Assembly: GCA_045128835.1 (NCBI GenBank)
Contig: JBGVRX010000026.1
Coordinates: forward strand, 16,512-80,511
Direction: 5' to 3'
From: Bacilli bacterium
GTDB taxonomy: Bacteria > Bacillota_I > Bacilli_A > RFN20 > DUOF01
DNA length: 64,000 nucleotides
The notes below the pieces were generated by a model. The model did not search any database, was not told the DNA's origin, and was given only the letters and a program-made list of their open reading frames with translations. Positions 1 through 64,000 of this stretch are shown in pieces. The position numbers and the translations under genes are program-made. The stretch's first letter is position 1. Each line of letters begins with the position of its first letter.

Positions 1-1050
1 GATGATATTTTAAGAAGAGTTGCTTGGATTAAAAGAACACTAGGAAGAGTTTATAGTAGTCAATTTATGAGAACTTTGGCAGATTGTAGACCAATTGTAG
101 GTGCAATTAAGAGAACAAACATTATTACTAAAGAGCCTAACTATAATATTTGTTATCATTTATGGAACTATATTAGTTCATATGAGGGAATGGTTCTGGA
201 TTTTAGAGTTGAACAGATTCCTATCCCACTTAATGACAAATATAAAAGAAAGATGAGCAAAGCTATGATGTATATGTATGCAGCAGTAGATGCTTGTCAA
301 AAAGATAATGAAAAGTATGTAGAGGCTTTGAAAAAATCTATAAATCTTGTTATTAGGAAGAGTAAGATTAAAAAGATTAAAAGAGTTATGGATAATAACG
401 AAACCATAGAAATAGAAAATGAGGAAGATCCATATATCTTTGGTGCAGATAAGCAAAAGACATTAGAAAAACTTATTCAAGAAAAAGAATATTTAAAACA
501 ACAATTAGTTATTACTAAAGAGAAGAACAGACAAAGAGAAATCGAACTTAGAGAGATTGAAAAAGAAAAACAAGAATATATCAGACTAAAACAACAAGAG
601 ATTGAAGACTTGTTAAAACAAAAATCGGAATCTCGTAAGGAAATGATGAGAAGAGCAAGAATACAAAAAGAAAAAGATATTATTGCTCAAGAATCTAAAA
701 TGGTTAAAAAGGTTAGAGATCGTAAGTATGTCGTTGAGTCTCGTATTAGAGAACTTGAATCTAAGATTAAAATTTGTAAGAGTAACATTGAAAAGAGTGG
801 TGGAACTATTTTCATGTTAAAACAAGAGATTAACAATAAGGTTAATGTCGAGGCTAATAAAAAAGAAATTAGAGAAATTAAAAAGAATCAAGTTCTATGG
901 AAAGATACTATTGAAAAATGCAAAAAGAAGATTAAAACTTGTGATAAGAAGGTTGCAGAAATCGAAGCAAGAGTTGAACAACTTAATAAGATTAATAAGG
1001 CTAAAAGAGCTAAAAGAAAGCAAATTCTTATCGAAAAAAATAGTAAATAG
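1..1050 (+). CDS. Lys/Glu-rich coiled-coil protein, 5' partial
   Basis: Frame 1 is open from base 1 to the stop at 1048-1050. The C-terminal two thirds is K/E/I-rich and heptad-like. A hairpin terminator follows. No family recognised. Confidence 0.5.
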   Translation, partial: DDILRRVAWIKRTLGRVYSSQFMRTLADCRPIVGAIKRTNIITKEPNYNICYHLWNYISSYEGMVLDFRVEQIPIPLNDKYKRKMSKAMMYMYAAVDACQKDNEKYVEALKKSINLVIRKSKIKKIKRVMDNNETIEIENEEDPYIFGADKQKTLEKLIQEKEYLKQQLVITKEKNRQREIELREIEKEKQEYIRLKQQEIEDLLKQKSESRKEMMRRARIQKEKDIIAQESKMVKKVRDRKYVVESRIRELESKIKICKSNIEKSGGTIFMLKQEINNKVNVEANKKEIREIKKNQVLWKDTIEKCKKKIKTCDKKVAEIEARVEQLNKINKAKRAKRKQILIEKNSK

Positions 1051-1077
1051 TTTAAAAATCAAAAAAAATACTACAAG

Positions 1078-1103
1078 AAAGGTGTCAAAACACCTTTTTT
1101 TTT
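1078..1103 (+). terminator. Rho-independent terminator
   Basis: aaaGGTGTcaaaACACCttt followed by a T-run. Confidence 0.7.
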
Positions 1104-1353
1104 CGCATTTTATTGTTATTTTATTTTCTGTTTTATATAATGAAATTGTAGTTAAAGTCTTAAATAAATATTGATTATTGGAAAAAAGAATAATACGAAA
1201 GGTTGGTGAATAAGGTAATTCTTATTCTTTTTAGAAGATATAGTAAAGAGAGGAATTGTAAAAGGGGTTTTACAGTTTGTGTCTCAAAAAAATTGGTTTC
1301 GATTAAAAAAACAAAAAAAGATTAAAATAAAAGAGAAAGGATGAAAAGGTTTT

Positions 1354-3558
1354 ATGAAAAAAACGCTAGAGAAAATTTTTAAACAACCTCTATGGTTATT
1401 ATCAGCTTGTATGATAATTGTTATAGTATTTAGTTTGTTTGCTAATTTTGCAAATACTTCAGCGTGGGGCGTAAAAGTAACTAAAGTTAACTTCGACACT
1501 AAGAGTGATGCAATCACTGGCTTAATGGTTGGCGAGTATGAAGGTAATATGGAAGGTTTACTTTATACACCTAGAGGATGTGACGCTGAAAACCCATGTC
1601 CTGTAATTGTTACAACACATGGTTATTTAAATTCAAAAGAAATGCAAGATGCTCCTGCAATTGAATTATCAAAGAGAGGATACATCGTTCTTGCATTAGA
1701 TATGTATGATCACGGTGAATCAACTTGGAATACACCTGCATCATTTAGTTTCTATCCAACATCAGTATATGATGCTGCTAAATGGGCTTATGAACAAGAA
1801 TTCACTTTGAAAGATGCTGCTGGCAACGGTATGATCGCTGTTAGTGGTCACTCAATGGGTGGTTTTTCTACTCAAATGGCTGTATTAATGGATGAATTGG
1901 CTTATAAATATGGTCAAGGTCATCGTAAAATCGCTGTAAGCTTATCAGTAGGTTCTGACTTCCGTTACACTTACTTCTATGCTGCAAGTGGTGCAGAAGG
2001 AGAAACAAAAGCACAAATGACTGCAAATTTAGTTAATGCTTTTGCTACTAGATCTTCTGGTATGATTATTGCTCATTTTGATGAGTTCTTTGGAAATACT
2101 GAATCAACTAATACAGTTACTTATAAGAACTTTATTGAGACTGCTGATGGTAAATTATTCTTAGGAAACGGAACTAATTTAGGAGAAGACACTGAATATG
2201 TAGAAGGTAAATTCTATGAAGTGGCTGCTGGTGGAACAAGAGTTATTTATACTCCTTATGAAATTCACCCTTGGAACCATTTCTCTACTGAAACAACTTC
2301 TTATATGATAGATTTCTATGGTCAAGCTTTTGATTATCAATTAGAAAAAGCTGGTTTAACTGAGGCATTTGATGCTAAAGATGTTAGCGGTCAAACTTGG
2401 TGGTTAAAAGAAGCATTTGAATTTGTTGCTCTAATTGCTTTATTAGGTGCAGTAATTCCTGCTTTTAACTTATTAATGCAAATTCCTTTCTTCGCTGCAG
2501 TAAAAACAGAAGAAGAAACAAAAGAAGAAACTCCTGCTGAAGAAAAAGTAGAAGTTAAAAAAGAAATTTCAAAAGGTAAGAAAATTGGGTTAGCTGTAAC
2601 TGCTTTAGTTACTTCATTAATTCCAGCATATTTCTTCCAAACATTCATTAACAGAGGTGCTAAACTTGCTGAATTTGCTACTTTAGCAGAATGGATTATC
2701 CGTGTATGTGCTGTTGTTGTAATCGGTGCTTGGTTAATCTACTTAGGTGTTAAAATGGTTAAAGGTGATGAAAACGAAGAAAACGCACGTGCTGCTGCAT
2801 GGGGTGCAACTAAAGGTTCAATCATCATTTCTGCTTTTGCACTAGTATTAAGATTTGCTGTTACTGATTTAGCAAAAGGATTAAAGACTAGTTATTGGTT
2901 CAATGCTCCAACAGCTAACGATATTGGTTATTGGGCATTAATCGCTGCTTCTATTTCTTTACTTGTAATTGCTATCGTTCATTTCACAGCTAGAAGAAGA
3001 GATGGCGTTACAATGAAAGATTATGGATTGAAAGCAAACTTCAAACAAATCTTATTAGCTTTATTAATTTCTGTAATTTTATTTGTAGGAATTTATGCAG
3101 TAGTATTCTTAATTGAATTCGTATTCAATACAGACTTTAGATTATGGGTATATGCAATCAAATCATTTGAATGGCACCACTTCGTATCATTCTTAAGATA
3201 TGTTCCAATTTACTTCATATTCTACTTTGTAAATAGTATTGTTGTTGCATCTAATACAAAAGATGTAAAAGGATGGAAAGGTTATGCTTACGCAATAACT
3301 TTAAATATTGGTGGTTTAGTATTATTACTAGCTCTTCAATATGGTAGATTGTTCTTAATGGGACAAGCTGCACTTCCTTCATTAGCTCTTAATGCTATCT
3401 TATTATTTGGTTTAGTACCTTCATTAGCAGTAGCTGCAATCTTTGCTAAGAAGTTTGCTGAAAAAACAAATAATATTTGGACAAGTGCATTCTTCAATAC
3501 ATTATTATTTACTATGATTGCTATTGCTAATACAGCTATTTATTTATTATCAATGTAA
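1354..3558 (+). CDS. alpha/beta-hydrolase domain fused to a polytopic membrane domain
   Basis: N-terminal TM/signal anchor and the nucleophile elbow GHSMGG. The C-terminal ~350 aa hold many hydrophobic helices separated by a KEETKEE linker. Confidence 0.6.
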   Translation: MKKTLEKIFKQPLWLLSACMIIVIVFSLFANFANTSAWGVKVTKVNFDTKSDAITGLMVGEYEGNMEGLLYTPRGCDAENPCPVIVTTHGYLNSKEMQDAPAIELSKRGYIVLALDMYDHGESTWNTPASFSFYPTSVYDAAKWAYEQEFTLKDAAGNGMIAVSGHSMGGFSTQMAVLMDELAYKYGQGHRKIAVSLSVGSDFRYTYFYAASGAEGETKAQMTANLVNAFATRSSGMIIAHFDEFFGNTESTNTVTYKNFIETADGKLFLGNGTNLGEDTEYVEGKFYEVAAGGTRVIYTPYEIHPWNHFSTETTSYMIDFYGQAFDYQLEKAGLTEAFDAKDVSGQTWWLKEAFEFVALIALLGAVIPAFNLLMQIPFFAAVKTEEETKEETPAEEKVEVKKEISKGKKIGLAVTALVTSLIPAYFFQTFINRGAKLAEFATLAEWIIRVCAVVVIGAWLIYLGVKMVKGDENEENARAAAWGATKGSIIISAFALVLRFAVTDLAKGLKTSYWFNAPTANDIGYWALIAASISLLVIAIVHFTARRRDGVTMKDYGLKANFKQILLALLISVILFVGIYAVVFLIEFVFNTDFRLWVYAIKSFEWHHFVSFLRYVPIYFIFYFVNSIVVASNTKDVKGWKGYAYAITLNIGGLVLLLALQYGRLFLMGQAALPSLALNAILLFGLVPSLAVAAIFAKKFAEKTNNIWTSAFFNTLLFTMIAIANTAIYLLSM

Positions 3559-3676
3559 TAAATCGTAATTAATAATTTTAAAAGGAGTCTTAAAAAAAGG
3601 CTCCTTTTCTTTTATTTTTATTATAGTTATTATATTCTATTAGTAGATTACAAGTATTCAAGTGAGGGTATTTATT

Positions 3677-4066
3677 ATGGATGGAATGGAATTGAAATTA
3701 GCGCATTTACATTATTTAGATGGTAATTTATATGAGGCTATTAGATGTTTGAATAAAAGTGCAGATAAATATTTTGCTACTGATTTAGGACTTGATAAAG
3801 ATCCATTTTGGAAGACTTTAGCAAAGCATGTTTATTTAGCTGTTATTTTAAATGATTTTCATAAAGGGAATGAAGTTAAAAATAGCAGTTTAATTGAAAG
3901 GTTTTCTAATCTTGATACAGTGAAAAATGATATTAAAGAATTTTGCGAGCAATTTGCTAATAGTAATTCTATTACTTTTATCCCATATTTAGAGAAAAGT
4001 ACAGATAATATGCTTAGTAGTGCGATGGGAATTATTGTAGAGGGAATAAAAAAACATATTTTATAA
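3677..4066 (+). CDS. hypothetical protein
   Basis: ORF with GAGGG SD 7 nt upstream of the ATG at 3677. The track start at 3662 is GTG. No motif recognised. Confidence 0.5.
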   Translation: MDGMELKLAHLHYLDGNLYEAIRCLNKSADKYFATDLGLDKDPFWKTLAKHVYLAVILNDFHKGNEVKNSSLIERFSNLDTVKNDIKEFCEQFANSNSITFIPYLEKSTDNMLSSAMGIIVEGIKKHIL

Positions 4067-4111
4067 TTTATAGTCTAACATTATTGTGTTAATATATTAA
4101 TGGTGATTGGT

Positions 4112-4852
4112 ATGCAACAATATTTTGCTAAAGATAAGATTAATAATAGTTTTGTTCTTGATGAACAAGACCTTTTTCATATAGAAAAAGTAATGAGAAT
4201 GAAAGATAACGATGTTGTTTATGTAGTATACAACGAAATAATACATGAAGCCTTTGTTAAATTTAATAAAGGAAAACTAAGTATAGAAGCAGGTAGAGAG
4301 ACTGCAATAAATAATGAATTAAACTGTAATATAACATTAATTTATGGTTTACCAAAAGGCGATAAGTTTGAATTTGTAGTGCAAAAAGCAACAGAACTTG
4401 GAGTTACTACAATTGTTCCATACGCTGCTAGTAGAAGTGTAAGCGTTATTTCTAAAGAAAAAGAAGGTAAAAAATTAGAAAGATGGAATAAGATTGCTAA
4501 AGAAGCAAGCGAACAATCTAAAAGAAATAAGTTAGTTAAAGTAGAAAAGGTTTGTGATGAGGATAGCATTCTAAATTATAAATCTAAGTTAAATCTTATA
4601 GCCTATGAAGATGTAAGTAGTGAAGGATGTAATAAGTTGTTTAATTTATTAAGTAAAAAATTAGATAGTATTACTTTAGTTGTAGGTCCAGAAGGTGGCT
4701 TTGAACAAAGAGAAGTAGATAATTTAGTTAATAATGGTTTTGAGGTTGTTTCATTAGGAAAGAGAATTTTAAGAAGTGAAACAGCGCCTTTATTTTTAAT
4801 GAGTATTATTAGCTATATGTATGAGTGTGGTGATATTAATGAAGAAATTTAA
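4112..4852 (+). CDS. rsmE: 16S rRNA (uracil1498-N3)-methyltransferase RsmE
   Basis: MQQYF N-terminus and the GPEGGF..E motif near the C-terminus. Synteny rsmE-mtaB-rpsU as in Bacillus yqeU-yqeV. GGTGA SD before the ATG at 4112. Confidence 0.85.
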   Translation: MQQYFAKDKINNSFVLDEQDLFHIEKVMRMKDNDVVYVVYNEIIHEAFVKFNKGKLSIEAGRETAINNELNCNITLIYGLPKGDKFEFVVQKATELGVTTIVPYAASRSVSVISKEKEGKKLERWNKIAKEASEQSKRNKLVKVEKVCDEDSILNYKSKLNLIAYEDVSSEGCNKLFNLLSKKLDSITLVVGPEGGFEQREVDNLVNNGFEVVSLGKRILRSETAPLFLMSIISYMYECGDINEEI

Positions 4853-6158
4853 GGTTGTTACGTTAGGATGTAAGGTTAATTCTTATGAATCAGAAGCTGT
4901 AGCTAATATTTTTGAAAGCAATGGTTATGTAAGAAGTGAAAAAGATGCAGATGTTATCATTATAAATACTTGTAGTGTTACATCTACTAGTGATAGTAAG
5001 TCTAGACAAAAAATAAGACATGAAATTAAGGATAATCCAAATTCGATTGTGTGTGTTATGGGTTGTTACAGTCAAGTAAATGCTGAGGAAGCCAGTAAAA
5101 TTGACGGTGTTTCAATTGTAATAGGAACGAAGTATAGAAGTAGTCTTTATGAACTTGTGAAGGAATATGAGCAAAATAGGGCCAAAACAATTAAAATTGA
5201 AGATAGTAATACATTCAAGAAGTTTGAAGATTTAAACGTTATCGATTATTTTTCCAATACAAGGGCCTATTTAAAGATTCAGGATGGGTGTAATAACTTC
5301 TGTAGTTATTGTATAATTCCTTATACTAGAGGTAGAGTAAGATCTAAAGATAGAGACTTAATTATAAATGAAGCTAACAATCTTGTTAAAAGAGGATATA
5401 AGGAATTAGTTCTAACAGGTATTCATACTGGTGGCTATGGAATAGATTTAGAAAATTATAGATTTGAAGATTTACTAAAGGATATGGCAAAAGAGGTTGA
5501 AGGAATAGATAGGATTAGAATTTCTTCAATTGAGATTCATGAATTAAATGATGAAGTTATTGAAATTATGAAGAATAATAAAATGTTTGTTAATCATTTC
5601 CATATTCCTCTTCAAACAGGATGTGATGTTATTTTAAAAAGAATGAATAGAAAATATGATATTAAATATTTTATGGAAAGAGCAAATAAGATTAAAGAGT
5701 CGTTTGATAATTGTAATTTGACTACTGATGTTATTGTAGGTTTCCCTGGAGAAACGGATGAGAATTTTAAAGAAACGTGTGAGAATATTAGAAAGATTGG
5801 TTTTACTAAAATACACGTATTTCCATTTTCAAGTAGAAAAGGCACTGTAGCGGCATCTCTTCCTAATCAAATTAATGGTAATGTAAAGAAACAAAGAGTT
5901 AATGAATTAATTGCTTTATCTAAGGAATTAGGGCTAAATTATTATAGTAAATTTATTGGTGAGAAGATTGAAGTTTTATTTGAAACATATGATAATGAAA
6001 GTAAGATGTTGTCTGGTTATACAAGTAATTATATTAAGGTTAATTGTTATGGTGATGAGTCATTAATAAACAGTATTTCGACAGTTAAACTTGTAGAATT
6101 AATTGAAAAAGACAATGATTATGAAATGAAAGGAGAATTAATTAATGAATTACGCTAA
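4839..6158 (+). CDS. mtaB: tRNA t6A37 methylthiotransferase MtaB (radical SAM)
   Basis: N-terminal VVTLGCKVNSYESE, radical-SAM CNNFCSYCIIP, C-terminal TRAM-like region. Confidence 0.85.
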   Translation: MKKFKVVTLGCKVNSYESEAVANIFESNGYVRSEKDADVIIINTCSVTSTSDSKSRQKIRHEIKDNPNSIVCVMGCYSQVNAEEASKIDGVSIVIGTKYRSSLYELVKEYEQNRAKTIKIEDSNTFKKFEDLNVIDYFSNTRAYLKIQDGCNNFCSYCIIPYTRGRVRSKDRDLIINEANNLVKRGYKELVLTGIHTGGYGIDLENYRFEDLLKDMAKEVEGIDRIRISSIEIHELNDEVIEIMKNNKMFVNHFHIPLQTGCDVILKRMNRKYDIKYFMERANKIKESFDNCNLTTDVIVGFPGETDENFKETCENIRKIGFTKIHVFPFSSRKGTVAASLPNQINGNVKKQRVNELIALSKELGLNYYSKFIGEKIEVLFETYDNESKMLSGYTSNYIKVNCYGDESLINSISTVKLVELIEKDNDYEMKGELINELR

Positions 6159-6816
6159 TTATATTGATCACACTTTATTAAAAGCAGACGCTACTGAAAA
6201 GGATATTAAAAAACTTTGTAAGGAAGCTAAGGAATATGAATTCTTTAGTGTATGTATTAATCCATGTTATGTTAAATATGCAAGAAAATGCTTAAAAGGT
6301 AGTAATGTTAAAGTGTGTACTGTTATTGGGTTTCCATTAGGAGCAAATAATACTAAAGTGAAATTATTTGAAGCTAAGAAAGCAATTGCTGATGGAGCAG
6401 ATGAAATCGATGTAGTATTCAATATCGGTAAATTTAAAGAGAAAAAATATACATACGTTGGTAAAGAATTAGCTAAGATTGTAGATCTATGTAACAAGAA
6501 AGTTTTGGTTAAAGTTATAATTGAAACATGTTATTTAACTAAGGAAGAAATCTTAAAGGCCTGCGAGCTTGTATACGAATGTGGAGTTGATTTTGTTAAA
6601 ACATCTACTGGTTTTGGTACGAATGGTGCTCAAGTAGAAGATGTAAGATTAATGAAAGAAGCATGTAAAGATAAACTTAAAATAAAAGCCAGTGGTGGGA
6701 TTAAAACTCTTGCTCAAGTAGAACAATTCATTTTGGCTGGAGCAGAAAGAATTGGTACTTCTAGTGGTATTAATATTGTTAAAGAGGGAATGGAAGAAAA
6801 AAATAGTCATAATTAA
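6145..6816 (+). CDS. deoC: deoxyribose-phosphate aldolase
   Basis: Typical DeoC length. IDHTLLK start and FVKTSTGF Schiff-base lysine region. Confidence 0.85.
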   Translation: MNYANYIDHTLLKADATEKDIKKLCKEAKEYEFFSVCINPCYVKYARKCLKGSNVKVCTVIGFPLGANNTKVKLFEAKKAIADGADEIDVVFNIGKFKEKKYTYVGKELAKIVDLCNKKVLVKVIIETCYLTKEEILKACELVYECGVDFVKTSTGFGTNGAQVEDVRLMKEACKDKLKIKASGGIKTLAQVEQFILAGAERIGTSSGINIVKEGMEEKNSHN

Positions 6817-6847
6817 TTAGTTTTTTTGTCAAAAAAATTAATTTTTA

Positions 6848-6876
6848 TTGATTTTCTCTGTTTACTTCTATATAAT
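6848..6876 (+). promoter_or_regulatory. sigma-A type promoter for rpsU
   Basis: TTGATT (6848-6853), 17-nt spacer, TATAAT (6871-6876). Confidence 0.55.
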
Positions 6877-6917
6877 CATAGATGGTTAGCTAATTTGCTT
6901 CAGAGGGAGGGACACAA

Positions 6918-7097
6918 ATGCCAAAAATAGCAGTACGCGATAATGAAAATTTAGACGATGCACTACGTCGTTTTAAAAGATCAGTATCAAAGGCAGGGAC
7001 TCTTGCTGCAGTGAAGAAGCGCGAATTCTATGTTAAGCCTGGTGTAAAACGTAAGTTAAAATCACTAGAAGCTCGTAAAAACAAAAGAAGAGACTAA
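6918..7097 (+). CDS. rpsU: 30S ribosomal protein S21
   Basis: Not in the ORF track (59 aa). Translation is [69 protein letters not shown] upstream, TAA at 7095-7097. Confidence 0.92.
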
Positions 7098-7104
7098 TTA
7101 AGGG

Positions 7105-7127
7105 AATGACCGAAAGGTCATTTTTTT
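7105..7127 (+). terminator. Rho-independent terminator after rpsU
   Basis: AATGACC-gaaa-GGTCATT followed by T7. Confidence 0.75.
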
Positions 7128-7204
7128 ATTTCTTATTTCTTTTCTTTATATAATATGTTTTTCTTTTGCTAAATAATATATAATTTTTAATGAGGGATAT
7201 GTTT

Positions 7205-8461
7205 ATGGATAAAAATGAAAAAGTATTATTAGTGGGTGCTAATGTTAATGATAATAATGATTTTTTAAATTCAATGATTGAGTTAGCTTCTTTAGCGGAT
7301 GCTTTAGATTTAGAAGTAGTCAATTCTATTTCACAAAACCTAAAAGACATAACTTCTAATTTTTATATTGGAAGCGGTAAGGTTAAGGAAATTAGAACGT
7401 ATTTAAAAGATCATAAAGAAATTGATTTGGTTATTTTTAATAATGAATTAACAGCTTTGCAATTAAAAAATTTAGAAGATGAATTTGATGTTAGAGTAAT
7501 TGATAGAACAATGCTTATTTTAGAGATATTTGCTAGACGCGCTAGAAGTAAAGAAGCTAAAATTCAAGTGGAATTAGCTAGTTTAGAATATATGAGACCT
7601 AAACTTATCGGTTCTAACCTTAATTTAGATAGGCAAAGGGGCGGTAAGAATAAAGGTGTAGGAGAGAAGTTCTTAGAGTTAGATAAACGTAAAATTGACT
7701 ACCAAATTAATGAATTAAAGAAAGAAATAGTAGAGATAGAAAAGCAAAAAGAATTAACTAGTAAACTTCGTAACAATAGTCGTATACCTAAAGTTGCTTT
7801 GGTAGGATATACTAATGCTGGTAAATCTAGTTTAATGAACTGTTTGCTTAACTTATTTGGAGAAAATGAAGAGAAAACTGTCTTTGAAAAAGATATGTTA
7901 TTTGCTACTTTGGATACTTCAAGTAGAAAGATAAATGCTTATGGTAAGAGTTTTATTTTATCTGATACGGTAGGATTCGTTTCTTCTTTACCACATCATT
8001 TGGTAAAAGCTTTTAAATCCACTTTAGATGAGGTTAGAAATGCTGATTTGTTATTGAATGTTATTGATATTACTAGTCATAATTATTTAAGAGAAAAAGA
8101 AGTAACGGAAGAAACTTTAAAAGAAATTTTAAAAGATGAAGAAAAGAAAATAATAAATGTTTATAGTAAAATTGATTTACCTACGAATAATATTATTGAA
8201 TTAAAAGATAACGAAGTGTTCGTGTCTAGTAAAAATAACGAGGGAATAGATGAATTGTTGGTAATGATTTTAAATAGTGTATTCTGTGATTTAATAGCTT
8301 GTAAAATGTTTATTCCTTATAGTAATGCGAATGTTGTATATGAATTAAATGTAAATTCTTTTATTAATGTAAAGGATGAAAGAGATGAAGGAATTTATTT
8401 AGAGTTAGAGTGTCATCCGATTGATTATAAAAAGTACAGTAAGTTTGTTATAGAAGAGTAG
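7205..8461 (+). CDS. hflX: GTPase HflX
   Basis: HflX N-domain (ALQLKNLE..VIDRT.LIL.IF), P-loop GYTNAGKSSL, DTVGF switch motif. Confidence 0.85.
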   Translation: MDKNEKVLLVGANVNDNNDFLNSMIELASLADALDLEVVNSISQNLKDITSNFYIGSGKVKEIRTYLKDHKEIDLVIFNNELTALQLKNLEDEFDVRVIDRTMLILEIFARRARSKEAKIQVELASLEYMRPKLIGSNLNLDRQRGGKNKGVGEKFLELDKRKIDYQINELKKEIVEIEKQKELTSKLRNNSRIPKVALVGYTNAGKSSLMNCLLNLFGENEEKTVFEKDMLFATLDTSSRKINAYGKSFILSDTVGFVSSLPHHLVKAFKSTLDEVRNADLLLNVIDITSHNYLREKEVTEETLKEILKDEEKKIINVYSKIDLPTNNIIELKDNEVFVSSKNNEGIDELLVMILNSVFCDLIACKMFIPYSNANVVYELNVNSFINVKDERDEGIYLELECHPIDYKKYSKFVIEE

Positions 8462-8465
8462 GTGA

Positions 8466-9155
8466 ATGGGTATGGAATACAGTATTAATGTATATAAAAG
8501 TAAAGAAAAAAGAAAAGAGATATCTATAAATAAGATTAGATCTTTAGGGATTGATTATTTAGAATCTTTGCCTTTAACTTTTAGTGCAGATGAAGTTAAA
8601 ATTAAATCTATTGAAGAGATTGCTAGTAGATATGTTGCTAATATTTTAAGTATTCAATTTGCGTTTGATACTCTTGATAATGCAAGTGTAGATGATTCGT
8701 GCTTGTTTTTTACTGATTTATTATGTAAATACGGTGTATATAATAAACTAAACGAAAGAGAAGAAAAGGCTTTTAAAAGAGAATTAGATGAAAAAGAATT
8801 GGTTAATTTAACGTGGGAGTATGAAGCACTTAACGTTTTATCTTGGGTTTTAGGGTTTAAAGCGGATTTAGAGTTTCCTTCAGATTTGTGTGAGGTAGAA
8901 CCATTAATTAAAAATATTATTGAGTGCTCTAGTTTTGAAGAATTTATTAGTAAATGTAAATTAAGAGATATTGAAGAGATTTTAGATGAGTTAGATTTAG
9001 AATATAGATATCATTGGGCTATTGTAAATAAGACAATTGATGAAACTACTAATATTGGTCAATTAGATGGGGAAGTTGTTTATGAAAGAAGAAAAGCATT
9101 AGAGTGGTTGTTTAGTGAAGAAAATGATTGGAATAAAATATCGCTAGATACATAA
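8466..9155 (+). CDS. hypothetical protein (possibly DUF4272-like)
   Basis: AGGTGA SD. The WEYEALNVLSWVLGF segment resembles what I recall of DUF4272, but this is unverified. Confidence 0.4.
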   Translation: MGMEYSINVYKSKEKRKEISINKIRSLGIDYLESLPLTFSADEVKIKSIEEIASRYVANILSIQFAFDTLDNASVDDSCLFFTDLLCKYGVYNKLNEREEKAFKRELDEKELVNLTWEYEALNVLSWVLGFKADLEFPSDLCEVEPLIKNIIECSSFEEFISKCKLRDIEEILDELDLEYRYHWAIVNKTIDETTNIGQLDGEVVYERRKALEWLFSEENDWNKISLDT

Positions 9156-9202
9156 TAAAAAATTAATTTTATGTTAGAATAATAATGAATTGAGGGATGA
9201 AT

Positions 9203-9667
9203 ATGAAAAATAAAAAGATTTTATATATTGTTTTAGGATCATTACTTGCTTTGCTTATTGGTTCTAGTATTTATACTACTTTTATTGCTAAAACTAGTGC
9301 AGGATTCACTTATTTGTTAATTGGGCAAATGTTTATTGGTATAGCGGGTGCCCTTACTACTTTGTTTTTAGGATTAAAAGCATTTGAAAACAAGAAGAAT
9401 CACGAATTATTGTTTATGGCATTTCTAGAAATTTTATTAGTTTTAGGTGTTGTTACTTTAAACTGGGTATTTGGTTATGGCAAAGTAATAAATCCTGTTG
9501 ATTATTTTGATTATATGGGATATGCATCAATGGAATTTAATATTATATTGTATGGTATTTTTACTGTTGTTATGGGCTTACTAGCATTAAATGCATTTAT
9601 AAATGAGAAACTTTCTTTGATGAAAGTAGAAGATAAAAATAAGAATAATGAAGAAAAGGCTATTTAA
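9203..9667 (+). CDS. small integral membrane protein
   Basis: Four hydrophobic helices. GAGGG SD is best spaced for the ATG at 9203. Confidence 0.5.
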   Translation: MKNKKILYIVLGSLLALLIGSSIYTTFIAKTSAGFTYLLIGQMFIGIAGALTTLFLGLKAFENKKNHELLFMAFLEILLVLGVVTLNWVFGYGKVINPVDYFDYMGYASMEFNIILYGIFTVVMGLLALNAFINEKLSLMKVEDKNKNNEEKAI

Positions 9668-9675
9668 GCCTTTTT
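9655..9675 (+). terminator. Rho-independent terminator
   Basis: AAAGGC-tatttaa-GCCTTT followed by a T-run, overlapping the stop codon. Confidence 0.55.
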
Positions 9676-9699
9676 ATTTTACTTTTATAGTAGGATTCT

Positions 9700-9729
9700 T
9701 TGACATTATTTGACAAAAAAATATATAAT
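9700..9729 (+). promoter_or_regulatory. sigma-A type promoter upstream of spo0A
   Basis: TTGACA at 9700-9705 (a second TTGACA at 9710-9715), 18-nt spacer, TATAAT at 9724-9729. Confidence 0.45.
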
Positions 9730-9762
9730 TTCCTTAGTTTAGTGGATTTACGTGTCTTATTT

Positions 9763-9769
9763 TGTCGAT
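9763..9769 (+). promoter_or_regulatory. 0A-box-like site (TGTCGAT)
   Basis: 6/7 match to the Bacillus 0A box TGTCGAA, located between the promoter and the spo0A start. Spo0A autoregulation is known in Bacillus. Confidence 0.3.
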
Positions 9770-9880
9770 TATATAATTAATTGAACTTTTTTATTATATT
9801 TTGGTTTGTTATTATTGGTATTACTTTGTTATAAACCATATAATTTTTTAGTATTCATAATAAAAAAGGAGCGAAAACAA

Positions 9881-10714
9881 ATGAAAGAAATTAGTCTTCT
9901 AGTAGCAGAGCCAAATCTAGCTCTTCAAGAAGAACTTAAACAAAAATTGAAGTATGAAAACGAAATAGATTTAATAGATATTGTAGGGGATGGAAAGTTG
10001 TGCTTAGAGCAAATTGCAATCCATAATAATATTGATGTATTAGTGTTAGATTCAGTATTACCTACATTAGATGGATTTGAAGTAATAAGAAATATAAAAA
10101 GAAATTATAGAGGATCTGTAAGGAAAATAATAGTAACTGCAGGGTTAATAAATGACTGTTTGTTAAATTTTTTAAATGAATATGGTGTTGAACTATTAGT
10201 TATGAAACCATATGATATTAATTCTTTAATAGCTAAAATTAAAACATTAACAATAAATGAAAATAGAAGTAAATATTCATTGATTATCAATAATAATCAG
10301 TCTAATGAGAATAAAGAGAACATGGATAAAAATAAACTAATAAATGATATTACTCATATTTTACATGAAGTAGGAATTCCTGCACATATAAAGGGATATA
10401 ACTACTTAAGAACAGGAATAGAAGAAATGTATTATTCAACTGATATGCAAGGAAAGATTACTAAAGAATTATATCCTTTTATTGCAAGAAAATATTCTAC
10501 GACATCATCAAGAGTAGAAAGAGCAATTAGACATGCGATTGAGGTGGCTTGGAATAGAGGAAATGTAGATTCAATTGATGATATATTTGGATATACAATA
10601 AATGCATATAAAGCTAAACCTACTAATTCAGAATTTATATCTATGATAGCGGATAGATTAAAACTTGAACATAAATCGCAACAAGTAGAAAATTACTTTG
10701 TTAGAGCAATGTAG
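9881..10714 (+). CDS. spo0A: sporulation master regulator Spo0A (atypical acidic pocket)
   Basis: Receiver domain plus C-terminal signature [15 protein letters not shown] and [16 protein letters not shown] before the ATG at 9881; the track start at 9806 is TTG. Confidence 0.9.
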
Positions 10715-10868
10715 TGTATACATCTGTATGCACTTTTTTATTTTTTATCAAATTACATTATTTCTTTTAACGCATAAGATTAAAGAATAAATGGAAAATG
10801 ATGTTTTTTGTTTTTATTTGATAAAAAATAGGGTATGTTTGTTATAATATTATTAGGAGATGATTCTA

Positions 10869-12044
10869 ATGGCAAAAGTTATTATTCATATCGATTTGAA
10901 TGCTTTTTTTGCTAGTGTAGAAGAAATCAAGAATCCTAGTTTAATTGGTAAAGCTCATGCGGTAGGAGGAAGTATTAAAAGAGGTGTACTTTCTACTTGT
11001 TCATATGAAGCTAGAAAAAAAGGTATACATAGTGCGATGCCAGTAGCGCAAGCAATGCGTGTATGCCCTGAATTAATAATTAATCCATTAGATTTTAATT
11101 CATATCACGAGTATTCAGAGAAATTCTTTTCTATTATTAGACAATGGTGTGGTAACAAGTTAGAAGTTGCTAGTATTGATGAATGCTACGTTGATTTTAG
11201 TGAATACGAGAATTATTGTGATGAGCCAATAAAGTACTTAAAAGAGATGCAAAAATATATAAAAGAAACGTTAAAGTTAGGGTGCTCAATTGGTGTTGCT
11301 CCTAATAAGTTTTTGGCTAAAATGGCAAGTGATATGCAAAAGCCAATGGGATTTACTGTTTTAAGAAAAAGAGATATTGAGAAAATGCTTTGGCCTTTAG
11401 ATATTGGAGATATGTTTGGGGTAGGTAAAAAAACAGCTCCTAGATTAATAGAAATAGGTATAAAAACAATTGGAGATTTAGCTAAAAGCGAAAATAATTA
11501 TGTGGTAAAAAATTTATTAGGAAAAGGATTTTATACTTATATCAATTGGGCAAATGGTATAGATAATAGTGAAGTTATAGATTATGAAGTAGATGCTAAA
11601 AGTATAGGGAATTCTACTACTTATGATCATGATTTGATTGAAGAAAATGAAATTAAGTTTGAACTGAAAGAATTGGCTAAGACAGTTTCTAGGAGAACTT
11701 GTATTGCTAATTCATTAGCTTTTGGTATATCAATCACCATAAAGTTTAGTGATTTTACGCATATAAATAGGTCTATTAAACTTGATGAACCTATCTGTAA
11801 TGATGATGAAATATATTTGAAAGCATTAAGGTTGTTCGAGAATAATTATTACTATGATAAGCCTATAAGATTGTTAGGGATTACTGTCTATGATTTAAAA
11901 GATAAAAGTGAAGTTATTAAGCAATTGAATATATTTGATATAGAGATCAATAAGACTACAACAAATGACATTATTAATAGATTAAATGAATTAATGGGAG
12001 ATAATGTTTTTAAGAAGGCTAGTGAGGTGAAAAAAGATGATTAA
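10869..12044 (+). CDS. dinB: DNA polymerase IV (Y-family)
   Basis: IIHIDLNAFFASVE and SIDECYVD catalytic motifs, plus the GVGKKT HhH region. Confidence 0.9.
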   Translation: MAKVIIHIDLNAFFASVEEIKNPSLIGKAHAVGGSIKRGVLSTCSYEARKKGIHSAMPVAQAMRVCPELIINPLDFNSYHEYSEKFFSIIRQWCGNKLEVASIDECYVDFSEYENYCDEPIKYLKEMQKYIKETLKLGCSIGVAPNKFLAKMASDMQKPMGFTVLRKRDIEKMLWPLDIGDMFGVGKKTAPRLIEIGIKTIGDLAKSENNYVVKNLLGKGFYTYINWANGIDNSEVIDYEVDAKSIGNSTTYDHDLIEENEIKFELKELAKTVSRRTCIANSLAFGISITIKFSDFTHINRSIKLDEPICNDDEIYLKALRLFENNYYYDKPIRLLGITVYDLKDKSEVIKQLNIFDIEINKTTTNDIINRLNELMGDNVFKKASEVKKDD

Positions 12045-12885
12045 GTATTTAGAACTTTACAAGCAATATTTAGTAGTAGAAAAGGGCTTAGCCATGAATT
12101 CTGTTAACTCATATATTAATGATATTCTTGATTATTTTAAGTTTAATGAAAAAGGGGATAGCGAAGGGTATTTTAAATATTTAAAAGAGAGGAATATAAA
12201 GACTTCTTCAATGGCTAGGAAGATTACCTCTGTTAAAGGATATTATTCTTTTTTGTATAGGAATAAATATATAAAAGAAAATACTTTTGTTTCAATTGAT
12301 TTGCCTAAAAAAGAAAAGAAGTTACCTAACTATTTAACATATGGAGAGATTGAAAGAGTAATAAATGGAATAAAAAAAGATGAGTATTTAGAGAGGGCTT
12401 TATTTGAAACGTTATATGCCTGTGGTTTTAGGGTTAGTGAATTAATTAATATTAGGCTTAAAGATGTTCATTTTGAAGAAAAAATGATAGAATGTATTGG
12501 TAAGGGTAACAAGCAAAGATATGTGCCTGTTAATGATATTGCTTTGGCTTGTATTTATTCTTATATTAAAGAAGTTCGTAGTAATCTAAAGTATAAAGAA
12601 AAAGAAAATTTATTATTTTTAGGTTATAAAGGAAAGAAGTTAACTAGGCAGTATATTTATTTACTTGTTAAGGAGTTATGTTCTAGAGCTAATATTAAAA
12701 AGACTGTGTCACCGCATGTTATTAGGCATAGTTTTGCTACTCATCTTATAGAGAATAACGCAAATCTTAGGGCAGTTCAAACAATGTTAGGACACCAAAA
12801 TATAACTACGACAGAAATATATACGCATGTTAATGCAAGTAAGATTATTGAAGATTATGATAAATATTTTGAAGGGAATGGATAA
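12037..12885 (+). CDS. xerD: tyrosine recombinase XerD/RipX-type
   Basis: Core-binding N-domain, then R...HVIRHSFATHL...LGHQNITTTEIYTHV (R-H-R-Y catalytic set). Adjacent to deoB, as ripX-drm is in B. subtilis. Confidence 0.8.
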   Translation: MIKYLELYKQYLVVEKGLAMNSVNSYINDILDYFKFNEKGDSEGYFKYLKERNIKTSSMARKITSVKGYYSFLYRNKYIKENTFVSIDLPKKEKKLPNYLTYGEIERVINGIKKDEYLERALFETLYACGFRVSELINIRLKDVHFEEKMIECIGKGNKQRYVPVNDIALACIYSYIKEVRSNLKYKEKENLLFLGYKGKKLTRQYIYLLVKELCSRANIKKTVSPHVIRHSFATHLIENNANLRAVQTMLGHQNITTTEIYTHVNASKIIEDYDKYFEGNG

Positions 12886-12886
12886 T

Positions 12887-14080
12887 ATGTTTAAAAGAGT
12901 ATTTGTAATTGTTTTTGATTCTTTGGGTATAGGTAACGCTAAAGATGCAGATAAATTTAATGATGTAGGTAGTGACACTTTAAAAAGTGTTTTAGATAGT
13001 GGTAATGCTAGTGAACTTTCTACATTAAGCGAATTAGGTTTTTTAAATTTATGTAGTGATAAAAAGTATCATGCTAAAGATTATAAAGGAATTATTTGTA
13101 AACTTAATGAAGCAAGTGCTGGTAAAGATACTTTAACAGGTCACTATGAAATGATGGGATTATTAGTAACTAAACCATCAGTAACTTTTACAGATACGGG
13201 TTTCCCTCCTGAATTGATTGCTGAATTAGAGGCAAAGTGGGGAAGAAAGATTATTGGTAATAAGAGTGCTAGTGGTACTGAAATTATCAAAGAATTAGGT
13301 GAAAGACAAATGGAAACAGGAGAAGCAATCGTTTATACTTCTGCAGATTCTGTTTTACAAATAGCTGCGAATGAAGCAATTATTCCTTTAGAGGAACTAT
13401 ATCGAATGTGTGAGATAGCTAGGGAAGTAACTTTAAAGGATGAATGGAAAGTAGATAGAATTATTGCAAGACCATTTGTTGGAACTAATAAAGATAACTT
13501 TAGTAGAACTGCTAATAGACACGATTATGCAACTAGTCCTTTTGCTCCTACTTATATGGATGAATTAAAGGATAATGGTTATGATGTAGTGGCTATCGGT
13601 AAGATTAATGATATCTTTAATGGCCAAGGTATTAGTGAGTTTAGTAAAACTAAGTCTAATTTAGATGGTTTAAATCAAACTATTGAGATTGTAAAGAATA
13701 AAGATTTTGAAGGTTTATGTTTCGTTAACTTGGTAGAGTTCGATAGTGAGTATGGACATAGAAGAAATCCTATTGGATACTATAATTGCTTAAAGGAAGC
13801 TAATGATAAAGTTGAAGAAATGTTACCTTATTTAAGAGAAGATGATTTAGTAATGATTACGGCAGATCATGGTAATGATCCTAAGTTTAGAGGTACAGAT
13901 CATACTAGAGAAATGGTTCCATTAGTTATTTATAGTAAGAAACTAAAAAAAGGAATTGAATTAAGTGAGAAAAAGACGTATGCTTGTATAGGTGCAACTG
14001 TTATGGATAATTTTAATGTTCCTAAGAAAGATTATCATATCGGTGAATCAATGTTAGATGAAATTAAGGAGGCTTTATAA
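12887..14080 (+). CDS. deoB: phosphopentomutase
   Basis: MFKRVFVIVFDSLGIG N-terminus, and the EFDSEYGHRRN and TADHGNDP metal-site motifs. Confidence 0.9.
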   Translation: MFKRVFVIVFDSLGIGNAKDADKFNDVGSDTLKSVLDSGNASELSTLSELGFLNLCSDKKYHAKDYKGIICKLNEASAGKDTLTGHYEMMGLLVTKPSVTFTDTGFPPELIAELEAKWGRKIIGNKSASGTEIIKELGERQMETGEAIVYTSADSVLQIAANEAIIPLEELYRMCEIAREVTLKDEWKVDRIIARPFVGTNKDNFSRTANRHDYATSPFAPTYMDELKDNGYDVVAIGKINDIFNGQGISEFSKTKSNLDGLNQTIEIVKNKDFEGLCFVNLVEFDSEYGHRRNPIGYYNCLKEANDKVEEMLPYLREDDLVMITADHGNDPKFRGTDHTREMVPLVIYSKKLKKGIELSEKKTYACIGATVMDNFNVPKKDYHIGESMLDEIKEAL

Positions 14081-15675
14081 TGAATAAAAAAAGAAATGTT
14101 TGGATTGGAGGAGCTTGGCCTTATGCAAATAGCACATTACATATAGGTCATTTAGCTGGTCTTTTACCTGGTGATGCTTTAGCTAGATATCACAGATTAA
14201 AAGGGGATAATGTAATGTATGTTTCTGGTAGTGATTGTCATGGAACTCCTATTACTTTAAGAGCTAAAAAAGAAAACGTTACGCCAGAGTCAATTAGTAA
14301 TAAATTCCATGAAGGTTTTGTAGAAACTTTCAATTTGTTAAATTTCTCATATAATTTATATACTAGAACATCTACTGATTTTCATAAAAATGAAGTAAAA
14401 GAGTTATTGCAAAAAGTATATAACAATGGTTATATTTATGAAAAAGAAGATGATGCTTTATATTGTGAGATTTGCGGTAAGTTTGTAGAAGATAGAGAGA
14501 TTACTTATACTTGTAAAAAGTGTGGTAAGACTGCTAAAGGTGAAGCATGTGACTGTGGTGAAGTGCCTAGTTTTGAAGATTTAAAAGAAGGTAACTGTGC
14601 TGTATGTGGTCACAAATTAACAGTAAAGAAAGATAAGAACTTATATTTTAAATTAAGTGCTTTCCAAGATAGAATTGAAAAATATTTAGCAGAAAATGAA
14701 AACCATTGGAGAATTAATGCTGTTAATGAAACTAAGAAATACTTAAAAATGGGATTAATTGATAGAGCTATCACTAGAAACCTTGATTGGGGAGTAGAAG
14801 TGCCATTTGATGGATATAGTCATAAAAGAATCTATGTATGGTTTGAAGCAGTACTTGGTTATGTAAGTGCATGTAAAAGATATTGCTTAGAAAACAATTT
14901 AAACTTTAATGATTATTTAAAAGAAGGAAGCTGTGATTTAGCGTACATGGTGCATGGTAAAGATAATATCAACTTCCACACAATTATTTTCCCAGCATTA
15001 TTATTAGCAATTGATGAAAACTATAAATTACCTACAGATATCGTTTCTAGTGAATATTTAACTTTAAACGGTGATAAAATCTCTAAATCTACTGGTAACT
15101 ATGAAGAGACTGCAGATATCGTAGAGAAGGGAAGTAGTGATACATTACGTTTCTTCTTATTAGGATATGGTCCTGAAAAGAAAGATAGTGATTTTAGTAT
15201 GAAATTATACGCTACTATCCATAATAACGAAATTGTAAACAAATTAGGTAATTTCGTTAATAGAACTCTTAAATTCAAAGGTTTAGAAGAAATTAAACAA
15301 GATACTATGGACGAAGATGTTAAAAATACTATTATTAGTTACTATGAAACTATTGGTGCTAAGATTGAAGAGTATGAATTTAAAGAAGCTAGTCATTTAG
15401 TTTTAAATTTACTTGAATATGCTAATAAGTACTATGATGACAATAAACCTTGGGTATTAGCTAAAGAAAACAGAGAAGAATTTAATAGAGTAATGTATAC
15501 ATGTGCTACTATTATTGCTAACTTAGCAAATATCTTAAATCCATTCATGCCGGCTTCAAGCTTAAAAATTAAAAATATTCTTGAATTAGGTGATCTTACA
15601 TGGAATTACACTCAAATCGAAAAAGATTTAAAATTAAAAGAAATAGAACCATTATTTGTAAGAATTACTTTATAA
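14080..15675 (+). CDS. metG: methionine--tRNA ligase
   Basis: HIGH (LHIGH) and KMSKS-like (KISKS) motifs, Cys-rich zinc knuckles. TAATG overlap with the deoB stop. Confidence 0.9.
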   Translation: MNKKRNVWIGGAWPYANSTLHIGHLAGLLPGDALARYHRLKGDNVMYVSGSDCHGTPITLRAKKENVTPESISNKFHEGFVETFNLLNFSYNLYTRTSTDFHKNEVKELLQKVYNNGYIYEKEDDALYCEICGKFVEDREITYTCKKCGKTAKGEACDCGEVPSFEDLKEGNCAVCGHKLTVKKDKNLYFKLSAFQDRIEKYLAENENHWRINAVNETKKYLKMGLIDRAITRNLDWGVEVPFDGYSHKRIYVWFEAVLGYVSACKRYCLENNLNFNDYLKEGSCDLAYMVHGKDNINFHTIIFPALLLAIDENYKLPTDIVSSEYLTLNGDKISKSTGNYEETADIVEKGSSDTLRFFLLGYGPEKKDSDFSMKLYATIHNNEIVNKLGNFVNRTLKFKGLEEIKQDTMDEDVKNTIISYYETIGAKIEEYEFKEASHLVLNLLEYANKYYDDNKPWVLAKENREEFNRVMYTCATIIANLANILNPFMPASSLKIKNILELGDLTWNYTQIEKDLKLKEIEPLFVRITL

Positions 15676-15697
15676 TTCAAATTAGTAATGTATAATT

Positions 15698-15729
15698 AAG
15701 GAGCAAGTTTATCATTTGTTCCTTTTTTT
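15698..15729 (+). terminator. Rho-independent terminator after metG
   Basis: AAGGAGCAA ... TTGTTCCTT (one G-T pair) followed by T7. Confidence 0.7.
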
Positions 15730-15748
15730 ATTAATAAATAATCTCAAA

Positions 15749-15776
15749 ATATTACATAATATATATTATGCGAAGT
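15749..15776 (+). other. dif: candidate dif site (XerC arm, 6-nt centre, XerD arm)
   Basis: ATATTACATAA-TATATA-TTATGCGAAGT. The inner 16 bp CATAATATATATTATG is a perfect palindrome. The centre TATATA and the TTATG arm start match the B. subtilis and E. coli dif sites as I recall them. The site lies exactly at the + to - gene-orientation switch. Confidence 0.55.
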
Positions 15777-15815
15777 TAATTAAATGCGCCAACATTATGT
15801 ATTGGAGGTACTGTA

Positions 15816-16133
15816 ATGAAAGTAATTCCCTATTCACCTGTTAAATGCTTCTATAGAAAGTTTGTTAAATTAGTAGATAATCAATTAGTGGCTAGCAGGC
15901 GAATTAATCTTGGCTTTGTTGAGGTTGTTTATTGGAATGGCTTTTATGAGGTGTTTTTAAGATACGAAAAAAAGAGATATGGTTATTTTTTAAAAACTTA
16001 TTCTAAATTAAATCAAGCTATTAATTTTTTAGAAAATATAGAAATCGTTGATATAAAAAAATTATTACCTAGTGAAATAACTGATAACACACCGCAAAAA
16101 ACGTCTAAATTTCCTTTTTGGTGGAAACAATAG
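15816..16133 (+). CDS. hypothetical basic protein
   Basis: GGAGG SD 8 nt upstream; a terminator follows at 16251-16289. No family recognised. Confidence 0.5.
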   Translation: MKVIPYSPVKCFYRKFVKLVDNQLVASRRINLGFVEVVYWNGFYEVFLRYEKKRYGYFLKTYSKLNQAINFLENIEIVDIKKLLPSEITDNTPQKTSKFPFWWKQ

Positions 16134-16152
16134 CGATTCCCTTTTAAAATTC

Positions 16153-16171
16153 GAAATTTAAAGAATTTGGG
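16153..16171 (+). repeat. 19-nt direct repeat, copy 1 (gaaatttaaagaatttggg)
   Basis: Identical 19-mer at 18273-18291. Confidence 0.8.
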
Positions 16172-16250
16172 CCATTTTATTGCCATTTGCTGCTTGTTTT
16201 GATATTTTTATTTTGTCATTTTATACCTTAAATGATGGATTTTATTTTTA

Positions 16251-16289
16251 AGAGTAATGTTTTTTTGAAATTTTTCATTACTCTTTTTT
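16251..16289 (+). terminator. Rho-independent terminator
   Basis: AGAGTAATG ... CATTACTCT (9 bp) followed by T5. Confidence 0.6.
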
Positions 16290-16290
16290 G

Positions 16291-16318
16291 TTGATTTTTA
16301 TTTTATTGCTTGTATAAT
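16291..16318 (+). promoter_or_regulatory. sigma-A type promoter for the candidate ncRNA
   Basis: TTGATT, 16-nt spacer, TG-TATAAT (16313-16318). Confidence 0.45.
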
Positions 16319-16324
16319 TGTTTG

Positions 16325-16598
16325 TGAAATTGATGCTAACTTTACATGTTTAAAGCACTAGGAATTTATTCCCTTGAAACGAAAGGTTCGAACATCGGTT
16401 TCAAAAAAATAGATCGTGGTGGCTAATGACTACCGCTTGAAGACTATTTTTGTTTAGTTAGTGAGCGACCTTATAGGTATAAAGCTTTGCTTTCCACTAA
16501 CTTATAAAAGAGTGATTGGCTCGGTATTGGCCTTGTGTCTTTGTCCTCGTAGCCTCCAAGGAATGAAGCATTAATTTGCTCTTGGCACTCTTTTTTTT
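16325..16598 (+). ncRNA. candidate ~270-nt structured RNA, class unknown
   Basis: No ORF. Bounded by its own promoter and an AGAGTG...CACTCT hairpin followed by T8. Internal perfect stems: TTGAAAC/GTTTCAA (16374/16398) and AGTTAGTG/CACTAACT (16456/16495). Confidence 0.4.
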
Positions 16599-16601
16599 AT
16601 T

Positions 16602-16625
16602 AAAAAAGTAGGGTTGCTCCCTACT
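16602..16625 (-). terminator. terminator of the Rep-like gene
   Basis: On the - strand, AGTAGGG-agcaa-CCCTACT followed by T6. Confidence 0.65.
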
Positions 16626-17283
16626 CTGTAAAATCATAATATAATTGTGTGGTTAATCTTGGTAAATAGTCTTTTATTCCTTTTTCAATATAATTTAATT
16701 TGTTTTCAATTAATGTGTTTTTTGACTTTCCTAGTATGTAAGAAACACATTTTTTTAATTCCTTATCACCTATTTTATCAGTATATTTTTCAAACAATTC
16801 ATTATATTCATTTAAATTTAATTCATATGCACTTATAAAATTAATATCTATTAAATATTGGGTTATATCATTATTTATCAATTTATCAATATATCTATTT
16901 ATCGATTTATCTTTTGTAATATTCTTTGTAATATTATTGGGTTGCGTTTTTGCTACCCTTAAAGTTGTATTTTTGCAACCAGGGGTTTCATTTTTGCAAC
17001 CACTATTATCGATTATACTTAAGCATCTTTGATATTCTGTATGATCTGTTTTTATTTTTTTGATAAACCCATTTTTTATTAGACTATTTATCCACCTAAT
17101 TATTGTTGTTTTATTTACTTGGTATAATTCTTCAAAATAATTATTTTTAGCCCAACAATAGCCTTTTTCGTTGCTTAAAGCAGTTATTTCTCCATAAAGT
17201 AATTTTGCTCCCATAGGTAAATTTTTACAATATCTAACATTTGCAGGAATTACGGCATAGTAATTTAATTTATTTCTTTCCAT
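16621..17283 (-). CDS. HTH-domain replication-initiator-like protein (plasmid/phage Rep type)
   Basis: The N-terminus YYAVIPANVRY...GAKLLYGEITALSNEKGYCWAKNNYFEELYQVNKTTIIRWINSLIKNGFI is the winged-HTH pattern I associate with HTH_36/DnaD-like plasmid and phage replication proteins. Confidence 0.5.
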   Translation of the reverse strand: MERNKLNYYAVIPANVRYCKNLPMGAKLLYGEITALSNEKGYCWAKNNYFEELYQVNKTTIIRWINSLIKNGFIKKIKTDHTEYQRCLSIIDNSGCKNETPGCKNTTLRVAKTQPNNITKNITKDKSINRYIDKLINNDITQYLIDINFISAYELNLNEYNELFEKYTDKIGDKELKKCVSYILGKSKNTLIENKLNYIEKGIKDYLPRLTTQLYYDFTE

Positions 17284-17462
17284 AACTTATTTAATTTATC
17301 AATATTCATGGATAAGTTGTCACTTAACAGCATTAAGGCTTGATGCCTTTCTTCTGGGCAATTATCTTTACAATAGTAAATAGCTTCTGCTATTATGTTT
17401 ATTGATGAGTTGATTTTTTCTAAACTATAGATTATTTGTTCTAAATTTTCATTAACATTCAT
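17265..17462 (-). CDS. small hypothetical protein, translationally coupled to Rep
   Basis: AAGAGGAG SD before the ATG at 17462. The track start at 17519 is GTG. The 3' end overlaps the Rep start. Confidence 0.45.
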   Translation of the reverse strand: MNVNENLEQIIYSLEKINSSINIIAEAIYYCKDNCPEERHQALMLLSDNLSMNIDKLNKLWKEIN

Positions 17463-17512
17463 TTTTGTTTGCTCCTCTTTTCTTTTGATTGTTGAGGTGC
17501 TATAATTATTAT

Positions 17513-17585
17513 GCACCACATTTTAATAGATTTGTTGTGTGGGAATGAGTAAGTTTGCTTGGTAGGTGGCTTACTCTTTTCTTTT
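17513..17585 (+). ncRNA. candidate antisense countertranscript (ctRNA)
   Basis: TGC-TATAAT (17498-17506) on the + strand, then the hairpin GAGTAAG...CTTACTC (17547-17576) followed by a T-run. Antisense to the RHH-to-ORF84 intercistronic mRNA. Confidence 0.3.
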
Positions 17586-17790
17586 ATTCTCCTAACATGT
17601 TTATTATTGCTTGCCTTACTGCTTCGCTTGCCGTAATTCCTTTATTTTGGCTATATTTTAGCAATTTTATATACATGTCTTTATTAATTCGTACTTTTAA
17701 ATTAATATCTTTAGGATTAGAATTTTCTCTATTTCTTTTTTGCTTTTTAATTTCCAATTTTAAACGCTCCTTTCTTGTTATGTGTTCCAT
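17584..17790 (-). CDS. ribbon-helix-helix (CopG/MobC-like) DNA-binding protein
   Basis: 68 aa. A basic N-terminus, then INLKVRINKDMYIKLLKYSQNKGITASEAVRQAIINML, which fits a beta-strand, helix, helix pattern. Confidence 0.55.
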   Translation of the reverse strand: MEHITRKERLKLEIKKQKRNRENSNPKDINLKVRINKDMYIKLLKYSQNKGITASEAVRQAIINMLGE

Positions 17791-17804
17791 AACATTGTAT
17801 TAAA

Positions 17805-17822
17805 AAGTTGCTTTTTTATATG
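17805..17822 (+). repeat. 18-nt repeat, copy 1 (aagttgcttttttatatg)
   Basis: Near-identical copy aaggttgctttttatatg at 17923-17940. Both flank the tandem promoters, so they could be operators or iterons. Confidence 0.5.
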
Positions 17823-17835
17823 TCCCACATTTACA

Positions 17836-17919
17836 AATATAAATGTTTAGACTTATTTTGTCAAACTTTTTTGTTAATTTAATTGAAATTTTATATTTAT
17901 TTTGATATTTTATTGTCAA
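17836..17919 (-). promoter_or_regulatory. tandem sigma-A type promoters for the RHH-Rep operon
   Basis: On the - strand, TTGACA (17919-17914) and TTGACA (17864-17859). The second has a 17-nt spacer to TATATT (17841-17836). Confidence 0.45.
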
Positions 17920-17922
17920 AGA

Positions 17923-17940
17923 AAGGTTGCTTTTTATATG
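17923..17940 (+). repeat. 18-nt repeat, copy 2
   Basis: See copy 1 at 17805-17822. Confidence 0.5.
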
Positions 17941-17986
17941 ATTTATAAATTCTTAGATGTTTATAAATTATCTTAAAAAATTAACG

Positions 17987-18009
17987 CCCCCCTACGCTAA
18001 GTAGGGGGG
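17987..18009. other. GC-rich hairpin CCCCCCTAC-gctaa-GTAGGGGGG
   Basis: A perfect 9-bp stem with six G-C pairs in AT-rich non-coding DNA, with no flanking T-run. Could be an origin, nick site or att-associated structure. Confidence 0.5.
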
Positions 18010-18082
18010 TAAGTGCCGAAGATTTTGTATCTTTTAATGGAATCAATTGTTTATTCGACTGGTTTACGTTTATTAATTATTT

Positions 18083-18102
18083 GTCAGATATCTGACTTTT
18101 TT
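18083..18102 (+). other. 14-bp perfect palindrome GTCAGATATCTGAC followed by T6
   Basis: Read directly from the sequence. Could be a terminator or a protein-binding site. Confidence 0.4.
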
Positions 18103-18154
18103 AATTGATTTATTGCGTGCGTGCAAACGTATGCTTAAATAAGTGCATTGTTGC

Positions 18155-18182
18155 TATTTCAAAAGATCACATTATGCGAAGT
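18155..18182 (+). other. degenerate dif-like site (XerD-type arm conserved, XerC arm and centre divergent)
   Basis: tatttcaaaag-atcaca-TTATGCGAAGT. The 11-nt right arm is identical to 15766-15776 and in the same orientation. The shared identity covers 14 nt in total (attatgcgaagtta). Confidence 0.45.
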
Positions 18183-18272
18183 TATGAAAGAAAATAAGTT
18201 TTCTTTAAATTCTTTAATTACAGGACTTATTTGTTAAACGCATATAAAATTACTCTTCTGATGTTTTTGCTT

Positions 18273-18291
18273 GAAATTTAAAGAATTTGGG
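18273..18291 (+). repeat. 19-nt direct repeat, copy 2
   Basis: Identical to 16153-16171. Confidence 0.8.
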
Positions 18292-18303
18292 GCTATATAT
18301 AAC

Positions 18304-18332
18304 AAAAAAGAAGAGTTGTTCCCTTCTCTTCT
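18304..18332 (-). terminator. terminator of the Dps-like gene
   Basis: On the - strand, AGAAGAG...CTCTTCT followed by T6. Confidence 0.6.
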
Positions 18333-18819
18333 ATAATTCATAGTTAGTTAATACTATATTTATATCAAATAACAGATTAGAAAGTATATTTATTGTTTGA
18401 TAATCTTTTTCTTTCTCTGAGATTGATATAGATTCATTTATTAATGATTTTAATGTGTTAAACTCTTTTGTAATATTATTTATAATCATAGATGGCTTGT
18501 AGTCTATTGATGCTAGTGTTTTTATTAGAGATATGTTTTCGATGTCTCCTAGCTGATAGATTGGAAAGCCTTTTTTTATTTTTATTAGTTCTTGTAAAGA
18601 ATCATCATATTTATGCAAAGTATCAATCATTTTATTAAGATGTTCTTTAATTAGATAACTATATTCCCCTTTTACATTAATTTTATAGTTTTTTAGGTTG
18701 TATAGTTCACTATTTAAAGTTGATGACAACTTATTTAGCGATGATACTGTATCGATTTGTCTATACAAATGATTTCTATTATCATTTAGTCCCTCATAAA
18801 AATTATCGTAGTAGTTCAT
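18331..18819 (-). CDS. divergent Dps-like (ferritin-fold) protein
   Basis: Aligns by eye to B. subtilis MrgA/Dps: LN.LS....LY.L.....VKG, then ...D...E.I...G.P, then a C-terminal D..T...L..L. The canonical ferroxidase His positions appear substituted (YKINVKG versus FHWYVKG). Confidence 0.4.
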   Translation of the reverse strand: MNYYDNFYEGLNDNRNHLYRQIDTVSSLNKLSSTLNSELYNLKNYKINVKGEYSYLIKEHLNKMIDTLHKYDDSLQELIKIKKGFPIYQLGDIENISLIKTLASIDYKPSMIINNITKEFNTLKSLINESISISEKEKDYQTINILSNLLFDINIVLTNYEL

Positions 18820-18866
18820 CTGTCTCCTCCCCTACTTATTAATATGAAAATAAGGGACAAATGTTA

Positions 18867-19454
18867 CTAGGCTTTTAGTATAGCTAAGTAATAATGAACT
18901 AATTCATTAATTTTAAGTTTAGTAGAGTATTCTAATAGTTTTTTATAATTTAGATGATCAATTGAGAAATAATAGTTAATGAATTTATAGTACTCTAATT
19001 CATCAAATCTATTTCTATCTCTAATAATGTCACAAACGCATCTTTCGATATCATATACTTTTAATTTGTGGCCTTTATATTCGCATTCTATAACTCCATT
19101 AGTGAAGTTGCTTTTACTGTCATAAAACACTTTAAAATTGCCATATTTTTTAGCATTATAGCTTTGAGGCACACTTATTTGTATTTGTTTATCAATGTTT
19201 TTGTAAAATCCTTGTATTTCTAAAGAAGTGAAATGAGAAAAAATAATCTTTTTACTTTGAGATTGTAAAGTGTAATAAGGATCTGCTTTTTGATTAACTG
19301 TAGAGTATACTCCCCTGTCGACTCGGAATAGTTTTTTATCTTTTACAAGTTTAGTTAGATAAATTCTAGGAATGTTGTTGTCACACACTTCTTTAGTAGT
19401 CACTACTCCCCTATTCTTTTCTGCTAGTTTTAAGATTTGGTTTTCTTGAATCAT
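18867..19454 (-). CDS. AbiEi-family antitoxin-like transcriptional regulator
   Basis: N-terminal wHTH (GVVTTKEVCDNNIPRIYLTKLVKDKKLFRVDRGVY) and a C-terminal domain typical of ~195-aa AbiEi_4-type proteins. TTTACA-17-TATAAT promoter upstream. Confidence 0.6.
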   Translation of the reverse strand: MIQENQILKLAEKNRGVVTTKEVCDNNIPRIYLTKLVKDKKLFRVDRGVYSTVNQKADPYYTLQSQSKKIIFSHFTSLEIQGFYKNIDKQIQISVPQSYNAKKYGNFKVFYDSKSNFTNGVIECEYKGHKLKVYDIERCVCDIIRDRNRFDELEYYKFINYYFSIDHLNYKKLLEYSTKLKINELVHYYLAILKA

Positions 19455-19520
19455 TTTATCACTTTCCTTATTTTCTTTAATTATAATATTAAAAAGAAAG
19501 AATGTAAATTAAAAGGAAAT

Positions 19521-19543
19521 AAAAAAACTGCTTGTTAAGCAGT
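19521..19543 (-). terminator. terminator after rsfS
   Basis: On the - strand, ACTGCTT-aac-AAGCAGT followed by T7. Confidence 0.7.
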
Positions 19544-19545
19544 CC

Positions 19546-19881
19546 TTATTTTAAATATTCAGAAATGTCTACTTGAGGGAATGGAGACCATAATTTTTCT
19601 AAATTATAGTTTTCTCTTTCTTCTTTAGCAAAGATATGGATTACTACTTCTCTAGCATCTACGACAATCCATTTAGAACCTTTACCATCAATCTTTTTGA
19701 TATCATATTCATTTTTAGATAATTCTTCATCGATTGAATTAGCAATTGTAATCATTTGTCTTTCATTAGATGCACTACAAACTACAAAATAATCACATAT
19801 TGGACTTGATTTAGAAACATCAATTGCAATGATATCTTCTCCTTTTTTATCACTTATAGCTTTAATAATTAATTCTAACAC
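19546..19881 (-). CDS. rsfS: ribosome silencing factor RsfS
   Basis: DYFVVCSA..RQ...A and VDA..VVIHIF..E.RE.Y.LEKLW motifs. Confidence 0.9.
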   Translation of the reverse strand: MLELIIKAISDKKGEDIIAIDVSKSSPICDYFVVCSASNERQMITIANSIDEELSKNEYDIKKIDGKGSKWIVVDAREVVIHIFAKEERENYNLEKLWSPFPQVDISEYLK

Positions 19882-20959
19882 CGTTAATCTCTCCTTTTAA
19901 ATAATATTCAATGGCTTGTTTAGTTGATTTGCTCATTGTCTTTAATTCGTCTTTTTTGATTGAATAGTTTACTTTATCCTTTAATACTTCAATAAATCCA
20001 TTATTCAAGTCTTTAATACACTCATTAATGAATGGAGTCGTATCATACGGTCTTAATGGATCTAGTTTATCACTTACATACACTAATTTGGCTAATTTAG
20101 ACATATTTTCTTCTGCAGTAGTGTGATACTTAATAGCTTCTAATATTTCTTCATCTGTAATATAAAAGTTCTTTTTAGCTAAATATTCTCCTATATATTG
20201 ATGGAAGATGTAATTTAGTTCATTAATTCTATCAGGATAGTGCTTTTCTATCATTTTAGTAAGTTGTATATTAGTATATTCTCTTGCCACATCATGAAGC
20301 ATAGTCGCCGCAATAACTTTATTTTTATCTAATCCAGTCTTGTTTGATTTATAAATCTTAAGAGCTAAATCTCTAACAGATTTTACATGTTTCATTCTTT
20401 TAGGAGTTAAATATTTCTTTACTTGTTGCTCTAAATACACATTGTTTTCAATGATATATTTTTTTACTTCAGGATGTATATTTGCATAGTGTCCTTCTTT
20501 TATATAACTGCTTGAAATGTTATAGGTTTTGTTGTTTAGATAGATATAGTCTTTATTAGTACTAGTTTCATTACATCTAGACGCTATAATAAACTTAAAT
20601 TTATTTTTTATTACATCAAATCTATACCATTTTGTTAGGTTATTTATTTGATCTTGCCCTACTAGAATATAATATTCGTTATCATCATTACAGAAATCTA
20701 ATAGCTTATCATATGTATCATCTAAATTTTTATAATCAAATTTAATATCTAAGATATCAAACTTCTTTTTACCTTTAATAGCAAGTTCAACCATTTTCTT
20801 TCTTTTAAAAAAAGGCGCTAAATTCTTTGAATTTGAGTTCTTATTAAGTCCAAAGTATAATTTATCACCTTTTATAAGTTTTAAGGCTTCTGAAGCTATT
20901 TTGGTGTGCCCATTATGAATTGGATCAAAACTGCCATAAAACAATATTATCTTTTTCAT
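19862..20959 (-). CDS. NadD-like nucleotidyltransferase fused to YqeK HD-domain hydrolase
   Basis: N-terminal GSFDPIHNGH and ISSSYIKEG; C-terminal HVKSV...MLHDVARE...KYHT HD domain. One uninterrupted 365-aa ORF. Confidence 0.75.
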   Translation of the reverse strand: MKKIILFYGSFDPIHNGHTKIASEALKLIKGDKLYFGLNKNSNSKNLAPFFKRKKMVELAIKGKKKFDILDIKFDYKNLDDTYDKLLDFCNDDNEYYILVGQDQINNLTKWYRFDVIKNKFKFIIASRCNETSTNKDYIYLNNKTYNISSSYIKEGHYANIHPEVKKYIIENNVYLEQQVKKYLTPKRMKHVKSVRDLALKIYKSNKTGLDKNKVIAATMLHDVAREYTNIQLTKMIEKHYPDRINELNYIFHQYIGEYLAKKNFYITDEEILEAIKYHTTAEENMSKLAKLVYVSDKLDPLRPYDTTPFINECIKDLNNGFIEVLKDKVNYSIKKDELKTMSKSTKQAIEYYLKGEINGVRINY

Positions 20960-21243
20960 TATAATTGGATTATTTGTTTTTTAGATTTTCTATAAAAAAC
21001 AACGTTCCTTCCTATTATTTGAATAAGATCACTATTAGTTCTACTAGAAATATCTAAAGCAATTTCTTTAATATTAGAAGTACAATTCTTTAAAACACTT
21101 ATTTTAATCAATTCATGAGCCTCTAATGCATCATTTAATCCTTTTATAAGATTATCACTTAATCCTTCTTTCCCTACTTGGAAAATAGGTCTTAATTCCA
21201 TTGCTAATGAACGCAATTTAACTTTTTGTTTTGTAGTTAACAT
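20959..21243 (-). CDS. yhbY: YhbY/YqeI CRM-domain RNA-binding protein
   Basis: 94 aa. LT.KQK..LR..A..L.P.FQVGKEGL....... pattern, with yqeH-yqeI-nadD synteny. Confidence 0.85.
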   Translation of the reverse strand: MLTTKQKVKLRSLAMELRPIFQVGKEGLSDNLIKGLNDALEAHELIKISVLKNCTSNIKEIALDISSRTNSDLIQIIGRNVVFYRKSKKQIIQL

Positions 21244-22358
21244 TAAATTAAAGCCTCCCTCACGTATACATTACAGTTTTTAGGTACATAGACTTCAATC
21301 TTTTGATTAGTATATTCAAAACTAACCCATCCATATCCAGAAATAACTACATCTACTTTACCTGGTTTTTCTATTACAATTTCTTTACGAATTAAGTTAT
21401 CTATTGAAGTAATTCTATTTGAATTAGGTTGAATAGATTTAGAACCTACGATACTGTTGAATGAAGCATCTTTCTTTTCTAATTTAGTTCTATGTACTTT
21501 AACAAAAGTAGAGAAATAACAAGTGAATCCAGTTTCATTACCTTCTACAAAATCAAATGTAGCAAGTCCACCAATAAATAAAGATTGGCTTGATTTTAAT
21601 TGATATGTTAAAGGTTTGATTTCTTTTCTTGGAAGTAAATATTTTAGAATTCTTGGCTCTACTGCATAAAGCATAGAATCTTTTTGAATAATACCAGGAG
21701 TATCATAAATATAAGATTTTCTATCTAAAGGAATTCTTATTACATTTAAAGTAGTACCAGGGAAAGAACTTGTAGTAATAAACTTATCTGTTTCGTTACT
21801 ATAATTCTTTAACAAAGAGTTAATGAACGTAGATTTACCTACATTTGCATTACCAATAATATAAACGTCTTTACCCTCTCTTAAACTATCAATCTTATCC
21901 ATAATTAAATCTGTATTATAGTTAGTTTGACCACTACACATAATAACATCAATTACATTATTAATATTGATATTTGCTAGTTTAGATTTAATCCATTCAA
22001 GTAATTTTTCATCTTTAACTGCTGAAGGAATTAAATCCCTCTTATTAGCTAAAACTAAAATCTTGTTATTACCCAAATATTTATTTAAATCTTTAATTAA
22101 ACTAGATTCAAAGTTAAAGACATCTAAAACGTAAACTAATAAAGCATCTTCTTTACCAATGTTTCTTAAAATAGTTATGTAGTCCTCTTCTACTAATTGA
22201 ATTTCACTATTAGTGTTGTAATGTTGCAGTTTAAAACATCTTTGACACAAGATATTTTCCTTTGTTTCTAAAATTTTGTCAGGAACATATCCAGGTTTTG
22301 TTTCATCCTCACATTGCAAAATTTGTCCGCATCCATAACAGTATAACTTTTCTTCCAT
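21243..22358 (-). CDS. yqeH: ribosome-biogenesis GTPase YqeH
   Basis: N-terminal CxxC...CxxC zinc finger, circularly permuted GTPase (NKRDL ... GNANVGKST). Confidence 0.88.
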   Translation of the reverse strand: MEEKLYCYGCGQILQCEDETKPGYVPDKILETKENILCQRCFKLQHYNTNSEIQLVEEDYITILRNIGKEDALLVYVLDVFNFESSLIKDLNKYLGNNKILVLANKRDLIPSAVKDEKLLEWIKSKLANININNVIDVIMCSGQTNYNTDLIMDKIDSLREGKDVYIIGNANVGKSTFINSLLKNYSNETDKFITTSSFPGTTLNVIRIPLDRKSYIYDTPGIIQKDSMLYAVEPRILKYLLPRKEIKPLTYQLKSSQSLFIGGLATFDFVEGNETGFTCYFSTFVKVHRTKLEKKDASFNSIVGSKSIQPNSNRITSIDNLIRKEIVIEKPGKVDVVISGYGWVSFEYTNQKIEVYVPKNCNVYVREALI

Positions 22359-22360
22359 AA

Positions 22361-22882
22361 CTATTCCCCCTTCATTATGCTAACAAGTTTACCTTGCTTT
22401 TTATATTTATTTCTAATAACACGATCTATTCTTCTATTAAAGAAAGTGAAAATAGATTCTTTCTTTTGTAAAGGATCTACTAATATAGATATGCATCCAG
22501 CCTTATTTGCACACCACATATCAGTTAAAAGTTGATCACCTACAAAAGCACATTCATTTATATTAAGAGAATTATTTTTCAAGAATTTCAATAATTTTTT
22601 ACTGCCAGGTTTACCAGTTGATGATAAGAATCTTAAATCACATGGAGAACAGAATTTTGTTAACCTAGTGTTATTGTTGTTAGAAACTACTATCAACTCA
22701 ACATTATTAGTTTTAAGAGTATCAATAAATGCTTTTACCTTTTCAGTTGGTTCAGCAACATCATATCCAACTATTGTATTATCTAAATCAGATAGCAAGT
22801 ATTTAACATTTAATGACTTAAGTTTCTCTAAATCAATATCATATATACTTTTTGAATACCACTTTGGTAAAATCTTTGGCAT
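22361..22882 (-). CDS. yqeG: YqeG-family HAD-IIIA phosphatase
   Basis: LLSDLDNT motif I and VGDQLLTD motif. Synteny with yqeH. Confidence 0.85.
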   Translation of the reverse strand: MPKILPKWYSKSIYDIDLEKLKSLNVKYLLSDLDNTIVGYDVAEPTEKVKAFIDTLKTNNVELIVVSNNNNTRLTKFCSPCDLRFLSSTGKPGSKKLLKFLKNNSLNINECAFVGDQLLTDMWCANKAGCISILVDPLQKKESIFTFFNRRIDRVIRNKYKKQGKLVSIMKGE

Positions 22883-22970
22883 ATAAAAAATCACCCAAAT
22901 TTATTGTACTTCAAAATAGTAGAATTTAAAAGAGTTTAAGAGCATTAAATTTAATATATAGGAGGTTTAT

Positions 22971-23666
22971 ATGTTTAATTTTATATATGATTTAATTAAA
23001 GAAGTGTCTTTATTTGTAGGATACCTTAAAAATGGTGCATACCCTACCCCTTTAAGTAAAGAAGAAGAGGAATATTATGTTAACGAGTTATTTAATGGAA
23101 ATAAGGAATCAGGAAGAAAAAAACTAATTGAACATAACCTAAGACTTGTAATTCATATTGCTAAAAAGTATGAAGGAAGTGGTGAAATACAAGATGATTT
23201 GTTTTCCATAGGTACGATTGGTTTAATTAAAGCAGTAGATTCTTTTTCTAGTGATAAAGGAGTAAAAATTGCTACTTATGCCGCTAAATGTATAGAGAAC
23301 GAAATATTAATGCATTTAAGAGCAAACAAAAGAAATTTTCAAATCGCTTCCCTTTCAGAATCAATAGGAACTGATAAAGACGGTGATGAGTTAACTTTAA
23401 TGGATGTTATCTCAGACAATCAAGAAAGTATATCTGATAAATTAAAACATAAAGATAGACTTAATATTTTAGCGTGTAACCTTAATATTCTAGATAATAA
23501 AGAAAAAGAAATAATTGATTTAAGGTATGGAATAAATGGTATTGAATTAACTCAAAAAGAAATTGCCAAGAAATTTAAAATTTCCCGTTCCTATGTTTCA
23601 AGAATAGAAAAAAGAGCTCTTATCAAGCTCTTAAATCAAATTAAAAAAGAAGAAAACGATAATTAG
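22971..23666 (+). CDS. sigK: sporulation sigma factor SigK (pro-sigma-K), uninterrupted
   Basis: The pro-sequence and SLFVGYLKNGAYPTPLS match B. subtilis [48 protein letters not shown]. Confidence 0.85.
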   Translation: MFNFIYDLIKEVSLFVGYLKNGAYPTPLSKEEEEYYVNELFNGNKESGRKKLIEHNLRLVIHIAKKYEGSGEIQDDLFSIGTIGLIKAVDSFSSDKGVKIATYAAKCIENEILMHLRANKRNFQIASLSESIGTDKDGDELTLMDVISDNQESISDKLKHKDRLNILACNLNILDNKEKEIIDLRYGINGIELTQKEIAKKFKISRSYVSRIEKRALIKLLNQIKKEENDN

Positions 23667-24154
23667 AAATAAATATCGTACAAAGTATCGATAATAATAT
23701 TAATAATAGCCTTTTTAGAATCTTCTCTTTGAGGATTATTAATAGTTATTACTTTACTAAAGAATTTCTTTTCTATTAATTGATATATAGAAAAATAGAC
23801 AATACCACCTTTGTTTTCTAAAGGATCAGTTAAGTTTAAATTACCACTTACACCAATACCTATATCACTTCCTGTTAAAAGACATATAGATTTAGCCATA
23901 GCTTTTGATGTTTCAAGGCTATAAACTCCAAATTTTTCTATAATACGAGGGTCAACGCCCATTTTAACTTTATACTCATTAGAATATGTAACGACTCCAT
24001 AATGGAACACTTCGCTAGCGCCTTCAACATTAGTAATAACACTACTAACGCCTCCGCCAGTACAAGATTCCATAGTCGATATAGTATGATGTTCTCTAGT
24101 CATTTTTGCAACTACTTCTTTTAATCTTTCATACTTTACATTCATTCTAATCAA
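23663..24154 (-). CDS. pncC: CinA C-terminal domain / nicotinamide-nucleotide amidase PncC-like
   Basis: TMESCTGGGVSS...GVVTYSNE.K motifs. Confidence 0.8.
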   Translation of the reverse strand: MIRMNVKYERLKEVVAKMTREHHTISTMESCTGGGVSSVITNVEGASEVFHYGVVTYSNEYKVKMGVDPRIIEKFGVYSLETSKAMAKSICLLTGSDIGIGVSGNLNLTDPLENKGGIVYFSIYQLIEKKFFSKVITINNPQREDSKKAIINIIIDTLYDIYF

Positions 24155-24735
24155 ACTCCTTTATATAAATGTTTTTCTAGTATGTAATCTTTTACAGGGG
24201 CACTCAAACAAGCATCTAAATTATTTCCTTTTTTGACGCTTTCTCTTATTAATGTTGAACTAAGATTACCTACTGGTTCTTTTATTATAAACTTATTTTT
24301 CCAATTTGTAAAATTATTATTTATATACCCATCTATATTTAGGTCATTTCTACCGAAAACTATAAAGGAATTTCCACTCAATAAGTCCATATAATTTTTC
24401 CAAGTATTAAGTTCAAATAAGTTATCTGCGCCTATTATTAAATACAATTCATCATCTTTATATTTTTCCTTTAAAATAGCCATATTTTGATATGTATAAT
24501 GATATTCTTCCCTCTCAATATCGCTTATCACAATGTTTTCGTTATTTTTAAAAGCTAATTTAAGCATTTCATATCTATCTTTAAAAGATACTAAATTACT
24601 TTTTAAATGATACTTATCACTTGTAGGCACTACTACTATTTTATCTACTGTTTTATCATTTAATAAATTATTTGCAATCTCTTCATGATCTAAATGAACT
24701 GGATTAAAACTTCCAATATATACTCCTATTTTCAT
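24151..24735 (-). CDS. nadD: second NadD-family nucleotide adenylyltransferase (H-L-D-H variant)
   Basis: GSFNPVHLDH and LSSTLIRE motifs. ATGA overlap with pncC. Confidence 0.7.
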   Translation of the reverse strand: MKIGVYIGSFNPVHLDHEEIANNLLNDKTVDKIVVVPTSDKYHLKSNLVSFKDRYEMLKLAFKNNENIVISDIEREEYHYTYQNMAILKEKYKDDELYLIIGADNLFELNTWKNYMDLLSGNSFIVFGRNDLNIDGYINNNFTNWKNKFIIKEPVGNLSSTLIRESVKKGNNLDACLSAPVKDYILEKHLYKGV

Positions 24736-27700
24736 ACTTTACGATACTCCCCTTTAAACAATGAATATAAGTATAAATTGACTTGTTTATTTGAAATCTT
24801 CTCAATATAACTCTTATATCCATTCAATTGGTTAATATAAGCCTCATCATCAATGTTTGACAACTTATAATCAATAATATCAATATAGTCATCATATGCT
24901 ATCATAAGGTCTATAAAACCATGCTTTTCATCATTACCTTCTTTATATATAAATTCATACTCTTTATAGACTTTACCCTCTTTAACATTCTTTAACAAAT
25001 CGCACTTAAGGAATTTTCCTAATATTCTTTTATCGTTATCATCTAAAGAATATTTGTTAATGTCATCTTTTGCAAAATCCATCTTTTCTAAAACACCATG
25101 TAATCGATTACCTTTATTCATGATAGCGATAGTTTCTTCATTAATTAATTCATGTTGCTTTTTAGAAAAGCTACTTTCTTCAACAACACTATTATCAATC
25201 TTTATTTCTTTTAAAATCATTTTATCATTAGAATTACCTTTTAATGTTTTTAAACTCTTAAAATACTTATATTGATCAGTTATATCATAATCTTGTAACT
25301 CAATATTCTTAAAATAATTAGATAAAGTATTTTGAGCATATTTTATTAAATCATAGAAACTTTTTGTTTCACTCATTCCTTCTTTAGGAGTTGTTTGATC
25401 ACTGAAGTCTCCGACAATTATCATTTTTTCTTTTGCTCTAGATAGCGCTACATATAATAACCTTATTTTTTCACTTATTTCTTCTTTATAATATTTATCA
25501 AAGTACAAATATTTACCGATATTTGTAAATTTTTCATTATTTATATAAAAAGGCAATAAGATTCCATATTCATTATCATAAATAAACTTTTTCTTTGAAT
25601 CAAATTCGCTAAATTTCTTATTAAATCCAGCAAAATAACAAATATTAAACTCTAATCCTTTAGAACCATGAATAGTCATTATTTTAACTGAATTCATTGA
25701 ATTTTTTCTAACAGGTAATTCTATTTTAAATTCTTTATCAATAACTGAATCAAAGTACTCTACTACTTGATTTAGATCATACCCTAAAGTATTTAAATCG
25801 GTCATTAAATCACTAATATAATGAATAATTGCGTTAATATCATCAATATCTCTACATTTACTAACCTTATAGAAAACATCAAGTTTATTAAGAAGATAAT
25901 CATTAATTTGAATAATAGACAAGAATTCAAAATTATCTATCAATTCCTTTAAATCTTCATAAACAGTAGTCTCATAATACTTATTTTCATTAATAACATC
26001 AAACAAATAATCATCACTATATTCATATAAGAAACTTCTTGCTACAGACATGAAGGAATGCTTAAATTCACTATCAAATTCCTTTTTATAGAACTTAATA
26101 ATTAACTTATAAATATTCTTAAAACATAAAAGTTCATCACTAAAAGTTAAGTTGCTATTCTTATAAGAACTCATAGGAATTTGTAAATATTCAAATACTT
26201 TTTGATACGTATCGAATGGTTCTTTTCTATCAATTAAGATAGTGATATCACCATATTCTAACTTTCTTTGAACATTTTCATCCTTATCATACACCATATA
26301 ATTATTCTCTATTTTATTAATGATATCTTTACCTATAATAAAAGCCTCAATCTCATCTCTAGAATAATTAAAATCTTTATCTTTTACATAATTATATATC
26401 TCCAAACTATTAGATTGATTAGCAAACACATTATCATTATACGATAAATTGCCAAAAACAAATTCATGCCCTTTAGAGTAATTAACTCCCCCATATTCTC
26501 CATCCATAATCTTATTAAACAAGACATTAATGTCATCTAGCACTTCTTTCCTAGATCTAAAATTACGCATTAAATTAATTACTTTACCCTTGCTAGTATC
26601 TTTAGAATAAGTATCATATTTATCAGAAAATATTCTTGGATTAGCGTTTCTAAAACGATAAATAGATTGCTTGATATCTCCAACCATATAAACATTATTA
26701 TTAGAAATATAACCAATTAATGTTTCTTGAATATCACTAGTATCTTGATATTCATCTAACATTATTTCTTTAATACTATCTTTAATTTCTTTACAAATTG
26801 AAGGATTATCTTTTAATAAAATAATAGCTAATTTAGCAATATCAATAAACTCAAACATTTCATTATCAAACTTAATTTTAGTTATCTTTTCATTAACTAA
26901 CTTAAGAATATCTATTAATTCTTTCTCAAAAACTAAATTTTCTTTTAAAGAATTAATAATTAACGCTTTCTTATCACAATCAATAAGTTTCTTAATTTGC
27001 TCTCTTACTGTACCCATCTTTTTCTTGTTTTTCAAGAAAGTTTCGTTAATATTTTTTGTTTTTCTAAACTTGCCTAAATTAAAGTTAATATTACTAGCAA
27101 TTACATCAAAATCATTACTTTCAATCAAAACCTCTAAAGTTTTAGAAAACTCTTCAAACATCGCTTCATCTTCTTCACTTTCAAGAGTGTTTTCTATCTC
27201 ATAATATAACTCTCTAAGTTTCTCCATTTCAGATAATATTTTAGCGTTGTAATCATTCCATAACTTCTTAACTTTATCATCGTTTAAATAGTTTTCATAT
27301 TCATTCAAAAACTTCTCTTTTTCAATGATTAAATCAAACTTTTCATTCAAATCATAAATAAGGTCTTTAAAGTCCTCATCATCTTTCAAACAGAATTTAT
27401 TTATTAGATAAACGAATTCATCTTTTTTATCTTTATATTTATCTTCCATTATTTCATCAATAACTTTATATTTTTCTAATTTAAGTGCAGCGTCATTAAC
27501 TATTTTTACACTACTAGAAACATTTAATAAATAATGGTATTTCTTTACTAAAGACAAAGCAAAACTATCAAAAGTAGTAATATACGCACTATCCAACAAA
27601 TCTAATTGTTCCTTTAAATCAGGTTCTTTTTTTATCGCTTTACGTATTCTTTGTTTCATTTCTGCAGCAGCGGCGTTTGTAAAAGTTAAAACTAGCAATT

Positions 27701-27851
27701 CATTTATATTAATTTTTTTATTTAATAAACTAATTACTCTTTGAGTTAATACGGCTGTTTTACCACTTCCTGCACCTGCACTAACTAAAATATTTTGCGT
27801 TTCACTTTTTATAGCGTCTTCTTGCTCTGGAGTCCATTTTTTACTGCTCAT
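24732..27851 (-). CDS. addA: ATP-dependent helicase/nuclease AddA
   Basis: UvrD-like Walker A GAGSGKT, DEYQDT, and C-terminal nuclease GFIDLMIAY...DIIDYKL. Start taken at MSSKKWTPEQ. Confidence 0.88.
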   Translation of the reverse strand: MSSKKWTPEQEDAIKSETQNILVSAGAGSGKTAVLTQRVISLLNKKININELLVLTFTNAAAAEMKQRIRKAIKKEPDLKEQLDLLDSAYITTFDSFALSLVKKYHYLLNVSSSVKIVNDAALKLEKYKVIDEIMEDKYKDKKDEFVYLINKFCLKDDEDFKDLIYDLNEKFDLIIEKEKFLNEYENYLNDDKVKKLWNDYNAKILSEMEKLRELYYEIENTLESEEDEAMFEEFSKTLEVLIESNDFDVIASNINFNLGKFRKTKNINETFLKNKKKMGTVREQIKKLIDCDKKALIINSLKENLVFEKELIDILKLVNEKITKIKFDNEMFEFIDIAKLAIILLKDNPSICKEIKDSIKEIMLDEYQDTSDIQETLIGYISNNNVYMVGDIKQSIYRFRNANPRIFSDKYDTYSKDTSKGKVINLMRNFRSRKEVLDDINVLFNKIMDGEYGGVNYSKGHEFVFGNLSYNDNVFANQSNSLEIYNYVKDKDFNYSRDEIEAFIIGKDIINKIENNYMVYDKDENVQRKLEYGDITILIDRKEPFDTYQKVFEYLQIPMSSYKNSNLTFSDELLCFKNIYKLIIKFYKKEFDSEFKHSFMSVARSFLYEYSDDYLFDVINENKYYETTVYEDLKELIDNFEFLSIIQINDYLLNKLDVFYKVSKCRDIDDINAIIHYISDLMTDLNTLGYDLNQVVEYFDSVIDKEFKIELPVRKNSMNSVKIMTIHGSKGLEFNICYFAGFNKKFSEFDSKKKFIYDNEYGILLPFYINNEKFTNIGKYLYFDKYYKEEISEKIRLLYVALSRAKEKMIIVGDFSDQTTPKEGMSETKSFYDLIKYAQNTLSNYFKNIELQDYDITDQYKYFKSLKTLKGNSNDKMILKEIKIDNSVVEESSFSKKQHELINEETIAIMNKGNRLHGVLEKMDFAKDDINKYSLDDNDKRILGKFLKCDLLKNVKEGKVYKEYEFIYKEGNDEKHGFIDLMIAYDDYIDIIDYKLSNIDDEAYINQLNGYKSYIEKISNKQVNLYLYSLFKGEYRKV

Positions 27852-30150
27852 CTTCATCACCATCCTGTGAAATTATTACTGCATCTTTATATTTCTTATA
27901 GCAAATATCTTTGTATTTACAATACTCACATGAAATATTTTTACCATTTACTACTTTAGGATTTATTTTGAAATTACCTTCGATTATTAAATTAATAGCT
28001 TCATTAATTTTTTCTTCTATTGTATTTAAAATATTCTCATAATAAGCAGTATCAAAAACCTTGTTTGTATCTGATAAAGTGCCATCTTTTTTAACTTTTA
28101 TTCCTTTAATAAAAGATTTATCATAACATGCTGTATCAATTCTTTTTATAATATTTAAATCATTATAAGTATAACCTTCTAACTTTATTTCTTCCTTAGT
28201 TACATCATCATCTAATATTTTTTGAAGATAGCACCCTACCAAGAAAACATCTGCATAATCCTTGCTTTTACGCAACAAATACATATAAATAGCTAACTGC
28301 ATATTTATACCATCTTTTAAATTATCAAAATTAATTTTAGGTTTACCTGTTTTATAATCTACTACATATGCAAAAGAATTATCTTCAGTAAGCATAACCT
28401 TATCAAGAGTTCCTTTTAATATAACAGATGCAGTACTTTTAACATCTATTATTATCTCTCTTTCACATATTGCTTCTTTAAATTCACTGTTACTTAATTG
28501 ATCCTGTATTAACTCAATATCTCTTTTTAATTCTTCTTTTAATTTAATTAATAATACTTCTTCTTTATTAGTTAAAACTCTACCCTTAAGGGCCTCATTG
28601 TATTCCTTTTCAAAATCAAAGTTTTTGTTATATATTTTAGATAAAACTTTATGATAAACTTTACCAATGTATATAGCAAAAGTATCTGTATCTTCCTTTA
28701 AAATATTGTTTAAATAGTATTTAAAATTACATTTATAAAATTCATCCAAACTAGTATAAGATAAAACTATTTGATTATTTTTCATTTTAATATATTTGTT
28801 ATTTTCAATACCTTTGTAACTATTATCATAACTATCGTATCTTTCTTTACCATATGTATTATATAAACTAAATAATTTAGGATTCTTATAAGAAAATTTA
28901 TAAAATTCATCTAAATACTTAGAAAGTTTAACCTCATCATATTTCTTGGAATAAGAAACATTAGAGTCATTAAGAACATTATCACGAACAGTTCCATTTA
29001 TATCATCAGCAATTGTACTTACTAAGTATGAGTTAAAATAATCTTTTAATTTATAAGTTATAAGTATATTTTTAGCATTATTTAGCTTATTTATATGATA
29101 AGTTTTTATATTCTTATTAATCTCATTACTTGTACTAAAGCCTAATGATTTTTTTATATTATCGCTTAAGTAATCTTCATCTTTATAAAACTTAGGAAAT
29201 CTATTATTAAAACCTATTAGAAAGTAATAGTTATCTTCATTAAAAATCTCTTCCACTTTGATGCATTCAACACAATTATTTAGCTTATTTTTTTTAATAT
29301 TTGTCTTTTTAAGTCCTTGAATGATATATTCAATATCACTAGAATAATCACTAATAAAATAATAATTATTCAAACATTGAATAACCTTATTATAAATATC
29401 AATATTCAAATCACGTTCTTTTAATAAATTTAAAGATTCCTCAACATTATTAGTTTCTATTAAAGTTTTTATAAATTTTTTAATGATATTTAAATCAAAC
29501 AAAGATGTTGTCTTATTTAAATTAATAGGTAAATTATAAAACTTAAAAATCTTATCAATTATATTAGTGTATTCATCACTTACATTAACTAATTTAATAC
29601 TATTGATGTCTACTCCTGAAGTTACTAAATCTCCTATTTTATTAGCAACAAATTCTACTTCATCTTCAATAAAATTAAACTCTAATATTTCTTTTTTATC
29701 ACTATTAGAAGCACAAATAAACTCAATATTATCAAGCAAAGAAAAAATCTTATCATTAATGAAATTAGTCTTTCCATAAGTTGTAACAATGTTTTTAGAA
29801 TTTAACCAATTCAAAAAGTTTTCATTATAAATTAGCAAATCATTATTATCTAAATATTCTTTCATTTCTTTAATTTTGCTAGTCTTTTCACTTTCAATAT
29901 AAGAATCATTTATATAATACATGTTTTGAATCATTAATAAAGCATTAGAATACGTTAAATTATATTCTTTTGCTAAAAAATAAATAGTTTTCTCATTATA
30001 ATCAAAGAAGATCTTCTTTTTTAATTCTTCTACTGTATAAAAAGATAAATCTAGAAGCAATTTATTTGAAGAAACATATAAAAGAATTTCCTTTTTTATA
30101 TTATTAGGAACTATAAAACATGTATTATCTTTTAAATACTTTTTATACAT
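27841..30150 (-). CDS. addB: AddB/RexB-type nuclease subunit (short form, no Walker A)
   Basis: VVDYKTGK PD-(D/E)XK motif and terminal Cys cluster CEYCKYKDIC (Fe-S). 769 aa, beginning directly at the CFIVPN segment. Confidence 0.8.
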   Translation of the reverse strand: MYKKYLKDNTCFIVPNNIKKEILLYVSSNKLLLDLSFYTVEELKKKIFFDYNEKTIYFLAKEYNLTYSNALLMIQNMYYINDSYIESEKTSKIKEMKEYLDNNDLLIYNENFLNWLNSKNIVTTYGKTNFINDKIFSLLDNIEFICASNSDKKEILEFNFIEDEVEFVANKIGDLVTSGVDINSIKLVNVSDEYTNIIDKIFKFYNLPINLNKTTSLFDLNIIKKFIKTLIETNNVEESLNLLKERDLNIDIYNKVIQCLNNYYFISDYSSDIEYIIQGLKKTNIKKNKLNNCVECIKVEEIFNEDNYYFLIGFNNRFPKFYKDEDYLSDNIKKSLGFSTSNEINKNIKTYHINKLNNAKNILITYKLKDYFNSYLVSTIADDINGTVRDNVLNDSNVSYSKKYDEVKLSKYLDEFYKFSYKNPKLFSLYNTYGKERYDSYDNSYKGIENNKYIKMKNNQIVLSYTSLDEFYKCNFKYYLNNILKEDTDTFAIYIGKVYHKVLSKIYNKNFDFEKEYNEALKGRVLTNKEEVLLIKLKEELKRDIELIQDQLSNSEFKEAICEREIIIDVKSTASVILKGTLDKVMLTEDNSFAYVVDYKTGKPKINFDNLKDGINMQLAIYMYLLRKSKDYADVFLVGCYLQKILDDDVTKEEIKLEGYTYNDLNIIKRIDTACYDKSFIKGIKVKKDGTLSDTNKVFDTAYYENILNTIEEKINEAINLIIEGNFKINPKVVNGKNISCEYCKYKDICYKKYKDAVIISQDGDEDEQ

Positions 30151-30218
30151 AAAATCACCACTTAAATTATAGCAAATTTAAGCATAAATAGATATCTAAA
30201 ATTCATCTTTTTGAAACT

Positions 30219-30244
30219 AAAAAAGGAACTGAAATTCCAGTTCC
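30219..30244 (-). terminator. terminator after spoIVB
   Basis: On the - strand, GGAACTG...CAGTTCC followed by T6. Confidence 0.7.
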
Positions 30245-30253
30245 TCATTACAC

Positions 30254-31273
30254 TTAATTTCTTAAGCTATCAGACTCTTCAAGCATCCATTCAATAAAAA
30301 TACCATACCCATAATCTACATTATCTACTAAAACATGTGTTACGGCACCAATAATTTTATTGTTTTGAATAATTGGAGATCCGCTCATTCCCGCTACAAT
30401 GCCATTTGTTATATTTAAAAGCCTCTTATCTACTATTTTAAAAGAAATACCTTTTATACTCTGTTTATCTTGGTCTTTTAAACTCACAATTTCTATATCA
30501 AACTTCTCTACTTTGTCTCCATGGATAACTGTCCATATTTGAGCCTTACCAAGTTCAACATCTTCTTTTTCTCCAACTTCTAAAGTAACATAATCATCAA
30601 CATTTACATTATATGTCCCATAAATGCCATAATCATTGTTTTTTATTACTTCACCAAGTATTTCCTCTTCATTTATGGATGCTATTTTTTCTCCTGGTTT
30701 ACCATCTTTACTCTTTCTAATAAGAGTTACATCACTTGAATAAATAGTTCCAAAAGACAAATCAATGCTCGGGCTATAACTAGCATCATTCATCTCGTGT
30801 CCTAAAGCTCCATAAGTTCCTTTTTCTTCATCATAATAGGTAATTGTGCCTATTCCTAATAACCTCTCTTTAATGAATAATCCAGTTTTTATATTACCAT
30901 ATTCATCACGTATTAATTTTAGGGTTTTGGTGTAAGTTTTACCATCTCTAATAACCTTTATTTCAGCACTATCTTTATTAGCGTATTTATCTTTTAAAAT
31001 AGTTACAAGATCATTTAATGAATTAACACTATCTTCTCCTACACTAATAATTAAATCACCTTTTCTTAAGTCACTATTGCTTTTAGGATTATATATTTTT
31101 TTATCTTCTTTTACATCATATGTACCTGATATTAATAGCCCATTACTCCTGAGTTCAATTCCAATGTTTTGACCACCCACAATAACTTCTCGTGCAGATA
31201 TGATCGTTGGTGAAGTAACTGCCATAAAAAAGGTTAACAATAATGTAAGTAATCTACTTTTTTTTGGCATCAT
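30254..31273 (-). CDS. spoIVB: SpoIVB signalling peptidase (S55)
   Basis: Signal anchor, PDZ (GDLIISVG), catalytic GMSGSPII and AVTHVLV. Confidence 0.88.
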   Translation of the reverse strand: MMPKKSRLLTLLLTFFMAVTSPTIISAREVIVGGQNIGIELRSNGLLISGTYDVKEDKKIYNPKSNSDLRKGDLIISVGEDSVNSLNDLVTILKDKYANKDSAEIKVIRDGKTYTKTLKLIRDEYGNIKTGLFIKERLLGIGTITYYDEEKGTYGALGHEMNDASYSPSIDLSFGTIYSSDVTLIRKSKDGKPGEKIASINEEEILGEVIKNNDYGIYGTYNVNVDDYVTLEVGEKEDVELGKAQIWTVIHGDKVEKFDIEIVSLKDQDKQSIKGISFKIVDKRLLNITNGIVAGMSGSPIIQNNKIIGAVTHVLVDNVDYGYGIFIEWMLEESDSLRN

Positions 31274-31357
31274 ATTCTCCTTTCAAAAAAAGGATAAGCA
31301 AGATTACATAATTATTTTTAACCTTAATTTTATTTTAAAACTTACATATTTTTACTT

Positions 31358-33001
31358 TTAATTATTTTTATATAATAATTCTTTAGCATTATCAATAAAC
31401 GCATCAGATGGCAAATCACTACCACTTAAAATCTTAGCTAATTCATATATTTTTTCGTTCTTATCTAATAATTTAACAAAAGATTTTGTTTTGTTATTCA
31501 TGACAGTTTTATATACGTAATAGAAGTTATCTGCGAATGCTATAACTTGAGGTAAGTGAGAAATAACTAGTGTTTGATATTTTTTAGATAATGTTTTAAT
31601 CTTTTCTCCTACACTTGTAGCAACCTTGCCGCTTACACCACTATCAACCTCATCAAAGATAGCTAACGATATATCAAAGATATCATTAAATACAACATTT
31701 AATCCTAATGTTAATCTAGAAGTTTCTCCTCCACTTGCTACGACACTTAAAGGTTTTAAATTTTCTCCAACATTCGTAGATATTAAGAATTCAACCCTAT
31801 CTTTTCCTGTTTTATTAAACTCTACATCTTTAAAATCTACTTTAAATACAGTTTTATCTAAATATAAATCTTTAAGCTCTTTTTCAATGCATTTCTCAAG
31901 TTTTGAAGCAACACTCTTTCTTTTATCGGATAAAGTTGAAGCAACACTTAAAACCTTGTTCTTGGCTTCTTCAATTTCTTTTTCTAACTTAGATAAAACA
32001 TACTCTCTATTATCAAATAAATCTATCTTAGTTTGATATTCACTTTTAGCTTTTTCTATCTCTTCAAAAGTATTACCGTATTTTCTTTTTAATTTATTAA
32101 TTTTGTACAATCTATCTTCTATATATGAAAGCCTAGATTCATCAATATCTAAAGAATTAAAAGTAGACTTTAAACCACTAGTAATATCTTTACTATTTTC
32201 ATATAATTCGATTATTTTCTCTTCAAATTCTGCAAAAGAAGGATCATCACTAACATTACTTACAAATCGCTTTACTTCGTATAGTAGTTCATTAATTCCT
32301 CTTTCACCATCTAGCATACTAATCGCACCATTAACATTAGTGCTTAACTTATTAAATTTAGATATTCTTGAAGCTTCTAACTCTAATTCTTCAATCTCAT
32401 TTTCTTTTACATCAATACTTAAAATTTCATCTAATTGATATTTTAAATAATCGATATCTTCATTAGTATTCATACTCTTTAATTCATTATATTTGCTTAT
32501 TTTTTCATTGTATTCTTTATATAAAACATCATACTCATCTTTAATATTAGAAAGATCACTTCCTGCAAATTTATCTAGTAATCCAAGATGATATTTACTG
32601 TCCAATAAGTAAAATAAATCATGTTGAGAATGAAGATTAACTTTCTTTCCTAAAGTATTCTTTAAAGTATTCATATTAACGGTAATACCATTTATTTTAC
32701 AAATATTATTACCTTCACTATTAATAATTCTTGTAAAAGTAAATAGGTTTCCATTATCTTTATATTCCTCTAATTCTTCGTTAATTGTATCAAACTCTAT
32801 TAAAGCCTCTACGAATGCTCTAGTTTCTCCAAATCTTATTTTGCTATTATTAGCCCTTTCTCCAATTAAAAGCGAAAAAGCATCAATTATAATCGATTTA
32901 CCAGCACCCGTTTCACCCAAGAAAACACTCATACCTTTTTCAAATGAGATATTTAAATCTTCTATAATTGCAAAATTCTTAATTGTAAGTTCTTTAAGCA
33001 T
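31358..33001 (-). CDS. recN: DNA repair protein RecN
   Basis: GETGAGKSII Walker A, long coiled coil, SGGETSR signature, FDEVDSG Walker B. Confidence 0.92.
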   Translation of the reverse strand: MLKELTIKNFAIIEDLNISFEKGMSVFLGETGAGKSIIIDAFSLLIGERANNSKIRFGETRAFVEALIEFDTINEELEEYKDNGNLFTFTRIINSEGNNICKINGITVNMNTLKNTLGKKVNLHSQHDLFYLLDSKYHLGLLDKFAGSDLSNIKDEYDVLYKEYNEKISKYNELKSMNTNEDIDYLKYQLDEILSIDVKENEIEELELEASRISKFNKLSTNVNGAISMLDGERGINELLYEVKRFVSNVSDDPSFAEFEEKIIELYENSKDITSGLKSTFNSLDIDESRLSYIEDRLYKINKLKRKYGNTFEEIEKAKSEYQTKIDLFDNREYVLSKLEKEIEEAKNKVLSVASTLSDKRKSVASKLEKCIEKELKDLYLDKTVFKVDFKDVEFNKTGKDRVEFLISTNVGENLKPLSVVASGGETSRLTLGLNVVFNDIFDISLAIFDEVDSGVSGKVATSVGEKIKTLSKKYQTLVISHLPQVIAFADNFYYVYKTVMNNKTKSFVKLLDKNEKIYELAKILSGSDLPSDAFIDNAKELLYKNN

Positions 33002-33057
33002 CTAATCACCCCAATAACATCTATACATATAATATCAAAAAAATAACAAATTAAAAA

Positions 33058-33552
33058 CTAGAAACTTTCTATTTGATCATTATAAATAACTAACGGTAAG
33101 AACTCTTTATCATTAATCATCTGAATAATTTCATCTTTACTAACTAGTTTAGCGTTCTTATTCTTACCTTTTTCATATCGTATATCACTTAAATCAAACT
33201 TTAACTTAAAGATAAACACATCACATATTTCAGGATATTTACAAGTGTCATTTACAACGCTAAATTTCTTCAACAAATTACTCGCATCTACAGTTAGACC
33301 ACTTTCTTCTTTAACTTCCCTTACAATAGCCATAAAAGAGTCTTCTTCTCCATCTACTCCTCCAGCGATTGGTTCATAAAAATTAGGAAATATTTTCTTT
33401 GTTTCATCTCTTTGAAAAATCAAATATTTATCTTCACATTTAATCCAAGCATGTACAGATAAATGAAATTCTCCTTTTAACAAAAGAGAATCTCTTTCTA
33501 CTGTTTTATTTAAAGGATTTCTATCTTTATCATATAAAAACCATTTTTCCAT
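33058..33552 (-). CDS. NUDIX hydrolase
   Basis: Nudix box GGVDGEEDSFMAIVREVKEESGL. GGTGA SD before the ATG at 33552. Confidence 0.8.
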   Translation of the reverse strand: MEKWFLYDKDRNPLNKTVERDSLLLKGEFHLSVHAWIKCEDKYLIFQRDETKKIFPNFYEPIAGGVDGEEDSFMAIVREVKEESGLTVDASNLLKKFSVVNDTCKYPEICDVFIFKLKFDLSDIRYEKGKNKNAKLVSKDEIIQMINDKEFLPLVIYNDQIESF

Positions 33553-33562
33553 AGAATCACCA

Positions 33563-34357
33563 TTATTTTTCAAAAGCTTTACTAATAATTTCTTTGATGT
33601 TTTCATTATTAACATCAAATTTATTAAAACTAAATAACCCTAAATATTCAATATTACCTGATTTATCTCCTTTAATTGGAGAAAAATCCAATTTATTTAA
33701 ATGTAAATCATACTTATTCGCAGCATCTATTACATTCTTTATTACTTGAAAATGAAGTTTAGGATTATTTACTACTCCATTCTTGTTATGTTCCTTCTTA
33801 CTAGTCTCAAATTGAGGTTTTATAAGAGTCATCATACATTTATCATTTTCAATAACTTTACTAGCATTTTCAAAGATATATGATAAAGATATAAAAGAAA
33901 CATCAACGACAATTAAGTCAATCTTATAACCTTTGAATTCTTCTATATTAATTGTCCTAAAATTAGTTTTTTCTAATGATACAACCTTATCATTAACTCT
34001 TAACGAATCATGCAATTGGTTTTCTCCAACATCAAGAGCATACACCTTTTTCGCACCATTTTGTAAAGAACAATCAGTAAATCCTCCAGTACTTGCCCCT
34101 ATATCTAAAACAGTTTTATCTTTTAAATCTAGATTGAAGACTTTAATAGCTTTTTCTAACTTTAAGCCACCTCTAGAAACATAAGGAAGACTAACAGAAA
34201 CAATTTCAATTTTAGCATTTTCATCTACTTTATGAGACGAATTATTTATAATAACACCGTTAACTTTAACATCATTACTCTCAATAGCGTTTTGAGCCTT
34301 ATTTCTAGTTTCATAAAATCCCTTATTAACTAAAAATACATCTAATCTCTCTTTCAT
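33563..34357 (-). CDS. tlyA: TlyA-family rRNA 2'-O-methyltransferase
   Basis: S4 domain (RLDVFLV..G....R..A), SAM motif LDIGASTGGFTD. Confidence 0.88.
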   Translation of the reverse strand: MKERLDVFLVNKGFYETRNKAQNAIESNDVKVNGVIINNSSHKVDENAKIEIVSVSLPYVSRGGLKLEKAIKVFNLDLKDKTVLDIGASTGGFTDCSLQNGAKKVYALDVGENQLHDSLRVNDKVVSLEKTNFRTINIEEFKGYKIDLIVVDVSFISLSYIFENASKVIENDKCMMTLIKPQFETSKKEHNKNGVVNNPKLHFQVIKNVIDAANKYDLHLNKLDFSPIKGDKSGNIEYLGLFSFNKFDVNNENIKEIISKAFEK

Positions 34358-36507
34358 TAGTTTCTAGCAGTCCTCTCTACTTCAAAGACTCCTTTAATGT
34401 TCTTTAAAGAGTTTTCTACGCTTTGGTAATGTTCTCCATCTCTTACCATTATTGATAAGTGAACAGAAGCATTTAAGTTCTCTTTATGAGATACAGCATT
34501 TAACTCTAATGGAGTTATTTTTAATGTACTTAAAGTATTCATAATTTCAATTAATAAATTAGTTCTATCACTAGCTCTAATAATTAAATCAACTTGATGT
34601 AATACATTGCTAATTACATTTGGATCCCATTCAACATCTATAAATCTAGAAGATAAATTTTTAAGAGTTGGACAGTTTGCTCTATGTACTTTAACACCCT
34701 TACCCCTAGAAATATAACCTATAATAGGATCTCCTGGGATTGGGCAACAACATTGTGATAATTCTACTTTAATAGAGTCAATTCCTCTAACCATTACCCC
34801 TTCACTATTAGACGCTTTAATATTAGGCTTTTTAAATTCAAATGTAGGCACATTTTTAGCAGTTTTCTTAGCTTTTACTTTTTCAATAACGTTTATTGGG
34901 TTAACTGCTCTATTAGCCATAACTAAGTATAAATCTTCTACTTTATTTACGCCAAATTGTTGTAAGAAAGATACATCTTCAAATACTTCATCAATATCTT
35001 TTTCGCTAACATTTCTATTTCTAGCTTCTTCTAAAAGTAAAGATTCTCCTCTATTAATTAATTCTTCTTTATTTTCAGTAGCGTTCTTCTTTTGCAATGC
35101 TTTTCTAATATAGTTTTTAGCATTACTAGTCTTTACAAATTGAAGCCAACCTTCACTTGGTACAGTATGTAATTTAGAAGTTTTAATTTCTACTATATCA
35201 CCAGTTTTTAATTCAGTATTTATAGGAACCATTACACCATTTACTAAAGCTCCAACACAACTATGACCTACATTACTATGAATTCTATAAGCAAAATCAA
35301 TTGGACATGCTCCAACTGGAAGTTCAATAACCTTACCTCTAGGAGACATTACATAAATACTAGATTCAAATACTTCTTTCTTTAAGTTCTCTACGTATTC
35401 TTCTTTATCTTTAGTTTCTTCATTTGCTTCAATAAATTCTCTAAAGAAGTGTAACTTTTCTTCTATTTCTTCTTTATTTCCTTTATCTCCTTCTTTATAT
35501 TTCCAGTGCGCAGCAACTCCACTTTCAGCCCATTCATCCATCTTCTTAGTTCTTATTTGGATTTCATAAATATTACCATCATCTGCTATTATACCTGTAT
35601 GTAATGATTGATACATATTACTTTTAGGTACAGCAATATAATCTTTAAAACGCCCATTTATAGGCTTATATATTGCATGAATATATCCTAAAATCTCATA
35701 ACAGTTAACATCTGTTTCTGTAATAATTCTTAAAGCTAACAAATCATATAATTCATCAAATTCAAGATGCTTTTTACTCATCTTTTTATAAATACTATAA
35801 ATCTCTTTAGGTCTACCTTTAATACTGTAGTAAGGGATATTGTGTTCATCAAGAAGTTTTTTGATTTTTTCAATCATTCCATCTACTTTATTTTGTCTCT
35901 CTTCACTTCTTTGCTTTAACATATCTTGGATATATAAATATTTTTCTCTTTCTAAGTAATAAATTGAAGTATTTTCTAGGAAAGTTTTAACTTTATGCAT
36001 ACCTAATCTGTGTGCAATTGGAGAGTAAACATCTAATGTTTCTTTAGCTACTTTAATTTGGAATTCTTCATCAAACAAATCCAAATATTTCATTAATTCT
36101 TGTTGCATTACTAGTCTAATGATTAATACGTTATAATCCTTAGCAAGCGCAACAAAAATCTTACGATAGTTTTCATTATCTATTAAATAATTAGTCTTCT
36201 CTTTTACATTATCAATTCTTACTAATGCTTCAAGCATTACACTAGTATCTTCACCATATTCATTAGTTACATAGCTATAATTAATATTATCTGTTTTTAG
36301 TAATAAACATGAAAGTAAACTTTCAATTGCCACATTATATTTAGTTAAATATAAAATAACATTATTAATATATTCTAAAGTATTAATCTTCTCTAAAAAC
36401 ACTTTGCTTGCATATTCTTTAGTAGATTCTTTATAACACTTTTCAAATAGTTTTATTTCATCTTCTTTTAAATACTTACTTATCTTATCAATTATTTGTT
36501 CATACAT
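34357..36507 (-). CDS. relA: long RSH (p)ppGpp synthetase with degenerate hydrolase domain
   Basis: Synthetase motifs intact (GRPKEIYSIYKKM, GRFKDYIAVPKSNMYQSLHT, GVAAHWKYKEG), with TGS and ACT regions. The HD-hydrolase motifs are substituted (see findings). GGAGGGG SD before the ATG at 36507. Confidence 0.85.
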   Translation of the reverse strand: MYEQIIDKISKYLKEDEIKLFEKCYKESTKEYASKVFLEKINTLEYINNVILYLTKYNVAIESLLSCLLLKTDNINYSYVTNEYGEDTSVMLEALVRIDNVKEKTNYLIDNENYRKIFVALAKDYNVLIIRLVMQQELMKYLDLFDEEFQIKVAKETLDVYSPIAHRLGMHKVKTFLENTSIYYLEREKYLYIQDMLKQRSEERQNKVDGMIEKIKKLLDEHNIPYYSIKGRPKEIYSIYKKMSKKHLEFDELYDLLALRIITETDVNCYEILGYIHAIYKPINGRFKDYIAVPKSNMYQSLHTGIIADDGNIYEIQIRTKKMDEWAESGVAAHWKYKEGDKGNKEEIEEKLHFFREFIEANEETKDKEEYVENLKKEVFESSIYVMSPRGKVIELPVGACPIDFAYRIHSNVGHSCVGALVNGVMVPINTELKTGDIVEIKTSKLHTVPSEGWLQFVKTSNAKNYIRKALQKKNATENKEELINRGESLLLEEARNRNVSEKDIDEVFEDVSFLQQFGVNKVEDLYLVMANRAVNPINVIEKVKAKKTAKNVPTFEFKKPNIKASNSEGVMVRGIDSIKVELSQCCCPIPGDPIIGYISRGKGVKVHRANCPTLKNLSSRFIDVEWDPNVISNVLHQVDLIIRASDRTNLLIEIMNTLSTLKITPLELNAVSHKENLNASVHLSIMVRDGEHYQSVENSLKNIKGVFEVERTARN

Positions 36508-38092
36508 TATTAATCCCCTCCATACTAATGCATACACAAGACACTTTATTTTGATACATATTATTTGGTTCCAATCTAAATATCAAATCATATTTATCTA
36601 TATTTCTATCTAATTTATTAGCTAGATTAAATCCTACTAAACTAGCATCCTTAGAAATATTCATTAAAATGTGTTTCCCATCTTTACTTTTATTTATGAA
36701 ATTAGCATCACATTCTTTAATAACAAATAAAGGCTTAGGATTTCCTTCTCCAAAAGGAGCTAACTTTAATAAATCTTCATAAGCTTTATAAGTTAATTCT
36801 TCTTTTTCTACTTCAATTACTTCTAAAACTTGTTCTTCATATTCATAGTTAGCACAATCCTCTTCAATTTTAGCCACAAACGCCTCATAGTTCTCTCTCT
36901 TTATAGTAAGACCTGCAGCGCCTTTATGACCACCAAATTGCTCTATATAACCGTTTTTTTCTAATATTTCAATAATATTAACTTCATCTATAGATCTGGC
37001 ACTACCTTTATAATATTGTTTTGTTTCATCAAGCGAGAATACAATTGAAGGTAGTTTATATTTATTTGTAAATCTAGCAGCGATAATACCGTTAATTCCT
37101 TCAAGCATATTATCGCTTCTCTCTACGATAATTTTACTTGTATAACTACCTTTATCTAAAGAAATAAAACCATCCTCAGTCATTTTCTTTCTCTCTTCGT
37201 TGGTCTTTTCAATAAATGTAGCACCTTTTTTTATTTCTTCTACATTATCACTAGTCAAGAAATTAACTAATCTATTCGCAGTATTCCCTTTACATATTCT
37301 ACCTACAGAATTAAGTTTAGGTATAACTACCATTCCTAACGTATTCTCATCGTACTTTTTATTATCACTATTCAAATAGTTAATAGCCTTATATTTCTTT
37401 GTATTCAAATAATTAATAGCTTTAGTAGCCAATAATTTGTTTTGTTCAACTAAAGGCATTACATCTGCAATTGTAGCAATTCCTGCTAATGCCATACAAA
37501 CTTCATCCTCACTTGCTAATAAGGCTTTAGATACAAAATAACAAATACTGGCAGCACACATATTATATTCAGTAAAATCAGAATATTCTGGGTGAAGCAA
37601 TAAATCAAAGTTAGGATATGTTTCATCTTTTTGGTGATGATCCAACACCAAAACATCCATACCTAAACTTTTAGCATCATCTATTGATTCAAAGGCTTTA
37701 ATTCCATTATCTACACATATAAGCAATGAATATCCTTTTTCACTCATTTGTTTCACTATTTTGCTCGATAATCCATATCCATCTTCATATCTATTAGGGA
37801 CATAATATCCTACATCATAATTCATTAATTTAAATGTGCGATATAAAATAGAAACAGCGCAAATACCATCTGCATCATAATCTCCATATATAGCAATTTT
37901 CTTATTATCACTCATCGCTTTTAAGATAACACTAATAACTTTATCCATATCTTTATATTTATAAGATTCATTTTCAATAATTTTATTTGTGAAAGATATA
38001 TTTCTATTCACCATAACTTTAGCGGCAAGAGAGGTAATATGGTGTTTCTTTATTAATTCTTCATATTTATCTACATTTAACACCTTATACAT
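36500..38092 (-). CDS. recJ: single-stranded-DNA exonuclease RecJ
   Basis: DHH motifs YGDYDADGI, VDNG, VLDHHQ, plus GGHKGAAG (DHHA1). Confidence 0.9.
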   Translation of the reverse strand: MYKVLNVDKYEELIKKHHITSLAAKVMVNRNISFTNKIIENESYKYKDMDKVISVILKAMSDNKKIAIYGDYDADGICAVSILYRTFKLMNYDVGYYVPNRYEDGYGLSSKIVKQMSEKGYSLLICVDNGIKAFESIDDAKSLGMDVLVLDHHQKDETYPNFDLLLHPEYSDFTEYNMCAASICYFVSKALLASEDEVCMALAGIATIADVMPLVEQNKLLATKAINYLNTKKYKAINYLNSDNKKYDENTLGMVVIPKLNSVGRICKGNTANRLVNFLTSDNVEEIKKGATFIEKTNEERKKMTEDGFISLDKGSYTSKIIVERSDNMLEGINGIIAARFTNKYKLPSIVFSLDETKQYYKGSARSIDEVNIIEILEKNGYIEQFGGHKGAAGLTIKRENYEAFVAKIEEDCANYEYEEQVLEVIEVEKEELTYKAYEDLLKLAPFGEGNPKPLFVIKECDANFINKSKDGKHILMNISKDASLVGFNLANKLDRNIDKYDLIFRLEPNNMYQNKVSCVCISMEGINNV

Positions 38093-38197
38093 ATATTTAC
38101 TTCCCCCAAACTATAACACCTTAATTTTAAAGTATTTTACATATAAATTAAAGTTAATTTACAATAAAAAATGAGAACTATATGTTCTCATTTAATT

Positions 38198-40531
38198 TTA
38201 GTCATTTATACCAACAAATGTTTGTTCTTCTGTGTCTTTGAAGAAACGTCTATTTTTCTTTGATTTGAATTCTCTTTTCTTTCTGTCGCTTAATTTTTCA
38301 ATTGCTAACCAAGTTCTGCTTGCTAAGATAGTTGAGTTAACAAATCCGAAGATTGTTCCAACAATTAAAGTTAAATAGAAACTATAGTTTGCTGCTGTAG
38401 AGAATGCTAATAGAACGATTGAGATACCAACTACTACTGCAGAAGAAATAATCATTCTTGGAAGAGTTGAATTGATAGCTTTACGAATTGCTTCATATCT
38501 TTCTTCGTTTGATAAATATTTTTTAGTAGTACCACTTAATAATTCTTTTAACTTATTAAATACAACAACAAGAGTATTTAAGCCAAACACAGAAATTGCA
38601 AAGATAGCTATAACAACATCACTACCAATTTTAATACGAGTTAATCCGAAGAATAATGCAGTTAATAAGATAGTAGCTGCTGTAGATGCAACTGCTGCAA
38701 CAGCATAAGTGTAACGATATTTAACTGCTAAGTAGATAGCAACTAACACTAATGCTAAACTTATAGTATTTAACGCAGCTGTTGTAGAAACAAGTGCAGA
38801 TTTAGGATTAATATCATTGATATATAATTCATATCTTTCATCATATTCCTTGTTTTCTCCAAATGTTTCAATAACTTTATTAGTTAATTCTGTTTCTTGT
38901 TCTGCAACTGAAGCATCAGTTGTAACTGTAACTTTATACTTCTTTACGCCTGAATCTTCAAATGTAGATGTTTCAATACCAGTTAATTCGATATTTAACT
39001 CACCTTCATCAAAGAATCTCATAATGTGTTCGTTATCTGTGAAATATTCTTGAGTTGAAACGATTGTTATACTACTGTTTTCTTTAATTGTCTTATTGTA
39101 ATTAAATAATGATCCTGTAGCTAATTGGAACACTAACATAACGATAAGAGATAATGCTACAAATGCACCACTACCAATGAAGTATTTTTTAGTATTCTTT
39201 AATAAATCTGCATTTGCATTTTTAGAAGTTGTATATGCTTCTTTATTTTCAATATAAGCTTTTTTAGCACCAAATGCTGTTGGCTTATTAGAAAGTTTAG
39301 CGTAGTAAGATAAAATTAATCTAGTCAATATTGGCATTACAACAAGTGTAGAAACACTAGATAAAGCTAACATAGTAGAGAAACTACCAACGCTGCTACC
39401 GAAGAAGAACATTACAATTGCCATGATAGTAATTACAACATTTGAATCAACGATAGAGTGAACTGATTTCTTATATCCTTCTTTGAACGCTCTAACAACA
39501 TTTTTACCATTGTAAATTTCTATATTAGTTCTTTCAAATAATACGATAATTGCATCAATTGCAAGACCTAATGCTACTATTAATGCTGCGATTGCTTGTT
39601 GATTTACAATTCCTTTAAATGCAACAAATAATGTTACAGTTAAGAATACATCGAATAATAAGATTGCTGAAGCAACTAAACCGCCTAATTTATAGTTAAC
39701 ACTTAAGAAAACTACTACTAATACTAATGCAACTAAACTAGCAATTAAAACTTTAGTATATGCACTTTGAGCCTCATTAACTTCAAGAGAAGAAATTTGA
39801 ACTATTTTTAATTCATAATCTAAAGTACCAGAGTTAATTAAATCTACTGTAGATTGTGCAACACTCTTAGAGAATTGTCCTGTTACAGTAATTGTATCTG
39901 TATCTAATTTTTCAGAAACTGTAGCGTTATAAATAATTTTCTTTGCAACACTAGCATCAGTTTCTAAGTTAGCGTAATCATCGCCTTCTTCATAGCCTAA
40001 CCAAACAACTAAGTGAGTATCGCTCATAGAACTAACGCTTTCAGTAATTTCACTTAATAATTCAGTATTTTTAATATTAAGAAGAATGATAGGATAACCA
40101 TCAGCACTTAATTCACTACTTAAAGTAGCACCTACATCTTTTAATATTTCTTCACCTGTAGCTAATAAATTGTTTTCAAAATCACGGAAAGATATTTCAG
40201 CATTATTTTCAATAATACTACGAATATCATCAGCAATGATTTGGTTTGAAGCACTTACAGTTACACGAACGTATTTATCTCCCTCAACACTAACGATAGG
40301 ATCGATAGTATTAGCGATATCTAATCTTTTTTCAATACCTTCTGCTGCTGTTTTTGCTAGATTTTTATTTGACATATCTTCATCTTCTGTAGTTATTTCA
40401 TAAAGGATATCGAATCCACCATTGAACTCCATTCCTGTTTTGCTGTTATTTTTAATACTTGGAGCGCCAAAAGCAATAACCGCAAATAAAGTAACTAAGA
40501 TAATTACAAATGAAAACACTCTTTTTTTCAT
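38198..40531 (-). CDS. secDF: fused protein-export membrane protein SecDF
   Basis: Two 6-TM blocks with periplasmic-type loops. GAGGGGGAG SD before MKKRVFSF. Confidence 0.88.
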   Translation of the reverse strand: MKKRVFSFVIILVTLFAVIAFGAPSIKNNSKTGMEFNGGFDILYEITTEDEDMSNKNLAKTAAEGIEKRLDIANTIDPIVSVEGDKYVRVTVSASNQIIADDIRSIIENNAEISFRDFENNLLATGEEILKDVGATLSSELSADGYPIILLNIKNTELLSEITESVSSMSDTHLVVWLGYEEGDDYANLETDASVAKKIIYNATVSEKLDTDTITVTGQFSKSVAQSTVDLINSGTLDYELKIVQISSLEVNEAQSAYTKVLIASLVALVLVVVFLSVNYKLGGLVASAILLFDVFLTVTLFVAFKGIVNQQAIAALIVALGLAIDAIIVLFERTNIEIYNGKNVVRAFKEGYKKSVHSIVDSNVVITIMAIVMFFFGSSVGSFSTMLALSSVSTLVVMPILTRLILSYYAKLSNKPTAFGAKKAYIENKEAYTTSKNANADLLKNTKKYFIGSGAFVALSLIVMLVFQLATGSLFNYNKTIKENSSITIVSTQEYFTDNEHIMRFFDEGELNIELTGIETSTFEDSGVKKYKVTVTTDASVAEQETELTNKVIETFGENKEYDERYELYINDINPKSALVSTTAALNTISLALVLVAIYLAVKYRYTYAVAAVASTAATILLTALFFGLTRIKIGSDVVIAIFAISVFGLNTLVVVFNKLKELLSGTTKKYLSNEERYEAIRKAINSTLPRMIISSAVVVGISIVLLAFSTAANYSFYLTLIVGTIFGFVNSTILASRTWLAIEKLSDRKKREFKSKKNRRFFKDTEEQTFVGIND

Positions 40532-40668
40532 TTTACTCCCCCTCAACAATTGTTCTAAAACTGCATAATAAAACATTTATTTTAATATCTAGCAATATTA
40601 AACAATATTACATGCCCTTATACTTTATCAAATTATAGGAACTTAATCAATAAGAAAGGTGGAATTTT

Positions 40669-41979
40669 ATGCTAAAAAAGAAAATTATCAAATCAACTTT
40701 AAGTCTTTTATTTGTAGGCTTTATTACAAAGATTTTATCAACTCTAGGAAGGATTTCTACTGCTAGAACAATCGGCCAAGAAAGTATGGGCATTTATATG
40801 CTTGTTATGCCTACTGCAGTTTTCTTTATCAATATAATTCAATTAAGTTTACCTACTTGTATAAATAAGTTAATTGCCCAAAATCCAAGCAAGACAAAAA
40901 ACATTATTATAACCTCTTCTATTATATCTCTAATCATTAATAGCATTTTTATGATTCTTATTATTTCATTCTCACCTTTCATAGCAAATAACATTTTAAA
41001 AAACGAAAAAACACTATACGCAATTAACGCATTAGCCTTATTAATTCCTTTAATAAGTTTAGGAGGACTAATAAAAGGCTATTATGCCGGTATTGGAAAA
41101 ATAGAAATAACAGCCTATTCTCAAATAAGCGAAGAAATAGCAAGAATCGCTTTTATTCTCTTATTTGGAGGCTATTTCTTAAAGGGTGGTGAAATGTATG
41201 GAGCTTATGCTGCCATTTTAAGTTTATGTGTAGGAGAAGTCTTTTCTTTAACCCATATGATTATTTCTTTAAAAAACTTAAAATCAAAAACAAAAAAACT
41301 CTTCTTTGGAATTCTTAATGAAGAACATTTAGAAACTAAAGATATTCTAAGCATGTCTTTACCTTTAACTGGTGGTAAGTTTATAGGATCCATCGCATAC
41401 ATGCTAGAACCGATAATTATTACAAATGTATTATTAAATGTAGGAATGAGTAATGATTTAATAACTTTAGAATACGGAATATTGTCTGGCTATGCTATGC
41501 CTCTACTATTAATGCCTGGTTTCTTTGCTAATGCCTTTGGAAGGGTTTTACTTCAACCTATGACAACAGCAATAGCTAACAATAATAAAAAAGAGGCAAA
41601 AAAATTATTTGCCTCATTATCTTTAATATCTTTAATAGTTGGAGCCATATTCTCTATAATAATGTTTTTATTCCCTAGTCAATTAATGAATTTATTATAT
41701 GGAAATAGTGATGGATCAATTTATGTTAGAATATTCTCTATTCCCTTTATTTTATATTATCTAGAATCTCCTTTTATAAGCGCTATGACTGCATTAGGCA
41801 AAACTAAACAAATCATGTTTTATGATGTCTTAGCATCTGCACTTAGAATATGTTTACTATTTATTCTATTACCTACTCTTAAAATGTTTGGAGTGGCCAT
41901 AGCAACTTCTTTATCTTTTATAATGGTAGTAATAATATTTGGATTTATTATTACTAAAGAATTAAAAATAAAAAACTAA
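40669..41979 (+). CDS. spoVB: SpoVB / MurJ-like MOP-family flippase
   Basis: About 12-14 TM. The N-terminus LSLLFVGFITKILSTLGRISTARTIGQESMGIY resembles SpoVB, and synteny with secDF matches Bacillus. Confidence 0.6.
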   Translation: MLKKKIIKSTLSLLFVGFITKILSTLGRISTARTIGQESMGIYMLVMPTAVFFINIIQLSLPTCINKLIAQNPSKTKNIIITSSIISLIINSIFMILIISFSPFIANNILKNEKTLYAINALALLIPLISLGGLIKGYYAGIGKIEITAYSQISEEIARIAFILLFGGYFLKGGEMYGAYAAILSLCVGEVFSLTHMIISLKNLKSKTKKLFFGILNEEHLETKDILSMSLPLTGGKFIGSIAYMLEPIIITNVLLNVGMSNDLITLEYGILSGYAMPLLLMPGFFANAFGRVLLQPMTTAIANNNKKEAKKLFASLSLISLIVGAIFSIIMFLFPSQLMNLLYGNSDGSIYVRIFSIPFILYYLESPFISAMTALGKTKQIMFYDVLASALRICLLFILLPTLKMFGVAIATSLSFIMVVIIFGFIITKELKIKN

Positions 41980-42372
41980 TTATTTCTTCTTAGAACCTTT
42001 AGTGTTTTTAGTAATAGCTAAATGCATCTTTTGAGCAGTATTTAAACCAAACACTTCAGTATCTTCTTTATAGAAACGTTTCATATAAGTCATAACAAAA
42101 TTATGGAAACTACCACCAATTACATTTTTATGACTTCCTTTAATAACATCATTAAAATAATTCGCAGCATTCATAGAGTCATTTTTATATGTCCCAAAAC
42201 GATACTCCTCATCTAAATCATATTTCTCATTAGTAACCCTAACTAGTTCAGTAAACAATCTTACCAATTCACTATTTTCCTTATTAATTTGCAAGACTTC
42301 ATCTAAAATGTAAACAATTTCTTCTTTACCATTACTTGTTCTAATAATTACCATCTTATCCATTTCAATCAC
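41980..42372 (-). CDS. hypothetical protein, paralog of 43436..43858
   Basis: Shares V.IIRT......E..YIL.E....I..NS and GGSFHNFV/SGSYFSFL segments and a Lys-rich tail with the other copy. Confidence 0.5.
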   Translation of the reverse strand: MIEMDKMVIIRTSNGKEEIVYILDEVLQINKENSELVRLFTELVRVTNEKYDLDEEYRFGTYKNDSMNAANYFNDVIKGSHKNVIGGSFHNFVMTYMKRFYKEDTEVFGLNTAQKMHLAITKNTKGSKKK

Positions 42373-42381
42373 CTAAATTAA

Positions 42382-43062
42382 TTATACCTTATTTTTTCTT
42401 TCTTTTTCAATAATAAACAAAGATTCATCCACACTAAAAAAACACATAAAGATTTCTTTCTCATCTTTATATCCTTTTTTATTCAATTCCTTAATCAACC
42501 AATTCCTATCCTTATTCAATATCTCTAATACCTTTTCATCAATAATACCATCTTTAATCAAAGAAAAAGGAACTTTAGAGTTATCTTTATCCTTCTCTAT
42601 AACACTTAAAGTGCCATTACTCTCTAAAATAGCAAACTTAACATTGATAACACTATCAATACCATTAATCCTTAATTGTTCCATCAAATCATCAATATTA
42701 TATCTTAGTTTCTTCATTATCTTGATATCAACATTACCATCATTAATTACAATCGTAGGATTCTCTTCAATTAACTTTCGAACCTTATTACTCTTTAAAA
42801 CAATATAGGAACTAACAACCTGCATCAAACAAATTACTATTATAGGTATCAAAACCTTCATAATATCATCATGAGGTTCTTCAATCGATAAAGAAAATAG
42901 TTCTGATATAACAAAGAAAATTACAATATCAAAAGAATTTAATTGTCCCAATTCCCTCTTACCCATTATCTTTAAGATAACAATCGTTACTATGATAAAT
43001 AAAATAGTCTTACCAATAATAAGCAAATAATCATTCATAAAGACAATCTTCCTTTCATACAT
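42382..43062 (-). CDS. DUF421 (YetF/YrbG-like) membrane protein
   Basis: GKRELGQLNSFDIVIFFVISE pattern, then a soluble C-terminal domain. Confidence 0.6.
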   Translation of the reverse strand: MYERKIVFMNDYLLIIGKTILFIIVTIVILKIMGKRELGQLNSFDIVIFFVISELFSLSIEEPHDDIMKVLIPIIVICLMQVVSSYIVLKSNKVRKLIEENPTIVINDGNVDIKIMKKLRYNIDDLMEQLRINGIDSVINVKFAILESNGTLSVIEKDKDNSKVPFSLIKDGIIDEKVLEILNKDRNWLIKELNKKGYKDEKEIFMCFFSVDESLFIIEKERKNKV

Positions 43063-43081
43063 TTAACTAGGAGGAAACACA

Positions 43082-43435
43082 ATGAAAACAACTATAAAAT
43101 CCTATACAACTTCTCTATTATTTATATTATTATCTACCTTTATATTTTCCCTTATTTTAACAATACTAAACCAAAATAATCTAATTAGCATTTCTACAAG
43201 CAATATAACTTCTAGTATTTTATCACTTTTACTATTCTTTATATCTTCAATAATATTAGGATTAAAAATAAAAAAGAAAGGATTACTAAACGGTATAATC
43301 CTTTCTCTTATTTATATATCATTAAATTTAATTATAGGATTCAACTTCACTAATTATCTTTCTATAATCAAATTCATTTCAAAAATACTTTTAATAATAC
43401 TAGGAACTATAATTGGAGTTAATCTAAATAAGTAA
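43082..43435 (+). CDS. small 4-TM membrane protein (YrzE/TIGR04086-like)
   Basis: AGGAGG SD. Hydrophobic 117-aa protein at the position occupied by yrzE in Bacillus. Confidence 0.45.
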   Translation: MKTTIKSYTTSLLFILLSTFIFSLILTILNQNNLISISTSNITSSILSLLLFFISSIILGLKIKKKGLLNGIILSLIYISLNLIIGFNFTNYLSIIKFISKILLIILGTIIGVNLNK

Positions 43436-43858
43436 CTATTTCTTAGGTTTCTTATTTGGATCAAACTCTTTAAGTCTCTTATGCATCCAATTCTTTAATG
43501 TATCATAATTATTATTAGATATATATAACTTAGATGGTTCTAAAGTTATTCTTTGATCTATACTACGCGCAAAATAAACTAAGAAAGAGAAATAACTGCC
43601 AGAAGGAGGAGTTTCTCTTCCATTTAAATGACAGTTAACTAAAAAGACTTCATAATCTTCATCATCAACCAATTTAAGATCATAAGAATAAGGAGTTTTA
43701 TCAATTCTTTTTTCTAACTCCATTAAATTCTTCATTATATAAAGTACATTTGAGTTCCTTCTTATATCATAAATAGACTCATGTAAAATATAGTAAGTTT
43801 CCCTTACATTCGTAGTTTTGTTAGTTCTAACAACAGCAATCTTCTTGTACATACCCAT
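43436..43858 (-). CDS. hypothetical protein, paralog of 41980..42372
   Basis: See 41980..42372. Confidence 0.5.
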   Translation of the reverse strand: MGMYKKIAVVRTNKTTNVRETYYILHESIYDIRRNSNVLYIMKNLMELEKRIDKTPYSYDLKLVDDEDYEVFLVNCHLNGRETPPSGSYFSFLVYFARSIDQRITLEPSKLYISNNNYDTLKNWMHKRLKEFDPNKKPKK

Positions 43859-43926
43859 ATAAAATCGCCCCTTACAATTAAAATTATACCTAACGCAACT
43901 TATTATTTCAATTAAAACTTTTTCAC

Positions 43927-43950
43927 TAAAAAAGCCGGATAATCCGGCTC
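43927..43950 (-). terminator. terminator after ruvB
   Basis: On the - strand, AGCCGGA-tta-TCCGGCT followed by T6. Confidence 0.75.
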
Positions 43951-43957
43951 TTTTTAT

Positions 43958-44959
43958 TTAAAACAATGTTTCTTGATAGCTAATCTTTAAATGTCTATAA
44001 GCAAGTTCGGTGGCCATTCTACCCCTTTGAGTTCTATTAATCATACCTATTTGTAATAAATAAGGTTCATAAACATCCTCTAAAGTAGTAACTTCTTCGC
44101 CAATTGCTAACGCTATTGCTTCTACTCCTACAGGCCCGCCTTTAAATCTCTCAATAATACCTCTTAAATATGCTAAATCTACATCATCCAAACCTAACTC
44201 ATCTACTTTTAAAGCATTAAGAGAAGAAATAGTAGTTTCCATATCAATCTCTTTTAACCCCTTAACAGTAGCAAAATCTCTAATTCTACGATAAAGCCTA
44301 TTAGCTATACGAGGAGTACCTCTACTTCTTTTAGCTACTTCTACCTTAGCTTCTTCATCAATACTCATGCCAAATACTCTAGATGTTCTTTTTACAATCG
44401 CAGATAACTCATCTAAAGTATAATATTCTAACTTAGATACAATACCAAAACGATCTCTTAAAGGTGAAGATAAATCTCCAGCACGTGTAGTAGCACCTAC
44501 TAATGTAAATGGAGGTAAATCAATATTAATTGATCTAGCACCACTATCTTTGCCTACCACTAAACTAATCGAAAAGTCTTCCATCGCTCCATATAAAACT
44601 TCTTCTACCACTCTAGGTAATCTATGAATCTCATCAATAAATAAAACATCTCCTGGAGATAAAGTAGCAAGTATTGCTGCTAAATCACCACTCTTTTCAA
44701 TTGAAGGACCATTAACAACCTTAATATTACCTCTCATTTCATGCGCTATAACATGAGCAAGAGTAGTTTTACCTAAACCAGGTGGACCATACAATAAAAC
44801 ATGATCCAAAGTTTCTTTTCTTTCTAATGCAGCCTTAATGAAAACCTTTAAATTATCTTTAATTGCACTTTGACCTACATATTCTTCTAAAGTAGAAGGT
44901 CTTAAAGATAATTCAGTATCATCTTCACTAATTCTATTATTATCTAATACCCTTTCCAT
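43958..44959 (-). CDS. ruvB: Holliday junction helicase RuvB
   Basis: [17 protein letters not shown], sensor residues, typical length. Confidence 0.95.
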
Positions 44960-44973
44960 TCTCCCCCTACTTT

Positions 44974-45540
44974 CTATTTTTTATTTAAGAATTGTAATGC
45001 TTTAAAGATACAATCACTAACTTCAATATTTTCATCTTGTATCTTACTTAAAGCATTATCAATTTCTTGGGCTTTAAATCCAAATCCTTTTAACGCTTCC
45101 TTAGCTTCTTTAAATACAGGATTTTCTTTAACTGCGACACTAGTGTCCACTCTAAGATGTCCTTTTAAATCCAAAATAATTTGACCAGCGGCTTTAGGGC
45201 CAATACCAGGTAATTTCTTTAAGTAACCTAAATTACCAGTTTCAATAGCTTCAATAATACCTTCATAGCTACCCTTTGATAACATTGATACCGCACTCTT
45301 AGGCCCAATACCCTTAACACTAATCAACTTCATAAATAGTTCCTTTTCATCCTTAGTAAAGAAACCATACAAAGTTACATCATTCTCTCTAATCGCTAAA
45401 TAAGTATGTACCATTATCTCTTCATATAAATGATATTTCTCTGGATTAGGAACAAACAACTCATAACCTACACCACAAACATCTAAATATATATTCTCAA
45501 TCGTAATATGCTCTACTCTACCTCTTAAAAAACCTATCAT
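44974..45540 (-). CDS. ruvA: Holliday junction DNA-binding protein RuvA
   Basis: MIGFLRG N-terminus and HhH motifs GIGPKSA / LPGIGPKAA. Confidence 0.92.
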
Positions 45541-45564
45541 AATATCACCTCATTTATTATACCA

Positions 45565-45741
45565 AAATAAAAAAAAGAAAGACACAAAATCTTTCTAATA
45601 TAATCAATATCTTTCTTAAGCCAATACCCATTGGCTTTTTTTATTTACCCCTCAACTAAAAACATAGGTTCTTAGACCACGTAATTTGGAAGGGTATCAG
45701 AACCTCAAAATTACTTAGGAACGATATATTTCTATATCGAT
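45565..45741 (-). ncRNA. candidate sRNA unit B (paralog of unit A)
   Basis: On the - strand: TGCTATAAT extended -10 (45756-45748); 5' hairpin CGATATA-gaaa-TATATCG; a GAGGTTC...GGTCTAAGAACC module; terminator AGAAAGA...TCTTTCT followed by T8 (45596-45568). Confidence 0.4.
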
Positions 45742-45866
45742 ACACCTATTATAGCAGTTTCATCTTACAATTACTACTATTTACGTTTAACAAAAAAAGA
45801 AAGGCCAACACCTTTCTTTTATTTTATCAATTTCTTTTTTCTCTTCCTTATTCGTACATTTCGAGG

Positions 45867-45901
45867 TTCTTAGACCCTCTGAAATTACGTTATGTACGAA
45901 C
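45867..45901. repeat. 35-nt repeat, copy 1 (ttcttagaccctctgaaattacgttatgtacgaac)
   Basis: 33/35 identical to 45933-45967 (66-nt period). A degenerate third copy begins at 45669 (ttcttagacc). Confidence 0.8.
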
Positions 45902-45932
45902 AATAATGTTTCTTTACAAGATTATATTGCAG

Positions 45933-45967
45933 TTCTTAGACCCTATGAAATTACGCTATGTACGAAC
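45933..45967. repeat. 35-nt repeat, copy 2
   Basis: ttcttagaccctatgaaattacgctatgtacgaac. Confidence 0.8.
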
Positions 45968-46087
45968 CTCAAATCGGGAACAATATATTGCTATATTGAT
46001 GTAGTAATTATAACATTACTATTTATTAATTACTAGAGCATTTGGCTTTTATATATTTGTAAAAAAAAAGACACTGTGGTCTTTCTT

Positions 46088-46852
46088 TTATTCTTCTTTC
46101 ATATATTTATTAAATTGAATAAACATAATAAGTTTTTTTATAAAGTTATAAGTTACTGCTAGAGTTATTAAAACTAATAAGCACCACCAAATAAAGTCAA
46201 GTTTAGAATAAACAACTATATCTATAATAATAAGTCCTATAATAAGAGGAACTCTTTCAATTAAATAAATTGCAAACTGAATGCCTCTAAGAGCATTTTC
46301 TTTCTTTTCTTTACTTACAGCCGTTTTAATTAAATGACCCATAATAGTACATCTTTCGCTATCAGGTTTTATCTCTACATATTGATTTAATCCAGATGAT
46401 ATATCATCCTTATCAAACATTTCATAACTAGTGTAATATAATGTTTCTTCTCCTACATGCATAAATACTGCGTTATATTTATTCTTAGCTTCTTCACTAT
46501 CATCATGTAAAGAAGCAGGACTACAATCTACTAATTTAGCCATTATACCACTTGAATAGTTTTCTTTTGTTTTGGAAAATGGTGCCATTATAAGTGCACA
46601 TATAATAGGTAGAAGAATTACCCCGCCAACAATCAAAAAAGCAATTAGCGAAGTTGTATCATCTTCCTCAAAAGAAATTATATATGCTACTAAGATAGCG
46701 ATTGAAAAGAATATATAATATCCCATAGAAAATATTTTTGTTTTTTTACTGTAATTGCCACCTTTATTTCCTACATGTATTATAAACCCAATAACTGTTA
46801 GAACTAAAATAACCGGCAATAAACTACCTATTAGCATTAATATTTCAACCAT
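46088..46852 (-). CDS. hypothetical membrane protein
   Basis: N-terminal and C-terminal TM clusters around a soluble middle. Terminator at about 46060-46087 on the - strand. Confidence 0.5.
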   Translation of the reverse strand: MVEILMLIGSLLPVILVLTVIGFIIHVGNKGGNYSKKTKIFSMGYYIFFSIAILVAYIISFEEDDTTSLIAFLIVGGVILLPIICALIMAPFSKTKENYSSGIMAKLVDCSPASLHDDSEEAKNKYNAVFMHVGEETLYYTSYEMFDKDDISSGLNQYVEIKPDSERCTIMGHLIKTAVSKEKKENALRGIQFAIYLIERVPLIIGLIIIDIVVYSKLDFIWWCLLVLITLAVTYNFIKKLIMFIQFNKYMKEE

Positions 46853-46865
46853 TATATATCACCAC

Positions 46866-47726
46866 TTATTCTCTTTCTTTTAAAACCCTATTACATATTA
46901 AACGATTATTTTCCTTGTCACCTTCGTATAAAGCAATAGGTTCTCTATATTCATCTATAACTAAAACATTACCTTCAATATAGAAATCTAAAACATTGCC
47001 ATTACAAGCCTTATATAAATCTCTATCTTTTGCTACTAAAATAACAAAATTAGTTAAAGAACTTTCAATATCAATTAAACTATATTCATTGTTTTCTATT
47101 TGATTCAAAGTATAAGAATTATCTACTAATAACTTACCTATTCTAGTTCTCTTTAAATAAGTCATATACCCTATGTTATTTAACTTATTAGCGATAGTCT
47201 CACAAAGAACCCTTACATAAGTACCTTTAGAGCAAACTACTCTATAAGTCAAAGTATCTGCACTATAATCTAATAATTCCAATTTCTTTATTTCAATTTC
47301 TCTTTCTTTTATTTCTACTTCTAAATTTTCTCTAGCGTACTCATATAATCTCTTACCATTAACGCTTACCGCACTATAAATAGGTGGCTTTTGTTTTATA
47401 ACTCCTATTAATGACTTAAATACGCTCGCAATATCTTCTTTAGTAAAAGGAGAAACTTCTTTCTTTTCGATAATTTCTCCTTCTCTATCTAAAGTTGCGG
47501 TTCTTTCTCCTAGTTTTATTGTAGCAATATATTCCTTTTCATCACTTTCAAGAAATCTAGATATTTTTAAGGCTTTACCTACTGTTACTACAAGTAATCC
47601 AGTAGCAAGTGGATCTAATGTGCCACAATGCCCTACTTTTTTAGTATTTAAGGCTTTTTTTATCTTTCTTACAACATCAAAAGAACTCAAACCTTCTTCT
47701 TTATTTATCAATAAAACGCCATCCAT
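46866..47726 (-). CDS. truB: tRNA pseudouridine-55 synthase TruB
   Basis: GHCGTLDPLATGLL catalytic Asp motif. Confidence 0.9.
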   Translation of the reverse strand: MDGVLLINKEEGLSSFDVVRKIKKALNTKKVGHCGTLDPLATGLLVVTVGKALKISRFLESDEKEYIATIKLGERTATLDREGEIIEKKEVSPFTKEDIASVFKSLIGVIKQKPPIYSAVSVNGKRLYEYARENLEVEIKEREIEIKKLELLDYSADTLTYRVVCSKGTYVRVLCETIANKLNNIGYMTYLKRTRIGKLLVDNSYTLNQIENNEYSLIDIESSLTNFVILVAKDRDLYKACNGNVLDFYIEGNVLVIDEYREPIALYEGDKENNRLICNRVLKERE

Positions 47727-47728
47727 TT

Positions 47729-49048
47729 TTATTTATTTTTAAGTATCTTTAATGCTTCTTCATAACTAATAGATACTTGTTCTCCTGTATTCATGTTTTT
47801 AAATGCTACTAGATTATTTTTAACTTCATCTTCTCCTAGTAAAATTACATAAGGGATCATAAGTCTACTAGCGTATTGCATCTTTTGTTTCATACCTTTA
47901 GCAATATAACACATATCTACTTTAACTCCATCTTTTCTAAGTTTAGTAGCTAACGCAAATGCTGCATCATCTTCGCCTAAAGATAATACCATTACATCAG
48001 ATGTACATTTCTTCTCAGTTTTAATTATTCCTAATTCTTTAAACACATAGAATAATCTAGTTAATCCAATTGACATACCTACTCCTGGGAATGATTTATC
48101 AGTATAGTATTTAGTTAAAGAATCATATCTTCCTCCACTACTAACTGATCCGATTGACATATAGTCATTTAAGAATGTTTCATAAACTGTACCAGTATAA
48201 TAATCTAATCCTCTAGTAATAGTTAAATTGATTTTATAGTTTTCATAAGGTACACCTAATTTATTCATACTATCACAAACAAATTCTAACTCATTAACAC
48301 CTTCAATAAATGTTTCATTTTCAATATTAAGTGCTCTAATCTTACTAATTACATCTTTATAACTACCATCAGTTTCTACAAAGCTAATAATACTTTCAAT
48401 ATTCTCATCACTAATATTATAATCTTTTAATGTTAAAATAACGTTTTCCTTACCAATTTTAGGCATCTTATCTACGATTCTTAAAATTTCTGCAGATTCT
48501 TCTTCACTTATATTTAAATTAGCAAAGAATCCTTTTAGTACTTTTCTATTATTTAAATTAATAGTAAAGTTACTAAATCCCCATTTTCTTAAAATATTAT
48601 AAATAATAGTAGGAACTTCTGCATCATACATTAAATCTAACTTCTCACTACCTACTACATCTATATCACATTGATAAAATTCACGATATCTACCTTTTTG
48701 AGGTCTTTCTCCCCTATAAACTTTACCTATTGCATATCTTTTAAATGGGAATACAAGATTAGCATAGTTCATAGATACGTATCTTGCTAAAGGAACAGTT
48801 AAATCGAATCTTAAAGATAAGTCATTGTCTCCTTTATTAAAACGATAAATTTGTTTCTCTGTTTCTCCTCCAGCTTTAGCTAATAAAACTTCACTTAATT
48901 CAATAACTGGATTATCCATTGGCAAAAAGCCAAACTCTTTATAAGTTTCTTCAATAATATTTTTCATATTATCAAAAATAATTTGATCCTCTGGTAATAA
49001 TTCCATAAAACCAGACAAAATTCTTGGTTCTGTATATTTCATTTTCAT
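47729..49048 (-). CDS. hisS: histidine--tRNA ligase
   Basis: Class II motifs (RYREFYQCDIDV, GGRYD), C-terminal anticodon-binding domain. Confidence 0.9.
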   Translation of the reverse strand: MKMKYTEPRILSGFMELLPEDQIIFDNMKNIIEETYKEFGFLPMDNPVIELSEVLLAKAGGETEKQIYRFNKGDNDLSLRFDLTVPLARYVSMNYANLVFPFKRYAIGKVYRGERPQKGRYREFYQCDIDVVGSEKLDLMYDAEVPTIIYNILRKWGFSNFTINLNNRKVLKGFFANLNISEEESAEILRIVDKMPKIGKENVILTLKDYNISDENIESIISFVETDGSYKDVISKIRALNIENETFIEGVNELEFVCDSMNKLGVPYENYKINLTITRGLDYYTGTVYETFLNDYMSIGSVSSGGRYDSLTKYYTDKSFPGVGMSIGLTRLFYVFKELGIIKTEKKCTSDVMVLSLGEDDAAFALATKLRKDGVKVDMCYIAKGMKQKMQYASRLMIPYVILLGEDEVKNNLVAFKNMNTGEQVSISYEEALKILKNK

Positions 49049-49095
49049 ATTCTCCTTATCATTAATTTATTTATATATTATTTGTTTTTGTTGCA

Positions 49096-49182
49096 TTATA
49101 AAGAAATACAATGTCGTATTGTATTGTTAAGTTTATGAGAATTATTAAAATTAGTATTATAGTTAAATAATGATAATTTCAT
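49096..49182 (-). CDS. 28-codon upstream ORF in the hisS leader (MKLSLFNYNTNFNNSHKLNNTIRHCISL)
   Basis: Very strong SD AGGTGAGGGGGAG 6 nt before the ATG. Its 3' end overlaps the hairpin AATACAAT-acgac-ATTGTATT (49105-49125). Coding status unproven. Confidence 0.3.
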   Translation of the reverse strand: MKLSLFNYNTNFNNSHKLNNTIRHCISL

Positions 49183-49260
49183 ATTTTCTCCCCCTCACCT
49201 TGTATATATTACCCTTTTTGACCAATTATTGCAAATAAATATAATTTTTTTAAATAAGTG

Positions 49261-49289
49261 TTGCTATTTTCAAATAATTTGATTATACT
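49261..49289 (+). promoter_or_regulatory. sigma-A type promoter of tRNA-His
   Basis: TTGCTA, 17-nt spacer, TATACT. Confidence 0.5.
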
Positions 49290-49305
49290 TATAAAGCGTT
49301 TATAT

Positions 49306-49383
49306 GGCGGTAGTGGTGAAGTGGTTAACACATCTGGCTGTGAACCAGACATTGCGTGGGTTCGATTCCCATCTTCCGCCCCA
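49306..49383 (+). tRNA. tRNA-His (GTG), with encoded G-1 and CCA
   Basis: Cloverleaf read by hand: extra 5' G opposite discriminator C, anticodon loop CTGTGAA, T-arm GGGTTCGATTCCC, 3' CCA. One U-U mismatch in the acceptor stem. Confidence 0.88.
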
Positions 49384-49396
49384 TTAAAAGCAACCG

Positions 49397-49421
49397 AACC
49401 TAGAGCAATCTAGGTTTTTTT
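49397..49421 (+). terminator. terminator after tRNA-His
   Basis: AACCTAGA-gcaa-TCTAGGTT followed by T7. Confidence 0.75.
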
Positions 49422-49632
49422 ATTTATATAATAAAAAAGTAAAACTCATTTATAGTTTTACTCAAATTTTTTACTTTTTTAATTTTTAATTGTATATTTA
49501 CAAATAACCAATAAGTCTAACTTATTGGCTATATTTATTATATTATATTTTAGTTACAATCCGTAAACTTTGAGTTAATTAAATTGGACAATTTATTTTA
49601 TTATTCTTTAACAAAAAAGGTGACTAGCACCT

Positions 49633-50064
49633 TTATCTTTTATTACTTTGTCTATTTATTTCTTCAAGTTTTCTTTCGAAGAATCTTAATAATCTACTTG
49701 AACAATTCAACTCTGCTGCTTTATCTAAATAAGCATCATTATTTTTAGTAATTTTACTAAGTTCTTGTTGTGCTGCCTCAACAATATCCTCAAAATAACT
49801 TATATTATCTTCGATTTCTGTTAATGTATAGGATTTTTCCATTATCATTTTTACATACGCTTCTTGATCCGCTAATAATTTTCTTTTTTGTTCCTCAAGT
49901 TCATTAGATCTTTGAACTAATTCATCTAGTTCTTCTGTATTTCTTTTATAACACTCTAATGTATCAATACGAGAATCAAGATGAGCAATTTCAGAATCAA
50001 GAGACATAATTCTTTTTTCTAATTTTTCTATCATATCAATTACTTTAAACCACATAGCAATCAC
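49633..50064 (-). CDS. coiled-coil protein, unknown function
   Basis: Heptad-rich E/K/L sequence. Terminator AAGGTG...CACCTT immediately downstream. Confidence 0.5.
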   Translation of the reverse strand: MIAMWFKVIDMIEKLEKRIMSLDSEIAHLDSRIDTLECYKRNTEELDELVQRSNELEEQKRKLLADQEAYVKMIMEKSYTLTEIEDNISYFEDIVEAAQQELSKITKNNDAYLDKAAELNCSSRLLRFFERKLEEINRQSNKR

Positions 50065-50155
50065 CTACACACATTATAAATACTATGCATCAATATTTCA
50101 ATAAAATTATTTTTGAGCTAATTCGATGCACAAAAAAAGGTATCAATCGATACCT

Positions 50156-52045
50156 TTATTTTTTTGCTTCCTCAATAGCTTGAATAGTGTCATTAACTAG
50201 TTTATTGATACCTTCAATACTTTCTAAACCATTAATGTTATTTTTACAACTATTTATTCTTTCTACTACTAATTCATAAATACCATTTTCAAACATATAA
50301 GTTGTTAAAGTCTTTTCATATTCATTAATCGCTTTTAATGCATTTGCCTTTGTTTCATTTAAATCTTTAATTCTTTGTGCTTCTATTGTCATTACATTCA
50401 TGATTTTTGTTTTGAAATCTGCGATTTCTTTTTCTATATGAACATTAGATGTTGTAACTGTAATACTTTCACTAAAATAATTCTTTACTTCTAATGTATA
50501 TTGAAAAATCAATTTCCAGTTTTCTTCAGTGTAATCTGCAATATTTAAGCTAGTAATATATGCATCTACTTCTTTTATTGCATTTTCAATTATAATATGC
50601 AAGTTAGAAATAGCCTCTTCTAAGATTGTAGGAGTTTGCGTAGCAATTGATATAAAGTTAGCTCTTGCATTATCTATTTCCTCAATAGTTGTTGCCGCGC
50701 CAAGTTCTTCAATTGCTTTTTCATATCCTTCAATTATAGTTTTCTTATTTTTTGAATCATATTCATGTAAGTTAATAGATTCATATCTATAAGTAATATC
50801 TTCAATTGCTTCTTTTTTAGTTTCAATTACTTGAACTAATCTATCTTCTTCAATAGTACTTATTCTTGAAGCCTCTACTACAAATTGATTAATATAATTA
50901 TCTATTTCTTCTTCACTATTTGAATTTCTAATATTAGCTAAACAATCATTATAATAAGATACAATTAATGTTTTGTTTGCAATATTGTAACGACTAATAT
51001 CTAAGTCAACTAACATATTTTTAACTAAATTTAATTTAACTGTTTTAATGTTATTTAAAGTTGATATTTCTTCTTCACTTAGTGTCTCTACATTTTCTAG
51101 TTCTCTTATTGTTTCATTAAATAAAGCTTCAATGTCACTAACATTATCTAAAGAAACAATTTTATTGTTAAATTCTTCAACTATATTGTCTAGCAATGTG
51201 TAGTTATTGTTTGAATAATCTTCAGAGTTAAAAGTATTTAAATATTCATTTACATCTTCAATTCTCTCATTTTTTAATTCAGAAACTTCTTTTTCTTTTC
51301 TTGTTAATACATTATTCATTTCTCTAATTGCAACATTAGCAATTTTATTAATTGATTCATGGTTTTCATTCAAATACAATTTTCTAATACAGTTATCATA
51401 TATTTTAAGAACTTCTTCCCATTCTTCTTCATCATATTCATATTCATTTAAAGCATATAATGTATTATCTACGTTTGTCTTTAATACAAATCTTTCATTC
51501 ACAAATTCTGGTGTAATATATTTATTTGTTAATGCTTGTAAGTATCTAGCAGATTCTAAATACTTATTATAATTAATTACGTATAATTTATGGAATTCAG
51601 ATAGCTCTTCATATTTTTCAGCAATTAATTGAATTTGAGTTTCATTCGCAAAACTTGTTTTCTTTGATTCAGGAAGTTCATTAATTAGTGTCATAACTAA
51701 TTTTACATCTTCAGGCAACCCAAAATTAACACTAACAACGAAAGCAAATTCCATTCCTTCATAATCAACAGTAACAGCCATACTTTGATTACCTAGAATA
51801 GTGTTATCTACTTCACTTAGTGTAACCATATCTTCTTCTATTTCATAAACTTTAGTTCTATTACTTTTAGTTGTTATTTTTAATGAAAAATCATCAATAT
51901 CAACTTCTTCTCCTACCACATATTCAGTTTTTAAAGTATTATTTAGAACCTCAATTTTAGCTATTGGATCACTAGAACATCCAACTAACGAGAACAGCAT
52001 AAAAGTAACCATGCTCAAAATGCCAGCAAATTTCTTTTTCACCAT
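50156..52045 (-). CDS. surface lipoprotein: Big-like domain plus repeated helical modules
   Basis: Signal peptide with lipobox LVGC. The N-terminal ~80 aa resemble a bacterial Ig-like domain (EYVVGEEVDIDDFSLKIT...VTVDYEGMEFAFVVSV). Several ..EEID.....F......I helical repeats follow. Confidence 0.6.
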   Translation of the reverse strand: MVKKKFAGILSMVTFMLFSLVGCSSDPIAKIEVLNNTLKTEYVVGEEVDIDDFSLKITTKSNRTKVYEIEEDMVTLSEVDNTILGNQSMAVTVDYEGMEFAFVVSVNFGLPEDVKLVMTLINELPESKKTSFANETQIQLIAEKYEELSEFHKLYVINYNKYLESARYLQALTNKYITPEFVNERFVLKTNVDNTLYALNEYEYDEEEWEEVLKIYDNCIRKLYLNENHESINKIANVAIREMNNVLTRKEKEVSELKNERIEDVNEYLNTFNSEDYSNNNYTLLDNIVEEFNNKIVSLDNVSDIEALFNETIRELENVETLSEEEISTLNNIKTVKLNLVKNMLVDLDISRYNIANKTLIVSYYNDCLANIRNSNSEEEIDNYINQFVVEASRISTIEEDRLVQVIETKKEAIEDITYRYESINLHEYDSKNKKTIIEGYEKAIEELGAATTIEEIDNARANFISIATQTPTILEEAISNLHIIIENAIKEVDAYITSLNIADYTEENWKLIFQYTLEVKNYFSESITVTTSNVHIEKEIADFKTKIMNVMTIEAQRIKDLNETKANALKAINEYEKTLTTYMFENGIYELVVERINSCKNNINGLESIEGINKLVNDTIQAIEEAKK

Positions 52046-52072
52046 ATATCACATCCTATTCTCATTATACAA

Positions 52073-52285
52073 TTATCTTGTTTTATTATTAAGCAATCCT
52101 CTTATTTTTTCTAACATTTTTTCTATTTGTTCATATTCTTCTTCTAATTCAGCGATTTCATCTTCATCTTGTTTGCCATAAGCTTGTCTGTCTAAAATAT
52201 TATCAATCGTAGAAAGCCTTATACCTAACTCTCTTCTTAATTTTTCCAACTCTTCTTTTGATAATTTTTCTAATTCTATTTTCAT
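52073..52285 (-). CDS. 70-aa coiled-coil protein
   Basis: ORF only. No obvious SD, and the leader contains alternative hairpins. Confidence 0.35.
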   Translation of the reverse strand: MKIELEKLSKEELEKLRRELGIRLSTIDNILDRQAYGKQDEDEIAELEEEYEQIEKMLEKIRGLLNNKTR

Positions 52286-52600
52286 AACAAAATTTTTTAG
52301 GTTTCTAATTATTAGGCAGGTATAATAGAAACCTGTCTCCTTTCAAAATTATATATAAAAAGTTCCCGCTAATTAAATTATATAATTATTTTTTTTATGT
52401 TTCAATAAAAACTTTAGGTATTCAAAACCAATAAAAAAAGTGACAGCAAAACAAACATTTACTATCACCTAAAACCATATTTTTAAGTTATTTTAATTAA
52501 AACTCCATTTCAGAAATTGTCTTCATTATCGCAGCCATAATAGCTATATTATATAGGACTGAAACAAGAACAAAGACAAACACTACAGTTCCATATATTT

Positions 52601-52786
52601 TTAATGCTCTTGTACTTTTTTGCTAATACTCCAAGATAAAGATAATAAAAGCAAACAAACAGCACTAATAGCAAAGCCTAACAAACCATCATTAGAAAGC
52701 CAAATAAAGTTTGCAAGTATTTTTCCGGGCCCTAATTTTTTCTCTTTAAATTCATAATCATCATCCACAAATATTTCAGCTTTCAT
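52601..52786 (-). CDS. small membrane protein (possibly truncated by a homopolymer frameshift)
   Basis: One TM helix. ATGA overlap with the upstream gene. An A6 run sits 4 codons before the stop, and the -1 frame stays open for 39 more codons encoding a second TM helix. Confidence 0.45.
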   Translation of the reverse strand: MKAEIFVDDDYEFKEKKLGPGKILANFIWLSNDGLLGFAISAVCLLLLSLSWSISKKVQEH

Positions 52787-53154
52787 TTTAATTCTTCTAA
52801 AAGCTTAGCAACCTTCTCTAAACTCTTTATTCCATAAATGTATCCGCGTTCTTTTTTAAAGTTTTCACTTCCGTCATTATTATATCTGGTTATCTCCCAC
52901 ATTGTGCCATCATACGCTTTAGTCACACGATTTTCTTTTTTTGCTTTTGCAAGCCATCTAAATATCTTTTTAAGTTTTCTCATAGGTATAGTTTTAGTGT
53001 TTAATGAGGTTTCATTTTCTTCGAGATCTGTATTATAAGAATATTTAACTTCAACCTTTAAATCCTCATAAACAGTCCACTCAACAGAAGTCCAAATACC
53101 TGGTCTAAGCATACCACAATTATGTTTTGATGCTTTTAAAATTATATTTTCCAT
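52783..53154 (-). CDS. hypothetical protein
   Basis: ORF coupled to 52601..52786. No motif recognised. Confidence 0.45.
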   Translation of the reverse strand: MENIILKASKHNCGMLRPGIWTSVEWTVYEDLKVEVKYSYNTDLEENETSLNTKTIPMRKLKKIFRWLAKAKKENRVTKAYDGTMWEITRYNNDGSENFKKERGYIYGIKSLEKVAKLLEELK

Positions 53155-53218
53155 ACAAACCACCTTATATTTATACTAACAAAAAAAGGAACCCTGTCAT
53201 AGGATTCCTTGTTAAAAC

Positions 53219-53578
53219 TTATAAACTTAAACTAGATAGTATTTGTTTAACGGCCCTTTTACCTTGAGTAATAGAATATTTATATACTCTTCCATCAACT
53301 GTTTTTATTACTAACTTAGAGAAAAGCCAAGCGCCTTTAACTTTTGCAGTATCAATTTTTGATAAATCAAAAGAAATTGCTTTATCATAACTAATAGTTT
53401 TATTGTTGAAGGGAATTATAACAATTTTATTTCCTGCTTTTGATATAGTAAACATAGGTGATATAGCACTTGCTATAATACCACCAGTTCCTGTATTTTG
53501 CCCCCAAGCAACTAATCCATTATCCGCTAAATTTTTCTCTGAAAGTTCCTTTTTTAATTTATTTAAACTGTATCCCAT
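53219..53578 (-). CDS. hypothetical protein, possibly bacterial PH-like domain
   Basis: The pattern ...KIVIIPF......D.A..F....I...K.......SKLVIKT.DG..Y.. resembles bPH/YokE-like folds. Weak call. Confidence 0.35.
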   Translation of the reverse strand: MGYSLNKLKKELSEKNLADNGLVAWGQNTGTGGIIASAISPMFTISKAGNKIVIIPFNNKTISYDKAISFDLSKIDTAKVKGAWLFSKLVIKTVDGRVYKYSITQGKRAVKQILSSLSL

Positions 53579-53648
53579 AAATTCTTCCTCCTATTTAAAT
53601 AGTAACACACAAAAAAATTTTTTTACAAAAATAAGTAATAAATATAAT

Positions 53649-53677
53649 AAAAAAAACGAACTCCATTAAGAGTTCGT
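53649..53677 (-). terminator. terminator after tRNA-Leu
   Basis: On the - strand, ACGAACTC-ttaatg-GAGTTCGT followed by T8. Confidence 0.75.
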
Positions 53678-53691
53678 ACATTTTTTATAAT

Positions 53692-53776
53692 TGGTGCTCA
53701 AAGAGGGACTCGAACCCTCATGGCTGCGAACCGGTGGATTTTGAGTCCACTGCGTCTACCATTCCGCCATTTGAGC
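53692..53776 (-). tRNA. tRNA-Leu (CAA), with encoded CCA
   Basis: Reverse complement is GCTCAAATGGCGGAATGGTAGACGC...GTGGACTCAAAATCCAC...long variable arm...GGGTTCGAGTCCCTCTTTGAGCACCA. Confidence 0.9.
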
Positions 53777-53839
53777 ATGAGGAAATTATATCAAATAATT
53801 TCGTCAATAGCAACATTATTTATACTATATTTAAATAAA

Positions 53840-54853
53840 TTATCTCCTTGTTTTTATAGTAGAATTATCACTTATTTTACTAGTTCTACTATTAGTATAC
53901 GAGATATACCAATCAATAGCACCGAATAAATTGTTAGTAGCAGTATCTTGTTTGTGACTTGAAAGACCTTCAGGAAAACTTTTAGCATTTCTATTCCTTA
54001 AAACTTTATCAAACAACTCATTAATTGCAACAAGTCTTTTTTCAGTAACCACTCCATCACTTAACATTCTGTAATAGGCTCTTTCCCATTTGCCAGTTCT
54101 ATTTCTTTTTGCATTATATTTTATTTGGATTTGATTATATTCATTAATCGCAGCCTTTAAATCTTTGCTTGTGTTCATTGATTCTTCTAAACAAGTCAAA
54201 GCATTATGAATGGCTTCCATTTGTTCAGGAGTAAAAGCCTCAAAAGTTTCTTTTTTCTCTTTTAGTTTTTCTCCTTCAGCAAGTTGATACTCTAAATACA
54301 TGATTTGTCCTTTTACAACTTCAATTGACTTTCTTATCTTTTCTCTACCAAATAAACTTCTAGATAGTTTCTCATTTAATTCCTTTAATCTTCTTTCGTG
54401 CCCACTTAACTCTATATTTATACCTTTATTTTCTTCAATCCATTTCAAATAATCTAATAAATAAGGATTCTTACCAGACTTAAGCATTTCTAAATTTAAT
54501 TCTAATCCATTAAACTTAATAGGATGACTTGCAAATGTAGTGTCATATTTACCATTTTTAGCAAAACCCTCTTTAGCTGCTGGCTCTACTATTTGATAAG
54601 CATATCTTTTCTTATATTCTGATAAAACTACACCTAAAGACTCTACTTTACTATATGCTTCTACACACTCTTTTTCTTTTTCAATCATGATATCTCCTGA
54701 GGCTATAAATTTCTTTAAAGCTACACGAGAGTCCATATCATCAATTTTCTCTCCATAATTATAAAGTTCAGTGAAAAAAAGTTTTAATTCAGGGTGTTGC
54801 ATAACACAGTAGTAAACATATTCATTAAAAGTAAATTCAATTTTTTCATCCAT
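53840..54853 (-). CDS. hypothetical protein (337 aa)
   Basis: Long ORF, partly coiled-coil. No catalytic motif recognised. Confidence 0.5.
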   Translation of the reverse strand: MDEKIEFTFNEYVYYCVMQHPELKLFFTELYNYGEKIDDMDSRVALKKFIASGDIMIEKEKECVEAYSKVESLGVVLSEYKKRYAYQIVEPAAKEGFAKNGKYDTTFASHPIKFNGLELNLEMLKSGKNPYLLDYLKWIEENKGINIELSGHERRLKELNEKLSRSLFGREKIRKSIEVVKGQIMYLEYQLAEGEKLKEKKETFEAFTPEQMEAIHNALTCLEESMNTSKDLKAAINEYNQIQIKYNAKRNRTGKWERAYYRMLSDGVVTEKRLVAINELFDKVLRNRNAKSFPEGLSSHKQDTATNNLFGAIDWYISYTNSRTSKISDNSTIKTRR

Positions 54854-55004
54854 AGCCATCACCAAAAATATTTTAACAAATATATTACATATTGTTAAGA
54901 AAAATTTTTATACCTTATCCCACAAAAATGTATATACTAGAACCTATTTCTAGAAATCACTCTTTTTTTATTTTATAATATATATTATAGGGAGGTTGAT
55001 TACC

Positions 55005-56729
55005 ATGAAATTGTTTGACAAAATAAAGGTTAATCAAGCGTATGCTGCCTCAAAACGAAAAAAGATAGGTATTGAAAAATATATGTTGCAAAATCTTATC
55101 GTTCATGACGATAAATTCATATCTGAAAAAGGACGTATTACCCGTCAAGCAGAACTAACTCTACTTGGAGATATAAAAAAGGCCAAAAACAGTACTGATT
55201 TAGCACACAGAATAGTAGCAAACAAAGATAACTACGCTACTGCATATAAAAATACAAGAATGGATATCATAATGTATCCTGTACTACATAGATTTGATGC
55301 ACCTATGTCATATAAATTTGTTCCTACGTCTATTGCTAATATAGCTTTAGACCATCGTTACAGCAAAGATGATTTAGATACAATAGAAAGCAAATACTCT
55401 GCTGCTTTAGTAGACTACATCTCTAGTCACAACACTATAAAAAATTATTTATATCCTTCTTCTAATAAAGATATCGCAGACTTTACTAAACCATTTGACC
55501 AAGTTATGTTGCACGGCATCTTTGATGAAGTAAGAGGAGCAAAATCCCAAAACGAAAATTATTCAATAATAACTACAGGACAAACATTTACTTATGAAGT
55601 TCTTGTTCCTTTTATGACTTTGTACTCACCAGAGGATTTAGAAAAAAGAAGAGATTTAATTGAGTTTGAAATAAAAAGCGGATATTTTGAAAAATATTAT
55701 AAAAACTTAGAAAAAGGAATTCCTTTACCTTCTCTTGAAGAAAGAGAAAAAGTTTTAAATACTGAAAAGAATTTAACTCCTTCTCAAATAAAATTATTTA
55801 ATGAAGCTCACATACTTCAAAACAAAATAAGTTTATTAAAAAATGAAAAAGCAAAAGAAACATTACTAGGAGTATTAGAAACATCAATAAAAAGCAAAGA
55901 CTATGCGAAACTTGAAAAAGTTCACGAATACTATCAAAAAACATATAAAGAAGAAATAGTAAGAGCCCTTTATTCTCCAAAAGAACAAGGATTAACAGTT
56001 CTTGAAGACTACGATGATTTAAAAACTATTATGATTCACTCATTCTTTAGAAATCCTGAATCAATACTAGAAAGATATGAAAAACAATTGCGTACAGAAA
56101 TAACATCTGCTAGAAAAACAGATAAAGATAACCCAAACCTTTCTCCATTAGAGCAAAAAATATTTGATGGAAAAATGAAGAAAGCTAGAGAGCAACTAGT
56201 AAACCAAGTAGTGACAGATAAAACATTCAATTTAGATTCTATATACTCAGATGCTAGCAATATCCATCAATACAAATCTAATACAAGCAACCAATTATCC
56301 GTTTCAGTAGTATCCCCTGAATACATATTAAGATGTGGATCTTCTATAGGAATTGGATTTGATCAAAAAGGAGTTGCTTCAGAAAACATTCTAGTATCTT
56401 CTCCAATTTATTTGACTACTAATAAAGGAGTAAATAATATCGAATTACCAGGTAGTAAGTTAGAATTCGCTTCTGCTACTTTAAGCGAAATGGAACAAGC
56501 ATCTACTAACGAAATTGTTCTAGCAAGAAATGGCGAAAACTTCTCTACTAAACCTTCATACATATTCGTATCTATCGCAGGTAAATCTCCTGAAAAAGAT
56601 AAAGAATTATTAGAAAGAGGTAAAAAACTTGCTAAAGAAAACAATTTACCTTTAGTAATTATCAATATTCCTAAACTAGTTCAATCATATAACGAAAAAC
56701 AAGAACAAGATAAAAAACTTGCAAGATAA
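55005..56729 (+). CDS. hypothetical protein (574 aa)
   Basis: GGGAGG SD before the ATG at 55005; the track start is TTG. No motif recognised. Bidirectional terminator downstream. Confidence 0.55.
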   Translation: MKLFDKIKVNQAYAASKRKKIGIEKYMLQNLIVHDDKFISEKGRITRQAELTLLGDIKKAKNSTDLAHRIVANKDNYATAYKNTRMDIIMYPVLHRFDAPMSYKFVPTSIANIALDHRYSKDDLDTIESKYSAALVDYISSHNTIKNYLYPSSNKDIADFTKPFDQVMLHGIFDEVRGAKSQNENYSIITTGQTFTYEVLVPFMTLYSPEDLEKRRDLIEFEIKSGYFEKYYKNLEKGIPLPSLEEREKVLNTEKNLTPSQIKLFNEAHILQNKISLLKNEKAKETLLGVLETSIKSKDYAKLEKVHEYYQKTYKEEIVRALYSPKEQGLTVLEDYDDLKTIMIHSFFRNPESILERYEKQLRTEITSARKTDKDNPNLSPLEQKIFDGKMKKAREQLVNQVVTDKTFNLDSIYSDASNIHQYKSNTSNQLSVSVVSPEYILRCGSSIGIGFDQKGVASENILVSSPIYLTTNKGVNNIELPGSKLEFASATLSEMEQASTNEIVLARNGENFSTKPSYIFVSIAGKSPEKDKELLERGKKLAKENNLPLVIINIPKLVQSYNEKQEQDKKLAR

Positions 56730-56754
56730 AAAGAGGATTACTCCTCTTTTTTTT
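56728..56754. terminator. bidirectional terminator (55005..56729 and sepF)
   Basis: AAGAGGA-ttac-TCCTCTT flanked by an A-run and a T-run. Confidence 0.7.
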
Positions 56755-57103
56755 CTTTACTATTTATACTAAATTCAAATGTGGTTTTATTTATTCTTTT
56801 CATATCTCCATTTAAGGCATACATAACTCCTCCAAGAAAATCAATCATTCTAAGAGCCTCTGTCCTATCTAATAAAGAGATATCTAACACTACTATATGA
56901 CCATTCTTTAAGGTGTCAGCAATTTCTTGAGTATTTACAAATGATTCAGGTTTATAACTAACTTGCTCCTTGTCATCTGATACAAGTTTATTAGCCATTC
57001 TATTTTCTTTTTTAGCCTTATTAGGATCTTGATAATATAGGATTTCCTCTTCTTCAGGAAACAATTTATTTTTTATCTTATTAATAAACTTCATCATAAA
57101 CAC
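56738..57103 (-). CDS. sepF: cell division protein SepF
   Basis: The C-terminal domain IADTLKNGHIVVLDISLLDRTEALRMIDFLGGVMYALNGDMKRI matches the SepF/YlmF core. Confidence 0.8.
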   Translation of the reverse strand: MFMMKFINKIKNKLFPEEEEILYYQDPNKAKKENRMANKLVSDDKEQVSYKPESFVNTQEIADTLKNGHIVVLDISLLDRTEALRMIDFLGGVMYALNGDMKRINKTTFEFSINSKEKKEE

Positions 57104-57133
57104 CCCTTCAATCCTTATTATACATAATTATAA

Positions 57134-57385
57134 TTAATTATCAATTATATTAACTAAAATAACATCCTTTCCAATAGATACAATATTATTCCATGATACA
57201 TATAATTTACCATTTAAAGAAAAGAAAGATTTTACAAGATTAAAACTGAACTTCTTTACAATTAAAGTTTCTATATTACCATTAGGAAAAGAAACAATTA
57301 CATCTTTTATATAACCCAATAAATTACCATTATAAATATTAATCACTCTTTTCTTTTTTAATTGGGTTAATTTCACCTTAATCAC
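57134..57385 (-). CDS. ylmC: YlmC/YmxH-family sporulation protein (PRC barrel)
   Basis: 83 aa. L..K.VINI..G..LG...D........I..LIV and WNNIVSIGKDVILV. Confidence 0.7.
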   Translation of the reverse strand: MIKVKLTQLKKKRVINIYNGNLLGYIKDVIVSFPNGNIETLIVKKFSFNLVKSFFSLNGKLYVSWNNIVSIGKDVILVNIIDN

Positions 57386-57406
57386 CTTTTTAAATTATAT
57401 GAATAA

Positions 57407-58198
57407 TTAATAAAAAAATGATTTTAAAGAATCAATCGCACTCTTCTCTATCCTTGATACTTGTGCTTGGGATATATTAAATTCATTAGCTATTTCAAAT
57501 TGTGTTTTACCTAAATAATATCTATCCCTAATAATATCTTTTTGTGCCTTATTTAAAGTAGATAAAGCTTGTTTTAATGTAATATAATTTATCGCTTTTT
57601 CATTACTTTGAGACTCATCACTTAATTGGTCAATTATAAAAATGCTTTCGTCTCCTTCTCCATAGACCGTATCGTATAAAGAAACAACACTTTGAGTAGA
57701 GTTTAATGCTTCTTGAATATCACTTACTTCTACATTTAAGATTTCAGCTAATTCAGACTCTGTAGGTTCTTTATTATTTAATTCAACATATTCTTCCTTT
57801 GCCTTTAGTGTTTTATACGCTAAATCTTTAATTTGGCGTGATATTCTAACTGGAGTATTATCTCTTAAATATCTTTTTATTTCTCCAATTATCATAGGCA
57901 CTGCATAAGTAGAAAACTTCAAATTAAAATTCATATCAAAATTATTTATTGCTTTAATAAGACCAATACAACCTATTTGAAACAAGTCATCTTGATTATC
58001 ACATCTATTATTAAAATTCTTAATCACAGATAATATTAACTTCATATTACCCATAATTATTTTTTCTAAAACCAAATCACTATTACTTAATCTATATTCC
58101 TTTAATAATTCTACGGTTTCTTCATTTTTTAATACCTTTAAATTTGTTGTTTTTAATCCTGTTATGTCTACTTTATGTTTAGCCACCATATCTCCCAC
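57407..58198 (-). CDS. sigG: sporulation sigma factor SigG
   Basis: Near-collinear with B. subtilis SigG: LKNEE, GNMKLILSVIKNFNNR, FSTYAVPMIIGEIKRYLRDN, ISQAQVSRIEK. Confidence 0.88.
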   Translation of the reverse strand: MGDMVAKHKVDITGLKTTNLKVLKNEETVELLKEYRLSNSDLVLEKIIMGNMKLILSVIKNFNNRCDNQDDLFQIGCIGLIKAINNFDMNFNLKFSTYAVPMIIGEIKRYLRDNTPVRISRQIKDLAYKTLKAKEEYVELNNKEPTESELAEILNVEVSDIQEALNSTQSVVSLYDTVYGEGDESIFIIDQLSDESQSNEKAINYITLKQALSTLNKAQKDIIRDRYYLGKTQFEIANEFNISQAQVSRIEKSAIDSLKSFFY

Positions 58199-58226
58199 TT
58201 TCTAGTAAGAGTATGCCCAAACAAAT

Positions 58227-58922
58227 TTATTTTATAAGTTTATTATGAAGTTTTTTTATAATCCTTTTCTCTAATCTAGAAATATATGATTGAGATATAC
58301 CTAAAGTATCTGCGACATCTTTTTGAGTCATTTCTTCATAATCATATAAACCAAACCTCATTTTTAAAATAGTCTTTTCTCGAGGTTTTAACTCCTCAAT
58401 TGCCTTATATAACGCTTCTTTCTTTTCTTCTATTATCATATTTTCATTTATCTCATTAGGATCACTTCCTAGTACATCTCCTAGTAACAATTCATTACCA
58501 TCACTATCCATTTTTAAAGGTTCATCTAAAGATACTTCAACTTTCATTTTAGATTTCTTTCTTAAAAACATTAAAATTTCATTCTCAATACATCTAGATG
58601 CATATGTAGCAAGTTTTATATTCTTATCACTTTTAAAAGTAGATATAGCCTTTATAAGCCCTAATGTTCCAATGCTAATTAAGTCTTCTAAATTAAAAGA
58701 ATTAGTTTCAAATCTTTTTGCTACATAAACTACTAGCCTTAAATTATGCTCAATTAGTTTATTTCTAGAAGCTATATCTCCATTATTACTCTTCTCCAAA
58801 AGAATCAATTCCTCTTCCTTATCTAAAGGAGGAAGTAATGTTTCACTACCATTTATATAATATACTTCTCCATCAACAAAGAAACGCCTAATTACATTTT
58901 TAATCTTTTCTAGCACACTCAT
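58227..58922 (-). CDS. sigE: sporulation sigma factor SigE (pro-sigma-E)
   Basis: [61 protein letters not shown]. Located downstream of spoIIGA. Confidence 0.9.
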
Positions 58923-58932
58923 TTTCTCTCTC

Positions 58933-59667
58933 CTATCCTAATAAATATACATTTAACAAACACTTACACCCATTAAAACTTCGCTTCTTTACATAGGCAA
59001 AATACACTTCTTTTTCTTTATCTTCAAAGTATATTTTACCTTTTAAATAATCACTACACTCTTTGCCTATACCTTCAACTAAAATCCTTTCATAACTTAC
59101 GTTTTTATCCTTTAATTCTTCCGTTAAAAACACTACTGGCAAATCTTTAAACTTCATTGTATTACCACTATCGAAATAAGCACTTGTATTGTAAATCTTA
59201 TTATGAATATCTAGCCTAACGTTATAACGATACTTCCTTAAAAACATTAATGATTTGATGCTTCTAGTTATAATATTAATAATCAAAGATATAAGTGGAC
59301 ACATTAAAATATAAATAACACCTTTAGGGTTATAAATCATAAGTATGCCTTTATAAAGATATATATCGTTTGTAAAAATTCTAATTATTGCAATCTGAGA
59401 ATAATAAGAAAAAACAAAAGAAAATAAAACAAAGAAAAAATTGTTTTTAAAAAACAAATAAAACATTATTAAATAATAAATTATATTAAAATAAATAGCT
59501 TTTTTAGCGAAAAGCAAAACATTGAAATATAAAAAAAGACTAGTAATTTCTAAAACAATTAAATGTTTTCTTTTTATTTTAGTACTAGATAACATATTAC
59601 TAAGATTAACACTAGATATATACAATAACAAATGAAATATATAAGATAAATCAATATATGCTTCCAT
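58933..59667 (-). CDS. spoIIGA: sigma-E processing peptidase SpoIIGA
   Basis: Five N-terminal TM helices, the DSGN aspartic-protease motif (YFDSGNT), position upstream of sigE. AGGTGA SD before the ATG at 59667. Confidence 0.75.
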
Positions 59668-59711
59668 CTCAATCACCTGTTAGAATTGTATAATATCTGA
59701 CACAAATAAAA

Positions 59712-59718
59712 TGTCGTA
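59712..59718 (+). promoter_or_regulatory. 0A-box-like site (TGTCGTA) upstream of spoIIGA
   Basis: 6/7 match to TGTCGAA. The B. subtilis spoIIG promoter is Spo0A-activated through such boxes. A TACAAT -10 lies about 25 nt closer to the gene on the - strand. Confidence 0.3.
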
Positions 59719-59730
59719 TTTTGAAATTAG

Positions 59731-59758
59731 TAAAAAAAAGAACATATTGCTATGTTCT
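59731..59758 (-). terminator. terminator after ftsZ
   Basis: On the - strand, AGAACAT-agcaat-ATGTTCT followed by T8. Confidence 0.7.
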
Positions 59759-59764
59759 CATATT

Positions 59765-60880
59765 TTACTTTAAGAAATCTGGAATAAGATCGTCTTTATA
59801 ATTATCTCTTTCTTCAGTTGTATCTTCTTTAACATCATCTATTTGAAGAGTAGTTTGTTGATACTCTACTGTAGCAGTAGGTCTTTTATATGTAGTAGTT
59901 TCGTTTCTTACGATACTTGCTTCATCAAAGTCAGTAGCAATAACAGAAACTCTAATTTCATCACCTAACTCTTTAATGATTGATGCTCCAAAGATAATAT
60001 TAATATCATTGCCTGATGCTTCTCTAATAATTTCAGTTACATCATTAATATCATATAGAGTAACATCTCCTCCAGTTATATTAACGATTGCTTGTCTAGC
60101 ACCTTGGAATGATGCTTCAAGTAATGGAGAAGAAATTGCTTTGTTTGTAGCTTCTGAAACTCTATTAGAGCCACTTGCACCTCCAAATCCAATCATTGCT
60201 ACACCTTTGTTATACATAACTGTTCTAACATCAGCAAAGTCTCTATTTATTAATCCTGTTGTGCTAATTAAATCAGTGATAGTTCTAACACTTTGCCCTA
60301 AGATATCATCTGCTAATTCAAATGACTTATCAAAAGGAATAGAACCATTCATTTGCAATAATCTATCATTAGAAATAATAATCAAAGAATCTACATTTTC
60401 TTTTAATGCTTGAATTCCTTCACTAGCTTGTAAACTTCTGCTTTTTCCTTCAAAACTAAATGGACGAGTAACAACACCAATTGTTAATGCACCTAATTCT
60501 TTAGCAATTTTAGCAAATACTGGAGCAGCACCTGTACCAGTACCTCCGCCCATTCCAGCAGCGATAAATACCATATCAGCACCTTCCAATGCTTCTTTAA
60601 TTTTATCTTCACTTTCTAAAGCTGCTTCTCTTCCAACTTCTGGATTAGCACCAGCCCCTAAACCTTTAGTAATAGTTTCTCCTAAAATAATACGATTGTT
60701 TGATTTAGATTTTGATAGCATTTGAACATCTGTATTAGCAACCCAGAATTCTACTCCTGAAATTCCTACTTCTAACATATGATCTACTGCATTATTTCCA
60801 GCACCACCAACACCAACTACTTTTATAGTGCACAAATTTTGATATGTATCTAAATCCGCGAACTTACTATCTACGCTCAT
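59765..60880 (-). CDS. ftsZ: cell division protein FtsZ
   Basis: GVGGAGNNAV and the tubulin signature GGGTGTGAAP. Confidence 0.97.
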   Translation of the reverse strand: MSVDSKFADLDTYQNLCTIKVVGVGGAGNNAVDHMLEVGISGVEFWVANTDVQMLSKSKSNNRIILGETITKGLGAGANPEVGREAALESEDKIKEALEGADMVFIAAGMGGGTGTGAAPVFAKIAKELGALTIGVVTRPFSFEGKSRSLQASEGIQALKENVDSLIIISNDRLLQMNGSIPFDKSFELADDILGQSVRTITDLISTTGLINRDFADVRTVMYNKGVAMIGFGGASGSNRVSEATNKAISSPLLEASFQGARQAIVNITGGDVTLYDINDVTEIIREASGNDINIIFGASIIKELGDEIRVSVIATDFDEASIVRNETTTYKRPTATVEYQQTTLQIDDVKEDTTEERDNYKDDLIPDFLK

Positions 60881-60891
60881 TTAAACTCCTC

Positions 60892-62112
60892 CTAATCTAA
60901 TTCTTCTTCATCCAAAATAAATCTATCAAATTTAGACTTACTTCCCTTCGTTACAATTATATCACTATAGCTCTCGTTTTGTAAATTTATATACTTGTTT
61001 TGACTTATTTTTTTATAATTTAACTTAATTAAACCTATTGTTTCACAATATCCAGTATTGTATAAACCTAAATAGTTAGAAACAAATGTTGTTGAATTAG
61101 AACCATATAATGAGTTAATCATAGAATCAACACCCTTAATATTCGCTCCATATCCTGTAACATATACATCTAAACCAGTAGAATCAGTAATAGCGTTAAC
61201 TTTACTAAATACTTTCCCTAAGATTTCTTTCATATTAGAAACAATAATTTCATTTATTTGCTTCTCACTTATATATCTTCCATCTTTATTCTTACATACA
61301 CTCAAATAAGCATTATCTGATAATCTACATGCTCCAATATTGTATATAGCGTTCTTCATATCAGTAGTATCTTTAACATTTAATTTCTCCTCAACTGCTT
61401 TTTCTATTTGAAGAGTTCCTTGAGGGATAGAAATTCTATGTTGTAATTTACCTTTCTTATACATTAATAAATTAGTAGAATGTCTATCAATATTTAAAAT
61501 ACAAGCACTTATATCATCTTCTTCAAAAATACCAGCATATAAGCAATCAACATCCATATAATACTTGCTAACCTTTAAATCACAACTAGCAATAACATTT
61601 AAATAACTTTCATGAACCTCTTTAGGTAACATGTAAACTTTAAATAATGTTTTGAACGTTGTAGATTTATATCTAATTGGAGGTTGATCCATCTTTTGAT
61701 TATCATCCAATTGATACTCTAAAGGACAAATATTAATTATAACTTCATTCTCTTGATGTCTAATCTTACTTGCTATTTTATAAGCTTCATTAATATCGTA
61801 TTGACCAATTAAATAGTTATTTCCAGTAACAGGAGTTGTTGTAGCAAAATCATTAATAATTAAATGATTTGAAGGCATACATAAAATAAATTCCTCTACA
61901 ATAATTTCTCTTTTCTTATAAATTGAATCTACTAAATCTAAAATAGTTTTCTTAACTTCTTCCGGATTAATTATATTAGAAGCCTCAAGTCCTTTACTAT
62001 GACATTTAAAAGTATCAAAGATATAAAACTTTTCGTTATAATACACCCCAATACACATTCTAACAATGTCATCAAGAAACTCAATTGTAGTAAAAATTTG
62101 ATTTCTATTCAT
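60892..62112 (-). CDS. ftsA: cell division protein FtsA
   Basis: Actin-like ATPase fold, position immediately upstream of ftsZ, typical length. Confidence 0.85.
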   Translation of the reverse strand: MNRNQIFTTIEFLDDIVRMCIGVYYNEKFYIFDTFKCHSKGLEASNIINPEEVKKTILDLVDSIYKKREIIVEEFILCMPSNHLIINDFATTTPVTGNNYLIGQYDINEAYKIASKIRHQENEVIINICPLEYQLDDNQKMDQPPIRYKSTTFKTLFKVYMLPKEVHESYLNVIASCDLKVSKYYMDVDCLYAGIFEEDDISACILNIDRHSTNLLMYKKGKLQHRISIPQGTLQIEKAVEEKLNVKDTTDMKNAIYNIGACRLSDNAYLSVCKNKDGRYISEKQINEIIVSNMKEILGKVFSKVNAITDSTGLDVYVTGYGANIKGVDSMINSLYGSNSTTFVSNYLGLYNTGYCETIGLIKLNYKKISQNKYINLQNESYSDIIVTKGSKSKFDRFILDEEELD

Positions 62113-62114
62113 AC

Positions 62115-62918
62115 CTATTCCTCCCCAAAACTAACTACAAGGTGAAATTCTTTTTCGTCTAAATAATTATAGGCGATTAAAGCAGGTTCATCTTCTTCAT
62201 ATTTTACATTATTTTTGCTTATTTCTTCTATAATTTCATTATATTTATTTTCATTGAACTTCGTATTCAAGAATACTAAATCAGTTTGAATAACAAAGTA
62301 ACCAATATTAGAATCATAACCATATAAATTAACATAAGCATAATCACTACTATATCTAACAACTTCTACTTTAGTAAAATGATTTCTTACATCCAATCTT
62401 ACATCTCTATACTTATTAATCAAATAATCAATGTCACTATCACCGACATCATCAAAACTTGCCAATGTAGTAATCTTTTCATTTAATTCATATTCGGATC
62501 TTTCAATATATGTTTTATTGTTCATAACTAACTTATCATCTTTAATAGCTATTGGATATATCTCATTAATATTAATTTTTACTCCTAGTATTGATTTAGT
62601 TATACTAACACTATCAATAAAAGCATATGACTCTAAAACTTTATCTGCCTTTTTAGTATCTACTAACCACCAGTGATTATTCTTCTTTAAGTTTGCCATA
62701 GTCATAAGTTCTTCTTTAGTATAGTAAACATTTCCCTCTACTCTCAAATTAATTTTAGATAAAGGTGAAAATAGATAAGCAAAGAATAATGCCCATATAA
62801 CAACTATTACAATAATTCTCTTTTTTCTTCTTTTTCTGCATTTTAAATGATAATTTGCTCTTTCAAGGTCGATAGAAAAAGTTTTAGTATATGTTTCAGT
62901 ATTACTGCCCATGTCCAA
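62115..62918 (-). CDS. divIB: cell division protein DivIB/FtsQ
   Basis: Basic N-terminus, a single TM helix, POTRA-like region (I.V.GN.Y....E). Synteny murB-divIB-ftsA. Confidence 0.75.
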   Translation of the reverse strand: MDMGSNTETYTKTFSIDLERANYHLKCRKRRKKRIIVIVVIWALFFAYLFSPLSKINLRVEGNVYYTKEELMTMANLKKNNHWWLVDTKKADKVLESYAFIDSVSITKSILGVKININEIYPIAIKDDKLVMNNKTYIERSEYELNEKITTLASFDDVGDSDIDYLINKYRDVRLDVRNHFTKVEVVRYSSDYAYVNLYGYDSNIGYFVIQTDLVFLNTKFNENKYNEIIEEISKNNVKYEEDEPALIAYNYLDEKEFHLVVSFGEE

Positions 62919-63007
62919 AACCTCCCATCATTACATATTTAGAATACTCTTTTTTAGAGTATTTTTCAATTTATCTAAGAGTATATTTTTTTACAAAACC
63001 TTACTTT

Positions 63008-63892
63008 TTAATCAATTACAATTACTTCTTCCTTTAAATCTATATTAAACCTCGTTTTAACCTCCCTCTTAACAAGATTTATAAGATAAATAACATCATC
63101 AAAACTAGCGTTTTCTTCATTCACAATAAAATTACAATGCTTGCAACTTATACTCGCTCCATTTCTTTTAACGCCTCTTAAATAAGCCTTATCAATTAAC
63201 TCCCAAGCTTTATAATCAATATCATTTTTAAATATGGAACCACTATTAGCAATATCTATAGGATGACTCTCTTTTCTCTTCTTAGAACAGTCTTTTATAA
63301 CACTTTTTAGTTTCTCTGAATCATATTTAATAAGTTTAACCTTGCACCCTAAAATTATAAATTTATTATCTTTAAAAATACTATCCCGATATAAAAACTT
63401 ACAATCTTCTTTTCTTATTACTTTGAAATCATAATTCTCATCTAAATAATATACAAACTCAATAATATCACTAAAAAAATGATTATAAGCACCAGCATTC
63501 ATAAGTATTGCCCCTCCTACACTTCCAGGAATATTACCTATGTATTCTAGCCCTTTATAACCATTATTCGCAAACTCATAAGCCTTCATCATCAATAATT
63601 CATTAGAGTTTATAACCCTCAAATCTTTTGCTTTTTTAAAATCAGGTTTAATTAAACACTCCTTTTCTTTACTTGTAAAAAGAATATTAGATCCATTACC
63701 AATAACATAATAATGAATCTTATATTTATCAATAACTTTCATTACTTTCTTTAATTCAATATATGAAGTTGGGCATATCATATATTTACTAAATCCATCT
63801 AACTTCATTGTGTTGTAATTCTTTAAAGATACATCCTTAAGTAATATATCTTTATTTATATCTAAAATCTCTTTTTCAAAATCATTTATCAT
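63008..63892 (-). CDS. murB: UDP-N-acetylenolpyruvoylglucosamine reductase MurB
   Basis: FAD-binding GNGSNILF, GSVGGAI.MNAGAY, C-terminal SGS.FKN motif. Confidence 0.88.
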   Translation of the reverse strand: MINDFEKEILDINKDILLKDVSLKNYNTMKLDGFSKYMICPTSYIELKKVMKVIDKYKIHYYVIGNGSNILFTSKEKECLIKPDFKKAKDLRVINSNELLMMKAYEFANNGYKGLEYIGNIPGSVGGAILMNAGAYNHFFSDIIEFVYYLDENYDFKVIRKEDCKFLYRDSIFKDNKFIILGCKVKLIKYDSEKLKSVIKDCSKKRKESHPIDIANSGSIFKNDIDYKAWELIDKAYLRGVKRNGASISCKHCNFIVNEENASFDDVIYLINLVKREVKTRFNIDLKEEVIVID

Positions 63893-64000
63893 GTTTAAGT
63901 TCCTTTATTATTTTATATATTTTGTTATTACTATCAAAGACTGCTAATTTAAGACTATTAAGACGAATATTTACTCTTGCTTCGTTATTATTTATTAAAT
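63885..64000 (-). CDS. 3' end of an upstream gene (possibly murG), partial
   Basis: The - strand frame is open to the window edge and ends ...KIIKELKHD-stop, overlapping the murB start. The murG call rests only on Bacillus synteny. Confidence 0.3.

Follow-up and report, generated by a model that had tools for sequence, protein, structure and literature searches.

A 2.4-kb segment integrated at a chromosomal dif site is probably (we put the probability at about 0.8) an integrative element of the IMEX kind that would exploit the host Xer recombinases, with no recombinase of its own, and a member of a family of very small plasmid-like replicons from an uncultured Bacillota lineage of the gut. 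We regard it as a real mobile element, most likely one that borrows the host enzymes, because related metagenomes contain the empty site, the junctions of the occupied site and the joined ends of the element. A sequence-only reading of the window (the whole 64-kb stretch of DNA analysed here) had proposed an integrase-less, plasmid-like element that occupies dif, with dif at one end and a hybrid site at the other, and natural variation now strongly supports this central claim: assemblies of related metagenomes show precise insertion at dif, the empty site, joined-ends junctions, circular forms of relatives and arrays at dif. No described Bacillota IMEX was found in the literature searched.

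Integration at dif

15749..15776, minus strand: chromosomal dif, left intact after integration
15766–15776, minus strand: XerC/CodV-type arm of dif, ACTTCGCATAA
15760–15765, minus strand: centre of dif, TATATA
15749–15759, minus strand: XerD/RipX-type arm of dif, TTATGTAATAT
15765..15778, plus strand: left copy of the 14-nt identity block ATTATGCGAAGTTA
15779..18184: mobile element, a single unit of 2,406 bp that follows the left identity block and includes the right one

The left site is dif, as had been proposed. Its 28-mer occurs once in the window, even with 3 mismatches allowed, and lies at a switch in GC skew, from values of +0.2 to +0.45 to values near zero or negative. Read on the minus strand, it is identical at 26/28 positions to the dif of Lacticaseibacillus casei (ACTTCGCATAA TATATA TTATGTAAACT) and at 23/28 to that of Bacillus subtilis (both from Kono 2011), and it is the sole such site in the two empty-site assemblies described below. 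The direct repeat of a dif arm at the far end, also claimed previously, proved exact over 14 nt: ATTATGCGAAGTTA is present at 15765–15778 and 18171–18184, in direct orientation and spaced by 2,406 bp, and the 11-mer TTATGCGAAGT is found nowhere else in the 64 kb as an exact match. Judging by the repeat and the junction contigs, the crossover point must fall inside this identity block.

Taken alone, the repeat is weak evidence because exact 14-mer repeats are not rare in a window of 27% GC (165 distinct, 25 of them with at least 4 G/C), although this dif arm would be expected to recur by chance within 5 kb, on the same strand, with a probability of ~7.5e-4 (11-mer) or ~3e-5 (14-mer). The abundance of such repeats favours a chance repeat within a merely variable island near the terminus, a reading to which we give next to no credence: it is refuted by the precise empty site, the joined-ends junction lying exactly at the repeat and the circular relatives, and distinct elements, in distinct hosts, share this arm as their boundary.

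The empty site expected in close relatives was found in a 62-kb contig (L002) and in L003, which carry metG, one dif and a Dps-like gene, 252 bp apart and with no insert. In the occupied state, dif is retained intact towards metG, and the hybrid site is found towards the Dps-like gene. Relatives without the element are also without the Rep gene, so that the Rep-like gene is not the conserved chromosomal DnaD gene that the sequence-only reading had named, alongside a left site other than dif, as an observation that would count against it; nor did the relatives show its other named counter-observation, the 2.4-kb segment lacking dif-like arms at its ends. Both chromosomal junctions recur in independent assemblies, L001 extending 16 nt beyond the identity block into the element on the left, and L004 and L005 beginning 16 nt ahead of the right-hand block. 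A 2,420-nt contig from another sample (L007) is 100% identical and spans exactly from repeat to repeat. The anticipated joined-ends junction with one recombined site is carried by L008, in which position 18184 is joined to 15779 and the sequence reads ...GATCAC ATTATGCGAAGTTA ATTAAATGCG...; the ends of other contigs agree with it, as L001, L007 and L005 all stop precisely at the k-1 nodes expected from such a junction, and the 30-nt overlaps of L007 with L001 and L005 are the k=31 unitig pattern for coexistence of the joined ends with both chromosomal junctions.

Gene content and regulatory sequences

15816..16133, plus strand: ORF105, basic protein, beside the XerC-arm side of the attachment site
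16291..16604, plus strand: accessory small-RNA gene, with promoter, conserved structured core and a variable 3' part ending in a T-run
16621..17283, minus strand: Rep-like replication initiator, 220 aa
17265..17462, minus strand: small ORF, likely 65 aa
17584..17790, minus strand: RHH (CopG-like) repressor, first gene of the operon
17836..17864, minus strand: predicted near-consensus sigma-70-type promoter of the operon, TTGACA-17-TATATT (promoter scan)
17987..18009, minus strand: G/C-rich hairpin, CCCCCCTAC...GTAGGGGGG

Searches of Pfam, NCBIfam and PHROGs matched none of the element's four ORFs to a recombinase, in agreement with the earlier statement that none is encoded between the sites. 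The minus-strand set of RHH repressor, small ORF and HTH Rep-like protein was likewise confirmed, behind a single near-consensus promoter. The first gene matches PHROG 876 'transcriptional repressor' (1.3e-8), the NCBIfam aCcr1 RHH family (1.8e-6) and Pfam RHH_3 (0.02). The small ORF, which has no family match in Pfam, NCBIfam or PHROGs, probably begins at an ATG with GAGGAG as Shine–Dalgarno sequence upstream, or would be 84 aa if begun at an upstream GTG; its 3' end overlaps the rep start, and an ORF of 63–83 aa occupies this position in all relatives. The Rep-like protein consists of an N-terminal winged helix (Pfam HTH_36, 1.6e-15), a disordered linker and a helical C-terminal domain, and matches PHROG 19658 'replication initiation protein' at 2.7e-25 and, weakly, L_lactis_RepB_C. 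Its best PDB folds are those of staphylococcal plasmid RepA (4pql, 4pt7 and 5kbj), weak matches at E ~0.02 and TM ~0.5, and it has no significant sequence match to any solved initiator. A repeated motif of ~19 nt flanks the operon promoter (17803–17822 and 17922–17940) and is a candidate operator; the tandem promoters and the antisense RNA suggested in the sequence-only reading found no confirmation. The G/C-rich hairpin noticed earlier is present, scores as a minus-strand terminator and would shield the operon from transcription crossing the attachment site.

A structured RNA of ~270 nt had also been suggested. The structure is supported over a core of 190 nt, and the 3' part is variable. Behind a promoter, TTGATT-16-TATAAT (16291–16318, promoter scan), the core (16322–16512) has 59 consensus pairs when 3 distinct sequences are compared, and compensatory changes occur in 9 of these pairs; none of 500 shuffles attained the observed value, and 97% of cells are paired, against 33–49% when the partners are slid. 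No Rfam family matched the RNA, and it is missing from the L014/L015 element, which is otherwise 85–87% identical.

ORF105 is basic, as had been stated, with 18 K+R against 9 D+E. Only 8 homologues were found among 5.8 billion proteins, and it is present in every member of the family, at 45–82% identity, and always adjoins the XerC-arm side of the site. It has no match in Pfam, NCBIfam or PHROGs, and its AF2 model (four antiparallel strands and a helix, pLDDT 68.5) has no significant PDB fold match; the protein may help to assemble or bias the Xer reaction. Its conservation, charge, position and lack of a recognisable fold would also suit a recombinase of the element's own, either ORF105 or the 65-aa protein, that targets a sequence overlapping dif. 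We consider this very improbable, as 105 and 65 aa are far below known tyrosine or serine recombinases and DDE or HUH enzymes, with no catalytic family match; the shared sequence is exactly one Xer arm and the adjoining centre bases, the published signature of Xer exploitation (PMC4246890; PMC9226527); and unrelated prophage contigs with the same arm show the same architecture.

The hybrid site and the proposed route of exchange

18154..18182, minus strand: the element's own attachment site, a hybrid site once integrated
12037..12885, plus strand: host xerD-type tyrosine recombinase, outside the element

The element's site, the single one at the joined-ends junction in L008, reads on the minus strand ACTTCGCATAA (18172–18182) followed by TGTGAT(C) and, assuming a 7-nt spacer, by TTTTGAAATAG as a degenerate second arm; the match of this arm to the XerD arm of dif, 8/11, is obtained only with that spacer and is weak evidence. 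What the right site has in common with dif is confined to the arm of 11 nt, a single nt of the centre and 2 nt of flank. It is a hybrid, as the sequence-only reading described it, with a dif arm kept and a centre and other arm unlike dif. The label 'XerD-type' given there to the shared arm, however, is wrong: ACTTCGCATAA matches the XerC side of L. casei dif and is XerC/CodV-type, TTATGTAATAT, the opposite arm, agrees at 9/11 positions with the RipX-side arm of B. subtilis, and B. subtilis CodV favours the left half-site. This re-assignment changes the inferred pathway. Each element of the family bears one dif-like site of this kind, its XerC/CodV-type arm identical to that of the host dif and its second arm degenerate. 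In the window strain the centres TATATA and TGTGAT have 1 contiguous nt in common, fewer than in relatives (1, 2, 3, 3 and 3 nt across the family, counted from the XerC arm). In all products the site towards metG still has the centre and XerD arm of the host, and the element's centre is in the other site, which places the crossover at the XerC-arm side.

A shared arm of XerC/CodV type, together with centre identity limited to the adjoining 1–3 nt, indicates a XerC-first, replication-resolved, reversible pathway. We propose that host XerC on the shared arm would, with no need of FtsK, exchange the top strands where the arm meets the centre, that the unlike centres and poor XerD arm would block a second exchange, and that the junction would be resolved by replication (or a Holliday-junction resolvase). 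The same reaction between hybrid site and dif would excise a circle, which would be maintained by Rep under RHH autoregulation. The whole route would be a VGJphi-type pathway. VGJphi, which integrates in Vibrio cholerae (Das 2011; review, PMC4246890), has a single 29-bp double-stranded attP and XerC-only exchange that is replication-resolved and reversible; compatibility is set by the bases adjoining the XerC arm (PMC4246890; PMC9226527). The element resembles it in its single dif-like site on double-stranded DNA, in centre homology to dif confined to the XerC side and, presumably, in the exchange itself; reversibility would be shared because two compatible sites flank the integrated copy, and regeneration of an intact dif would make arrays possible. 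The VGJphi centre has 7 nt, and the element's second arm fits best at 7–8 nt spacing. VGJphi is a 7.5-kb gammaproteobacterial filamentous phage with rolling-circle Rep and virion genes, whereas the element, known from its sequence alone, has 2.4 kb, four genes, a winged-helix Rep, no virion genes, a Bacillota host and a much more degenerate XerD arm. CTXphi, too, enters dif without an integrase, with XerC-adjacent bases deciding compatibility, arrays and a XerC-only, replication-resolved exchange of the kind proposed here; it does so irreversibly, as folded single-stranded DNA from two inverted sites ~90 nt apart, unlike the element, which has one site, no inverted partner and signs of excision.

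It is distinctly improbable that XerD instead binds the shared arm and exchanges first, as in TLCphi, with XerC perhaps completing the reaction. The host gene 3 kb away is xerD-type, TLCphi can integrate in this way, even though its XerD arm is very poor, provided that it encodes an activator (PMC4246890; PMC9226527), and ORF105 could be such an activator, but the arm assignments and the CodV preference speak against it, as does centre identity that adjoins the shared arm, with every product's crossover on that side. TLCphi, a satellite of ~5 kb with its own replication module, no virion genes and the small accessory factor XafT, and the 57-kb gonococcal genetic island both have a conserved XerC arm and a degenerate XerD arm, like the element; their centres match dif, entirely in TLCphi (PMC4246890), and XerD acts first, whereas the element's centre matches over 1–3 nt only. 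The Pfam search returned no XafT (DUF3653) homologue or like match in the element.

The host recombinase gene matches Pfam Phage_integrase (1.5e-44) and scores 288 bits for NCBIfam XerD against 259 for XerC, both under cutoff; every named homologue is XerD. It is also present in empty-site strains and lies 1.3–3 kb from dif in all host species seen, and no further tyrosine recombinase was found in the 64-kb window. These observations would fit a single Xer recombinase used on both arms (compare XerS, XerH and XerL), as the gene of such a system usually lies near its dif, and LME-1 is an example of an IMEX that uses one. We judge this rather unlikely, although less so than XerD acting first: dif is a canonical 28-bp 11-6-11 site of the XerCD type, nearly identical to that of L. 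casei, and the gene is followed by deoB, which is the B. subtilis ripX-drm arrangement, so that its nearness to dif may be coincidental. LME-1 of Legionella pneumophila resembles the element as an episome that can be free or inserted at dif, in the latter state with dif on one side and a modified dif on the other, and in its recognition through natural variation; it is large, phage-like and gammaproteobacterial, with the single recombinase XerL (PMC9765430).

Relatives and the plasmid-like form

Relatives of the element, with Rep identities of 57–86%, occur as closed single-site circles of 2.3–2.5 kb, single insertions and one array, the insertions always at dif, and are integrated in other host species at no fewer than 4 (≥4) host dif variants. 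The family shares four genes, those for the RHH repressor, the small ORF, the winged-helix Rep and ORF105. L177 is a single insertion at dif, L011 and L016 are further insertions there, L014 has two different elements in series, and in L178 and L009 the joined-ends junction is read next to dif. L180, L182 and L183 have terminal overlaps of 141, 141 and 55 nt and so close into circles, 2,291 and 2,478 bp in size, each with a single attachment site in the middle of the contig. The close Rep family is found almost solely on contigs of 1.5–4.3 kb.

The element may instead be no autonomous plasmid, existing only as single or tandem chromosomal copies at dif, or as a phage-dependent satellite with a helper-tied Rep, the 'circles' being assembly products of tandem arrays. 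Such arrays would likewise produce a joined-ends junction and let an assembly path close into a circle; with both L009 copies 100% identical, short reads cannot tell whether they come from a tandem array or from one integrated copy and a circle. HTH_36, the family of the Rep N-terminal domain, is commonest in prophage replication modules, no origin, partition or mobilisation function was identified in the element, and PLSDB holds no plasmid resembling it. We nevertheless hold this reading to be unlikely, if the least so of those weighed here. Three assemblies, from two assemblers, close a circle in which the att site lies in the middle of the contig and no path branches into flanking chromosome, most family members are on unit-length contigs, and excision necessarily gives a circle; a single strong promoter serving RHH repressor, small ORF and Rep would, moreover, be typical of the control cassette of a small plasmid.

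The plasmid-like replicon that we favour resembles small Bacillota plasmids of the theta type whose initiators have a winged helix (staphylococcal RepA_N and Lactococcus RepB plasmids): the best folds for the Rep winged helix are of the pSK41/pTZ2162-type RepA (weak, E ~0.02), the lactococcal RepB C-terminus gives a weak Pfam match, and a CopG-like RHH gene is found upstream of rep. It differs from them in that it has no significant sequence match to a solved initiator or PLSDB plasmid and no defined iterated origin. Like ColE1 cer and pSC101 psi, its site would be a Xer site on a small plasmid, and could also resolve plasmid multimers. The cer site has an 8-nt centre and supports XerC-only exchange to a Holliday junction (PMC9226527). 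Both cer and psi act intramolecularly, need ~180 bp of accessory sequence with ArgR/PepA or ArcA, and are not known for routine integration at dif; no accessory region of this kind was identified in the element.

18242..18342: chromosomal flank resembling the element's intergenic and terminator region

This flank, just beyond the hybrid site, contains an exact 19-mer, GAAATTTAAAGAATTTGGG, that also lies at 16153–16171 in the element. It is also found in empty-site strains and is probably the relic of an older insertion.

States of the dif locus

The window has a G+C content of about 27%, and its GC skew is strongly positive (+0.2 to +0.45) until about 16 kb, ranges from near zero to negative between 16 and 24 kb and turns strongly negative after that, a switch that places the replication terminus at about 15–16 kb. 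A 28-mer at this position, of which the window holds no second copy even at three mismatches, reads ACTTCGCATAA TATATA TTATGTAATAT on the − strand. It agrees at 26 of 28 positions with the dif site of Lactobacillus casei (ACTTCGCATAA TATATA TTATGTAAACT; Kono et al. 2011), from which it differs in neither the left arm nor the centre, and with that of B. subtilis (ACTTCCTAGAA TATATA TTATGTAAACT; Kono et al. 2011) at 23 of 28 in the − strand reading versus 19 of 28 in the + strand reading, for which reason the + strand orientation of the sequence-only reading was dropped. The uniqueness of the site, the skew switch, the match to a Bacillota dif and the single site in empty-site strains together identify the chromosomal dif as the point of integration. 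The switch is asymmetric: rightward of dif, the skew stays near zero over about 8 kb (16000–24000) and only then turns strongly negative, as would fit a build-up on that side of DNA that is foreign or was rearranged recently.

Features of the element and its surroundings
15749–15776, − strand reading: dif
15765–15778 and 18171–18184: exact direct repeat ATTATGCGAAGTTA (14 nt)
15779–18184: the 2,406-bp element
16174–16224 (3′ of ORF105) and 17877–17913 (a short way upstream of the operon promoter): AT-rich motif, about 35 nt (..TTTATTTTGWYATTTTAT..)
16322–16512, + strand: structured RNA core
16964–17002: two 18-nt direct repeats inside rep
17864–17836, − strand: promoter TTGACA-17-TATATT of the RHH, 65-aa ORF and rep operon
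18154–18182: hybrid site, the attachment site of the element
18185–19454: right flank, with a Dps-like gene (18331–18819) and an AbiEi_4-like gene (18867–19454)

Relatives were found by exact-protein look-ups in public assemblies (L-numbers denote the loci compared). The empty site that the sequence-only reading had proposed to look for exists in L002 (a 62-kb ENA contig) and L003 (Logan), which share the gene order of the window; metG and the Dps-like gene lie 252 bp apart, with a single dif followed directly by the sequence 3′ of the window's right-hand repeat. The left junction is confirmed by L001 (metG, dif and 16 nt of the element) and the right junction by L004 and L005, which start 16 nt inside the right end of the element and run into the Dps-like gene. 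L007 is 2,420 nt long, 100% identical to the window and spans exactly 15765 to 18184, with the 30 nt at either end overlapping L001 and L005. As unitigs of k = 31 break only at branch nodes, there must be two predecessors for the 30-mer that starts with the repeat and two successors for the one that ends with it; we infer that these breaks are the expected product of a joined-ends junction coexisting with both chromosomal junctions. Such a junction, with the one recombined site anticipated for a circular form, is present directly in L008, from a different sample (...TATTTCAAAAGATCAC ATTATGCGAAGTTA ATTAAATGCGCCAACA), and tandem arrays could give the same sequence. Short-read (Logan) assemblies L001, L004, L005 and L007 break exactly at dif because integrated and joined-ends junctions of the element coexist; the signature could be mined for other dif-integrated elements and carries a lesson for the curation of metagenome-assembled genomes (MAGs), in that dif-integrated plasmids break assemblies at the terminus.

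Related elements occupy the locus in several ways. Two MEGAHIT contigs (L180 and L182) have 141-nt terminal overlaps and a SPAdes scaffold (L183) a 55-nt overlap, closing into circles of 2,291 and 2,478 bp with one attachment site each, mid-contig. An L180-type element is inserted between the Dps-like gene and dif/deoB in L177, and in L178 the joined-ends junction adjoins dif. L011 and L016 are further single insertions. In L014, two different elements stand in series, the window-like element B adjoining dif and a P0009-type element A farther off, and form an unambiguous array. Another species (L009/L010, an 85-kb contig) carries two copies at dif that are 100% identical over 2,474 nt; we dropped these as proof of an array, as short reads cannot separate an array of identical copies from an insertion plus a circle. 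Mobility is thus indicated by the empty sites, the joined ends and the circular assemblies, with the caveat that tandem arrays could mimic the junction.

The shared arm and the side of crossover

Within the window, the 11-mer arm occurs exactly only in the two copies of the 14-nt repeat. By prior chance, a same-strand recurrence of this particular arm no more than 5 kb away has a probability of about 7.5e-4 (11-mer) or about 3e-5 (14-mer). The window nevertheless contains 165 distinct repeated 14-mers, 25 of them with at least four G/C; as exact repeats of this length are common in such AT-rich DNA, the repeat by itself proves little and the comparative evidence is decisive.

The sequence-only reading had labelled the shared arm XerD-type. 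The two B. subtilis recombinases differ in preference: the left half-site is favoured by CodV (XerC), which cuts the top strand, and the right one by RipX (XerD) (PMC5357621). Since the left arm is identical to that of L. casei and CodV prefers the left half-site, the repeated arm is of the XerC/CodV type, and the alignment to both published dif sites contradicts the earlier label.

Attachment sites, read as XerC arm, centre and second arm (XerC arm ACTTCGCATAA in every site)
Host dif, window, L002 and L011: centre TATATA, second arm TTATGTAATAT
Host dif, L014: centre TGTTTA, second arm TTATGTTATTT
Host dif, L016: centre TATATC, second arm TTATGTTATTT
Host dif, L009: centre TTTATA, second arm TTATGTTGTTA
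Host dif, L177: centre TTTATA, second arm TTATGTGTTTT
Host dif, L176: centre TGTATA, second arm TTATGTTATTT
Element site, window and L011: centre TGTGAT, second arm CTTTTGAAATAG
Element site, L014 element B: centre TGTGAC, second arm CCTATGGAGTAT
Element site, L016: centre TAGTTG, second arm CCTTATGAAATC
Element site, L009: centre TTTGAC, second arm ATTCTATAATC
Element site, L177–L180: centre TTTGAC, second arm ATTCTATAGAAG
Element site, L182 and L183: centre TGATAG, second arm TGTTTTGTAAGC

Counted from the XerC side, element and cognate host centres are identical over 1, 3, 2, 3 and 3 nt and then no further, so that in the window strain the two centres have one contiguous base in common; element centres differ from dif at 3–5 of 6 positions. 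With the canonical 6-nt spacing, the second arm of the element sites does not resemble that of dif. With 7–8 nt, 6–9 of its 11 positions agree with the B. subtilis XerD arm, a resemblance that is only suggestive (the chance of at least seven matches is about 0.2).

At every insertion, the host centre and host XerD arm are kept at the site on the metG/deoB side, and the other site has the centre of the element; as host centre and XerD arm always stay together, all crossovers map to the XerC-arm side. Integrated copies are flanked by dif and the hybrid site in direct orientation, and each element has a single dif-like site, with one arm copy per element (on the same strand), one site per circle and no inverted second arm copy on the opposite strand of the elements. 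Read from these comparisons, insertion is precise at dif, keeps an intact dif and crosses over on the XerC side, and the locus can be empty, show joined ends or hold arrays. A special conservation of the 100 nt beside the attachment site (attP) was considered and dropped, as it is not kept between diverged elements; the 90% match of this stretch in L014 comes from an element that is 85–87% identical throughout.

In this lineage, at least five host dif variants (in the window, L009, L014, L016, L176 and L177) share an invariant XerC-type arm and vary in the centre and XerD-type arm. Usually it is the XerD arm that is conserved better (review PMC5357621); co-evolution with the elements may underlie the reversal. 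Separately, an incidental scan of IMG/VR found the same arm in dif sites of many prophage contigs, mostly of high GC; at least 120 contigs have the dif-like pattern ACTTCGCATAAT-N5-TTATGT. Of the 80 contigs fetched (L185–L264, for example, L191, L196, L212, L216, L220 and L226), ten have a second direct arm copy several kb off (about 6–10 kb), which continues into the same centre in most of them and into an unrelated second arm in all ten; these are probably dif-integrated prophages of Proteobacteria. This is the classical layout of integrative mobile elements that exploit Xer (IMEXs) with the XerC side conserved, and it supports the XerC-type reading of the arm.

Genes and structured RNA of the element family

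The four ORFs have no recombinase, transposase or relaxase match in Pfam, NCBIfam or PHROGs, which bears out the earlier observation that no recombinase is encoded. The − strand operon lies behind a near-consensus promoter. Its RHH protein matches a PHROG 'transcriptional repressor' (1.3e-8) and an NCBIfam RHH family (1.8e-6), and its 65-aa ORF has a GAGGAG ribosome-binding site and overlaps the rep start with its 3′ end. The Rep-like protein (220 aa) matches Pfam HTH_36 (1.6e-15), the PHROG 'replication initiation protein' (2.7e-25) and, weakly, the lactococcal RepB C terminus; a PDB sequence search with its profile gave no match. In an AlphaFold model (pLDDT 65.7), a winged helix at the N terminus is joined by a disordered linker to a helical C-terminal domain; the folds that match best are those of the staphylococcal plasmid RepA initiators 4pql, 4pt7, 5kbj and 4pta, all weakly (E 0.02–0.1, TM about 0.5). 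Rep is thus best described as initiator-like.

Circular assemblies are also present in the family, and it is plausible that Rep would replicate the circle autonomously under RHH autoregulation. Tandem arrays could mimic these circular assemblies, and tandem chromosomal copies are a possible alternative to free circles. Two further features may bear on replication by Rep. The two 18-nt repeats inside rep (GTTGTATTTTTGCAACCA and GTTTCATTTTTGCAACCA, 21 nt apart), each with a GTTG...CAAC inverted repeat, encode the peptide GCKN(E/T)T twice, in the linker that is modelled with low confidence, and could be iterons or an internal origin, and the twice-occurring AT-rich motif is a candidate for an origin or for a repeat to which Rep binds.

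Thirteen close relatives of Rep (57–86% identity) lie nearly all on contigs of 1.5–4.3 kb. Among GTDB genomes there is one close match, L016 (a 'Bacilli bacterium' fecal MAG whose metG resembles that of the window), and the other matches share the HTH_36 domain only. Searches of PLSDB with the element DNA and the Rep protein found no related plasmid, the matches to prophage-like or plasmid genes being confined to the N-terminal HTH_36 part, and a Rep profile run against IMG/VR and JGI metagenome contigs found no close family member (best identity 42%).

ORF105, on the + strand, starts 38 nt from the identity block (the 14-nt repeat) and is found in every family member at 45–82% identity, with a GTG start in L016; only eight homologues were found among 5.8 billion proteins. 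Its model has four antiparallel strands and a helix, and a fold search gave no significant match (best E 0.68); a weak resemblance to AcrF1 was dismissed. A role in assembling or biasing the Xer synapse is plausible.

Between ORF105 and rep lie 490 nt of non-coding DNA with a promoter (TTGATT-16-TATAAT) and the structured RNA, the core of which spans about 190 nt in three domains. It is kept in L011/L012 (L011 3028–3217, − strand), both with a partial second copy, which in L011 is diverged and immediately downstream, and in L016 (103–292, − strand), where it lies beyond the hybrid site of the contig and probably belongs to a neighbouring member of an array. The consensus, built from three distinct sequences only, has 59 pairs, and compensatory changes occur in 9 of these; the paired share of cells is 97%, versus 33–49% with slid partners, and none of 500 shuffles reaches the observed value. 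The single-sequence z-score is −1.9. Rfam, at the gathering threshold and at E up to 10, yielded no family for the RNA or for anything else in 15600–18400, and the core pattern had no match in IMG/VR. As the element of L014/L015 (Rep 85–87% identical) lacks the 400-nt RNA stretch, the RNA is accessory cargo outside the replication core.

Proposed pathway, known systems and possible remnants beside dif

Compatibility of Xer sites is set by pairing of the invading strand with the first bases of the partner's centre; where the centre lacks homology beside the XerD arm, XerC alone acts and replication resolves the Holliday junction, and VGJφ does so, reversibly, with a single 29-bp double-stranded attP (PMC4246890, PMC9226527). 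The sites of the family fit the description of VGJφ point by point, and on this analogy we propose an FtsK-independent, XerC-first strand exchange between element site and dif, in which replication would resolve the XerC-made Holliday junction and the pathway would be reversible. Provided that the element is Xer-dependent, we assign this pathway a probability of roughly 0.6. Arrays would form because dif is regenerated at each insertion, leaving the newest insertion closest to dif.

The recombinases of the host bear on this proposal. The xerD-type gene, which is followed by deoB, scores 288 bits against NCBIfam XerD and 259 against XerC, both below the cutoff, and its named homologues are all XerD (about 40% identity). 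It is the only tyrosine recombinase gene in the 64 kb, and a single-recombinase Xer system in this uncultured, Bacilli-like, Spo0A-positive host is a possible alternative to a separate XerC.

We regard the element as an IMEX with VGJφ-type site logic, well supported as a mobile element and with a mechanism drawn by analogy. Like VGJφ, it has a single double-stranded attP, homology of the centre beside the XerC arm only and a XerC-side crossover; unlike VGJφ, it lacks inovirus gene content (no phage structural or rolling-circle Rep match, its Rep being an HTH_36 winged-helix protein). CTXφ folds two inverted dif-like sites into a single-stranded attP(+), whereas the element has one arm copy. 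TLCφ resembles it as a small virion-less replicon with a degenerate XerD arm, but has a centre (almost) identical to dif and recombines XerD-first with XafT (DUF3653), for which a Pfam scan of the element gave no match. Plasmids bearing cer share with it a Xer site on a small replicon. Membership of the VGJ, CTX or TLC phage groups was rejected, for want of inovirus genes, a folded double site, a matching centre or XafT.

Described IMEXs are almost all proteobacterial (vibrio and xanthomonad filamentous phages, the gonococcal island, EludIMEX-1 and LME-1). The literature searched, which includes general statements that IMEXs comprise plasmids, places them in Proteobacteria and Legionellales only, with none in Bacillota or with this gene content; its coverage is incomplete and a prior description is possible. 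A broader reading, which we offer tentatively and consider rather unlikely as a whole, is that these 2.3–2.5 kb elements are the first Xer-exploiting shuttle-plasmid family of Bacillota, alternating between circle and dif by XerC alone. ORF105, which is lineage-restricted, has no recognisable fold and always abuts the site, would then be a new kind of factor, either accessory to Xer or setting its direction, and functionally analogous to XafT, and the RNA would be a new class carried as cargo by some members. The family as such would carry the hijacking of Xer over to Gram-positive gut bacteria, in its barest form (a replicon, a repressor, one uncharacterised protein and a 29-nt site), with ORF105 as a candidate new accessory factor. 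With empty site, single insertion, array and circle at hand as natural states, the family would offer a compact system for the minimal information behind efficient, reversible XerC-first recombination, and the match of arm and centre to the Lacticaseibacillus casei dif suggests that species as a tractable surrogate host.

Possible traces of older insertions lie near dif. The 100 nt from the hybrid site to the stop of the Dps-like gene, also present in empty-site strains, align to the ORF105-to-Rep intergenic/terminator region of the element (score 54, shuffle maximum 33) and include an exact 19-mer, GAAATTTAAAGAATTTGGG, with a second copy at 16153. In L176 (3006–5432), an orphan ORF105 homologue stands beside dif, with no Rep and no second site, and is followed by a 127-aa ORF, a Dps-like gene and an AbiEi gene. 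An older dif-inserted element may have left the Dps-like and AbiEi genes behind as its fixed remnant.
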